Virus record (IMG/VR): IMGVR_UViG_2681813004_000016 | Span: 1 to 9,734 of that record | DNA from: a virus | Taxonomy: Duplodnaviria; Heunggongvirae; Uroviricota; Caudoviricetes | DNA length: 9,734 nt | Strand: one strand, 5' to 3' | Shown: positions 1-9,734 of the stretch, one piece after another | How positions within the stretch are numbered: the first letter of the stretch is position 1 | Layout of the letters: each line of letters begins with the position of its first letter | The notes under the pieces: generated by a model | What the model was told of the DNA's origin: nothing | The model's input: only the letters and a program-made list of their open reading frames with translations | Database searches by the model: none | Made by a program: the position numbers and the translations under genes

Positions 1-613
<613 letters not shown>

Positions 614-810
614 GCAGAAACTCCGTAATGAAGATGAAAAGCGCTCATAACACATCTGTCGGCCAGAAGGCGCGCCTCTGAGTTATCCTACGGACATACC
701 GGGAACAGTGTAATTTCCCGGCAGGAGCGAAAAATTTGAAAGGCGCATCTTACTCTTTTCGCTTTCAAAAAAAGAGTGGTCTTCGCGTTAACACACCGCC
801 CTGAGATGAA

Positions 811-1284
811 TTAGTGATGTTTTGGCTGCACCGCAACATACATTTCGATATCCCAGTACCCATCTTCCGCGCCATTGTTCAAGTAAACCTCGAAGCAGGG
901 CTTTGGTAACATTTCATAAGCACTGTCCTGCAAGAGGCTATTAAAGAACTGATACCAGGGTTTAGCAAAATCATCACCGACTACACGAGCCACCGCCACC
1001 GCATACTGACCACCTAAAATTTCTGTCAGAATGACGCCCTCACTGTTGTCGGGGAGCGTAAAGTTATTCGGCACCGTCACGACGGTGTCGCAGCGTAATT
1101 TTTCGGCGGGTGTTTCATCTGGATTGTCGTAATAGACAGCAACCCACTCCTTCGGCACAATATTTTTGTTATCTACCCACATCATCAACTGCTCAAAGCC
1201 TTTCTTTACCGTCTGTTCCCACGGGCCAACAAGATGGAAACCTGCAACGGTACGTTTATCTTCCTGCTTAATCTCGTAGTTCAT
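811..1284 (-). CDS. sbmC: DNA gyrase inhibitor SbmC (GyrI)
   Basis: 157-aa [27 protein letters not shown]...YVAVQPKHH matches E. coli SbmC in length and sequence as recalled. ATG start with GGAGG RBS; synteny yeeA-sbmC-dacD as in E. coli K-12. Confidence 0.95.
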
Positions 1285-1300
1285 GACGCCTCCACTAACA

Positions 1301-1316
1301 CTGTTTTTATATACAG
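1301..1316. promoter_or_regulatory. LexA (SOS) box CTGT-N8-ACAG immediately upstream of sbmC
   Basis: Sequence caCTGTttttatatACAGta at 1299-1318 fits the LexA consensus TACTGTATATATATACAGTA. It lies about 17 nt upstream of the sbmC start codon. sbmC is a known SOS-inducible gene. Confidence 0.7.
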
Positions 1317-1402
1317 TATAGTTGCAATATTAAAACCACAAGGAATGAGTGTTGATTATGCGAGCAGACTCGCACTCCTGCCAGTCTGCTGCAAAAGAAA
1401 GG

Positions 1403-2569
1403 TCAGGCCTTATGGTGGAAATAATCACTCAGGCGGGAAAACATGCTGCCTTCCCCGACAGATTCCAGGGTAACCAGCGGCCAGTGCGCCACCTGTTTAT
1501 CACGGTCGTAAAGTTCAATTTCCCCTACCCGCTGATGGGCGCTAATTGGCGCGGTGAGTTCTTTACCATCAAGGGTATATTTGGCTTTGATATGTGGAAT
1601 TTCGGCTTTCGGTAGCACCATCCAGAACTCTTGTTCCGTTCCCAGAGCGATATTTTCTTTATCACCATACCAGATGCGTTCCGTACCGACCTTTTTCCCA
1701 CGGTGCAAAATTTGCACCGTAGTAAAGTTTTGTTGCCCCCAACGCAGTAATTTTCTTGCCTCTTCCTCACGACCTTTTGCACTGTCAGCACCCATTACCA
1801 CTGCAATGAGGCGACGCTGCCCGTCTACAGCCGAAGCAATGAGATTAAACCCAGCACCAGAAGTATGACCCGTTTTCAGGCCGTCAACATTCATGGTTTT
1901 ATCCCACAATAACCCGTTACGGTTTTGCTGGGTGATACCGTTCCAGGTGAGGCTTTTCTCACTGTACATATGATAAAACTCGGGCTCGCCGTGGATGATA
2001 GCGCGAGAAAGCACAGCTAAATCATAAGCCGAGCTATGCTGGCCAGGTGCATCCAGACCATGCACTGTTTCAAAATGCGTATCCTTGAGATGCAGCTTCT
2101 CGGCATAGTTGTTCATCATTTCAACAAACTGCCGTTGCCCACCGGCAATATAGTCAGCCAGTGCAACACAAGCGTCATTTCCGGAATCCACAATTAAACC
2201 ACGGCTTAAATCACGTACCGATACGCGATCGCCCTCTTTCAAAAACATCAGTGAAGAACCGACAAACACCGGATTATCTTTCGCCCACGCATCACGCCCC
2301 ACGGTGACAATATCGTCCGGCGTAATGCGATGACTATCGATAGCGCGATCCACGACATAGCCCGTCATCAGCTTTGTCAGGCTGGCGGGATTGCGCTGTT
2401 GATGCTCATTACCCGCGGTGAGAATCTGACCGGTAGTGTAATCCATCAATACCCAGGACCCGGCATGAATCTCTGGAGGTTGAGGTGAAAAAGGGATGTT
2501 TTCCGCCGCAAAACCAGACGATAAATTAAAAACGAACAAAGAAGCAGCAATAATAAGACGGCGTTTCAA
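1403..2569 (-). CDS. dacD: D-alanyl-D-alanine carboxypeptidase DacD (PBP6b)
   Basis: ORF translation ...RRLIIAASLFVFNLSSGFAAENIPFSPQPP... with SxxK (ASLTK), SGN and KTG motifs, ending DYFHHKA. Matches E. coli DacD. The ORF track starts at TTG 2573-2575 (390 aa); the second TTG at 2567-2569 has GAGG 6-7 nt upstream and gives the 388-aa length recalled for DacD, so I call 2569 as the start. Confidence 0.93.
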   Translation of the reverse strand: MKRRLIIAASLFVFNLSSGFAAENIPFSPQPPEIHAGSWVLMDYTTGQILTAGNEHQQRNPASLTKLMTGYVVDRAIDSHRITPDDIVTVGRDAWAKDNPVFVGSSLMFLKEGDRVSVRDLSRGLIVDSGNDACVALADYIAGGQRQFVEMMNNYAEKLHLKDTHFETVHGLDAPGQHSSAYDLAVLSRAIIHGEPEFYHMYSEKSLTWNGITQQNRNGLLWDKTMNVDGLKTGHTSGAGFNLIASAVDGQRRLIAVVMGADSAKGREEEARKLLRWGQQNFTTVQILHRGKKVGTERIWYGDKENIALGTEQEFWMVLPKAEIPHIKAKYTLDGKELTAPISAHQRVGEIELYDRDKQVAHWPLVTLESVGEGSMFSRLSDYFHHKA

Positions 2570-2777
2570 CAGCAAACCCTCAGGTGTTTCAAATAGCTGT
2601 TCTTTTTACGGAAATACTTATGAACTGGCTGGAATAAAGTGCAAGAAAATGTGACTACTATCTCATTTTTATCTGACATGAACTGTTGCCACTCGCTGCC
2701 AAATTGTCGCGCTAAAGCTGATTAGCACGGTGATATTTGATACTCTGGCAGACAGCAGAAATAACGGATTTAACCTA

Positions 2778-2840
2778 ATGATGAATGACGGTAAGCAACA
2801 ATCTACCTTTTTGTTTCACGATTACGCGCAACACCCCTGA
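2778..2840 (+). pseudogene. sbcB: Exonuclease I (sbcB) 5' remnant: first 16 native codons, then foreign sequence and stop
   Basis: ATG ATG AAT GAC GGT AAG CAA CAA TCT ACC TTT TTG TTT CAC GAT TAC translates MMNDGKQQSTFLFHDY, the SbcB N-terminus as recalled (native continues ETFGTHPALDRP...). Here it continues AQHP then TGA at 2838-2840. Divergent from dacD as in K-12. Homology breaks at about 2825/2826. Confidence 0.75.
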
Positions 2841-2912
2841 GAACCGCCATGAACAAGGGTTTCATGATTTGTGATTTTAGTTTGGTACGCAATTTGGTAC
2901 ACAACACAATTT

Positions 2913-3158
2913 TCACTTCAGCGGGTAGTCATCAAACTCACCATAACGAGCAGCGTTAATGATGATTGGTTGCGAAACAGGAACGTGAGAACCGTCTTCG
3001 TTCTCTACATAAACCTGAATCTGGTTTTCAGGATTTACCGGGTCAGTGTCAATTTTTCCGATATAAATTTTGCCATTGGCTACGGCTTTAAAAGAACGCG
3101 CCATAGTGAAGAGTTGCGAAGGCATGCTTACCACAACATTGGCTGTAATGTCTGTCAT
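2913..3158 (-). pseudogene. P22-type tailspike (gp9) N-terminal head-binding-domain fragment, truncated after about 70 codons
   Basis: [70 protein letters not shown] matches the P22 tailspike N-terminus as recalled ([74 protein letters not shown]...). It then diverges to [11 protein letters not shown] and stops. Lies downstream of ant on the same strand, as in P22. Confidence 0.7.
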
Positions 3159-3216
3159 TTAATTTGCTCCAGATACAAGGAATCGCCGCAGCATGGCTAC
3201 GGTGAATTTTGGGCAT

Positions 3217-3239
3217 AAAAAAACCCAGCCGAAGCTGGG
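3217..3239 (-). terminator. Rho-independent terminator downstream of ant
   Basis: Plus strand reads aaaaaaa-CCCAGC-cgaa-GCTGGG; on the minus strand this is a GC stem with a 4-nt loop followed by UUUUUUU, sitting 20 nt after the ant stop codon. Confidence 0.75.
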
Positions 3240-3258
3240 TCGTTGCGTTGGTTATCTG

Positions 3259-4173
3259 TCAGTAGTTATGTACTGAAGGAGGTAATTCTTTATTCTTAAG
3301 TCTCATCCATGCGGAAAGATTCGTTGGTCCGTCTGGCTCATTGATATCAACATCTCGTGTGTGGTTTATTAAAACGTCTCTCGCCATTCCAATAACATAC
3401 GAGAACTCATGACCGTAGTCGTAGCATCTGCAGGAATAGTTCGATTGAATTTGCTTTAGCGCCGGATACAGTTCGCGGAATAATGCCTGTGAGCGGTTGG
3501 CATAATCCCATAACCATACAAGACTGTCTGTTTCTTTTGCGGAAAGCCCGTTGAGCTTCTTCTCTTGTTTGCCGATTAACTCTCCTTCAAGCGGAACGCG
3601 AGCAGCAAGTGACAGAGCTTCGGTAAACTGCTCCTCGCTGATTTCTTTATATGAACACCCAAAATGAGATTTCAGTGACGACCACATGGTGATCATCGCC
3701 TTCGCCTGTTTTTCTTTTGGCAGAGACTGACCGCGACTCATGACGAGTTGTTTAATGGCTTCCTGCTGCTCTTTGGTTATTTTGCCCGGCAACGCCTTTT
3801 TAGCTTTCGGTGTATTTCCGTAAGACCCCGTTTTACGAATGGATGGCAAAACTTCAGCTGTCACCCATTTGCGGAATTTGTGCGGGACTGAACCTTTATT
3901 GACGGCATCACGGCAGCGCAGAACCAATGTATACATACCTGATTCGCTCACAATGCTTAAATTCTGCTCACCGCCAAGGGTGTAACTTAAAGTTACTCCC
4001 TTCTCATCGTCATCAAGTGCAGTAAGCGCCTTGCGTGAGTTAGTCAGAGTTAAAGCATCACAAACATCTTTTGCTACAAACCACGGCGCACCGCACTTGT
4101 TGATGACGCGGATTTCACTGTCGCCGAATTTGAAGATGGTGAAATCGTTTTGTGCCTTTGCTATACTTTTCAT
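3259..4173 (-). CDS. ant: Phage antirepressor Ant (Bro-N/KilA-N-like N-terminal domain)
   Basis: 304-aa ORF. N-terminus [30 protein letters not shown] is a typical Bro-N-type antirepressor motif. Sits immediately downstream of an Arc-like gene and opposite a divergent Mnt-like gene, the P22 immI arrangement. Confidence 0.85.
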
Positions 4174-4246
4174 GTCAATATTTCCCGATCAGATTTGTTG
4201 ATGTAGAAGCCTCGCCAGTTCCCGCTGTCGGGGCTTCGTTATTTTT
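4174..4246 (+). ncRNA. Predicted sar-like antisense RNA covering the ant RBS and start region
   Basis: Candidate plus-strand promoter inside the ant 5' codons: -35 GTGAAA 4139-4144, 17-nt spacer, -10 TATACT 4162-4167, putting the start at about 4174. Plus-strand hairpin GAAGCC(4206-4211)/GGCTTC(4232-4237) with inner CCCG/CGGG stem, followed by TTATTTTT (4239-4246). Predicted RNA is about 70 nt and antisense to the ant RBS, as described for P22 sar. Confidence 0.4.
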
Positions 4247-4406
4247 AGAGAGCATTCCGCATTTTCTCCCGGTACTTCAACCACCAAGCAAGTCCCTGAA
4301 CCAACACTGAGTTTTCTGACATCCCCTCTTCCTTAGCGATGCGTTTCACCTCCTCCTTAAAACGGTACGGATACCGAAGAGTTGTCTTCACTTCATTCTT
4401 TTCCAT
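4245..4406 (-). CDS. arc: Arc-like ribbon-helix-helix repressor (53 aa)
   Basis: Not in the ORF track (under 60 aa). Minus strand ATG 4404-4406 to TAA 4245-4247 translates MEKNEVKTTLRYPYRFKEEVKRIAKEEGMSENSVLVQGLAWWLKYREKMRNAL. Same size and RHH pattern as P22 Arc (recalled ...PQFNLRWPREVLDLVRKVAEENGRSVNSEIYQRVMESF...). AGGAG RBS 7 nt upstream; directly upstream of ant. Confidence 0.7.
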   Translation of the reverse strand: MEKNEVKTTLRYPYRFKEEVKRIAKEEGMSENSVLVQGLAWWLKYREKMRNAL

Positions 4407-4427
4407 TGATCACTCCTTTTTACGTAA

Positions 4428-4489
4428 TGGCATTATGCCTTGAAAGCAATATGCCATCATTGAATATAAATAGCAATATGCCATCATTG
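4428..4489. promoter_or_regulatory. immI operator/promoter region: 11-bp palindrome plus two perfect 18-bp direct repeats between divergent arc-like and mnt-like genes
   Basis: Palindrome GGCATtATGCC at 4429-4439. Direct repeats AGCAATATGCCATCATTG at 4445-4462 and 4472-4489, 27 bp apart. The 7-mer ATGCCAT (reverse complement ATGGCAT) occurs three times. A candidate plus-strand promoter overlaps them (-35 TTGAAA 4440-4445, -10 TATAAA 4465-4470). Confidence 0.45.
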
Positions 4490-4508
4490 TTTTTTTTGAG
4501 GTGATGTT

Positions 4509-4829
4509 ATGGCTGAAAAGCAGGTTAAAGATTACGAAAAGTTTGTTGTGCGTTTCCCTGACGGGATGAGGGACGCGATTGCGGAGAGAGCCAAACGAAA
4601 CGGGCGCTCTATGAACTCAGAGATTGTGCAGATACTGGAAGATGCCTTGAATGCAGAAAATACTCTTGGGGAAATAGCAGACAAAATCAACAGCGTCTCG
4701 GTTCCGCTAAATGTTGATGCGCTAGTTCAACTTCAAGCCCAGGTTATCGCCATGCAAAAAGAAATACAGGAAAAGTTCAGAGAGCAGAACGAAAAGTTGA
4801 GAGAACTACTAAATAAAAAACCCACCTGA
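4509..4829 (+). CDS. mnt: Mnt-like ribbon-helix-helix repressor with C-terminal coiled coil (106 aa)
   Basis: N-terminus MAEKQVKDYEKFVVRFPDGMRDAIAERAKRNGRSMNSEIVQILEDAL carries the Arc/Mnt signature NGRSMNSE; C-terminal half is heptad-rich. GAGGTGA RBS upstream of ATG 4509. Divergent from arc-ant. Confidence 0.7.
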   Translation: MAEKQVKDYEKFVVRFPDGMRDAIAERAKRNGRSMNSEIVQILEDALNAENTLGEIADKINSVSVPLNVDALVQLQAQVIAMQKEIQEKFREQNEKLRELLNKKPT

Positions 4830-4836
4830 CGGTGGG
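4811..4836 (-). terminator. Rho-independent terminator downstream of tail gene L (overlaps the 3' end of the mnt-like gene)
   Basis: Plus strand aaataaaaaa-CCCACC-tgac-GGTGGG; on the minus strand the stem is followed by UUUUUUAUUU, 10 nt after the L stop codon (4846-4848). The mnt-like stop TGA (4827-4829) lies in the hairpin loop. Confidence 0.6.
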
Positions 4837-4845
4837 CATAATCCA

Positions 4846-5544
4846 TTACTGCGAAAGTTTGTTAATGGAAAGGAAGCCGCCAAAGTTGCCGACGTTATTG
4901 CGAAACTTACAGCCACTCAGGCATTTGCTGCATTTATCCTTCGTGATATCGGACGTTGGCTGGTCATATTCATCCGCGACAGCCGGACCGTGATAACCGC
5001 ACTCATCGCCGCGATAGGTCCAGGTGCAGGTGTTGGCCAGCATGATACGTCCCGGAAAAACAGCGCCATCTGTTTCCGTCGGCGTGGACAGTACAAAGGA
5101 GGCACTCACCGCGCTCAGTTCGCTGCACTGCTCGATGCGCCAGCGGCTGATCACCTCCTGCTCCGGATCGGCGTCACTGTTTCCGTTAACGAAGTTCACC
5201 GCATCCAGAAAACGGGCGTAAACCTTACGCCGGACCACCGTTCCGCCGACCAGACTCTGCATATCTTCCACCATACCGGTGACCATGCCGTGCAGGTTAG
5301 AAACCGTCAGTGTCGGACGGGCAGCACTGCCCTTGCCGTTCAGTTCAAATCCCGTCCCCTGAATGGGATACGCCTGATACTGTCGCCCCTGCCAGGTGAC
5401 CGGCTCACCTTTTTCGTTCTGCTCATTACAGAAAAAATAACGTTCTCCACCGACCTCTGTCAGGTCGATTTCCCAGAGCACCACGCTGGCAGACTGCTCC
5501 GCACGGGTGCATTCATTCAGTGTTTCCTGCCGGATATCCTGCAT
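4846..5544 (-). CDS. L: Lambda-type minor tail protein L
   Basis: 232-aa ORF MQDIRQETLNECTRAEQSASVVLWEIDLTEVGGERYFFCNEQNEKGEPVTWQGRQYQ...FGGFLSINKLSQ matches phage lambda gpL in sequence and length as recalled. Its start overlaps the M stop (ATGA). Confidence 0.95.
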   Translation of the reverse strand: MQDIRQETLNECTRAEQSASVVLWEIDLTEVGGERYFFCNEQNEKGEPVTWQGRQYQAYPIQGTGFELNGKGSAARPTLTVSNLHGMVTGMVEDMQSLVGGTVVRRKVYARFLDAVNFVNGNSDADPEQEVISRWRIEQCSELSAVSASFVLSTPTETDGAVFPGRIMLANTCTWTYRGDECGYHGPAVADEYDQPTSDITKDKCSKCLSGCKFRNNVGNFGGFLSINKLSQ

Positions 5545-5873
5545 CAGTTCACCACCTGTTTAAACTCTGCGCTGAACTCAACACGCAACATACTGACCTG
5601 CGACGACCATTTTGCGCAGGTCACCTTTATCTGCCTGTAACCATAAGGCGGCGTCCACAGAAAGGCCTTCCAGCCCCCGTGCTCAGCCAGAAACGACTCC
5701 AGCGCCGTGGCCTCCTCACGGGAGACAGACAGCGTCACGCTGTACGTTTTCAGGTCAGCGTTCAGCCCGGCAGGCGCACGCTGGGAATAGCCATCACCAA
5801 AGCGCACCTCCCTGACGGAAGGGGCCGATGTCACATCCATACCGGGTTTCACTTTCCAGCGGAAGGTTTTCAT
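5544..5873 (-). CDS. M: Lambda-type minor tail protein M
   Basis: 109-aa ORF MKTFRWKVKPGMDV...WTPPYGYRQIKVTCAKWSSQVSMLRVEFSAEFKQVVN matches lambda gpM as recalled; H-M-L order and overlaps as in lambda. Confidence 0.95.
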   Translation of the reverse strand: MKTFRWKVKPGMDVTSAPSVREVRFGDGYSQRAPAGLNADLKTYSVTLSVSREEATALESFLAEHGGWKAFLWTPPYGYRQIKVTCAKWSSQVSMLRVEFSAEFKQVVN

Positions 5874-6247
5874 CGTCCACCTCCGGAGAACAGGCCACCA
5901 TCACGCATCTGTGTCTGAATTTCATCACGGGCACCCTTGCGGGCCATGTCATACACCGCCTTCAGAGCAGCCGGACCTATCTGCCCGTTCGTGCCGTCGT
6001 TGTTAATCACCACATGGTTATTCTGCTCAAACGTCCCGGACGCCTGCGACCGGCTGTCTGCCATGCTGCCCGGTGTACCGACATAACCGCCGGTGGCATA
6101 GCCGCGCATCAGCCGGTAAAGATTCCCCACGCCAATCCGGCTGGTTGCCTCCTTCGTGAAGACAAACTCACCACGGTGAACAATCCCCGCTGGCTCATAT
6201 TTGCCGCCGGTTCCCGTAAATCCTCCGGTTGCAAAATGGAATTTCGC
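5870..6247 (-). pseudogene. H: Tape-measure protein H, C-terminal fragment (about 125 codons), 5'-truncated at the IS903 junction
   Basis: C-terminal translation ...GGFTGTGGKYEPAGIVHRGEFVFTKEATSRIGVGNLYRLMRGYATGGYVGTPG...MRDGGLFSGGGR matches the lambda gpH C-terminus as recalled. Upstream of about 6247 the frame reads IS903-derived sequence, so the first about 35 residues of the 160-aa track ORF are not H. Confidence 0.85.
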
Positions 6248-6779
6248 CGCAGACAACTTCATGTGTGTTGCTGTCAACAGCAAGATGCAACTTTCGCCAG
6301 ATACGACGGCGCTCTTTGCCGTGCTTTCTGACTTTCCATTCGCCTTCACCAAAGACCTTCAGCCCGGTGGAATCAATCACCAGGTGTGCGATTTCACCCC
6401 GGGTGGACGTTTTGAAACTGACATTAACCGACTTTGCCCGCTTACTGACACTGGTGTAATCCGGGCAGCGCAACGGAACGTTCATCAGGGCAAAAATGGA
6501 ATCAATAAAACCCTGCGCAGCCCGCAGGGTCAGCCGGAATACGCGTTTAATCACCAGAACGGTGGTGATGGCGAGATCAGAATAGCGCTGGGGCCTTCCT
6601 CGTGATGAAGGCGTTGCCGACTCATACCAGGCCTGAATCGCCTCATCATCCAGCCAGAAAGTGAGGGAGCCACGGTTGATGAGAGCTTTGTTGTAGGTGG
6701 ACCAGTTGGTGATTCTGAACTTTTGCTTTGCCACGGAATGGTCTGTGTTGTCGGGAGGATGCGTGATCTGATCCTTCAA
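6248..6779 (-). pseudogene. IS903-family transposase, N-terminal about 177 codons, 3'-truncated (track ORF 6195-6779 reads on into H-derived DNA)
   Basis: Transposase similarity runs from the TTG start at 6777-6779 to ...LAVDSNTHEVVC. The last 17 residues of the track ORF (GEIPFCNRRIYGNRRQI) are out-of-frame readthrough of tape-measure DNA. Confidence 0.85.
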
Positions 6780-6811
6780 CTCAGCAAAAGTTCGATTTAT
6801 TCAACAAAGCC
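6248..6811 (-). mobile_element. Truncated IS903-family insertion sequence (IS5 family): left inverted repeat plus 5' part of the transposase gene only
   Basis: Plus-strand 6793-6811 cgatttattcaacaaagcc is the reverse complement of the IS903 terminal inverted repeat GGCTTTGTTGAATAAATCG as recalled. The adjacent ORF encodes ...KQKFRITNWSTYNKALINRGSLTFWLDDEAIQAWYESATPSSRGRPQRYSDLAITTV..., the IS903/IS102 transposase N-terminus. Homology ends at about 6248, where lambda H sequence begins, so only about 564 bp of a roughly 1 kb IS remain. Confidence 0.9.
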
Positions 6812-7220
6812 CCTTAGAGCTAATTTCAGAACCACCAACACCCTCAATATAGTTTGATCTCCATGGTGACTCTTCGTGTGTCATGTTCCTCAGTTTCCAG
6901 GCAGAAAATTGCCCAAAAACATCCCAGACTTCTTCTAATAACTCTAACTGTTCTTCGCTGAATTTTTCAGCATCAAAAGACTCTGGAGAAGGGATAGCGC
7001 CATTACCATATTGTTTATAACGGCGATAAAGCTCAGGGACAACAGGGCCATGCATCCAAGCTTCCATCTTATTCTGAAAAAGAGGCTCGCCAAGCAACGC
7101 CAATGAAAAACCCTGAGCATAGTAAACAAGCTTTTGTAATTTTAAATTAGAGATTGTGTCACCGCTATCCTCGTCACACCGCGACAGGAAGTAGTCGGCG
7201 ACATCAAAACAAGTAAGCAT
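6801..7220 (-). CDS. Panacea / SocA-like (DUF4065) antitoxin-domain protein, 3' end clipped by the IS903 insertion
   Basis: MLTCFDVADYFLSRCDEDSGDTISNLKLQKLVYYAQGFSLALLGEPLFQNKMEAWMHGPVVPELYRRYKQYG... fits the SocA/Panacea pattern (hLKLQKLLYhAQGh...GEPLh...hEAWhHGPVhP.LY). Likely start is ATG 7218-7220 (GGAGG 7 nt upstream); the track used GTG at 7226. The last two codons and the stop (6801-6809) are IS903 sequence, so the native C-terminus is lost. Confidence 0.6.
   Translation of the reverse strand: MLTCFDVADYFLSRCDEDSGDTISNLKLQKLVYYAQGFSLALLGEPLFQNKMEAWMHGPVVPELYRRYKQYGNGAIPSPESFDAEKFSEEQLELLEEVWDVFGQFSAWKLRNMTHEESPWRSNYIEGVGGSEISSKGLC

Positions 7221-9734: not shown

Follow-up and report, generated by a model that had tools for sequence, protein, structure and literature searches.

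A prophage junction of attachment type 2851 at the 5' end of sbcB

The exonuclease I (ExoI) gene sbcB is split after its first 49 nt by the integrase-distal junction of a prophage in the stretch of DNA analysed here, hereafter the window, which represents the complete 9734-bp contig AOTC01000257.1 of draft assembly GCA_001447405.1. The reading that we favour, with a probability of roughly 0.9, is that this junction was left by a phage that has a tyrosine integrase and uses the 'phage 2851' type of attachment site, that the far end of the insertion rebuilds sbcB, and that what remains of the phage is a decayed mosaic.

Host flank, attachment core and phage arm

The chromosome of E. coli K-12 MG1655 is collinear with positions 61-2826 of the window at 97.8% identity, over a stretch that runs from part of yeeA through sbmC, dacD and the region between dacD and sbcB to nucleotide 49 of sbcB. 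All 49 of the sbcB nucleotides (2778-2826), i.e., sbcB codons 1-16 and the first base of codon 17, match K-12, while beyond them K-12 reads AAACCTTTGG and the window reads CGCAACACCC. The breakpoint can be set at 2826/2827, because the K-12 alignment ends there and the 49 nt that precede it are identical. The original prediction, which had placed an att-type junction at about 2826 and considered the dacD-sbcB divergent region and the first 16 sbcB codons to be native, is therefore exact as to position and is supported as to the flank, the intergenic region differing from K-12 by few SNPs and the codons not at all.

The 20-codon ORF that spans the breakpoint (2778-2840) translates as MMNDGKQQSTFLFHDYAQHP*. 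Past the breakpoint the sbcB frame reads AQHP-stop, in agreement with the earlier reading of the sequence, the stop codon being the TGA at 2838-2840. Alignment with K-12, which had been proposed as the check on the origin of this ORF, shows it to be derived from sbcB, with 49 of 49 native nucleotides identical. The 20-residue remnant includes Asp15, while Glu17 and the rest of the enzyme are absent; it is the discarded native 5' end of sbcB, and in annotation it would be better labelled an att-site remnant than a gene. The region 2570-2777 retains any native sbcB promoter, now parted from the body of the gene. The features of the window are collected in Table 1.

Table 1. Features on either side of the sbcB junction (window coordinates)
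Feature	Position	Strand	Basis
dacD (penicillin-binding protein 6b), native chromosomal neighbour	1403..2569	-	annotated in matching genomes; 388-aa Peptidase_S11 gene call
Native dacD-sbcB divergent intergenic region	2570..2777	.	K-12 alignment, few SNPs
Displaced sbcB 5' end, 16 native codons then AQHP-stop into phage DNA	2778..2840	+	translation, K-12 alignment
13-bp att core TTTCACGATTACG	2814..2826	+	single exact match in window; invariant in nine-sequence alignment
Tail-side (integrase-distal) arm of type-2851 attP	2827..2964	.	match to phage records, nine-sequence alignment
Two tandem TTGGTAC(G/A)C repeats, putative arm-type integrase-binding sites	2882..2902	+	2 matches vs 0.17 expected by chance
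81-aa remnant: P22-type tailspike head-binding domain and last ~17 codons of UmuD/HumD-like gene	2913..3158	-	Pfam Head_binding E = 8.7e-40
Antirepressor (Bro-N + P22_AR_C), first complete prophage gene inside the junction	3259..4173	-	Pfam, gene call
Arc/Mnt-like gene	4245-4406	-	gene call, Pfam
Arc/Mnt-like gene	4509-4829	+	gene call, Pfam
Lambda-type minor tail genes L and M and 3' end of tape-measure gene (H')	4846-6250	-	
IS5-family transposase fragment	~6250-6812	-	Pfam DDE_Tnp_1_5
SocA/Panacea gene	6801-7226	-	
P22 gp16 fragment	7925-8278	-	
NleG-family type III secretion effector gene	8386-9033	-	

The last 13 bp before the breakpoint, TTTCACGATTACG, are common to attB, attP and both junctions, and code for Phe13-His14-Asp15-Tyr16 and the first base of Glu17. 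This core is the reverse complement of the published core CGTAATCGTGAAA, the attP core of phages 2851 and Sf101 (PMC4159516). Furthermore, the same 13 bp are annotated as 'attP; prophage attachment site (type 2851)' in the record of phage HK544 and as 'duplication due to insertion of stx2c phage' in that of phage 1717. A search of the 9,734-nt window for a second copy of the core, as expected of a tandem or internal att site, returned none.

The DNA adjoining the core on its phage side is 98.6% identical over 146 nt (2800-2945) to Stx2c and Stx1a phage records, including 1717 and Stx2_EH1904, about 95.8-96.6% identical to HK544, mEp234 and HK140 and to the P22-like phages E212, EC.P3 and APC_JM3.2, and 87.7% identical to Sf101. 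Its limit is set by the S5 prophage and phage 1717, which have the arm in common only as far as 2964. A nine-sequence alignment displays the exchange in full: attP in five free phages consists of the integrase-side arm, the core and the arm of the window, while the empty site of K-12 consists of the left flank of the window, the core and the right flank of the far junction. The attP of HK544 has (T/C)TGGTAC(A/G)C five times in the same orientation, with three of the copies in the integrase-side arm and the other two in the tail-side arm, and the two repeats of the window are, on sequence grounds, likely arm-type sites at which an integrase would bind.

The window thus holds the type-2851 core at the breakpoint, the sbcB 5' end as host flank and an attP arm as phage flank. 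The claim of an att-type junction is upheld; positions 2814-2964 are the integrase-distal junction, or attR by lambda convention.

The far junction and the state of sbcB

In the proposed history, the phage, by means of a tyrosine integrase, would have recombined at the 13-bp type-2851 core within sbcB codons 13-17, leaving 2814-2964 as the integrase-distal product. The reciprocal junction would adjoin the integrase gene, an arrangement that is seen in three related genomes and is presumed for the genome of the window. Here the sbcB-like 5' end of the other attP arm, MTDTDKQPTFLFHDY, would join in frame to sbcB from codon 17 on, and because of this in-frame join the lysogen would keep a full-length ExoI whose seven N-terminal residues, like the DNA upstream of the gene, would come from the phage.

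The relatives examined for the far junction were S5 (NZ_CP107137.1), Z1323CEC0018, which is the closest complete-genome match to the junction of the window (98.8%), and O157:H7 SS17. In S5, dacD and sbcB are separated by a complete P22-like prophage of ~40 kb, whose int gene adjoins sbcB, and the prophage boundaries in Z1323CEC0018 and SS17 are as in S5. All three genomes have a tyrosine integrase gene ~180 bp upstream of, and divergent from, an sbcB that is annotated as intact (1425 bp, 474 aa). The integrase-side arm reads ATG ACA GAC ACA GAT AAA CAA CCT ACC TTC CTC TTT CAC GAT TAC G, with host sequence taking over at codon 17, and so provides a new start codon and N-terminus (ATG and 14 codons) in frame with sbcB; the sequence across this join is ...CAATGACAGACACAGATAAACAACCTACCTTCCTCTTTCACGATTACGAAACCTTTGG. 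The substitute start region is near-invariant among the phages compared, its sole change being D3G in Sf101. In the attP of HK544 (locus L006, 2482-2541) the substitute sbcB start takes the form of a 19-codon ORF, MTDTDKQPTFLFHDYAKHP-stop, which spans the core, and the TGA that ends it is the same one (window 2838-2840) that ends the displaced host stub.

The rebuilt ExoI begins MTDTDKQPTFLFHDYETFG, while the native enzyme begins MMNDGKQQSTFLFHDYETFG. It is 98% identical to K-12 ExoI and retains both Pfam domains, the RNase_T domain starting at residue 12 as compared to residue 13 in native ExoI. Asp15, Glu17 and Asp186 bind metal in the enzyme (PMC3675492); the cut falls between the codons for Asp15 and Glu17, and the DxE motif is restored in the rebuilt gene. 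Given that the core codes for Phe13 to Tyr16 and the first base of Glu17, the phage recombines within the most constrained codons of sbcB. At the DNA level the phage arm detectably resembles the native locus over no more than ~30 nt upstream of the breakpoint; further out, the local alignment score of the arm against the native sbcB upstream region was not above that of shuffled sequences, of which 93 and 142 of 1000 reached the observed value.

The original prediction had made the function of sbcB depend on whether the far end re-supplies an N-terminus and a promoter. The first part is answered by the 474-aa sbcB of the three relatives, while for the second no consensus sigma-70 promoter was found in their 181-bp int-sbcB spacer. 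The same scan of the region upstream of native sbcB was equally negative, and the scan of the rebuilt gene is for that reason uninformative. Expression of the rebuilt sbcB is presumed from its intact ORF and from the prevalence of the arrangement.

Since the far end rebuilds a 474-aa sbcB in the relatives, the description of the gene as cut is physically right but probably misleading as to function: sbcB is most likely split but not inactivated, and it is very probably rebuilt in the genome of the window as well, by extrapolation from these relatives. The alternative is that the far end no longer exists or is damaged, or that the rebuilt gene is silent, and that the host is consequently an ExoI-null (sbcB-like) strain. 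Loss of the far end is conceivable because the prophage of the window is heavily rearranged, its tailspike, tape measure and gp16 genes being truncated and an IS fragment being present; moreover, the far junction lies outside the window, which is the whole draft contig, and a consensus promoter is absent upstream of the rebuilt gene in the relatives. However, Z1323CEC0018 and its sisters, which are 98.7-98.8% identical to the window across the junction and whose tail-side end shows the same decay, have retained int together with an intact sbcB of 474 aa. Furthermore, junctions of the attL type (582) and attR type (572) are nearly equal in number among complete genomes, and the native upstream region lacks a consensus promoter as well, which deprives the negative scan of weight. 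True inactivation of sbcB in this host is accordingly considered unlikely.

A decayed mosaic behind the junction

Next to the junction the prophage is not an intact phage but a degraded mosaic, pieced together from P22-like and lambda-like DNA. Of the complete tailspike, immI region and ejection genes that a P22-like (Lederbergvirus) prophage would carry, in P22 order, at its tail-side end, the window has a head-binding stub, ant, Arc/Mnt and a gp16 fragment, all of them either truncated or broken up by lambda L/M/H' genes and an IS fragment. The 81-aa ORF is a fusion in which the tailspike match starts at ~2943 and the end of the UmuD/HumD-like gene sits in the att arm; compared to S5 it reflects a 2.26-kb deletion, with the joint at ~20-bp imperfect repeats. 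The junction of the S5 prophage is the same one, with 99.2% identity to the window from the chromosomal side up to 2964, and in both S5 and the window a tailspike and an antirepressor gene occupy the tail-side end, but S5 has a complete tailspike within a full 40-kb prophage, whereas the window has the 81-aa stub followed by unrelated lambda-like and IS segments. None of the complete RefSeq E. coli genomes covered at least 80% of positions 2827-9734.

Several further observations were made on this content. An identical 81-aa protein turns up in 154 indexed blocks of public assemblies, and in two contigs (L009 9284-9529; L013 4009-4254) the ORF lies elsewhere in the chromosome, by rsmF/pqiA and not by sbcB. 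The lambda genes L-M-H' directly follow the P22-type ant-arc-mnt block, and many other E. coli genomes, O103:H2 among them, contain the entire ant-arc-mnt-L-M-H' block uninterrupted at 91-96% identity; this recurrence indicates a circulating hybrid module rather than an assembly artefact. On one side the IS5-family fragment cuts the tape-measure gene short, and on the other it borders on the SocA/Panacea gene. The NleG gene, which sits between the P22 gp16 fragment and a lambdoid tail-fibre C-terminus, suggests that the host is an attaching-effacing (LEE-type) E. coli. The two ends of the contig itself fall within yeeA and within a repeated tail-fibre gene.

This content bears on the type of phage involved. 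The statement in the original prediction that sbcB is an integration site for Stx2c-type prophages is corroborated by the records of phages 1717, 2851 and Stx2_EH1904 and by published surveys (PMC8309913; PMC3519850). A Stx2c-type lambdoid converting prophage as the source of the junction would fit both the usual Stx2c site in O157, which is sbcB (PMC8309913; PMC3519850), and the 98.6% identity of the att arm (2800-2945) to Stx2c and Stx1a phage records. The DNA past the arm, however, does not bear this out: 2851/1717-like gene content was sought there and not found, as the similarity to phage 1717 ends at 2964, bar a 230-bp tail-fibre patch, and the next genes are the P22-type tailspike fragment, the antirepressor and Arc/Mnt. 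No stx gene was found within the window. Furthermore, the same att/int module is present in the non-Stx siphoviruses HK544, mEp234 and HK140 and in the P22-like phages Sf101, E212 and APC_JM3.2, and is thus common to morphologically different phages. A Stx2c-type prophage as the source of the junction is therefore very improbable, and the DNA past 2964 is better described as what is left of a P22-type tailspike and antirepressor region.

Occurrence of the site and implications of a rebuilt sbcB

A 200-nt probe centred on the breakpoint was covered to at least 80% in 572 of 5426 complete E. coli genomes (~1 in 10), and the reciprocal (attL-type) probe in 582 of them. The remaining genomes match only the host half of the probe, in an annotated sbcB. 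Of the 5416 records that match the host half, core included, 5040 do so at 99% identity or more, and attB is therefore highly conserved. As the junction is shared by 572 of the 5426 genomes and its phage side matches the attP of free phages, it is not a product of chance. That the breakpoint is an assembly chimera, or an illegitimate deletion endpoint that fell in sbcB by chance, might be suspected from a draft contig with several other abrupt joints, but can in effect be dismissed, given that the break matches the published 13-bp core to the base, the adjoining 138 nt are the attP arm of free phages and the identical junction recurs in the 572 complete genomes.

In PCR surveys of O157, sbcB was occupied in 26.9% of strains, mostly by Stx2c phages, and the site is there termed merely 'occupied' or 'disrupted' (PMC8309913; PMC3519850). 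In strain YP3 (L024 3574-6129) the junction is of this type too but has diverged further (91.6% identity), and there gtrA/gtrB-like O-antigen glucosylation genes (yfdG, yfdH) directly adjoin the sbcB att site; serotype-converting cargo thus occurs at this site in E. coli too, besides Shigella Sf101.

Both the sbcB site with its core and the fact that Stx2c, Sf101 and HK-series phages use it have already been published and annotated, and in this respect the finding is a known one. The type-2851 phages 2851, 1717, Sf101, HK544, mEp234 and HK140 have an identical core at the same host position at the sbcB 5' end, with tail-side arms that are 88-99% identical and the same repeated TTGGTAC motifs as the window; the window differs from them in that it presents one junction only and that its cargo is a decayed P22-like/lambda-like mosaic. 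Intragenic prophage sites at which the phage brings a substitute gene end are established, for example those of phage 21 and e14 in icd. As in icd, integration at sbcB takes place inside a coding gene and a diverged gene end in the phage arm restores the ORF, yet at sbcB the phage replaces the 5' end, and with it the start codon and upstream signals, and not the 3' end. For its expression the rebuilt gene therefore depends on upstream DNA that comes from the phage.

It follows from the three of three relatives that rebuild a full-length ExoI that 'occupied sbcB' should not be taken to mean 'sbcB knocked out', and this bears on the interpretation of lysogen phenotypes. Loss of ExoI is known to alter recombination behaviour. 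It has also been reported that knock-down of sbcB is toxic in some strains, where prophage-borne retron-like systems respond (bioRxiv 10.1101/2020.05.25.114553), and a 2026 preprint reportedly ties SbcB to DRT10 activation.

Through integration, phage DNA arranged divergently with int takes the place of the native promoter region of sbcB, of its 5' UTR and of the codons for the first seven residues. It is tentatively conceivable, though doubtful at present, that lysogeny might re-tune ExoI levels instead of only preserving sbcB, and that the position of the core in catalytic codons is an adaptation for a functional ExoI. If ExoI were indeed re-tuned in lysogens, this may affect RecF-pathway recombination and the defences that sense ExoI, such as retrons and DRT10.

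Follow-up and report, generated by a model that had tools for sequence, protein, structure and literature searches.

The prophage remnant that adjoins dacD in this E. coli DNA raises two questions: whether a phage regulatory circuit can be complete where the genes around it are broken, and whether that circuit is the immI circuit of P22. The stretch analysed is 9,734 nucleotides long and is called the window here. A sequence-only reading of it had proposed a module in the P22 order (mnt / arc-ant-gene 9), consisting of ant, a 53-aa Arc-like gene, a divergent Mnt-like gene, an operator cluster and a sar-like signature. All five components were found where that reading had placed them, intact and in that order.

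Gene content of the cassette

The remnant carries an intact phage control cassette of a known kind. It occupies 3259-4829 of the window and comprises ant and an Arc-family gene on the minus strand, a divergent Mnt-like gene on the plus strand, a control region and a sar-type RNA gene. Gene integrity was checked for every component and is established. We consider the cassette to be an intact immI-type "ant moron", a self-contained unit that keeps its Ant-family gene silent, and assign this reading a probability of roughly 80%. One point that counts against it is that no cognate immC repressor was seen in the remnant within the window. By sequence comparison, the cassette differs from the P22 copy of immI in its operators and in half of Ant. 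The genes, their neighbours and two hairpins are as follows.

2913..3158, minus strand: fragment of a P22-type tailspike gene 9, downstream of ant; 81 aa, head-binding domain only (Pfam Head_binding, 8.7e-40)
3222..3241, minus strand: terminator-like hairpin with T-run downstream of ant (terminator scan; the P22 terminator lies at the same place after ant)
3259..4173, minus strand: ant, 304 aa, with Bro-N (residues 20-110) and P22AR_C (residues 205-276)
4245..4406, minus strand: arc-like gene, first of the ant operon, 53-aa RHH protein
4509..4829, plus strand: mnt-like gene, 106 aa, with an N-terminal RHH domain, an AmrZ-type strand (K11/V13/R15) and a C-terminal long helix
4820..4837, minus strand: hairpin with T-run that would stop minus-strand transcripts from L (terminator scan; sequence)
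4846..6352, minus strand: lambda-type tail genes L (4846-5544) and M (5544-5873) and the C-terminal part of the tape-measure gene

The ant product matches Pfam Bro-N (3.5e-19) and P22_AR_C (2.2e-26) as well as PHROG 245, "anti-repressor Ant" (4.6e-107). The description of the gene as P22-type holds for the C-terminal half only: over residues 137-304 (168 aa) identity to P22 Ant is 65%, and it is close to complete in the last ~110 residues. No similarity to P22 Ant is seen in the N-terminal half, another point against our reading; this half is Bro-N, whereas P22 Ant combines P22_AR_N with P22_AR_C.

The Arc-like protein scores 17.5 bits against Pfam Arc (PF03869), below the gathering threshold of 20.4 bits. 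It matches PHROG 582 (1.6e-10) and, in a pairwise comparison, P22 Arc itself (E 3e-5; 38% identity). Its predicted fold matches RHH proteins. Because the family profile matches the P22 Arc structures (1.8e-6 to 1.9e-9) and two relatives, P0013 and P0016, pass PF03869 with 29.0 and 39.1 bits, membership in the Arc family was accepted. The family is tiny, with 9 clusters at E values up to 0.001 in an exhaustive search of 1.84 billion representatives, and a word-index protein search returned just 11 close relatives. The recognition strand of the Arc-like protein reads K-T-R.

The Mnt-like protein matches Pfam Arc (1.6e-19) and the structure 1mnt (3.2e-6). Its N-terminus is 47% identical to that of P22 Mnt, and its C-terminus has no sequence similarity to the C-terminal tetramerisation domain of P22 Mnt; the structure model places a long helix at residues 69-102 (pLDDT about 88-94). 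With the RHH domain of AmrZ it shares 53-56% identity and an identical recognition strand, K-V-R (KFVVRFPDGMR against KFVVRLPEGMR). Similarity to Arc/Mnt and the RHH fold, on which the sequence-only reading had made its claim depend, were thus both found for the 53-aa and the 106-aa protein. Family membership of the cassette proteins is established, and in NCBIfam the Ant, Arc-like and Mnt-like proteins are all without a family above the curated cut-off. The A-run and the 5' arm of the hairpin at 4820-4837 encode the KKPT tail of the Mnt-like protein, a tail that is conserved.

A predicted antisense RNA at the arc-ant junction

4139..4167, plus strand: Psar-like promoter, TG-extended, GTGAAA-17-TATACT, inside ant nucleotides 7-35 (promoter scan)
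4174..4246, plus strand: sar-like antisense RNA, ~73 nt; hairpin 1 at 4174-4202, terminator hairpin at 4206-4237, U-run to 4246

Scans of the whole window at the Rfam gathering level and for tRNAs gave no matches. When 4174-4246 was compared directly with the Rfam sar family (RF00262), the match covered the full length and reached 28.5 bits (E 0.005), which is below the gathering score of 43. A covariance model of our own, built without the window, gives the window 64.3 bits (E about 1e-11), and the fold has a z-score of -4.94. Plain MAFFT alignment of the sar variants mis-registers helix 1, so that RNAalifold returns helix 2 only; the covariance model and re-alignment were used instead. Helix 1 occurs in at least nine different sequences at the same position across loci. 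On the alignment fitted to the covariance model, from which all pair counts were made, 88.9% of the cells are paired, compared with at most 47% for slid partners, and double changes occur in 10 of the 21 pairs; none of 500 shuffles reached the observed value. A two-hairpin structure at the arc-ant junction, antisense to ant, is therefore supported by covariation and is regarded as established.

The offset of the Psar-like promoter from the ant ATG is that of the annotated P22 Psar, and its -10 hexamer is conserved across all N-terminal types of Ant. The sar homologue thus rests on the window-free covariance model, base-pair covariation and a promoter at the exact position of P22 Psar. Transcribed from this promoter, embedded in ant codons 3-12, the ~73-nt RNA would start immediately upstream of the ant ATG. 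The loop of hairpin 1 carries an anti-Shine-Dalgarno sequence, and the RNA would pair with the ant leader, ribosome-binding site included, and so limit translation of Ant, as P22 sar does. P22 sar has homologues that are missed by the Rfam threshold, and they were found in every Ant cassette examined, those of Stx phages included.

Predicted operators and promoters, and the protein that probably reads them

4429..4439: site C, perfect palindrome GGCATTATGCC (GGC-N5-GCC), about +3 to +13 of predicted Pant
4445..4462: site B, 18-nt repeat AGCAATATGCCATCATTG, over the predicted Pant -10
4448..4476, minus strand: predicted Pant, TTGCTA (4476-4471), 17-bp spacer ending TGG, CATATT (4453-4448), read from sequence
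4460..4487, plus strand: predicted Pmnt, overlapping Pant, TTGAAT (4460-4465), 16-bp spacer ending TGc, CATCAT (4482-4487), read from sequence
4472..4489: site A, second copy of the 18-nt repeat, over the predicted Pant -35 and Pmnt -10

The control region at 4407-4508 (102 bp) contains three copies of one motif, with exact matches to RGCAWTATGCC at 4429, 4445 and 4472. If up to one mismatch is allowed, the window has 7 matches compared with 0.70 expected, and none of 200 shuffles reached 7. An operator cluster is hence present as had been proposed, but its operators are not those of P22: neither the P22 Oarc and Omnt sequences nor separate operators in the P22 positions were found. Four diverged loci, namely the window, GF-2 (79% identity), PhiR5_1 (66%) and phage 2851, share the layout of three sites, the 27-bp spacing from B to A and both promoters, and all of them have the Pant pattern TTGCyA-17-CATwwT. 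The -10 hexamer is weak in each of the predicted promoters, and neither reaches the threshold of a simple promoter scan. Conservation of the promoters, like that of the operators, is established.

Three further sequences were considered as operators and rejected. The perfect palindrome TTACGTAA (4420-4427), a candidate Arc operator, is not conserved in GF-2 or PhiR5_1. The copies of the motif with one mismatch at 3477-3487 and 3499-3509 in ant are present whatever the Mnt type; as their nucleotides occur in nearly all loci regardless of it, they reflect coding conservation rather than auxiliary operators.

In AmrZ, residues K18, V20 and R22 recognise two 5'-GGC half-sites with a separation of 5 bp (PMC3325190). 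Both elements of this arrangement are present here, the K-x-V-x-R strand in the Mnt-like protein and GGC-N5-GCC in candidate site C, whose geometry equals that of the AmrZ site TGGCAAAACGCC. Sites A and B have the form AGC-N5-GCC.

Which protein reads which site is suggested by four natural swaps, in which changes in A and B go with the Mnt-like strand rather than with Arc. They are unchanged when the Arc type changes (GF-2 compared with phage 2851; L149 compared with L163) and altered when only the Mnt-like strand changes (window compared with L125; window compared with phage 2851). The Mnt-like proteins of the window and phage 2851 are 97% identical, and the only differences, E10D, V13N and V14L, all lie in the recognition strand; the assumption from this identity that the strand of phage 2851 is also K-V-R was rejected, since it reads K-N-R. 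We take the co-variation of A and B with the Mnt-like recognition strand as established, and these comparisons point to the Mnt-like protein as the ligand of the two promoter-core sites. Site C fits Arc in two of the swaps and Mnt in the two others.

The opposite assignment follows the operator logic of P22: palindrome C would be the operator of the Mnt-like protein, and the Arc-like protein would use the core repeats A and B as its operators, repressing both promoters. The positions mirror those in P22 (Omnt arc-proximal, Oarc in the promoter core), C alone combines two perfect AmrZ-type GGC half-sites, and the K-T-R strand of the Arc-like protein resembles K-V-R of the Mnt-like protein, so that both could read related sites. 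We nevertheless consider this assignment unlikely, because A and B stay constant across Arc types and change with the Mnt-like strand alone, in the case of phage 2851 with three strand residues.

With A and B assigned to the Mnt-like protein, the circuit would work as follows. The divergent 106-aa RHH protein would bind the two 18-bp repeats, which cover the -35 and -10 elements of the arc-ant promoter and lie partly over the mnt promoter, and would in this way hold ant off and autoregulate mnt. Should the arc-ant promoter fire, its first product, the 53-aa Arc-like RHH protein, would feed back on the operon, with C as its candidate site. Protein-DNA binding and transcription are what we infer here. 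Further points counted against our reading are that mnt transcripts were not detected in lysogens of the related phage Kapi1 (PMC12922286), the sub-threshold Pfam score and tiny family of the Arc-like protein, the weak -10 hexamers and low scan scores of both promoters, the split fit of site C, and the use of a model-fitted alignment for the pair counts in sar.

Function, origin and known relatives

The presumed targets of Ant (Bro-N + P22AR_C) are lambdoid immunity repressors, which it would bind and make inactive. A somewhat less likely alternative than the P22 operator logic is that the 304-aa protein is not an antirepressor but a DNA-binding regulator or has another phage function, in which case the RHH/sar circuit would control something besides repressor inactivation. 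It has Bro-N in place of P22_AR_N, and across loci the N-terminal domains P22_AR_N, Bro-N and KilA-N are freely swapped on a near-identical C-terminal domain. Ant is built like the proteins of the Bro network (Bro-N / KilA-N / P22_AR_N + P22_AR_C, others), for which domain shuffling is known (PMC10111431). Our literature search found no experimental work on the function of the P22AR_C domain, and none on a Bro-N/P22AR_C protein. What argues against this alternative is the C-terminal identity to P22 Ant and the PHROG 245 match given above, a regulatory wiring and position equal to those of P22 ant, and the presence of the same Ant type in Kapi1, a P22-like phage. P22 Ant acts on the repressors of P22 (C2), L, lambda and 21 (PMC3121763), and by analogy it is plausible that Ant de-represses co-resident prophages, as had been suggested.

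RHH proteins frequently serve as antitoxins, FitA-like_RHH is matched by the Mnt-like protein at 3e-8, and "partition protein" and "plasmid stability protein" are among the PHROG and JGI labels, but that the two RHH genes are all or part of a toxin-antitoxin or plasmid-partition-type module instead of an immunity circuit is highly improbable, given that a toxin-like partner is absent, synteny with P22 mnt/arc/sar/ant is complete, sar covariation links the circuit to translation of ant, and the P22 Mnt record itself bears a misleading "partition protein" label.

The surroundings had been described as fragmented structural genes among which the module survived. Fragmentation is correct for gene 9 (80% identity to residues 1-70 of P22 gp9) and for the tape-measure remnant (5870-6352), which consists of the C-terminal 160 codons and is cut by an IS5-family fragment (6195-6779), but L and M are full length. 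Survival in place is improbable: 3218-6250 matches a lambdoid prophage that has the cassette between the tail genes L and K, the sequences on either side match a sister dacD remnant with a different control module, and the joint with the sister locus lies inside ant, at about 3592. From these matches, the cassette appears to have entered by recombination inside ant. The 346-nt control region has an identical copy in four other loci. Most likely, the cassette in this remnant is silent and was recently acquired by recombination. As a portable "ant moron" it also occurs in GF-2-like prophages and, in lambdoid and Stx phages, between L and K.

The finding is an ordinary one, the correct annotation of a known kind of cassette. 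A wider idea, which we put forward tentatively and hold to be possible rather than probable, is that the family forms heteroimmune "immI specificities": a few changes in the Mnt-like strand (K-V-R, K-N-R, K-T-R, K-M-R, R-N-R), together with matching changes in a three-site operator, would create mutually blind switches, with the Mnt-like protein on the promoter core, the reverse of P22. The intact Bro-N/P22AR_C Ant of the window, kept in check by no repressor but its own with the K-V-R strand, might then act in trans on the repressors of co-resident lambdoid or Stx prophages with other specificities. The cassettes offer a natural series of recognition-strand/operator co-variants of an AmrZ-like RHH repressor that is usable for studies of RHH specificity, and antirepressor genes that stay intact in remnants are candidate agents of cross-talk between prophages, a matter that bears on how Stx phages are induced.

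Among known systems, P22 immI has the same gene order and strands, an Arc of 53 aa, a divergent RHH gene mnt, overlapping divergent promoters as predicted here, a ~70-nt sar that runs from -1 of ant and whose promoter Psar occupies ant nucleotides 7-35, and a terminator after ant followed by gene 9. [quoted passage not shown] For the P22-like phages epsilon34, L, ST64T, HK620, Sf6 and CUS-3, the parts of Villafane et al. 2008 (PMC2629481) used here describe the "ant moron" as a variable cassette under independent regulation that lies upstream of the tailspike gene and in many cases has mnt/arc/ant/sar, with 10 types in 16 genomes; the present type is not among the types described in those parts. 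The P22-like "ant moron" is joined to gene 16, whereas the cassette here is joined to lambda-type L/M/H' on the other side. Ant cassettes between L and K occur in phages 2851, YYZ-2008 and 1717, in Stx2a_WGPS phages and in a prophage of E. coli PK8241, which has the same cassette with 95-98% identity, L and M included. Phage 2851 shares the layout of A and B, and its sites differ from those of the window in accord with the three substitutions in the Mnt-like strand; its Arc is of another type (K-N-R strand), its Ant is P22_AR_N-type, and its third site is different. AmrZ of Pseudomonas aeruginosa (PDB 3QOQ) has the same K-F-V-V-R strand and acts as a dimer of dimers on an operator core GGC-N5(A/T-rich)-GCC, but it is a global regulator encoded on the chromosome rather than an immunity repressor of a phage, with an unrelated C-terminal domain. 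The antirepressors of the Gifsy/Fels prophages (Lemire et al. 2011, PMC3121763) embody the same idea, a module apart from the immunity region that can act on the repressors of other prophages; those of Gifsy are small, LexA-controlled and unrelated in sequence to the Ant described here.

Components of the putative antirepressor cassette

The sequence-only reading had placed ant, an Arc-like gene, a Mnt-like gene, an operator cluster and a sar-like RNA within window 3259-4829. All lie at the coordinates claimed, and the identification was right. The features are as follows.

3259-4173, minus strand: ant, 304 aa, Bro-N and P22_AR_C domains
4139-4167 (ant nucleotides 7-35), plus strand: Psar-like promoter from a promoter scan, TG-extended GTGAAA-17-TATACT
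4174-4246, plus strand (opposite ant): sar-like RNA, full-length Rfam sar match, exactly filling the arc-ant gap
4245-4406, minus strand: Arc-like ORF, 53 aa, equal in length to P22 Arc
4407-4508: control region with sites C (4429-4439), B (4445-4462) and A (4472-4489)
Towards arc: predicted Pant, TTGCyA-17-CATwwT, -35 inside site A and -10 inside site B
Towards mnt: predicted Pmnt, TTGAAw-16-CAyCAT
4509-4829, plus strand: Mnt-like ORF, 106 aa, strong Arc-family RHH domain (1.6e-19)

A ribosome-binding site precedes each of the three genes. The ant product matches PHROG 245 ‘anti-repressor Ant’ (4.6e-107) and shares P22_AR_C with P22 Ant; its N-terminal domain is Bro-N and not the P22_AR_N of P22 Ant. 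By homology, we regard it as a putative antirepressor of the Ant family, which might de-repress co-resident prophages as the sequence-only reading proposed. Its C-terminal 146 residues are 92-98% identical throughout 80 viral contigs, whereas shuffling has affected both the N-terminal domains and the regulators upstream. Domain swapping of this kind is known as the ‘Bro network’ (PMC10111431). The P22-like E. coli phage Kapi1 has the same Ant type as the window, together with a sar match.

The Arc similarity and RHH fold expected of the 53-aa protein were borne out. It is 38% identical to P22 Arc across 29 residues (pairwise E 3e-5) and on its own falls slightly under the Pfam Arc cut-off, which two of its relatives exceed. 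Searching 1.84 billion representatives gave a very small family, 9 clusters at E ≤ 0.001, whose profile matches Arc repressor structures with 1.8e-6 to 1.9e-9. The best 30 Foldseek matches of the AlphaFold model (pLDDT 79.7) are almost all RHH proteins (VapB26, ORF56, Arc, CopG, AmrZ). RHH similarity was likewise found for the 106-aa protein, which shares 47% identity with the N-terminus of P22 Mnt and 53-56% with AmrZ, and whose structure model has a long C-terminal helix. Its C-terminal tail NKKPT, encoded by AAA AAA CCC ACC TGA, is near-invariant, the rest of the C-domain being variable. The same codons supply a hairpin with its A-run and 5' arm (tail and hairpin together at 4815-4837); this hairpin is a predicted terminator for the opposite (L) strand, and conservation of the tail may thus reflect conservation of the cassette boundary at the DNA level.

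The predicted sar-type antisense RNA

At 28.5 bits the Rfam sar match lies below the gathering score of 43, at which the window variant would be overlooked. The predicted fold consists of two hairpins and, after them, a U-run (z = -4.94), and the offset of the Psar-like promoter equals that of the annotated P22 Psar. Its -10 element TATACT lies within the codons for the conserved start M-(K/N)-S-I-A and is for this reason kept in 86 related loci, whichever type of N-terminal domain Ant has. At least nine distinct helix-1 sequences make the same 24-30-nt hairpin, which begins directly after the ant start codon.

Our own covariance model, built from 13 sar variants with the window left out, gave the window 64.3 bits (E ~1e-11) and found exactly one match in each of the 43 sources searched. 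It thereby recovered one sar-type RNA in every Ant cassette searched, including those of Stx phage 2851, Kapi1, GF-2 and PhiR5_1. Paired cells amount to 88.9%, a value somewhat inflated by an alignment fitted to the model, versus at most 47% for slid partners; 10 of the 21 base pairs show double-sided changes, and none of 500 shuffles reached the observed value. An unfitted, fold-by-fold comparison agrees in direction.

In public records, the annotated ant starts overlap arc and reach upstream over sar in phage 2851 (L002, 5041-6045), GF-2 (L087, 1227-2102), PhiR5_1 (L088, 1348-2097) and Kapi1 (L086, 2601-3545). In these phages a shorter ant ORF is favoured by the sar matches, the Psar -10 and conservation of the M-(K/N)-S-I-A start.

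Predicted operator sites and the recognition strand

The 102-bp control region holds three copies of RGCAWTATGCC (centres 4434, 4450 and 4477), the two distal ones within an exact 18-nt direct repeat. The three-site layout, the B-to-A spacing of 27 bp and the two overlapping, divergent, TG-extended predicted promoters are all conserved in Edwardsiella phage GF-2 (79% identity), Escherichia phage PhiR5_1 (66%) and Stx phage 2851. Site C would occupy about +3 to +13 of predicted Pant.

The Mnt-like protein and AmrZ have identical recognition strands (K11, V13, R15 in the former). In the AmrZ crystal structure, K18/V20/R22 read two 5'-GGC half-sites with a 5-bp A/T-rich linker between them (PMC3325190). 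The candidate sites read GGC-ATTAT-GCC (C) and AGC-AATAT-GCC (A and B). Among 80 further loci, retrieved with the Mnt-like alignment and used as a source of natural swaps, the class of the repeated motif tracks the Mnt-like strand (K-V-R, K-N-R, K-T-R, K-M-R, R-N-R). Sites A and B followed this strand in all four informative comparisons, and the Arc type can switch without change in A/B. The most telling comparison is with phage 2851, where the Mnt-like protein differs only by E10D, V13N and V14L, all within the strand, and the A/B sites are GGCCATAATGCCACCAT and TGGCAATATGGCACCAT versus AGCAATATGCCATCAT in the window. Because of these swaps and this contrast, we assign predicted sites A and B to the Mnt-like protein. 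For candidate site C the swaps are split, two following Arc and two following Mnt. In one K-M-R locus (L156), a run of TTTATAGCT/TGATAGCT repeats lies just 5' of the Mnt-like start, in addition to the three operator copies.

Genomic setting, origin and comparison with P22

The E. coli yeeA-sbmC-dacD region (811-2575) is followed by a composite prophage remnant. Leftwards from its far side, this comprises an NleG effector gene, a P22-type DNA-transfer protein fragment, a Panacea/SocA-domain gene, an IS5-family transposase fragment, a lambda-type tape-measure gene reduced to its final 160 codons, M and L genes of lambda type at full length, the cassette region and, before dacD, an 81-codon P22-type tailspike gene fragment (80% identity to P22 gp9 residues 1-70). 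The NleG-family type III effector gene (8386-9033; PF06416, 5.8e-38) and an ORF with a prophage tail-fibre C-terminal domain (9243-9644; PF06820) are part of the end of a neighbouring lambdoid prophage. Compared with the sister locus, the antitoxin-like Panacea/SocA gene (6801-7226) has lost its final ~12 codons at the IS5 joint and is orphaned, the 139-aa gene found 3' of it in the sister locus being absent.

The sequence-only reading had the module surviving in the remnant, whereas the matches suggest import. Positions 61-3592 and 6812-9732 match the sister dacD remnant of E. coli Z1323CEC0010 (L004) at 98-99%, and 3218-6250 matches a lambdoid prophage of strain PK8241 at 95.5%. The two matches overlap at the left joint (3218-3592), in the conserved P22AR_C-coding 3' part of ant, and the right joint (6195-6812) is the IS5-family fragment by which the tape-measure gene is cut short. 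It thus appears that the cassette arrived by homologous recombination inside ant, its opposite end being an IS-associated joint. In L004, the closest related dacD remnant, a 269-aa LexA-family gene (HTH_3 and Peptidase_S24; L004 7474-8283, equivalent to window ~4509-4829) replaces mnt and would place an ant gene of the same kind under a different control, possibly one cleaved in the SOS response. This locus also has a different 57-aa upstream ORF and an Ant with KilA-N, rather than Bro-N, ahead of P22_AR_C.

In PK8241 the cassette (L001, 6042-7612) lies between tail genes L and K, and an identical cassette lies among baseplate/tail genes of a GF-2-like prophage of E. coli KCJ3K291 (L089, 6120-7690). 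Arc-like and Mnt-like proteins are identical in all three, making this a single moron shared by three tail architectures: GF-2-like baseplate/tail, lambdoid L/K, and beside a P22 gene 9 fragment. A search of 5426 complete E. coli genomes found the entire control region in just 9.

Public records already carry separate annotations for parts of the cassette (‘Arc family DNA-binding protein’, ‘P22AR C-terminal domain-containing protein’); the co-variation of strand and operator and the unannotated sar homologues deserve follow-up. The cassette belongs to the variable ‘ant moron’ class reported for P22-like phages (PMC2629481). In its predicted workings, as read from sequence, it resembles P22 immI, but three things set it apart from P22: its Ant N-terminal domain, its operator sequences and the arrangement of the operators. 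Sites A/B, assigned to the Mnt-like protein, are placed opposite to P22, whose Omnt is the site nearest to arc.

Follow-up and report, generated by a model that had tools for sequence, protein, structure and literature searches.

Does the short spacer between the arc-like and ant genes of an E. coli prophage locus encode a small antisense RNA equivalent to sar of phage P22? The locus lies within a 9,734-nt stretch of DNA (positions 1 to 9,734 of IMG/VR record IMGVR_UViG_2681813004_000016), which was analysed as a whole and is referred to below as the window; all window coordinates are counted from its first base. An earlier note, made from the letters of the window, had predicted such an RNA on the plus strand, opposite the ribosome-binding site (RBS) of ant. 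Our analysis leads to the same reading. With a probability of roughly 0.86, positions 4174-4246 of the plus strand represent a diverged sar homologue within an mnt/arc/ant (immI) cassette, which would block translation of ant by pairing with its RBS.

The immI-type cassette and its prophage setting

The window is a mosaic, partly degraded E. coli prophage located next to dacD. Its parts are arranged as follows.

811-2575: host genes sbmC and dacD
2913-3158: truncated head-binding fragment of a P22-type tailspike, next to dacD and after ant, as in P22
3259-4829: the immI cassette
4846-5873: lambda-type tail genes L and M, joined to the other side of the cassette
6195-6779: fragment of a DDE transposase
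6801-7226: Panacea-domain gene
8386-9033: NleG effector gene
9243-9644: C-terminus of a tail fibre

The following features were recognised in and immediately beside the cassette.

3222-3241, minus strand: terminator-like hairpin with a T-run after the ant stop codon (found by scan), at the position of the annotated P22 ant terminator (16012-16035)
3259-4173, minus strand: ant, an antirepressor of 304 aa (Pfam Bro-N and P22_AR_C)
4245-4406, minus strand: arc-like gene upstream of ant, 53 aa, ribbon-helix-helix (RHH) protein (Pfam, BLASTP and PDB)
4427-4489: candidate operators in the mnt-arc intergenic region 4407-4508 (repeat search)
4509-4829, plus strand: mnt-like divergent repressor of 106 aa, Arc/RHH (Pfam Arc, E = 1.6e-19)

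The antirepressor is readily recognised by its C-terminal part, which matches Pfam P22_AR_C (E = 2.2e-26) and is, over 168 aa, 65% identical to P22 Ant, whereas the N-terminus is of the Bro-N type and unrelated to that of P22 Ant. The arc-like protein is the least clear of the three. It scores 17.5 bits with the Pfam Arc profile, under the 20.4 cut-off, and shares 38% identity with P22 Arc over 29 aa (BLASTP E = 3e-5); both proteins are 53 aa long, and chains of the Arc repressor are its closest matches in the PDB (E = 0.03-0.4). The mnt-like protein is 47% identical to the N-terminus of P22 Mnt over 43 aa. The identity of the window proteins to P22 Arc (~38%) and Mnt (~47%) extends over the RHH core only. 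The Arc-like assignment is weak but consistent, and since the mnt-like gene is divergent from the arc-like gene, which is followed by ant, all with these similarities to P22, the locus is, judged by gene order and protein similarity, an immI-type cassette.

The intergenic region between the mnt-like and arc-like genes contains three copies of the motif ATGGCAT(A/T)(A/T)TGC, one at 4427-4438 and two inverted ones within the repeats at 4445-4462 and 4472-4489. The latter are perfect 18-nt direct repeats (AGCAATATGCCATCATTG) spaced 27 nt apart, with ATGGCATTATGC as the inverted copy of the core. Given the position of Oarc and Omnt in P22, the motifs within 4427-4489 are likely to be operators for the Arc-like and Mnt-like repressors. 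A search of 4407-4508 for the promoters Pant and Pmnt yielded only 8/12 matches to the sigma-70 consensus, and none was assigned. A further strong terminator-like hairpin is found on the minus strand at 4820-4837, right after tail gene L, where it extends into the 3' end of the mnt-like gene, which is encoded on the opposite strand; together with the hairpin at 3222-3241 on the same strand it brackets the cassette.

The mnt/arc/sar/ant cassette occurs in three unrelated virion-gene contexts (11360-12930 of locus L001, 2274-3670 of L083 and 14519-15993 of L002). It precedes the tailspike in P22-like phages, is flanked by the lambda-type tail genes L and K in a lambdoid prophage of E. coli PK8241, and lies among baseplate and tail genes of Edwardsiella phage GF-2, where hypothetical gp24 and gp20 are its neighbours and the 'lytic tail protein' gp18 follows further on. 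The cassette, its antisense RNA gene intact, thus moves as one unit between phage backbones that are unrelated. In the one RefSeq E. coli record examined (L001), the position of sar carries no annotated RNA feature. The annotated ant/Rha genes of phages GF-2 (2274-3300 of L083), PhiR5_1 (848-1745 of L084) and Edno5 (1017-1800 of L086) have starts that reach or cross the sar-like region, so that these genes overlap or nearly touch the arc-like gene; a conserved ATG abutting the sar 5' end lies further downstream, and the starts in the three records are probably mis-called.

A mosaic and partly degraded prophage is a setting in which the cassette may be a passenger of a decaying element and may no longer matter biologically. 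The truncated tailspike fragment by dacD (2913-3158), the transposase fragment (6195-6779) and the joining of lambda-type tail genes to a P22-type ant moron would all be expected if the element were a genuine descendant of sar that is now unexpressed or without regulatory effect. We regard this as improbable, since the ant (304 aa), arc-like and mnt-like reading frames are all intact, and the sequence of the element itself, discussed below with its relatives, points the same way.

Predicted promoter and RNA, and proposed mode of action

The candidate RNA and its parts, all on the plus strand, are the following.

4139-4167, plus strand: Psar-like promoter (scan, alignment with the annotated P22 Psar, family logo)
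4174-4246, plus strand: predicted sar-like antisense RNA of ~70-73 nt (folding, Rfam, alignment with P22, family models)
4174-4202, plus strand: stem-loop I, in which GUCAAUA (4174-4180) pairs with UGUUGAU (4196-4202) (folding, covariation)
4206-4246, plus strand: stem-loop II, the predicted intrinsic terminator (folding, covariation, strand comparison)

The candidate promoter GTGAAA-17-TATACT, which the earlier note had placed within the first ant codons, is indeed present at 4139-4167 of the plus strand. The consensus scan located the -35 hexamer GTGAAA at 4139-4144 and, after a 17-nt spacer, the -10 hexamer TATACT at 4162-4167. The -10 is of the extended type, with TG at 4159-4160, and the promoter matches the consensus at 9/12 positions. 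Both hexamers are contained in ant codons 2-12, and the promoter is directed away from ant. The predicted transcription start, G4174, is located 7 nt past the -10, directly beside the ant ATG (minus strand, 4173-4171). We infer, by analogy with P22, that G4174 is the 5' end of the RNA; the 3' end would fall within the U-tract, both exact ends being predictions. The spacer between the arc-like gene and ant corresponds to 4174-4244.

Folding of 4174-4246 produced two hairpins with a free energy of -26.4 kcal/mol (z = -4.9), and none of 200 shuffled sequences folded as well. The apical part of stem-loop I contains UCCC (4183-4186), the complement of the ant Shine-Dalgarno (SD) sequence GGGA (4186-4183), so that the element lies opposite the ant RBS in the P22 geometry, just as had been proposed. 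RNAfold adds weak apical helices of 2-3 bp in this stem-loop; a statistic based on an unpaired anti-SD was therefore too strict and was dropped. Stem-loop II is formed by the hairpin GAAGCC...GGGGCUUC (4206-4237), which has a 14-position stem with one internal C.U mismatch and the loop UCCC, and is followed directly on its 3' side by GUUAUUUUU at 4238-4246. This U-tract overlaps the stop codon (4245-4247) of the arc-like reading frame (4245-4406, minus strand); both the plus-strand terminator and its overlap with the arc-like stop had been described in the earlier note. Segment 4200-4246, for which the note had suggested a folding calculation, is stable as well (-20.5 kcal/mol, z = -4.4), rather than the unstable hairpin that would speak against a terminator. 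A small protein-coding gene was considered as another reading of the plus strand and rejected: the reading frame at 4152-4310 opens before the point where transcription is predicted to start, and the predicted RNA itself holds only AUG-UAG.

The known sar is a stable RNA of ~68-69 nt that represses translation of ant, in trans as well. By analogy with P22 sar, the element would act in the following way. Transcription from a constitutive sigma-70 promoter, of the extended -10 type and embedded in the first ant codons, would run away from ant and give rise to an RNA of ~70 nt whose 3' end lies at the intrinsic terminator, which extends over the arc stop codon. The 5' hairpin would present the anti-Shine-Dalgarno sequence UCCC, whereas the 3' hairpin would serve as the terminator. 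The RNA, fully complementary to the arc-ant intercistronic region, would pair with the arc-ant mRNA over the ant RBS, up to the base before the AUG. Pairing would block ant translation and thereby limit synthesis of the antirepressor. Since the minus strand lacks a U-run after the hairpin, transcripts entering from the arc-like gene are expected to continue into ant, as they do in P22. The element most likely functions in repressing translation of ant through a fully complementary RNA of ~70 nt, and we infer that the RNA is produced in the host and represses Ant.

Homology, covariation and strand of the element

Consensus matches as such carry little weight in this window. The promoter scan returned 15 sites where 13.0 +/- 3.2 are expected and the terminator scan 14 sites where 10.0 +/- 2.8 are expected, both at chance level, and the terminator scan picked up just the inner part of the 4206-4237 hairpin. 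Scan matches were consequently left out as evidence of function; as they occur with chance frequency, the significance of the element comes from homology and conservation.

At the gathering threshold, a search of the whole window against Rfam gave no match. A permissive search of 471 nt identified sar (RF00262) at 4175-4241 of the plus strand with 28.5 bits (E = 0.0011), the match being full-length (model positions 1-68) and the score short of the 43-bit gathering threshold. Matches to ctRNA_pGA1 (23.2 bits) and BcKCsr2 (12 bits) cover a generic terminator hairpin only and were discarded. The origin of the low RF00262 score is indicated by locus L073, which combines the stem-loop I of the window with a P22-type hairpin and reaches 65 bits; the shortfall of the window is therefore due to divergence of its terminator hairpin. 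Relatives with the P22-type hairpin pass the RF00262 threshold at 65-81 bits, and the gathering score misses at least two sar hairpin variants, that of the window (L004) and that of L070, which has the longer loop GGUCUAGCCACC. We treat the shortfall as a limit of seed breadth and not as evidence against homology.

Covariance models built from the family itself recovered the window. Model R1 gave 74.1 bits. With the leave-one-out model R2, built from 86 relatives from which the window and its stem-loop I twin L073 were excluded, a single match was obtained at 4173-4246 of the plus strand (71.9 bits, E = 1.3e-14), the reverse strand scoring 13.4 bits. Judged by homology and synteny, the element belongs to the sar family as a diverged member, and fails the Rfam score threshold only. 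That a promoter-like sequence and a terminator-like one lie together by chance would agree with consensus matches being as frequent as in shuffled sequence, but this is effectively refuted by the homology to P22 sar, the leave-one-out match, the synteny, and the covariation and promoter conservation described below, and we assign it a negligible probability. More distant sar-like elements, scoring 45-63 bits with the family model, were seen at loci L093, L103, L113, L125, L149, L153, L163, L171 and L195; some of these have G+C-richer flanks and differently placed -10 and start codons. The sar family may thus extend well past the P22/E. coli group.

Relatives were collected in two ways. The ant-anchored set comprised 80 viral contigs encoding Ant relatives, which were reduced to 30 unique upstream regions, the window and P22 included; the -10/ATG block, the 5' hairpin and the terminator hairpin are present directly upstream of ant in all 30. 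For the terminator-anchored set, viral contigs were scanned for the fixed bases of the hairpin with the central stem left free, yielding at least 86 unique elements and at least 33 unique hairpins. As the search pattern was derived from the window hairpin, conservation of the fixed positions in this set is there by construction, and the independent evidence for these bases is the ant-anchored set. The element, with further hairpin variants, was also found in phages GF-2, Edno5 and PhiR5_1 and in a Klebsiella prophage. Nine IMG/VR loci are identical to the window at the promoter, both stem-loops and the terminator, and such copies lie on viral contigs of 24-44 kb and in other complete genomes. 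Among 5426 complete E. coli genomes, 465 match window positions 4130-4260, and only nine records do so at >=99% identity. This base-for-base preservation argues further against a relic in a decaying prophage. Some E. coli genomes hold two or three copies of the Psar-sar segment.

Pairing within the hairpins has been maintained while the sequence changed. Among the 33 unique hairpins in the matches listed, the four free pairs are formed in 117 of 132 cells, compared with 79.8 +/- 3.6 after shuffling (none of 2000 shuffles reached the observed count), and one of them shows all four Watson-Crick types. In a MAFFT alignment of 88 unique sequences that was not fitted to the structure (A3), 92.1% of cells are paired, versus 34-46% when the partners are slid by 1-3 columns; double changes occur at 10 pairs, and none of 500 shuffles equalled the observed covariation score. 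The model-based alignment of 96 sequences (A4) gave 92.4% paired cells and 11 pairs with double changes. In stem-loop I all 7 pairs show double changes (A3/A4), and the 5'-terminal stem forms in ~48 of 50 unique sequences of stem-loop I despite their differing arms. The outer three pairs of stem I are out of register for P22-type sequences in A3, where helix 1 is 74% paired; this is partly corrected in A4.

The hairpin is situated between two co-oriented genes and forms on the minus strand too, more weakly, which would be compatible with a role in the arc-ant mRNA only, as a stabiliser, processing site or attenuator, the plus-strand promoter match being fortuitous. Comparison of the two strands makes this very improbable. 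G.U and U.G pairs account for ~250 of 1232 hairpin cells in A3, and these conserved pairs turn into A.C mismatches on the ant mRNA strand. Among the matches listed, 31 of the 33 hairpin variants are more stable on the sar strand (mean -21.6 versus -15.6 kcal/mol); the corresponding values for the window hairpin are -18.8 kcal/mol on the plus strand and -13.6 on its complement. U-rich tails are confined to the sar strand, with a mean of 4.8/9 (7/9 in the window) against 2.6/9 on the minus strand, which has no U-run. The minus-strand fold of the region is no better than those of shuffled sequences (z = -0.55). An attenuator or terminator on the minus strand was rejected on the same grounds of lacking U-run, weaker stem and z-score. 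The homologous position in P22, moreover, is occupied by an experimentally characterised RNA, sar (Liao et al. 1987 and Wu et al. 1987, as cited in PMC2629481).

The promoter provides a further point against a function restricted to the mRNA. A logo of 47 unique terminator-anchored promoters among the matches listed, anchored on the complement of the ATG, has its highest information at TTGnTAnAnT and at (G/T)TG in the -35, with 17-nt spacing. Each of the two wobble positions of ant that underlie positions 1 and 4 of the -10 holds 1.18 bits, compared with 0.22 and 0.38 bits for wobble positions outside the hexamer. Three unrelated Ant N-termini (those of the window, P22 and locus L081) share their first five codons and then diverge. 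The conserved synonymous sites under the -10 and the five shared codons are as a nucleotide-level promoter constraint predicts.

The element is clearly homologous to P22 sar. Points against the sar reading are the sub-threshold Rfam score, the 9/12 promoter, the C.U mismatch, the weak Arc similarity and the degraded state of the prophage.

The sar hairpin also marks a mosaic boundary. Similarity between loci breaks immediately on either side of the terminator hairpin (loci L003-L206; window equivalent 4206-4237). The 193 loci among the matches listed fall into 38 flank types on the ant side and 40 on the arc side, which occur in 67 combinations, with one ant type joined to 10 arc-side types, while the outer stem and the loop-closing bases are nearly invariant, also in the ant-anchored set. 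Because the outer stem is near-invariant while both flanks have been swapped freely, the hairpin could be a recombination junction or module linker. We offer this tentatively, as a possible but doubtful interpretation; if true, modules of arc type and ant type would be reassorted through the hairpin between the backbones of podo-, sipho- and myoviruses. A corollary, equally tentative, is that sar RNA from a defective prophage like the present one might find targets in trans, since stem-loop I travels with the ant type. These would be the ant mRNAs of phages with the same ant type that are co-resident or superinfect the cell.

Comparison with known antirepressor control systems

In the immI region of phages P1 and P7 (icd-ant), c4 RNA is a small RNA that limits antirepressor synthesis by RBS occlusion. 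It is processed from the transcript of its own target and acts via short complementary boxes. In contrast to sar, c4 is not a convergently transcribed, fully complementary cis-antisense RNA, and the likeness between the two is drawn from general background. No sequence relationship between c4 and the window was found; among the Rfam matches from the permissive search (471 nt), only sar stands out.

A sar-like cassette is likewise present in E. coli phage Kapi1 and in Edwardsiella phages GF-2 and Edno5. GF-2 shares the arc type of the window (89% mean column identity overall in alignment A2), and its sar region displays compensatory changes in the hairpin. Publications on phages Edno5 and Kapi1 deal with Mnt, Arc and Ant and leave sar unmentioned. 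Among the relatives of the ant moron, many IMG/VR contigs share the ant type and stem-loop I of the window, most of them keeping the P22-type hairpin. Sar is listed for phage epsilon34 (PMC2629481), and sar reads were detected during P22 infection (PMC13397905).

The closest parallel is P22 itself, with which the earlier note had suggested a comparison; the layout proved to be the same feature by feature. In the P22 GenBank record, arc occupies 14861-15022 (plus strand) and ant begins at 15091 (plus strand), with sar annotated at 15021-15090 on the minus strand. Psar (15097-15125, minus strand) is located inside the first ant codons, and the sar terminator (15021-15058, minus strand) overlaps the arc stop codon (15022). 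As in the window, the 5' end of P22 sar adjoins the ant ATG, its promoter is contained in the first ant codons and its terminator extends over the arc stop codon. In a pairwise alignment, the block TTGCTATACT.TTCATGT is identical in the two; within it, the extended -10 and three further bases precede the complement of the ant ATG, after which come the first two bases of the transcript. The two promoters correspond column by column; at the -35, GTGAAA in the window is aligned with GTGTTA in P22, the promoter of which reads GTGTTA-17-TATACT.

Both RNAs have a two-hairpin architecture with the anti-SD in the 5' hairpin. Stem-loop I is almost wholly unlike that of P22 in sequence, yet its pairing is kept and the P22 RNA folds into the same shape. 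The terminator hairpin is conserved, with GAAGCC...GUU.CCGC...GGGGCUUC common to both. From P22 to the window, 4 of the 14 stem positions differ with pairing kept (C-G to U-G, U-G to C-G, G-U to G-C and U-A to A-U), the last of these having changed on both sides, and one new mismatch is present in the window. The U-tract of the window, GUUAUUUUU, is longer than the AACUUU of P22.

The value of the present element is accordingly one of annotation: it is a sar variant missed at the Rfam gathering threshold, which a broader model would recover. Measured against the P22 paradigm it offers nothing biologically new, and is best described as an ordinary member of the known sar system, carried by an E. 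coli mosaic prophage with lambda-type tail genes instead of a P22-like phage.

Follow-up and report, generated by a model that had tools for sequence, protein, structure and literature searches.

In the immI region of phage P22, the sequence record gives the order mnt, the promoters Pmnt and Pant with the operators Oarc and Omnt, arc, sar, ant and the tailspike gene. Pant reads TTGACA-17-TATATT, and the 17-bp Omnt palindrome begins 6 nt past its -10, with a centre 15 bp beyond the hexamer. Among the 'ant morons' of P22-like phages (Casjens), only the P22 version has been studied (PMC2629481). Our literature search, whose coverage was incomplete, found descriptions of ant morons and of P22 immI, and no study of the operators of the module described here.

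A second point of comparison is AmrZ (AlgZ) of Pseudomonas aeruginosa. In the AmrZ-DNA structure (3QOQ), a dimer of dimers reads two 5'-GGC half-sites through Lys18, Val20 and Arg22, and the site has the form GGC-AAAAC-GCC with a 5-bp A/T-rich linker (PMC3325190). Changing GGC to GTC costs 9.8-fold in affinity, and a G/C-rich linker costs 7.5-fold (PMC3325190).

The window, a stretch of 9,734 nucleotides of viral DNA (IMGVR_UViG_2681813004_000016:1-9734), carries a module with the order and orientation of immI. Its features, together with two other genes of the same prophage remnant, are listed here.

3259-4173, minus strand: ant, encoding a 304-aa antirepressor (P22_AR_C 92 bits, Bro-N 70 bits); annotated the same way in relatives.
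4175-4245, plus strand: predicted sar-like antisense RNA with two hairpins, in the arc-ant gap.
4245-4406, minus strand: Arc-like ribbon-helix-helix (RHH) protein, 53 aa, encoded first in the ant operon (Pfam Arc 17.5 bits; cut-off 20.4).
4427-4441: site O1, ATGGC-ATTAT-GCCTT, core GGC-ATTAT-GCC at 4429-4439, centre 4434; perfect palindrome.
4443-4457: site O2, AAAGC-AATAT-GCCAT, core 4445-4455, centre 4450; right half perfect, left half (AGC) degenerate.
4445-4462, plus strand: first 18-bp repeat, the O2 core plus 7 bp entering the predicted plus-strand -35 TTGAAT.
4448-4476, minus strand: predicted ant-operon promoter (Pant-like), -35 TTGCTA at 4476-4471, 17-bp spacer, extended -10 TGgCATATT.
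4460-4487, plus strand: predicted promoter of the 106-aa gene (Pmnt-like), -35 TTGAAT at 4460-4465, 16-bp spacer, TGc-CATCAT.
4470-4484: site O3, ATAGC-AATAT-GCCAT, core 4472-4482, centre 4477; asymmetric as O2.
4472-4489, plus strand: second 18-bp repeat, the O3 core plus 7 bp holding the predicted plus-strand -10 CATCAT.
4509-4829, plus strand: Arc/Mnt/AmrZ-family RHH repressor, 106 aa (Pfam Arc 69.9 bits).
6801-7226, minus strand: SocA/Panacea antitoxin-domain protein, 141 aa.
8386-9033, minus strand: NleG-family type III effector, 215 aa.

The likeness to immI extends through the module. The first protein of the ant operon is an Arc-family protein that matches P22 arc in length and position, and a longer Arc-family repressor with a C-terminal helical extension is encoded divergently. 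Between them lies a control region of roughly 100 bp with two overlapping divergent promoters, predicted here; the arc-ant gap holds a sar-like RNA, here a sub-threshold match, and a putative fragment of a P22-type tailspike gene lies just beyond ant. The module is most likely an uncharacterised and fairly ordinary relative of P22 immI, of the ant-moron kind. Gene order, protein families, the sar-like RNA and the predicted promoters all agree with the initial annotation, which saw in this region a putative operator cluster of an Arc/Mnt-type divergent control region.

What differs from P22, judged by sequence, is the apparently AmrZ-like DNA reading of the repressor and the predicted layout of three sites that share one grammar. 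P22 has two unrelated operators, whereas the three sites here are related to one another and have no sequence similarity to Oarc (ATGATAGAAGCACTCTACTAT) or Omnt (AGGTCCACGGTGGACCT). The initial annotation recommended a comparison with these two operators; the position of O1 matches that of Omnt, its centre lying 14 bp past the predicted ant-promoter -10 compared to 15 bp in P22. No separate conserved dyad is found between -35 and -10, the position of Oarc in P22, in the window or in the gaps of the Val class described below. P22 Mnt has 82-83 aa (252-nt CDS) and a His/Asn/Arg head, in contrast to 106 aa and Lys/Val/Arg here, and the start sites are about 37 bp apart in P22 compared to about 53 bp as predicted here. 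Finally, the P22 module lies between genes 16/sieA and 9, whereas intact relatives of the present one lie between the lambda-type tail genes L and K (E. coli PK8241; Stx phages phi330, 2851 and YYZ-2008).

The ant gene adjoins the 53-aa ORF on the minus strand with a 71-bp gap. In a permissive search of 301 nt, the sar-like RNA matches Rfam RF00262 over its full length with 28.5 bits (E 7e-4), short of the family's gathering score of 43; at gathering thresholds, Rfam has no match anywhere in the window. The fold z-score of the RNA is -4.8. The second hairpin (4206-4237) and its U-run form a predicted intrinsic terminator that overlaps the arc-like stop codon, and comparison with P22, phi330 and GF-2 shows that this hairpin is kept, with both arms altered. 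A -10-like TATACT belonging to the RNA is seen at 4162-4167.

An 81-aa ORF (2913-3158, minus strand) presumably corresponds to the N-terminal head-binding domain of a P22-type tailspike (gp9), which it resembles. In related E. coli loci, the annotation reads 'phage tailspike / head-binding domain'. The fragment is truncated; it comes immediately behind ant, just as in P22, and borders on dacD (1403-2575) and sbmC (811-1284). The opposite flank of the module carries lambda-type tail genes, L and M together with part of H. With a truncated tailspike fragment on one side and lambda-type tail genes on the other, the host element is a mosaic, degraded prophage adjoining dacD. We take ORF 5870-6352, read by eye from its translation and gene order, to be a C-terminal fragment of the tail tape-measure gene (H), and ORF 6195-6779 (194 aa), also read by eye, to be a truncated IS5-family transposase that interrupts this putative fragment (region 5870-6779). 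ORFs 7595-7924 and 7925-8278 have no Pfam match. A terminator-like hairpin with a T-run (4820-4837, minus strand) follows tail gene L and overlaps the stop codon of the 106-aa gene; late transcripts would need to read through it to reach the tail genes beyond the module.

A renewed search of the sequence found the palindrome, the 18-bp repeats and the 102-bp gap where the initial annotation had placed them. The gap (4407-4508) is bounded by the ATGs of the 53-aa ORF on the minus strand and the 106-aa ORF on the plus strand. Within it, GGCATTATGCC is a perfect 11-bp palindrome at 4429-4439 centred on T4434, and AGCAATATGCCATCATTG occurs at 4445-4462 and 4472-4489, the two copies being identical at 18/18 positions with starts 27 bp apart. 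With up to 3 mismatches allowed, AGCAATATGCCATCATTG is found at only these two places in the 9.7-kb window, and two matches arose in 0/200 shuffles. The 7-mer ATGCCAT does occur in both orientations, twice on the plus strand (4451-4457, 4478-4484) and once on the minus strand (4427-4433), which places three of the window's four copies within 58 bp. Its total of four against 1.9 expected is not significant alone, as 21/200 shuffles reach that number. This "core" consists of the final two linker bases plus the extended half-site GCCAT.

Inside each 18-mer, AGC-AATAT-GCC is a copy of the GGC-ATTAT-GCC palindrome with a degenerate left half. A repeat search points the same way: AATGGCATTATGCC (4426-4439) has AATAGCAATATGCC (4469-4482) as a direct relative and AAAGCAATATGCCAT as an inverted one, and this kinship means that each 18-mer holds a palindrome copy with one degenerate half. 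The pattern RGC-W5-GCC occurs three times in the 9.7-kb window, always in the gap, and three occurrences arose in 0/20,000 gap shuffles; in 13.7 kb of an intact prophage with the same module, it occurs at the same three places only. These searches confirm that the palindrome and the repeats are beyond chance. An RNA-hairpin reading of the palindrome was dropped, because its 5-bp stem would close on a loop of 1 nt, which is not viable.

Directly after O3 is a T8 run (4490-4497). A run of seven or eight T is kept there in the Val and Asn classes of related loci despite diverging flanks, and the Met class has an A/T-rich tract at that place. The run may represent the region first transcribed from the repressor promoter, or else serve the ant promoter as an upstream A-tract.

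The 106-aa protein finds AmrZ (3QOQ, E 6e-9) as its best match in the PDB, followed by Mnt (1MNT, E 3e-6), with Arc also behind AmrZ. Homology to AmrZ is confined to the 45-residue RHH core, where the beta-strand core KFVVR-x-P is identical (KFVVRLP in AmrZ, KFVVRFP here) and the reading residues K11, V13 and R15 align with K18, V20 and R22. In both proteins, the RHH domain is followed by a C-terminal oligomerisation region, a putative one here: the C-terminal third appears as a long helix with a heptad-like pattern, in the AF2 model and by eye in the sequence, and this helix (about 69-102) probably serves oligomerisation. As the single-sequence AF2 model is weak (pLDDT 64; about 80 in the C-terminal helix), it was used for that helix only. 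We rejected a toxin-antitoxin reading prompted by a weak FitA-like Pfam match, since no toxin gene follows the 106-aa gene: the next gene is tail gene L, on the opposite strand.

The sites fit the AmrZ grammar. O1 has exactly the format of a GGC, a 5-bp A/T-rich linker and a GCC, whereas O2 and O3 keep one GCC half and have a Lys-contacted G replaced in the other. The linkers are A/T-rich throughout (ATTAT in O1, AATAT in O2 and O3, and AGAAT or ATAAT in O2 of clade members). We infer from AmrZ that a dimer of dimers would bind at each site, with Lys11, Val13 and Arg15 reading the half-sites. O1 is the predicted strongest operator, and O2 and O3 should be weaker because one half-site (AGC) is degenerate. 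As with the amrZ1 repressor site, an autoregulatory site would lie upstream of the repressor's own gene. The differences from AmrZ lie elsewhere. AmrZ acts as a global regulator encoded on the chromosome; its N-terminal arm is extended, and its C-terminal domain is of an unrelated type. Its sites at -93 and -161 are away from the promoter core, whereas the three sites here overlap predicted promoter hexamers, and the target regulated here would be a phage antirepressor.

The initial annotation considered direct repeats 27 bp apart unusual for RHH operators and offered either a variant recognition mode or two adjacent sites. A variant mode is not needed, since each repeat embeds a pseudo-palindromic site of the GGC-N5-GCC type, whose grammar has been solved for AmrZ (PMC3325190). 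The alternative of two adjacent sites holds up better, in that the repeats appear to be two separate operators, O2 and O3. These lie on roughly opposite faces of the DNA, 27 bp being about 2.6 helical turns. Multi-site arrays are also known for the RHH fold: MetJ met-boxes, omega heptads, CopG and ParG use adjacent dimer sites, direct or inverted, that overlap promoters, so that direct repeats are not unusual for it. Omega and CopG are cited as examples in PMC3325190. The unit in these four systems is a 7-13-bp single-dimer site arranged head to tail, whereas here it is a 15-17-bp operator of two half-sites, repeated at 16 and 27 bp.

If the repeats were instead a centromere-like or iteron array for a ParG-type partition or replication protein, a ParA-type gene might be looked for beside them, and none adjoins. 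RHH centromere-binding proteins do bind repeat arrays, and some homologues in Pseudomonas phages are annotated 'partition protein ATPase'. The RefSeq entry of P22 mnt bears the same label, which marks it as annotation carry-over. The sites moreover occupy precisely the gap between the two divergent genes and cover the only promoter-like sequences, in a module embedded in the tail genes of integrated prophages, and we regard the partition reading as highly implausible.

The grammar can be compared across loci. Relatives of the 106-aa protein were gathered from IMG/VR and from genomes sampled at one per species, and the upstream region and beta-strand of each were extracted, which gave 118 distinct upstream regions, 94 of them with a divergent Arc-like gene. 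A perfect GGC-N5-GCC is present upstream in 32/34 loci with K-V-R, K-I-R or K-T-R heads and in 1/84 others (Fisher p about 2e-25, kinship ignored), the K-T-R loci contributing three of four. GTC-N5-GAC is present upstream in all 28 K-M-R loci and in 0/90 others (p about 1e-27, kinship again ignored). No comparable pattern appears in control stretches taken downstream. The triplet of the half-site follows the reading residue, Val, Ile and Thr going with GGC and Met with GTC. The compared loci show both the anatomy of the sites and its covariation with the protein.

The GGC class spans alpha-, beta- and gamma-proteobacteria, including Roseateles, Comamonas, Achromobacter, Variovorax, Aminobacter and Devosia. 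Many of these have three or four perfect ATGGC-N5-GCCAT sites, and some have no Arc-like gene. Enterobacterial modules of the Val and Met classes have three sites each, whose centres are 16 and 27 bp apart and usually fall near -75, -59 and -32 relative to the repressor ATG. O1 is perfect in almost all of them, and one half is degenerate in every O3 and frequently in O2. The repeats that the initial annotation expected to recur in homologous regions are represented there by sites at the same positions. They are not always direct repeats: Met-class O2 and O3 have their degenerate halves on opposite sides, and the 16/27-bp geometry is kept all the same. The direct appearance of O2 and O3 in the window arises because both are asymmetric in the same orientation. 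By hand count, Asn-class modules (Stx phages, GF-2) likewise have a gap of 27 bp between O2 and O3, but one of 19-20 bp between O1 and O2; in the gaps compared, the sites of this class do not reduce to a simple inverted triplet.

In a comparison of 15 distinct Val-class gaps, there is hardly any variation from O1 to O3, and the flanks diverge. The O2 linker and 3' flank vary, as does the O2-O3 spacer, where Oarc would sit in P22, and the 18/18 identity of the two repeats is confined to the window's sublineage. This operator variant is rare, being found in 8/5,426 complete E. coli genomes and in 7 IMG/VR contigs with an identical repressor. A further module class, seen in PhiR12_1 (locus L002, 2660-2769) and at loci L036 and L051, has identical Pro/Gly/Arg heads (PLGIRIP) in both RHH proteins; its divergent gap holds several copies of the repeat family CTACACCGTG / CTACACTGTGTAG.

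Compared to Stx phage phi330, identity is about 70% over 4440-4587 and about 100% from 4588 through tail gene L. This sharp recombination joint, at about 4588, falls inside the 106-aa gene. The window and phi330 repressors differ at only three residues, all in the beta-strand (E10D, V13N, V14L). From the jump in identity and these three differences, a segment made up of the operators, the Arc-like gene and roughly the first 27 repressor codons behaves as an exchangeable specificity cassette.

A promoter scan at a cut of 9/12 consensus matches found none in the gap. A relaxed scan of the gap gave one minus-strand and three plus-strand candidates, and the two promoters retained each have 8/12 matches plus a TG extension. 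On the minus strand, the TG is at 4456-4455 and the -10 hexamer at 4453-4448, with a start expected near 4441; at the same position, Met-class gaps have the -35 TTGACA and Asn-class gaps TTGCCA. On the plus strand, TTGAAT-16-CATCAT was retained because it is the only candidate positionally conserved in the Met class (TTTACG/TAGCAT) and the Asn class (TTGAAA/CACCAT); its -10 is at 4482-4487, with a start expected near 4494. Two other plus-strand candidates, TTGAAA (4440-4445) with a 16-bp spacer and GAATAT (4462-4467), and TTGATC-19-CATTAT, were set aside for want of positional conservation in other clades. The two promoters are predicted to overlap back to back, like Pmnt and Pant of P22.

The predicted hexamers are interlocked with the sites, in the same manner as P22 Pant and Pmnt with Oarc and Omnt. 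The left half of O3 and two linker bases make up the minus-strand -35 (TTGCTA), the O2 linker and the following G make up the minus-strand -10 (CATATT), and the right half of O3 overlaps the plus-strand -10. As a result, the 27-bp spacing of O2 and O3 yields exactly the 17-bp spacer of the predicted ant promoter.

Such interlocking raises the question of whether the repeats are only duplicated promoter elements, for instance tandem promoters from a local duplication, with repressor binding incidental or absent. Each repeat does contain a minus-strand -10-like TGgCATATT and a -35-like TTGCT, and identity at 18/18 positions in one sublineage only would allow recent conversion. However, from class to class the site cores vary with the reading residue at fixed positions, which is unexpected of promoter elements alone, and the best-conserved palindrome is O1, which lies downstream of the -10 and has no promoter role. 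We consider this explanation very improbable.

Our preferred reading, to which we give a probability of roughly 75%, is that O1-O3 form a three-site operator array of the 106-aa RHH repressor over two overlapping divergent promoters. Each site would follow the grammar ATGGC-N5-GCCAT, two GGC half-sites around a 5-bp A/T-rich linker. O1 would cover the start region of the predicted arc-like/ant operon promoter, O2 its -10, and O3 its -35 together with the -10 of the repressor's own promoter. At low repressor levels, O1 would be filled first and block ant transcription at the start site, and its occupancy would free the overlapping repressor promoter from promoter competition. At higher levels, O2 and O3 would fill and close the core of the ant promoter; filling of O3 would also close the repressor's own -10, making its synthesis self-limited. 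By analogy with Mnt and AmrZ, the C-terminal helix should hold two dimers together. The graded occupancy of O1 and then O2/O3 is a prediction.

The 53-aa Arc-like protein, made from the ant operon, would probably feed back through the same sites. Its similarity to Arc variants in the PDB is weak (E 0.03-0.4), with an alignment that spans the beta-strand and both helices and places K7, T9 and R11 opposite Arc Q9, N11 and R13. Within single modules, the Arc-like and Mnt-like heads are often the same or alike: K-N-R is paired with K-N-R in 17 loci and K-V-R with K-T-R in 15; K-M-R is paired with x-Q-R in about 18 and with K-M-R in 4. An Arc-like protein 92-98% identical to that of the window occurs with a K-T-R partner, where O1 is the palindrome AAGGCAATTTGCCTT, and a 94%-identical one also occurs with Asn-class partners such as that of phage GF-2, in gaps without GGC-N5-GCC. 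The same Arc-like protein is thus found with Val-, Thr- and Asn-class partners. Similar heads within the module (K7/T9/R11, Thr being close in shape to Val) and the K-T-R partner with a GGC palindrome suggest that the Arc-like and Mnt-like proteins of one module may share operators. A separate operator for the 53-aa protein was sought but not found: gaps that share the Arc-like type and differ in partner class, or the reverse, contain no Arc-specific motif, and the O2-O3 spacer is variable.

The same evidence bears on a P22-like division of labour, in which O1 would serve the 106-aa protein, and O2 and O3 the 53-aa protein, shutting both promoters after expression of the ant operon. P22 offers the precedent of two distinct operators: Oarc falls within the core of Pant, and Omnt sits at its start site. 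O2 and O3 also differ from O1 in a consistent and conserved way (AGC left half, GCCAT right half), and the K/T/R head of the Arc-like protein resembles K/V/R, K-T-R Mnt-like proteins going with GGC sites in 3/4 cases. However, the Met class has one strong and two weaker sites whatever the Arc-like head (S-Q-R or K-M-R), and loci without an Arc-like gene retain two to four sites of the class predicted from the Mnt-like head. The Arc-like protein of GF-2 is about 94% identical to that of the window, yet its O2 and O3 are of the Asn-class type, and the compared gaps hold no motif specific to an Arc type. A division of labour appears unlikely, though less so than the other alternatives.

Since the prophage around it is degraded, the module matters little locally. 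In the wider family, many E. coli prophages, including Shiga-toxin phages, carry modules of this kind within their tail regions. We tentatively suggest, at somewhat less than even odds, that ant modules form a heteroimmune family in which one beta-strand residue and one half-site base largely set specificity on a fixed three-site scaffold, with shared operators and cassette exchange. If this is true, Val, Ile or Thr co-evolves with GGC and Met with GTC while the 16/27-bp scaffold stays constant, and the short Arc-like and long Mnt-like proteins use the same operators, unlike those of P22. The unit of exchange would comprise the operators together with the Arc-like gene and about 27 codons from the start of the repressor gene, with which the joint at about 4588 fits. 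The comparative pattern also offers a clean, testable case of an RHH recognition rule, in which one residue tracks one base. In Gifsy prophages, antirepressors have reportedly been shown to induce prophages, including others in the same cell. The sequences that silence ant, and the question of which repressor classes would cross-react and which would not, bear on coordinated induction in strains that carry several prophages.

Follow-up and report, generated by a model that had tools for sequence, protein, structure and literature searches.

What kind of boundary joins a lambda-type tail module to a P22-type immI module, and what might a small hairpin at that boundary do? The question is raised by a 9,734-nucleotide (nt) stretch of viral DNA (IMG/VR record IMGVR_UViG_2681813004_000016; here, the window), in which the tail gene L is followed not by K, I and J but by a hairpin and a convergent mnt-like repressor gene. 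The initial annotation of this junction (4811-4848) read it as a recombination or deletion joint that might also explain why the Mnt-like protein is longer than P22 Mnt. We consider it likely that the hairpin is a Rho-independent terminator marking the upstream end of an ant moron of the immI type, a cassette that lies between L and K in a large group of lambdoid siphophages.

Layout of the window and anatomy of the hairpin

The gene layout of the window was drawn from an open reading frame listing and a Pfam profile search. Its immI-type module has the arrangement expected from P22, with an mnt-like gene on the plus strand divergent from arc-like and ant genes on the minus strand. The mnt-like gene (4509-4829, plus strand; Pfam Arc, 1.6e-19) encodes a repressor of 106 amino acids (aa) that is 47% identical to P22 Mnt over residues 6-48 only (PDB 1mnt match, 3.2e-6). 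It combines an N-terminal ribbon-helix-helix domain with a C-terminal part that differs from, and is longer than, that of P22 Mnt. The arc-like gene (4245-4406, minus strand; 53 aa) holds the same place as arc in P22; its product is 38% identical to P22 Arc over 29 aa, and its Pfam Arc score of 17.5 bits lies below the cut-off of 20.4. Between arc and ant, in the position of P22 sar, is a sar-like antisense RNA (4175-4241, plus strand) with a full-length match to Rfam RF00262 that scores 28.5 bits (E = 0.0086), short of the gathering score, 43. The antirepressor gene ant (3259-4173, minus strand) encodes 304 aa with a BRO-N domain (Bro-N, 3.5e-19) and a P22AR C-terminal domain (P22_AR_C, 2.2e-26), and its product shares 65% identity with P22 Ant in the C-terminal half. 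The terminator t_ant follows (3216-3240, minus strand), ACCCAGC-TTCG-GCTGGGT plus a T-run, identical in sequence to the annotated P22 ant terminator.

Past t_ant, a fragment of a P22-type tailspike head-binding domain (2913-3158, minus strand; Pfam Head_binding, 8.7e-40) occupies the place that K has in lambdoid phages, and beyond it lie dacD (1403-2575, minus strand) and sbmC (811-1284, minus strand). On the mnt side is the full-length tail tip gene L (4846-5544, minus strand; 232 aa; Pfam Phage_tail_L, 8.8e-100), whose product is 96% identical to lambda L over the full length (94.7% at the nucleotide level), with both proteins ending in INKLSQ. It is preceded in the operon by the tail gene M (5544-5873, minus strand), identified from the open reading frame listing and lambda-type DNA homology, and by a 3' remnant of the tape-measure gene H (5870-6249, minus strand), which is cut by a truncated IS5-family element (6250-6821, minus strand; 99.5-99.7% identical to IS5-family copies over query positions 301-871/873). 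A Panacea-domain gene (6801-7226), a DNA-transfer protein fragment (7925-8278) and an NleG effector gene (8386-9033), all on the minus strand, complete the layout. K, I and J are absent from the open reading frame listing of the window, and searches of 5426 complete E. coli genomes with the whole window and with the junction of the H remnant, the IS fragment and the Panacea-domain gene did not find the whole arrangement in any of them, the best coverage being 66%. The window is a decayed remnant in which neither a late promoter nor Q is seen.

Between L and mnt, a terminator scan and RNA folding place a stem-loop on the L-direction (minus) strand, GCCCACC/GTCA/GGTGGGU (4820-4837). Read on the plus strand, CCCACC (4821-4826) pairs with GGTGGG (4831-4836) around a TGAC loop (4827-4830); a seventh pair, G.U (4837/4820), forms on the minus strand. 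The initial annotation had seen that the loop holds the stop codon of the convergent mnt-like gene and that the last residues of the 106-aa protein are encoded by the A-run and the stem, and the sequence bears out both points: AAT AAA AAA CCC ACC TGA (4812-4829, plus strand) encodes NKKPT from the A-run and the 5' arm, and the TGA (4827-4829) lies within the loop. The L stop codon, TAA, is at 4848-4846 on the minus strand, which leaves a spacer of 8-9 nt (4837/4838-4845) where a gap of 10 nt had been reported. The hairpin thus sits at the end of a unit in both directions: on the minus strand it follows the L stop by 8-9 nt, and on the plus strand it coincides with the mnt stop. In intact phages L is in mid-operon, as K, I and J come after the cassette.

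The scan reports the minus-strand hairpin as GCCCACCGTCAGGTGGGT, then TTTTTATTTA. Directly 3' of the stem on this strand runs a U-tract (4810-4819), which reads UUUUUAUUUA after the closing U of the stem and UUUUUUAUUUA when that U is counted; on the plus strand it is the A-run encoding N-K-K of Mnt. Minus-strand RNA folds at -16.2 kcal/mol (z = -2.98), with a centroid hairpin of -13.4 kcal/mol, and its stem has the pairing of an intrinsic terminator, with seven pairs (five of them G-C) and a 4-nt loop. Plus-strand RNA forms a hairpin as well (z = -1.87), with the stem followed by CAUAAUCC and no U-tract. Because only the minus strand has a U-tract here, the hairpin is predicted to stop transcription in the L direction. 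Its 16-mer occurs once in the window, and 0 of 200 shuffles gave a match at two or fewer mismatches. An Rfam scan of 2600-6400 (E <= 1) returned no match to the hairpin; its hits were the weak one to sar and one to ctRNA that is ascribed to chance. A promoter-like match at 4865-4838 on the minus strand (9 of 12 positions) is taken as chance; it would fire directly into the terminator.

Position and distribution of the L-mnt joint

The M-L region is matched at 94-97% by lambda and by about 200 records of lambdoid phages, and these matches run no further than the stop codon of L (window 4845/4846). The other side of the joint can be followed in phage JLK-2012, where a copy of the mnt-arc-ant cassette lies in the nin region, between a small open reading frame after ninE and roi; this copy agrees with the window at every base up to ...GGTGGGCATAATCC (4844), and past that point the two are unrelated. 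Because lambda homology stops at 4845/4846 and JLK-2012 cassette identity at 4844, these alignments place the module joint at 4845±1, within the 8-nt spacer (4838-4845), with immI cassette up to 4844, lambda-type sequence from 4846 and the single base 4845 assigned to neither. From this position it follows that the hairpin and the entire mnt open reading frame belong to the cassette. A lambda-type tail module does meet a P22-immI-type module here, as first proposed, and the abrupt junction reported at 4811-4848 contains a real joint; the hairpin itself is not that joint.

We next asked where else this joint occurs. The order H-M-L-mnt-arc-ant-K-I-J is found in the isolated phage vB_EcoS_phi330 (phi330) and in a prophage of E. 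coli PK8241, and the hairpin, the spacer and the L stop of both are identical to the window base for base. The ant-arc-mnt-L stretch is also matched in the Stx phages 2851, YYZ-2008 and 1717, in several Stx2a phages, and in PhiR12_1/4/5, and a match spanning the L/mnt joint is present in 231 of the 5426 complete E. coli genomes. Among 80 IMG/VR loci that encode Mnt relatives, mnt adjoins L in 23, with K visible too in the fetched flank of 19 of these. The identical joint recurs in IMG/VR contig L014, the mnt allele of the window is 97-100% identical in the IMG/VR lambdoid loci, and a divergent L-mnt case (IMG/VR locus L087) shows 48% Mnt and 68% L identity.

Lambda itself and a prophage of strain Z1323CEC0010 carry the corresponding empty site, TAA-ATCCC-ATG(K). 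Relative to this site, the cassette (about 1.66 kb, as measured in PK8241) takes the place of about 30 nt, and in lambdoid phages it ends right after the t_ant T-run, where a new ribosome-binding site and the ATG of K begin. Set against the empty site, these limits make both edges of the cassette terminators pointing in the direction of the late operon. A 12-nt sequence, TGGGTTTTTTAT, present at both cassette ends was considered as a target-site duplication and rejected, as each copy is made up of the stem end and T-run of a terminator, the two terminators are unrelated, and the first copy lies within the cassette.

These comparisons bear directly on whether a local recombination or deletion event removed K, I and J, fused lambda L to P22 immI and created the longer Mnt C terminus. 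K, I and J indeed do not come after L in the window, and the two sides of the joint differ in affinity, one lambda-type and the other immI-type. However, a viable phage and many prophages have a joint that matches this one at every base and yet continue straight from ant into K, I and J, and at 4845 the joint lies outside both the mnt open reading frame and the hairpin. The initial annotation had itself allowed that related phages with the same L-terminator-mnt order and intact K, I and J would speak for a natural mosaic rather than a deletion, and phi330 and PK8241 are such cases. We therefore regard an origin by local deletion as very improbable. The L/mnt joint is instead an old, common and natural mosaic boundary, neither a deletion scar nor formed in this genome.

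The absence of K, I and J from the window traces to another position. Positions 61-3592 match a P22-like remnant beside dacD in strain Z1323CEC0010, with no mismatches over 2709-3453, and positions 3218-6252 match the lambdoid contig L014, which retains K and I; after 3306, a single mismatch (at 3973) separates the window from this contig. Because single-nucleotide profiles follow the Z1323CEC0010 type up to 3453 and the L014 type from 3307, a crossover can be placed within ant, at 3307-3453. The loss of K, I and J maps to this interval, which again argues against their removal at the L/mnt joint, and it is a separate event, a homologous crossover inside ant. At the other end, homology to L014 stops at 6252, at the IS5-family fragment, and the P22-like remnant resumes past this fragment at 99.2% identity. 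A lambdoid segment comprising the 5' part of ant, arc, mnt, L, M and the H remnant was thus patched into a P22-like remnant resident at dacD. The ends of this patch are the homologous crossover in ant (P22-like on the left, lambdoid donor on the right) and the nonhomologous IS5-family fragment (6250-6821). On this evidence, the real rearrangement joints of the window are these two, and not 4811-4848.

The hairpin at mnt 3' ends and its possible roles

The length of the Mnt-like protein had been attributed to the joint. The same 106-aa Mnt allele (at least 87% identity), with the same hairpin, is followed by eight different downstream sequences, the joint lies outside its reading frame, and P22 mnt ends in a similar way, with AAAAAAACCACC-TGAC-GGCGGG giving KKTT, a stop codon in the loop and a degenerate homologous hairpin. 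These results do not fit a joint that lengthened Mnt, and they count equally against a local deletion as its source. The extra length comes rather from a different C-terminal part.

This raises the question of how widely mnt genes end in such a hairpin. The 80 IMG/VR loci with Mnt relatives have 39 distinct mnt 3' ends, most with a hairpin at or just past the stop codon, and Mnt-type proteins with unrelated C-terminal parts nonetheless end in KKPT. In strain Z1323CEC0010, a 269-aa LexA-family protein in the mnt position ends ...DNKKPT within the same hairpin. Repressors that end in the hairpin thus include a LexA/S24-type protein as well as Mnt-type proteins whose C-terminal parts are of at least five unrelated kinds, and because unrelated repressors have the KKPT tail in common, we take that tail to be a consequence of the nucleic acid element. 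The hairpin is accordingly a property of the cassette and of mnt 3' ends, and not of the lambda module. It is not obligatory, since a few mnt alleles lack it (that of CUS-3 and those of IMG/VR loci L068 and L070-L074).

The exact hairpin 20-mer lies in ant-moron regions in all 80 of the IMG/VR loci examined for it, with 19 different downstream 10-mers, and an intact mnt is missing from about 35 of these 80. In most contexts other than L-K, T-runs flank the hairpin on both sides, and there it could serve chiefly as an mnt terminator. We also considered whether the hairpin is exclusive to ant morons. This was rejected in part, as the exact 20-mer also turns up in unrelated bacteria, in 31 stretches that have neither mnt nor ant close by, and in most of these a T-rich run comes after it. 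Its occurrence in unrelated bacteria means that the sequence is a generic terminator, and part of its recurrence may therefore not reflect common descent.

A recurrent element with so many neighbors could chiefly be a recombination linker, a "boundary sequence" of about 26 nt whose short shared homology lets recombinases of the phage or the host swap the flanking modules, with terminator activity secondary. The downstream flanks diverge at the base of the stem in 19 contexts; upstream, the segments joined immediately ahead of the A-run are unrelated C-terminal domains and even a gene of the LexA family; and short conserved boundary sequences have been described (Clark et al. 2001; Susskind and Botstein 1978, as cited in PMC3029335). 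Yet the breakpoint in the L-K context lies 8 nt past the hairpin and not at it, and the emergence of the 20-mer in unrelated bacteria as a generic terminator suggests that part of its recurrence may be convergence or functional retention. We regard a primary linker role as possible but somewhat doubtful. Equally tentative is a fuller form of the idea, in which the hairpin would be a dedicated linker of antirepressor cassettes that donates KKPT and a stop codon to the adjacent repressor, offers a preferred exchange point for at least 19 flanks and insulates ant in one direction.

Variation within the hairpin bears on which molecule is maintained. Across 16 hairpin variants, 97.1% of cells are paired, the closing pair being AU in seven, GC in six and GU in two. 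Wobbles occur in four cells, and each of them is a G.U pair when read in the L direction but an A.C mismatch when read on the mnt strand. This is modest evidence, resting on about three independent events, that the L-direction RNA may be the strand under selection. The A-run, which is the U-tract of the opposite strand, is the invariant part.

The same variants speak against the palindrome being a protein-binding or site-specific recombination site in DNA rather than an RNA structure. The perfect 6-bp inverted repeat at the edge of the cassette would suit such a site, but the variants preserve pairing and not sequence, as shown by GCCCAC/GTGGGC, in which the loop is shifted, by GCCCA/TGGGC and by the G.U wobbles. 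Moreover, no integrase or recombinase accompanies the cassette in phi330, PK8241 or JLK-2012, and the opposite edge is an unrelated terminator with no matching repeat. A DNA site is accordingly an extremely improbable explanation.

The mnt strand might instead be the one on which the hairpin mainly works, as the mnt terminator or as a stabilizer of the mRNA 3' end, with any effect in the L direction incidental. Hairpins at mRNA 3' ends can shield transcripts from exonucleases. Most non-lambda contexts also show a T-rich run past the stem (GGTGGGTTTTCATTTTT, GGTGGGTTTTTCTTATT and others), as in a two-way terminator. In the L-K context, however, the tail on the mnt strand reads CATAATCC and lacks a U-tract; the P22 record puts the mnt terminator after orf59a and not at the mnt stop; the four wobble cells pair on the opposite strand only; and the invariant A-run provides a U-tract for that same opposite strand. 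A role on the mnt strand is plausible where T-runs lie on both sides and weak in the context of the window, and we judge it unlikely to be the main one.

Returning to the hairpin as a terminator at the edge of the cassette, we propose the following sequence of events. The ant moron would comprise mnt, arc, sar, ant and t_ant, with mnt ending inside the hairpin, so that the KKPT codons and stop are the A-run, 5' arm and loop. Ordinary RNA polymerase arriving from the tail genes would be halted at the hairpin, before it could run antisense through mnt and in the sense direction into arc-ant. Such termination would spare mnt convergent transcription and could hold ant silent in the lysogen. Polymerase under Q- or N-type antitermination, by comparison, would be expected to pass both the hairpin and t_ant and to reach K, I and J. 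The strand preference and the efficiency of termination are likewise predictions drawn from the sequence. The cassette has been found with arc-ant co-oriented with the surrounding operon in three of three contexts, namely, the P22-like late operon, lambda L-K and the nin region. In lambdoid phages these operons are known to be transcribed by antiterminated polymerase. [quoted passage not shown] In the degraded remnant studied here, the hairpin may have no current role.

Taken together, the hairpin is probably an ordinary boundary terminator of a widespread antirepressor cassette. As a discovery it is minor, since many sequenced lambdoid phages and E. coli prophages share the arrangement, which agrees with what is understood of morons and immI. 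Its main use is in annotation. Where L-mnt-arc-ant is not followed by K, I and J, no scar at the L/mnt joint should be assumed; the actual rearrangements of the window are a prophage-prophage crossover in ant and an IS-bounded patch; and the KKPT ending that unrelated repressors share is no protein motif, being instead a by-product of an element in the DNA/RNA. Were the linker idea true, the hairpin would be a concrete and testable example of a boundary sequence in phage mosaicism, and a convenient system for studying how short conserved sequences drive module exchange among temperate phages.

Comparison with known systems

Our search of the literature available to us found no paper describing the hairpin or the L-K antirepressor cassette; it returned only the ant-moron paper on P22-like phages and broad remarks about morons and boundary sequences. 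The nearest known relative is the immI region of P22, called the "ant moron" in work on P22-like phages (Villafane et al. 2008, PMC2629481). Gene order and orientation are the same in the window and in P22, as are the t_ant sequence, a sar-like signal and a homologous mnt 3' end, KK(P/T)T with a TGAC loop. At the DNA level, P22 matches the window only in the 3' part of ant (88%), t_ant and the 5' end of the tailspike gene. Alignment with the P22 mnt 3' end recovers a degenerate copy of the hairpin, whereas the Mnt proteins align over residues 6-48 only, the C-terminal part of the window's Mnt being unrelated to that of P22 Mnt and 23 aa longer. The P22 mnt hairpin has a G.U pair and a mismatch, and the mnt terminator of P22 is annotated after orf59a. 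The surroundings differ as well. P22 immI adjoins orf59a/sieA/gene 16 and is bracketed by gene 16, which encodes an ejection protein, and the tailspike gene 9, whereas the module of the window has a tailspike fragment on one side and lambda L on the other.

Also close are the lambdoid siphophages that carry the cassette between L and K (phi330, 2851, YYZ-2008, 1717, Stx2a_F349, PhiR12_1 and the PK8241 prophage), whose cassette edges are the same as those of the window. While phi330 and PK8241 continue from ant into K-I-J, the window continues from ant into a P22-type tailspike fragment, which is found there because of the crossover in ant. The module of the window is thus the L-K form of the cassette, as found in lambdoid phages, after recombination with a remnant of P22-like type. 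Lambda itself has the same L end codon and collinear M and H, but its L-K junction is TAA-ATCCC-ATG with no insert.

More broadly, the window's cassette fits two concepts cited in PMC8065619, PMC3029335 and PMC2629481, morons bracketed by a promoter and a terminator of their own and boundary sequences at the mosaic joints of lambdoid phages. It is likewise an independently regulated set of genes within a late operon, with an intrinsic terminator on each side, and its short conserved hairpin is likewise common to many different joints. In CUS-3, by comparison, the annotated boundary sequences bsq1 and bsq2 exclude the mnt 3' end, and mnt is without the hairpin.

A crossover inside ant and the right end of the window

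Sequence comparison places a homologous crossover in window 3307-3453, inside ant; its partners were the P22-like prophage remnant residing at dacD and a segment of a lambdoid prophage. Left of this interval, the window matches the remnant in E. coli Z1323CEC0010 at 100%, extending back to 2709. To its right, L014, a lambdoid contig that still has K and I, matches the window to 6252, with a single mismatch at 3973.

A truncated IS5-family element of ~571 bp (6250-6821) interrupts two genes: at one end the tape-measure gene H, at the other a Panacea-domain (SocA-like antitoxin) gene, which is cut at its 3' end. Comparison of this latter gene (6801-7226, minus strand) with L003 8296-9163, from the Z1323CEC0010 remnant locus, indicates that the IS fragment removed its final ~35 nt; the 420-nt gene adjoining it in relatives is absent from the window. 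The arrangement of H, IS5-family fragment, and Panacea gene was absent from all complete E. coli genomes of our collection. The P22-like remnant is separated by an NleG-family type III effector gene of the U-box type (8386-9033, minus strand) from a neighbouring lambdoid prophage, whose tail-fibre end lies on this side.

Putative regulatory elements of the cassette and the hairpin at the mnt 3' end

Within the cassette, a candidate sar-like antisense RNA spans the arc-ant junction (4175-4241, plus strand); its match to Rfam RF00262 is full-length and weak, scoring 28.5 bits where the gathering score is 43. The arc/mnt intergenic region contains an 18-nt direct repeat, AGCAATATGCCATCATTG, in two exact copies (4445-4462 and 4472-4489), as well as an inverted partner at 4427-4441. 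These repeats (4427-4489) probably serve as operators for this immI allele.

In the Z1323CEC0010 remnant, the position of mnt is held by a 269-aa LexA/S24-family protein (L003 7474-8283), whose C-terminus, ...DNKKPT*, lies within the same hairpin as that of the window's mnt-like gene. The terminator-encoded tail is thus common to unrelated repressors. The exact 20-mer AAAACCCACCTGACGGTGGG is also present in 31 genome-contig stretches from unrelated species, including Pseudomonas, Halomonas, Pantoea, Erwinia, and Bacteroidales MAGs; in most of these a T-rich run follows it, and none of the 31 has mnt or ant nearby. The 20-mer seems to be a generic, recurrent terminator sequence.

Cassette position and the start of lambda K

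In L064, an IMG/VR locus from a divergent phage, tblastn matches fall in the order I, ant, arc, mnt, K, L, and the cassette therefore appears to separate K from I instead of L from K. If true, this location would represent an additional insertion context for the cassette.

In the lambda reference, K is annotated as starting at 14276. Across the region compared (L088 1133-1280, corresponding to lambda 14133-14280), an ATG at lambda 14133, 5 nt past the L stop, starts a frame matching the N-terminus of 245-aa K homologues, and this match stops at a 1-nt frame difference near GAGGCTATTTCC.

Follow-up and report, generated by a model that had tools for sequence, protein, structure and literature searches.

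Complete elements of the IS903 group (IS5 family) are about 1057 bp long and carry two 18-bp inverted repeats, and truncated IS903 copies are common beside resistance genes. When the IS903 transposase makes deletions next to the element, these start from an end of the IS, which itself stays complete. A functional lambdoid tail module has V, G/T, H, M, L, K, I and J together, and its tape-measure protein gpH has about 850 residues and the lambda C-terminal domain. In lambdoid prophages an ant-arc-mnt moron is found between K and L. As regards the uptake of foreign DNA, integration of a circle by a single crossover is far commoner in E. coli than one-sided illegitimate integration, the frequency of which is 3e-10 per recipient (PMC3240628).

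Here we describe a locus at dacD of E. coli where an IS903-group fragment, the end of a lambda-type tape-measure gene and a P22-like prophage remnant have been brought together. The region is an inert rearrangement scar, of which the anatomy, the exact joint and the loss of function could be shown.

Anatomy of the scar and its joint

The window, i.e. the whole stretch of DNA that was analysed, is the entire 9734-bp draft contig AOTC01000257.1 (assembly GCA_001447405.1), reversed, and derives from the E. coli chromosome. Its left side carries yeeA, sbmC (811-1284) and dacD (1403-2575), which match E. coli at 97-99%. On the right, dacD is followed by the remnant of a P22-like prophage with a tailspike stub, an antirepressor gene, a Panacea-domain gene and a gp16 fragment, followed by NleG and tail-fibre C-terminal genes (Table 1). 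The tailspike fragment is the left edge of the remnant and adjoins dacD; NleG and the tail-fibre genes are, in the closest relative, part of an adjoining lambdoid prophage. A literature search on the assembly found nothing relevant.

Table 1. Features of the window; positions are those of the window, and the strand is given where assigned.
Feature	Position	Strand	Remarks
P22-like tailspike, N-terminal head-binding fragment	2913-3158	-	PF09008 Head_binding; partial tailspike in the annotation of relative L001
immI-like moron	3218-4845		Pfam Bro-N, P22_AR_C, Arc
ant (antirepressor)	3259-4173	-	within the moron
arc-like gene	4245-4406	-	within the moron
mnt-like Arc-family gene	4509-4829	+	within the moron
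Minor tail protein L, intact, 232 aa	4846-5544	-	TIGR01600, 330 bits (cut-off 70.75); PF05100, full length
Minor tail protein M, intact, 109 aa	5544-5873	-	PF05939, model positions 1-108 of 108
Tape-measure gene H, 3' stub (H')	5870-6252	-	last 126 codons and stop; no native start
Truncated transposase ORF	6195-6779	-	residues 1-162 of the canonical 307, then 17 out-of-frame residues from H DNA and a stop
Junction, 3-bp microhomology CAG	6250-6252		common to the H and IS parents; from a three-way alignment in which the window was compared with H of two prophages and with the complete IS
IS903-group (IS5 family) right-hand fragment, 562 bp (53%)	6250-6811	-	562/562 identical to nt 496-1057 of the 1057-bp element in L004/L005
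Panacea-domain (SocA-like antitoxin) gene	6801-7220	-	PF13274; P22-like remnant
gp16 fragment	7925-8278		P22-like remnant
NleG (type III effector)	8386-9033		followed by tail-fibre C-terminal genes

About 100 bp separate the C-terminal fragment of the P22 gp16-type DNA-transfer gene from NleG, with the lambdoid tail-fibre C-terminal genes further out. This is a second prophage/prophage junction, and the relatives have it too.

At the other end of the window, positions 1-60 fall outside every yeeA-region alignment of longer queries, the leftmost aligned base being 61. Searched alone, positions 1-75 matched in 2,233 E. coli genomes, where the number of places per genome had a median of 5 and reached 27, and among the matches listed the match lay under a FUSC family (yeeA) annotation in 8 of 8 records. 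Positions 1-60 look like a small dispersed repeat or MITE carried by some yeeA alleles, which probably explains why the contig ends there. A search of the whole window against Rfam at gathering thresholds found nothing.

The joint connects IS nt 496 to approximately codon 727 of the tape-measure gene. The original prediction, that homology to IS903 and to lambda H meet at about 6248 and that neither element is intact, was correct: the lambda side extends to 6252 and the IS side begins at 6250, an overlap of 3 bp, and alignment revealed neither a full-length IS nor a full-length H across the region. The overlap is at the same time the microhomology for which a search had been proposed. At least 3 bp of microhomology is expected at about 5% of random joins (p about 0.05), and the three bases are weakly non-random.

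To delimit the complete 1057-bp IS, two E. coli chromosomal copies (L004 and L005) were compared. The outer end of the IS is intact in the window, with a terminal repeat of 18-19 bp (CGATTTATTCAACAAAGCC) at 6793-6811, a sequence that we take to be the same as the IS903 repeat, and homology to the empty site of relatives restarts exactly at 6812. On the left, 495 bp are missing together with the terminal repeat of that side, and no second IS end or other IS piece was found anywhere in the window. What is left is a fragment of a member of the group and not an element. As regards the 9-bp target-site duplication of the group, the 9 bp to the right of the IS (6812-6820, CCTTAGAGC) have no copy at the truncated side (6241-6249, ATTTCGCCG), where the IS has lost its left end together with the flank.

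The fragment had been described as half an IS903, which is right as to its extent, the right-hand 53%, but not quite as to its name. Its identity is 100% to an E. coli element for which PGAP gives no more than 'IS5 family transposase', 93.5% to a copy under the PGAP label IS903 family (90.4% when the whole reference element is compared), and 89.7% to IS903B. Near-identity to IS903 sensu stricto is thus lacking, and on these identities the element is best called an IS903-group isoform.

The transposase frame has a normal start, is identical to the reference through residue 162, and stops at 6195. With 162 of 307 residues present it matches NF033579 over model positions 1-155 of 289 (200 bits, cut-off 140), PF01609 over positions 4-51 of 200 only, and also PF13737. 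The DDE triad is reduced to D121, with D193 and E259 lost. With D121 alone kept and the left terminal repeat gone, the fragment is unable to produce transposase or to be moved as a two-ended unit. More remotely, there might be expression from what has been retained, the IS promoter and the DNA-binding N-terminal half of the transposase, and these might then dampen the transposition of sister IS copies or drive the orphan genes M and L.

On the minus strand the order is the 5' half of the transposase gene, the 3' end of H, M and L. All four are read in the same direction, which makes a low level of read-through into M and L conceivable. Scans for promoter and terminator consensus sequences, however, gave background level only.

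The minus strand of 4846-6252 aligns without gaps to lambda (NC_001416) nt 14127-12721 over 1407 bp with 95.7% identity. L is identical to lambda L at 223 of 232 residues (668/699 nt) and M to lambda M at 97 of 109 (301/330 nt), and gene order and overlaps are those of lambda. Both genes match their families over the full length, and are as intact as had been predicted. H' is identical to lambda H (nt 12721-13103) at each of its 383 nucleotides and 126 residues, and covers TIGR01541 positions 248-332 of 332. In place of a full-length gpH there are only the last 126 residues, and these 126 of 853 codons correspond to 15% of H rather than to its last quarter. The change in similarity to lambda is sharp at the H/M overlap, with 383/383 identical bases in H' versus 91% in M and 95.6% in L.

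The ORF called at 5870-6349 (159 aa), which includes H', starts within IS DNA; it is an IS/H chimera and not a gene.

None of V, G, T, K, I and J was found beside L and M in the window, as predicted, so that H', M and L are all that is present of a lambdoid tail module; beyond L come the moron, the tailspike stub and dacD. M and L appear to survive as passengers only. The tail module had been called non-functional. This holds for the contig and is limited to it, since at its right end there are tail-fibre and NleG genes that in the closest relative are part of an adjoining lambdoid prophage.

A lambdoid block within a P22-like remnant

In the close relative L001 (CP148445) the dacD locus can be aligned with window positions 61-3592 and 6812-9732 and lacks both the IS and L-M-H'. 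Their place is taken by a LexA-family gene and a small hypothetical gene, which lie downstream of a Panacea gene (8296-8715) that is not interrupted. Compared with this gene, the Panacea gene of the window has lost its last 11 codons and ends instead in 3 codons and a stop supplied by the IS terminal repeat. Judged by this comparison, the IS insertion site is the 3' end of the Panacea gene of the remnant, and not the tail operon.

A hypothetical gene of 139 aa lies directly downstream of the Panacea gene in L001. It is a candidate toxin partner and is missing from the window; loss of such a toxin gene would leave an orphan antitoxin.

Window positions 3218-6250 are collinear with lambdoid prophages that carry the moron between K and L, and the moron is 99.1% identical to the K/ant/arc/mnt/L region of a prophage of E. 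coli PK8241. Positions 3218-3592 are common to both phage types, the P22-like type at the dacD locus and the lambdoid type. At 3242 and 3245 the window agrees with L001, where both lambdoid references differ; at 3541, 3577 and 3583 it agrees with the lambdoid type (L003), where L001 differs, and homology to L001 ends past 3592. The pattern of SNPs and the end of the L001 homology put the switch from the P22-remnant type to the lambdoid type within the 3' third of ant, at about 3246-3540, an interval that depends on very few discriminating SNPs (two on the left, three on the right) and on two or three reference genomes.

The alignments thus identify the block at 3218-6252 (about 3 kb, with ant-arc-mnt, L, M and H') as a lambdoid insert in the P22-like remnant, and they indicate that its left boundary is homologous, in shared antirepressor sequence, and its right boundary illegitimate. 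The original prediction had treated L-M-H' as a tail module that decayed in place, and in this it has to be revised: it is a 3-kb lambdoid piece embedded in a P22-like remnant at dacD.

About 10 substitutions are clustered at 3454-3557 in ant and are unlike the dacD-locus and the lambdoid-moron references alike. The cluster points to a patch of a third allele in the interval of recombination.

Two features of the moron are also mentioned. Perfect direct repeats of 18 bp (AGCAATATGCCATCATTG) are present at 4445-4462 and 4472-4489, spaced by 27 bp, in the divergent intergenic region of the arc-like and mnt-like genes, and are candidate operator sites of the immI-like moron. Similar terminator-like hairpins, AAAAAACCCAGCCGAAGCTGGG (3218-3239) and AAAAAACCCACCTGACGGTGGG (4815-4836), are found at the two edges of the moron, exactly where the lambdoid homology to K-side and L-side sequence starts and ends.

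Possible origins of the scar

The history that we favour, and hold to be rather probable, comprises a homologous recombination in ant and, after it, a single deletion that was mediated by microhomology and independent of transposase. In a first step an IS903-group element would have entered the Panacea gene. A lambdoid phage or prophage with the ant-arc-mnt moron between K and L would then have recombined with ant of the remnant, in the simplest form by a RecA-type single crossover of the circular phage genome, which would have placed ...H-M-L-mnt-arc-ant beside the tailspike stub and dacD. Finally, a single transposase-independent deletion from inside H to inside the IS would have removed the remaining phage, the remnant's own arc/repressor genes, the gene that follows the Panacea gene in L001, and the left 495 bp of the IS. 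We infer the order and the number of these steps, because an intermediate (the site with a full IS, or ant and the IS with a complete prophage between them) was absent from every genome collection searched.

The original prediction had both elements cut by a later deletion. A single join does truncate both, and a deletion is plausible as its cause, but the same product, with one homologous and one microhomology boundary, would also result from a patch made in one step, and sequence alone does not separate the two routes. In the one-step case no whole phage would have been integrated here. The event would be homology-facilitated illegitimate recombination (HFIR) or ectopic gene conversion. The lambdoid donor, linear or ectopic and perhaps a prophage of the same genome, would have been anchored by homology in ant and joined illegitimately at CAG inside the IS, and about 2-3 kb of the remnant would have been replaced. 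The sizes of what was replaced and what was inserted are indeed similar (about 2.2 kb as in L001 plus 0.5 kb of IS, versus 3 kb). The tail-fibre and NleG genes at the right end of the contig, which belong to a lambdoid prophage in the closest relative, point to potential donors in the genome, and HFIR has been demonstrated in E. coli (PMC3240628). On the other hand, its frequency in E. coli is very low, being that of the one-sided events mentioned above, and the adjoining lambdoid prophage of the closest relative is without the ant moron and was rejected as the obvious donor. We regard a patch in one step as possible, but clearly less probable than integration followed by deletion, which is favoured because single-crossover integration is much more frequent than HFIR (PMC3240628).

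The more specific reading of the locus as a natural HFIR footprint between E. coli prophages, with a lambdoid tail-gene block swapped into a P22-like remnant in one event, is somewhat more doubtful still. As in HFIR, one boundary falls within ant sequence that is shared over about 300 bp, and a 3-bp microhomology marks the other; however, integration and subsequent deletion also produce this footprint, and HFIR is rare in E. coli (PMC3240628).

The joint was also considered as an artefact, i.e. a chimeric read or a mis-join that is absent from the cell. In favour of this, the 9.7-kb window makes up one entire contig in a draft assembly, both partners belong to sequence families that are repeated in E. 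coli, and no second instance of the joint turned up in the genomes, metagenomes and viral contigs searched. Among 5,426 complete E. coli genomes none had either IS junction or a whole IS at the Panacea site. Exact scans with a 30-mer and a 22-mer across the IS/H' joint found no match in species-representative genomes or metagenome contigs, nor did the 22-mer in viral contigs. The two ORFs that cross the IS boundaries occurred, as called, only on the source contig AOTC01000257.1 among the indexed assemblies, and four start variants of the two chimeric ORFs had no exact-protein match in the collection. However, mis-joins in an assembly graph need an overlap of k-mer length, and here it is 3 bp; repeat mis-joins normally occur at repeat boundaries and not at IS nt 496; and both flanks are coherent with real loci, the contig extending 3.4 kb and 3.5 kb past the joint. 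An artefact is therefore improbable.

An event made by the transposase, either aberrant transposition via a cryptic internal end or an IS-mediated adjacent deletion, is least credible of all, since, although IS903-group elements are known for adjacent deletions, the break lies 495 bp inside the IS, its sequence (CAGACAACTTCATGTG) is unlike the terminal repeat (GGCTTTGTTGAATAAATCG), the fragment is not surrounded by a 9-bp duplication and the truncated transposase is without D193 and E259; a break so far inside the element, with nothing like an IS end at it, effectively refutes this reading.

Comparison with known systems

For annotation, the IS fragment should be marked as partial, L and M as orphans, and the ORF at 5870-6349 as not a gene. 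The locus may also serve as a worked example of two well documented processes, the exchange of blocks between resident prophage remnants through moron or antirepressor sequence that they share, and their later trimming by deletions at microhomologies.

Compared with phage lambda, H-M-L is collinear without gaps over nt 12721-14127, H' is the same at each base, and M and L are full length; in contrast to lambda, 85% of H and all other tail genes are missing. L borders the ant-arc-mnt moron here and not K as in lambda, in line with many E. coli lambdoid prophages. With IS903 and its group (IS5 family) the fragment shares the terminal repeat, the match to the 1057-bp reference, and a transposase N-terminal half that scores above the NF033579 cut-off, but with 562 bp and one end it is not a mobile unit.

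The scar is an ordinary, strain-specific product of routine prophage and IS decay, made of known parts by known processes. It shares with the cryptic prophages of E. coli the mosaic of two phages formed via shared homology, the IS insertion, the large deletions and the orphaned genes. It differs from them in nothing of kind, and this joint alone is specific to the strain.

Follow-up and report, generated by a model that had tools for sequence, protein, structure and literature searches.

Within the window, the 9,734-nt stretch of DNA that was analysed at its full length, a 139-codon open reading frame on the minus strand (6801–7220) encodes a clipped Panacea protein, PanA, whose last codons are supplied by an IS903-group insertion sequence. 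The gene is flanked by a lambdoid tail segment on one side and by P22-like phage genes on the other, and the features of this region are as follows.

4846–5544: tail gene L, lying beyond M.
5544–5873: tail gene M, adjoining the H fragment.
5870–6252, minus strand: remnant of H, a lambda-like tail tape-measure gene, that encodes its C-terminal part and is fused to the interior of the insertion sequence; recognised by alignment with an O103:H2 prophage.
6250–6811, minus strand: IS903-group (IS5 family) fragment of 562 bp with one terminal inverted repeat and the first ~174 transposase codons, recognised by identity with plasmid insertion sequences and by Pfam.
6801–6811, minus strand: IS-derived tail of the panA reading frame (GG of the Gly137 codon, Leu138, Cys139 and TGA), delimited by comparison of the junction with loci L001 and L002.
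6812–7220, minus strand: native part of panA, codons 1–136 plus the first base of codon 137, recognised by its PF13274 match and its identity with the intact protein WP_000954425.1.
7221–7594, minus strand: non-coding region that accompanies the panAT cassette, with a Shine–Dalgarno sequence (7228–7232), a candidate extended −10 element and a direct repeat.
7595–7924, plus strand: hkcB homologue of 109 aa, part of the P22-like phage backbone, identical to HK620 hkcB at 106 of 109 residues (97%).
7925–8278, minus strand: C-terminal remnant of a P22 gp16-type DNA-transfer (ejection) protein, recognised by a Pfam Phage_P22_gp16 match on the called gene.

The panA remnant starts with ATG at 7220–7218, 7 nt after GGAGG at 7232–7228, and stops with TGA at 6803–6801. 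The GTG at 7226 that the ORF lister gave as the start was rejected because it is too near the Shine–Dalgarno sequence and because all homologues start with MLTC. The encoded protein matched the Pfam family PF13274 (SocA_Panacea, DUF4065) over profile positions 1–112 of 113 with 87.3 bits (E = 1.7e-24), above the gathering cut-off of 25.7 bits, which makes it a member of the family and bears out the Panacea/DUF4065 identity that the initial annotation had proposed. It is a standalone Panacea domain without an N-terminal accessory domain. Residues 1–136 are 100% identical to those of WP_000954425.1, the intact 147-aa PanA of an E. coli prophage locus (L001), and differ at one position from WP_089622957.1 (locus L002) and at two from the PanA of phage Emek. 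Against the NCBIfam SocA equivalog model the protein scored 71 bits, with a cut-off of 190; as judged from sequence, it is a Panacea member and not a SocA orthologue. SocA is the ClpXP adaptor for SocB, and the SocA–SocB system of Caulobacter crescentus is the namesake of the Pfam family. The Panacea/DUF4065 domain is common to SocA and the window protein, whereas the lost partner of the latter has a predicted RelE-like fold and is not SocB.

Homology to the intact loci starts exactly at window position 6812, so that the native sequence of PanA ends at residue 136. The native 11-residue tail EMAEYFATRIN (residues 137–147) is lost, and Gly-Leu-Cys stands in its place. That the IS903 end supplies the last two codons and the stop, as had been read from the letters, is essentially right; it also provides 2 nt of the Gly137 codon. 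The Panacea core consists of seven helices and a β-hairpin (Ernits et al. 2023, PMC10440598). This arrangement, α1–α7 and the hairpin β1–β2, recurs in the AlphaFold2 model (pLDDT 92.1) for an intact homologue with 95% identity, where residues 135–146 form α7. In terms of this model, almost all of α7, the last core helix, is missing from the window PanA, which therefore lacks the complete seven-helix core. The lost segment carries a conserved M..EYF.T motif, in which F142 is present in at least 90% of 38 full-length homologues, and the best 120 database relatives of PanA are 143–157 aa long, except for one partial entry. Comparing the PanA model with PDB structures by Foldseek yielded nothing under E = 0.25, which leaves the packing of α7 without a solved template; the one match of a PDB sequence search with the PanA profile, a designed helix bundle, was judged spurious. 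On the model, the fold of the truncated protein would be destabilised or at least altered. The function of PanA has probably been lost in the window copy, but some function could survive, since the Pfam-defined part (residues 28–120) is untouched. The exact truncated protein occurs on only one public contig, which is the window itself (AOTC01000257.1, draft assembly GCA_001447405.1).

The insertion sequence carries an 18-bp terminal inverted repeat, GGCTTTGTTGAATAAATC, at 6794–6811 on the minus strand, which we take to be that of IS903. Klebsiella plasmids carry IS5-family copies that match the 562-bp fragment at 99.7% identity; the fragment matched the Pfam family DDE_Tnp_1_5 in full and DDE_Tnp_1 only at profile positions 4–51 of 200. 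Possession of this inverted repeat together with a DDE transposase places it in the IS903 group. A complete element would have an inverted repeat at either end and a target duplication of 9 bp; here the sequence spans only 562 bp, with no second repeat anywhere in the window and a transposase that breaks off after ~174 codons. The initial annotation had placed IS903 in the slot downstream of panA: an IS903-group end does lie there, but as a fragment and not as a whole element, and its sequence reads as that of a dead half-element. Similarity of 9–15 nt past the IS end in some plasmid matches was dismissed as an imperfect chance extension and not a shared flank.

At ~6250–6252, the interior of the insertion sequence is fused to the lambda-like tape-measure gene H, the two sharing the 3 nt CAG. 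Window positions 4600–6252 form a single alignment with a lambdoid prophage of O103:H2, the genes running Arc-family gene, L, M and tape measure. The order of an Arc/Mnt-type gene, L, M and H is contiguous in EHEC-type lambdoid prophages, where a mnt-arc-ant insert lies between L and K. Where the intact locus L001 continues with the remainder of panA, panT and neighbouring regulator genes, the window has instead the lambdoid segment and half of the insertion sequence, which stand between mnt and panA. At least two events are needed for this outcome, insertion in codon 137 and an illegitimate join inside the element. No complete E. coli genome has the same arrangement of partial H, partial insertion sequence and partial panA.

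Further traces of rearrangement are seen elsewhere in the window. An ant-arc-mnt (immI-like) block at 3259–4829 lies directly beside tail gene L, and the same block stands between L and K in the O103:H2 lambdoid prophage (locus L006, 7636–9230). These siphovirus-type prophages thus carry a P22-style antirepressor insert, which gives homology for recombination with P22-like remnants. At 2913–3158, next to dacD, a P22-type tailspike is reduced to its N-terminal head-binding domain (81 aa); the intact locus L002 has the whole tailspike and, past it, the integrase gene intS, indicating that the P22-like prophage has been truncated at the dacD end too. A gene for an NleG family type III secretion system effector (8386–9033; Pfam E = 5.8e-38) is flanked by the gp16 remnant and by a lambdoid tail-fibre C-terminal gene; its presence suggests that the source strain may have a type III secretion system, like EPEC/EHEC-type strains.

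The intact relatives reveal what panA has lost. In intact E. coli prophage loci, 4 nt separate the gene of the 147-aa PanA from a downstream gene for a 139-aa partner, PanT, and in phage Emek the two genes are annotated as overlapping. A partner gene is thus present within 100 nt of panA in the intact relatives, and none is within that distance in the window. The cassette was found in 48 of 5,426 complete E. coli genomes, with both genes in all 48. Outside this set, each of five distant PanT family members has a PF13274 gene directly upstream (gaps of 4–35 nt), although their contexts are unrelated: an Aeromonas P2-like prophage; a Solidesulfovibrio locus adjoining a P22-type portal gene; Vibrio cholerae, with flanking acetyltransferase and glyoxalase genes; a cyanobacterium, adjoining a type I restriction subunit; and a metagenome-assembled genome (MAG), adjoining an integrase. 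Monocistronic loci of the window's PanA subfamily were found neither in the 48 E. coli genomes nor among the five distant loci. The supposition that the gene natively belongs to a two-gene operon was therefore confirmed by the uninterrupted homologues, which are bicistronic and encode a full-length PanA of 147 aa. Two of the distant contexts deserve mention in their own right. The cyanobacterial pair stands beside a type I restriction HsdR gene (locus L014, 1480–3976), and the Vibrio cholerae pair lies among small cassette-like genes (locus L012, 1–335 and 3061–3483); these settings fit defence islands or an integron-like array.

Among P22-like phages, Salmonella phage vB_SemP_Emek and Escherichia phage phiv205-1 have the cassette and its upstream region at 99% identity; it lies with hkcB/gene 16 on one side and mnt-arc-ant (immI) on the other. 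This variable moron slot downstream of gene 16 is common to panAT and to hkcC of HK620, whereas the cargo differs; in P22, the same slot holds the exclusion gene sieA.

The region upstream of panA (about 375 bp) is likewise 99% identical in Emek and phiv205-1, up to window position ~7597; homology to HK620 begins at ~7564. Reading by eye, we noted a possible extended −10 element, TGTTATAGT, at 7290–7282 on the minus strand; a sigma-70 consensus scan returned no promoter on that strand. Two copies of a direct repeat, TCACATTT[A/C]CTGCA, stand at 7358–7371 and 7401–7414, 43 bp apart, in the conserved part of this region. The repeat is a possible operator, considered as such because PanA has no DNA-binding domain of its own. 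Searches of the whole window with Rfam (gathering thresholds) and a tRNA scan found nothing.

The genes flanking panA in the window were also considered as partners. Judged by eye, the product of ORF 7595–7924 has a hydrophobic segment at its N-terminus and, after it, a coiled-coil-like region; it matched no Pfam family above threshold. As a PanA partner it was rejected, because it is the homologue of HK620 hkcB, HK620 is without PanA, and the gene is divergent and 374 bp off. ORF 7925–8278 was rejected as a membrane toxin or partner because it is the tail end of gp16; among relatives, L001 has the gene annotated as a partial DNA transfer pseudogene, and L002 has it complete at 2121 nt. The two ORFs are found in intact loci together with the true PanA partner, and in the panAT loci of other genera they are absent. 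The initial annotation had left two fates for the partner, deletion or survival as one of the adjacent small membrane proteins. Deletion is what is seen, with the IS903-group end in the partner's slot; survival next door falls away, the neighbours being the hkcB homologue and the gp16 remnant.

The lost partner PanT is predicted to consist of a disordered basic N-terminal tail of ~40 residues followed by a RelE/YoeB/HigB-like domain, in which helices pack on an antiparallel β-sheet as in the RelE-type fold; on this basis PanT is a putative mRNA endonuclease. At the sequence level, it does not belong to a curated RelE, YoeB, HigB or ParE family: searching the 139-aa protein against Pfam gave no family at E ≤ 1, RelE-type families included. 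Weak sequence matches were obtained to the PADLOC model of NsnC of Menshen (5.9e-6) and to NCBIfam MAG6450_fam (0.023). A PDB sequence search with the PanT profile gave no match, and hhalign comparison of the PanT alignment with E. coli YoeB returned a probability of 0.3, which is no relationship; the link between PanT and YoeB is thus at the fold level only. In the PanT family alignment, no sequence departs from E83, R109 and D131 (139-aa numbering), and at least 90% of the sequences have H78, R120, Y137 and the C-terminal H139. This pattern would be compatible with a RelE-type active site. A word-indexed search found 182 relatives, and a profile search (E ≤ 0.001) found 1,561 representatives among 1.84 billion, the representatives being those of clustering at 50% identity; nearly all of the best 150 of the 1,561 are 130–146 aa long. 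PanT differs from the RelE/YoeB/HigB/YafQ mRNA interferases and from the PB-BECR1 domain of NsnC by its disordered N-terminal tail, and from the RelE-type toxins in being paired with Panacea and not with RelB, YefM or HigA.

The intact pair is on record. Kurata et al. 2022 (PMC8832971; Dataset S1, Table S1) list PanA WP_089622957.1 with PanT WP_077635758.1 from E. coli MOD1-EC5558 as toxin cluster T1, a predicted "mRNase", with the antitoxin first, a 20-nt overlap and an association with phage. The Emek pair, YP_006560565.1 and YP_006560566.1, is in the same catalogue (PMC8832971). The T1 pair accessions are not among the entries in the supplements of the NetFlax paper. The catalogued T1 PanA is the same gene as the window panA, has the same upstream region and occupies the same place in P22-like phages; in contrast, the window copy lacks residues 137–147 and the whole PanT gene, and the published pair was catalogued and tested for toxicity only. 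When expressed from pBAD33, the T1 PanTs of E. coli MOD1 and Emek were scored as "not toxic", with neutralisation not applicable (PMC8832971, Table S1). "Antitoxin" is therefore only a family label for this PanA, and a toxin–antitoxin mechanism of the intact pair is putative. The published overlaps of −20 and −62 nt imply that the tested PanTs begin 8 (E. coli) and 22 (Emek) codons upstream of the family ATG. The stretches concerned are 5961–5985 in the E. coli locus L001 and 2962–3027 in the Emek locus L008, and the upstream starts may or may not be the cause of the non-toxicity.

Based on these comparisons, we consider it very likely that the window gene is a decayed remnant of a T1 panA–panT cassette, a moron of P22-like phages, with its partner deleted; most likely, the gene is now an inert or a crippled relic. 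In the intact cassette, translation of PanT would probably be coupled to that of PanA, and PanA would be expected to hold PanT inactive through direct binding; standalone Panacea proteins can neutralise a toxin by direct contact, and a sensor role has been proposed for the domain (Ernits et al. 2023, PMC10440598). In the decay of this copy, an IS903-group element would have inserted in codon 137 of panA, and a later rearrangement would have taken away the remainder of panA, the complete panT and half of the element. What remains is PanA 1–136 plus Gly-Leu-Cys with no partner, perhaps still transcribed from the intact upstream region.

Other readings of the locus were weighed against this one. 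A true partner still present as ORF 7595–7924 or 7925–8278 is extremely improbable: the former, with its hydrophobic segment, coiled coil and lack of a Pfam family above threshold, superficially resembles some of the membrane PanTs of Kurata et al., but comparison with intact loci refutes this by showing hkcB and the end of gp16. The clipped protein might instead be a stable, working orphan generated by the insertion sequence, neutralising the T1 PanTs of P22-like phages, of prophages or of its own genome in an anti-addiction or anti-defence role. Its upstream region and ribosome-binding site are intact, as in functional phages, the Pfam core 28–120 is kept, and orphan antitoxins acting in counter-defence are on record (PMC11257639); if it worked, the clipped PanA would protect the strain against PanT-armed P22-like phages or prophages. 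However, the protein has lost the last core helix almost entirely, conserved EYF motif included, the allele is unique to one contig with no sign of spread or selection, the surroundings are a heavily degraded prophage, and a cognate partner that is not toxic in the published assay leaves little to neutralise. We therefore regard a working orphan as quite unlikely.

The tape-measure fragment next to the clipped gene could also be an assembly artefact in which two loci were joined through IS903 sequence, given that the window makes up a complete 9.7-kb contig in a draft assembly, that IS903-group copies are numerous in Enterobacteriaceae and that the arrangement is in no complete E. coli genome. 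Such an artefact is unlikely, because the junction between H and the insertion sequence lies inside the element with only 3 nt shared, unlike a repeat-collapse join. Since the junction between the IS end and panA is unique sequence, the truncation stands even if the contig is chimeric. A further proposal concerns the intact pair: it may be a trigger-dependent phage-defence or exclusion module, with PanA as a sensor and PanT as an RNase active only on infection, so that the window holds the dead sensor half. In favour are the sequence similarity of PanT to the Menshen NsnC RNase effector and the place of the cassette in the variable slot that holds hkcC in HK620 and sieA in P22. The absence of toxicity in the two tested PanT versions and the sensory role proposed for Panacea by Ernits et al. 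(PMC10440598) point the same way. Nonetheless, the non-toxicity may be an artefact of constructs starting 8 and 22 codons upstream of the consensus start; we hold it as a tentative possibility, on the doubtful side.

As a decayed remnant, the window gene resembles the orphan or decayed antitoxin genes of enterobacteria, in which a lone antitoxin-family gene is left after the toxin is lost via mobile-element activity and which are widely reported in the literature. Unlike the usual orphans, it has itself lost part of its coding sequence, and its allele is on record in one assembly only. The PanAT catalogue already lists the intact pair; the window copy is a single-strain product of ordinary prophage decay. 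The system is thus a known one, and orphaned and decayed toxin–antitoxin genes are commonplace. For the T1 PanT family, two side points emerge: the predicted RelE-like fold with similarity to NsnC, and the fact that the constructs scored as "not toxic" started upstream of the family start codon. The window locus itself is a clean example of a toxin–antitoxin-like cassette being dismantled, with the putative toxin gone and the antitoxin clipped.
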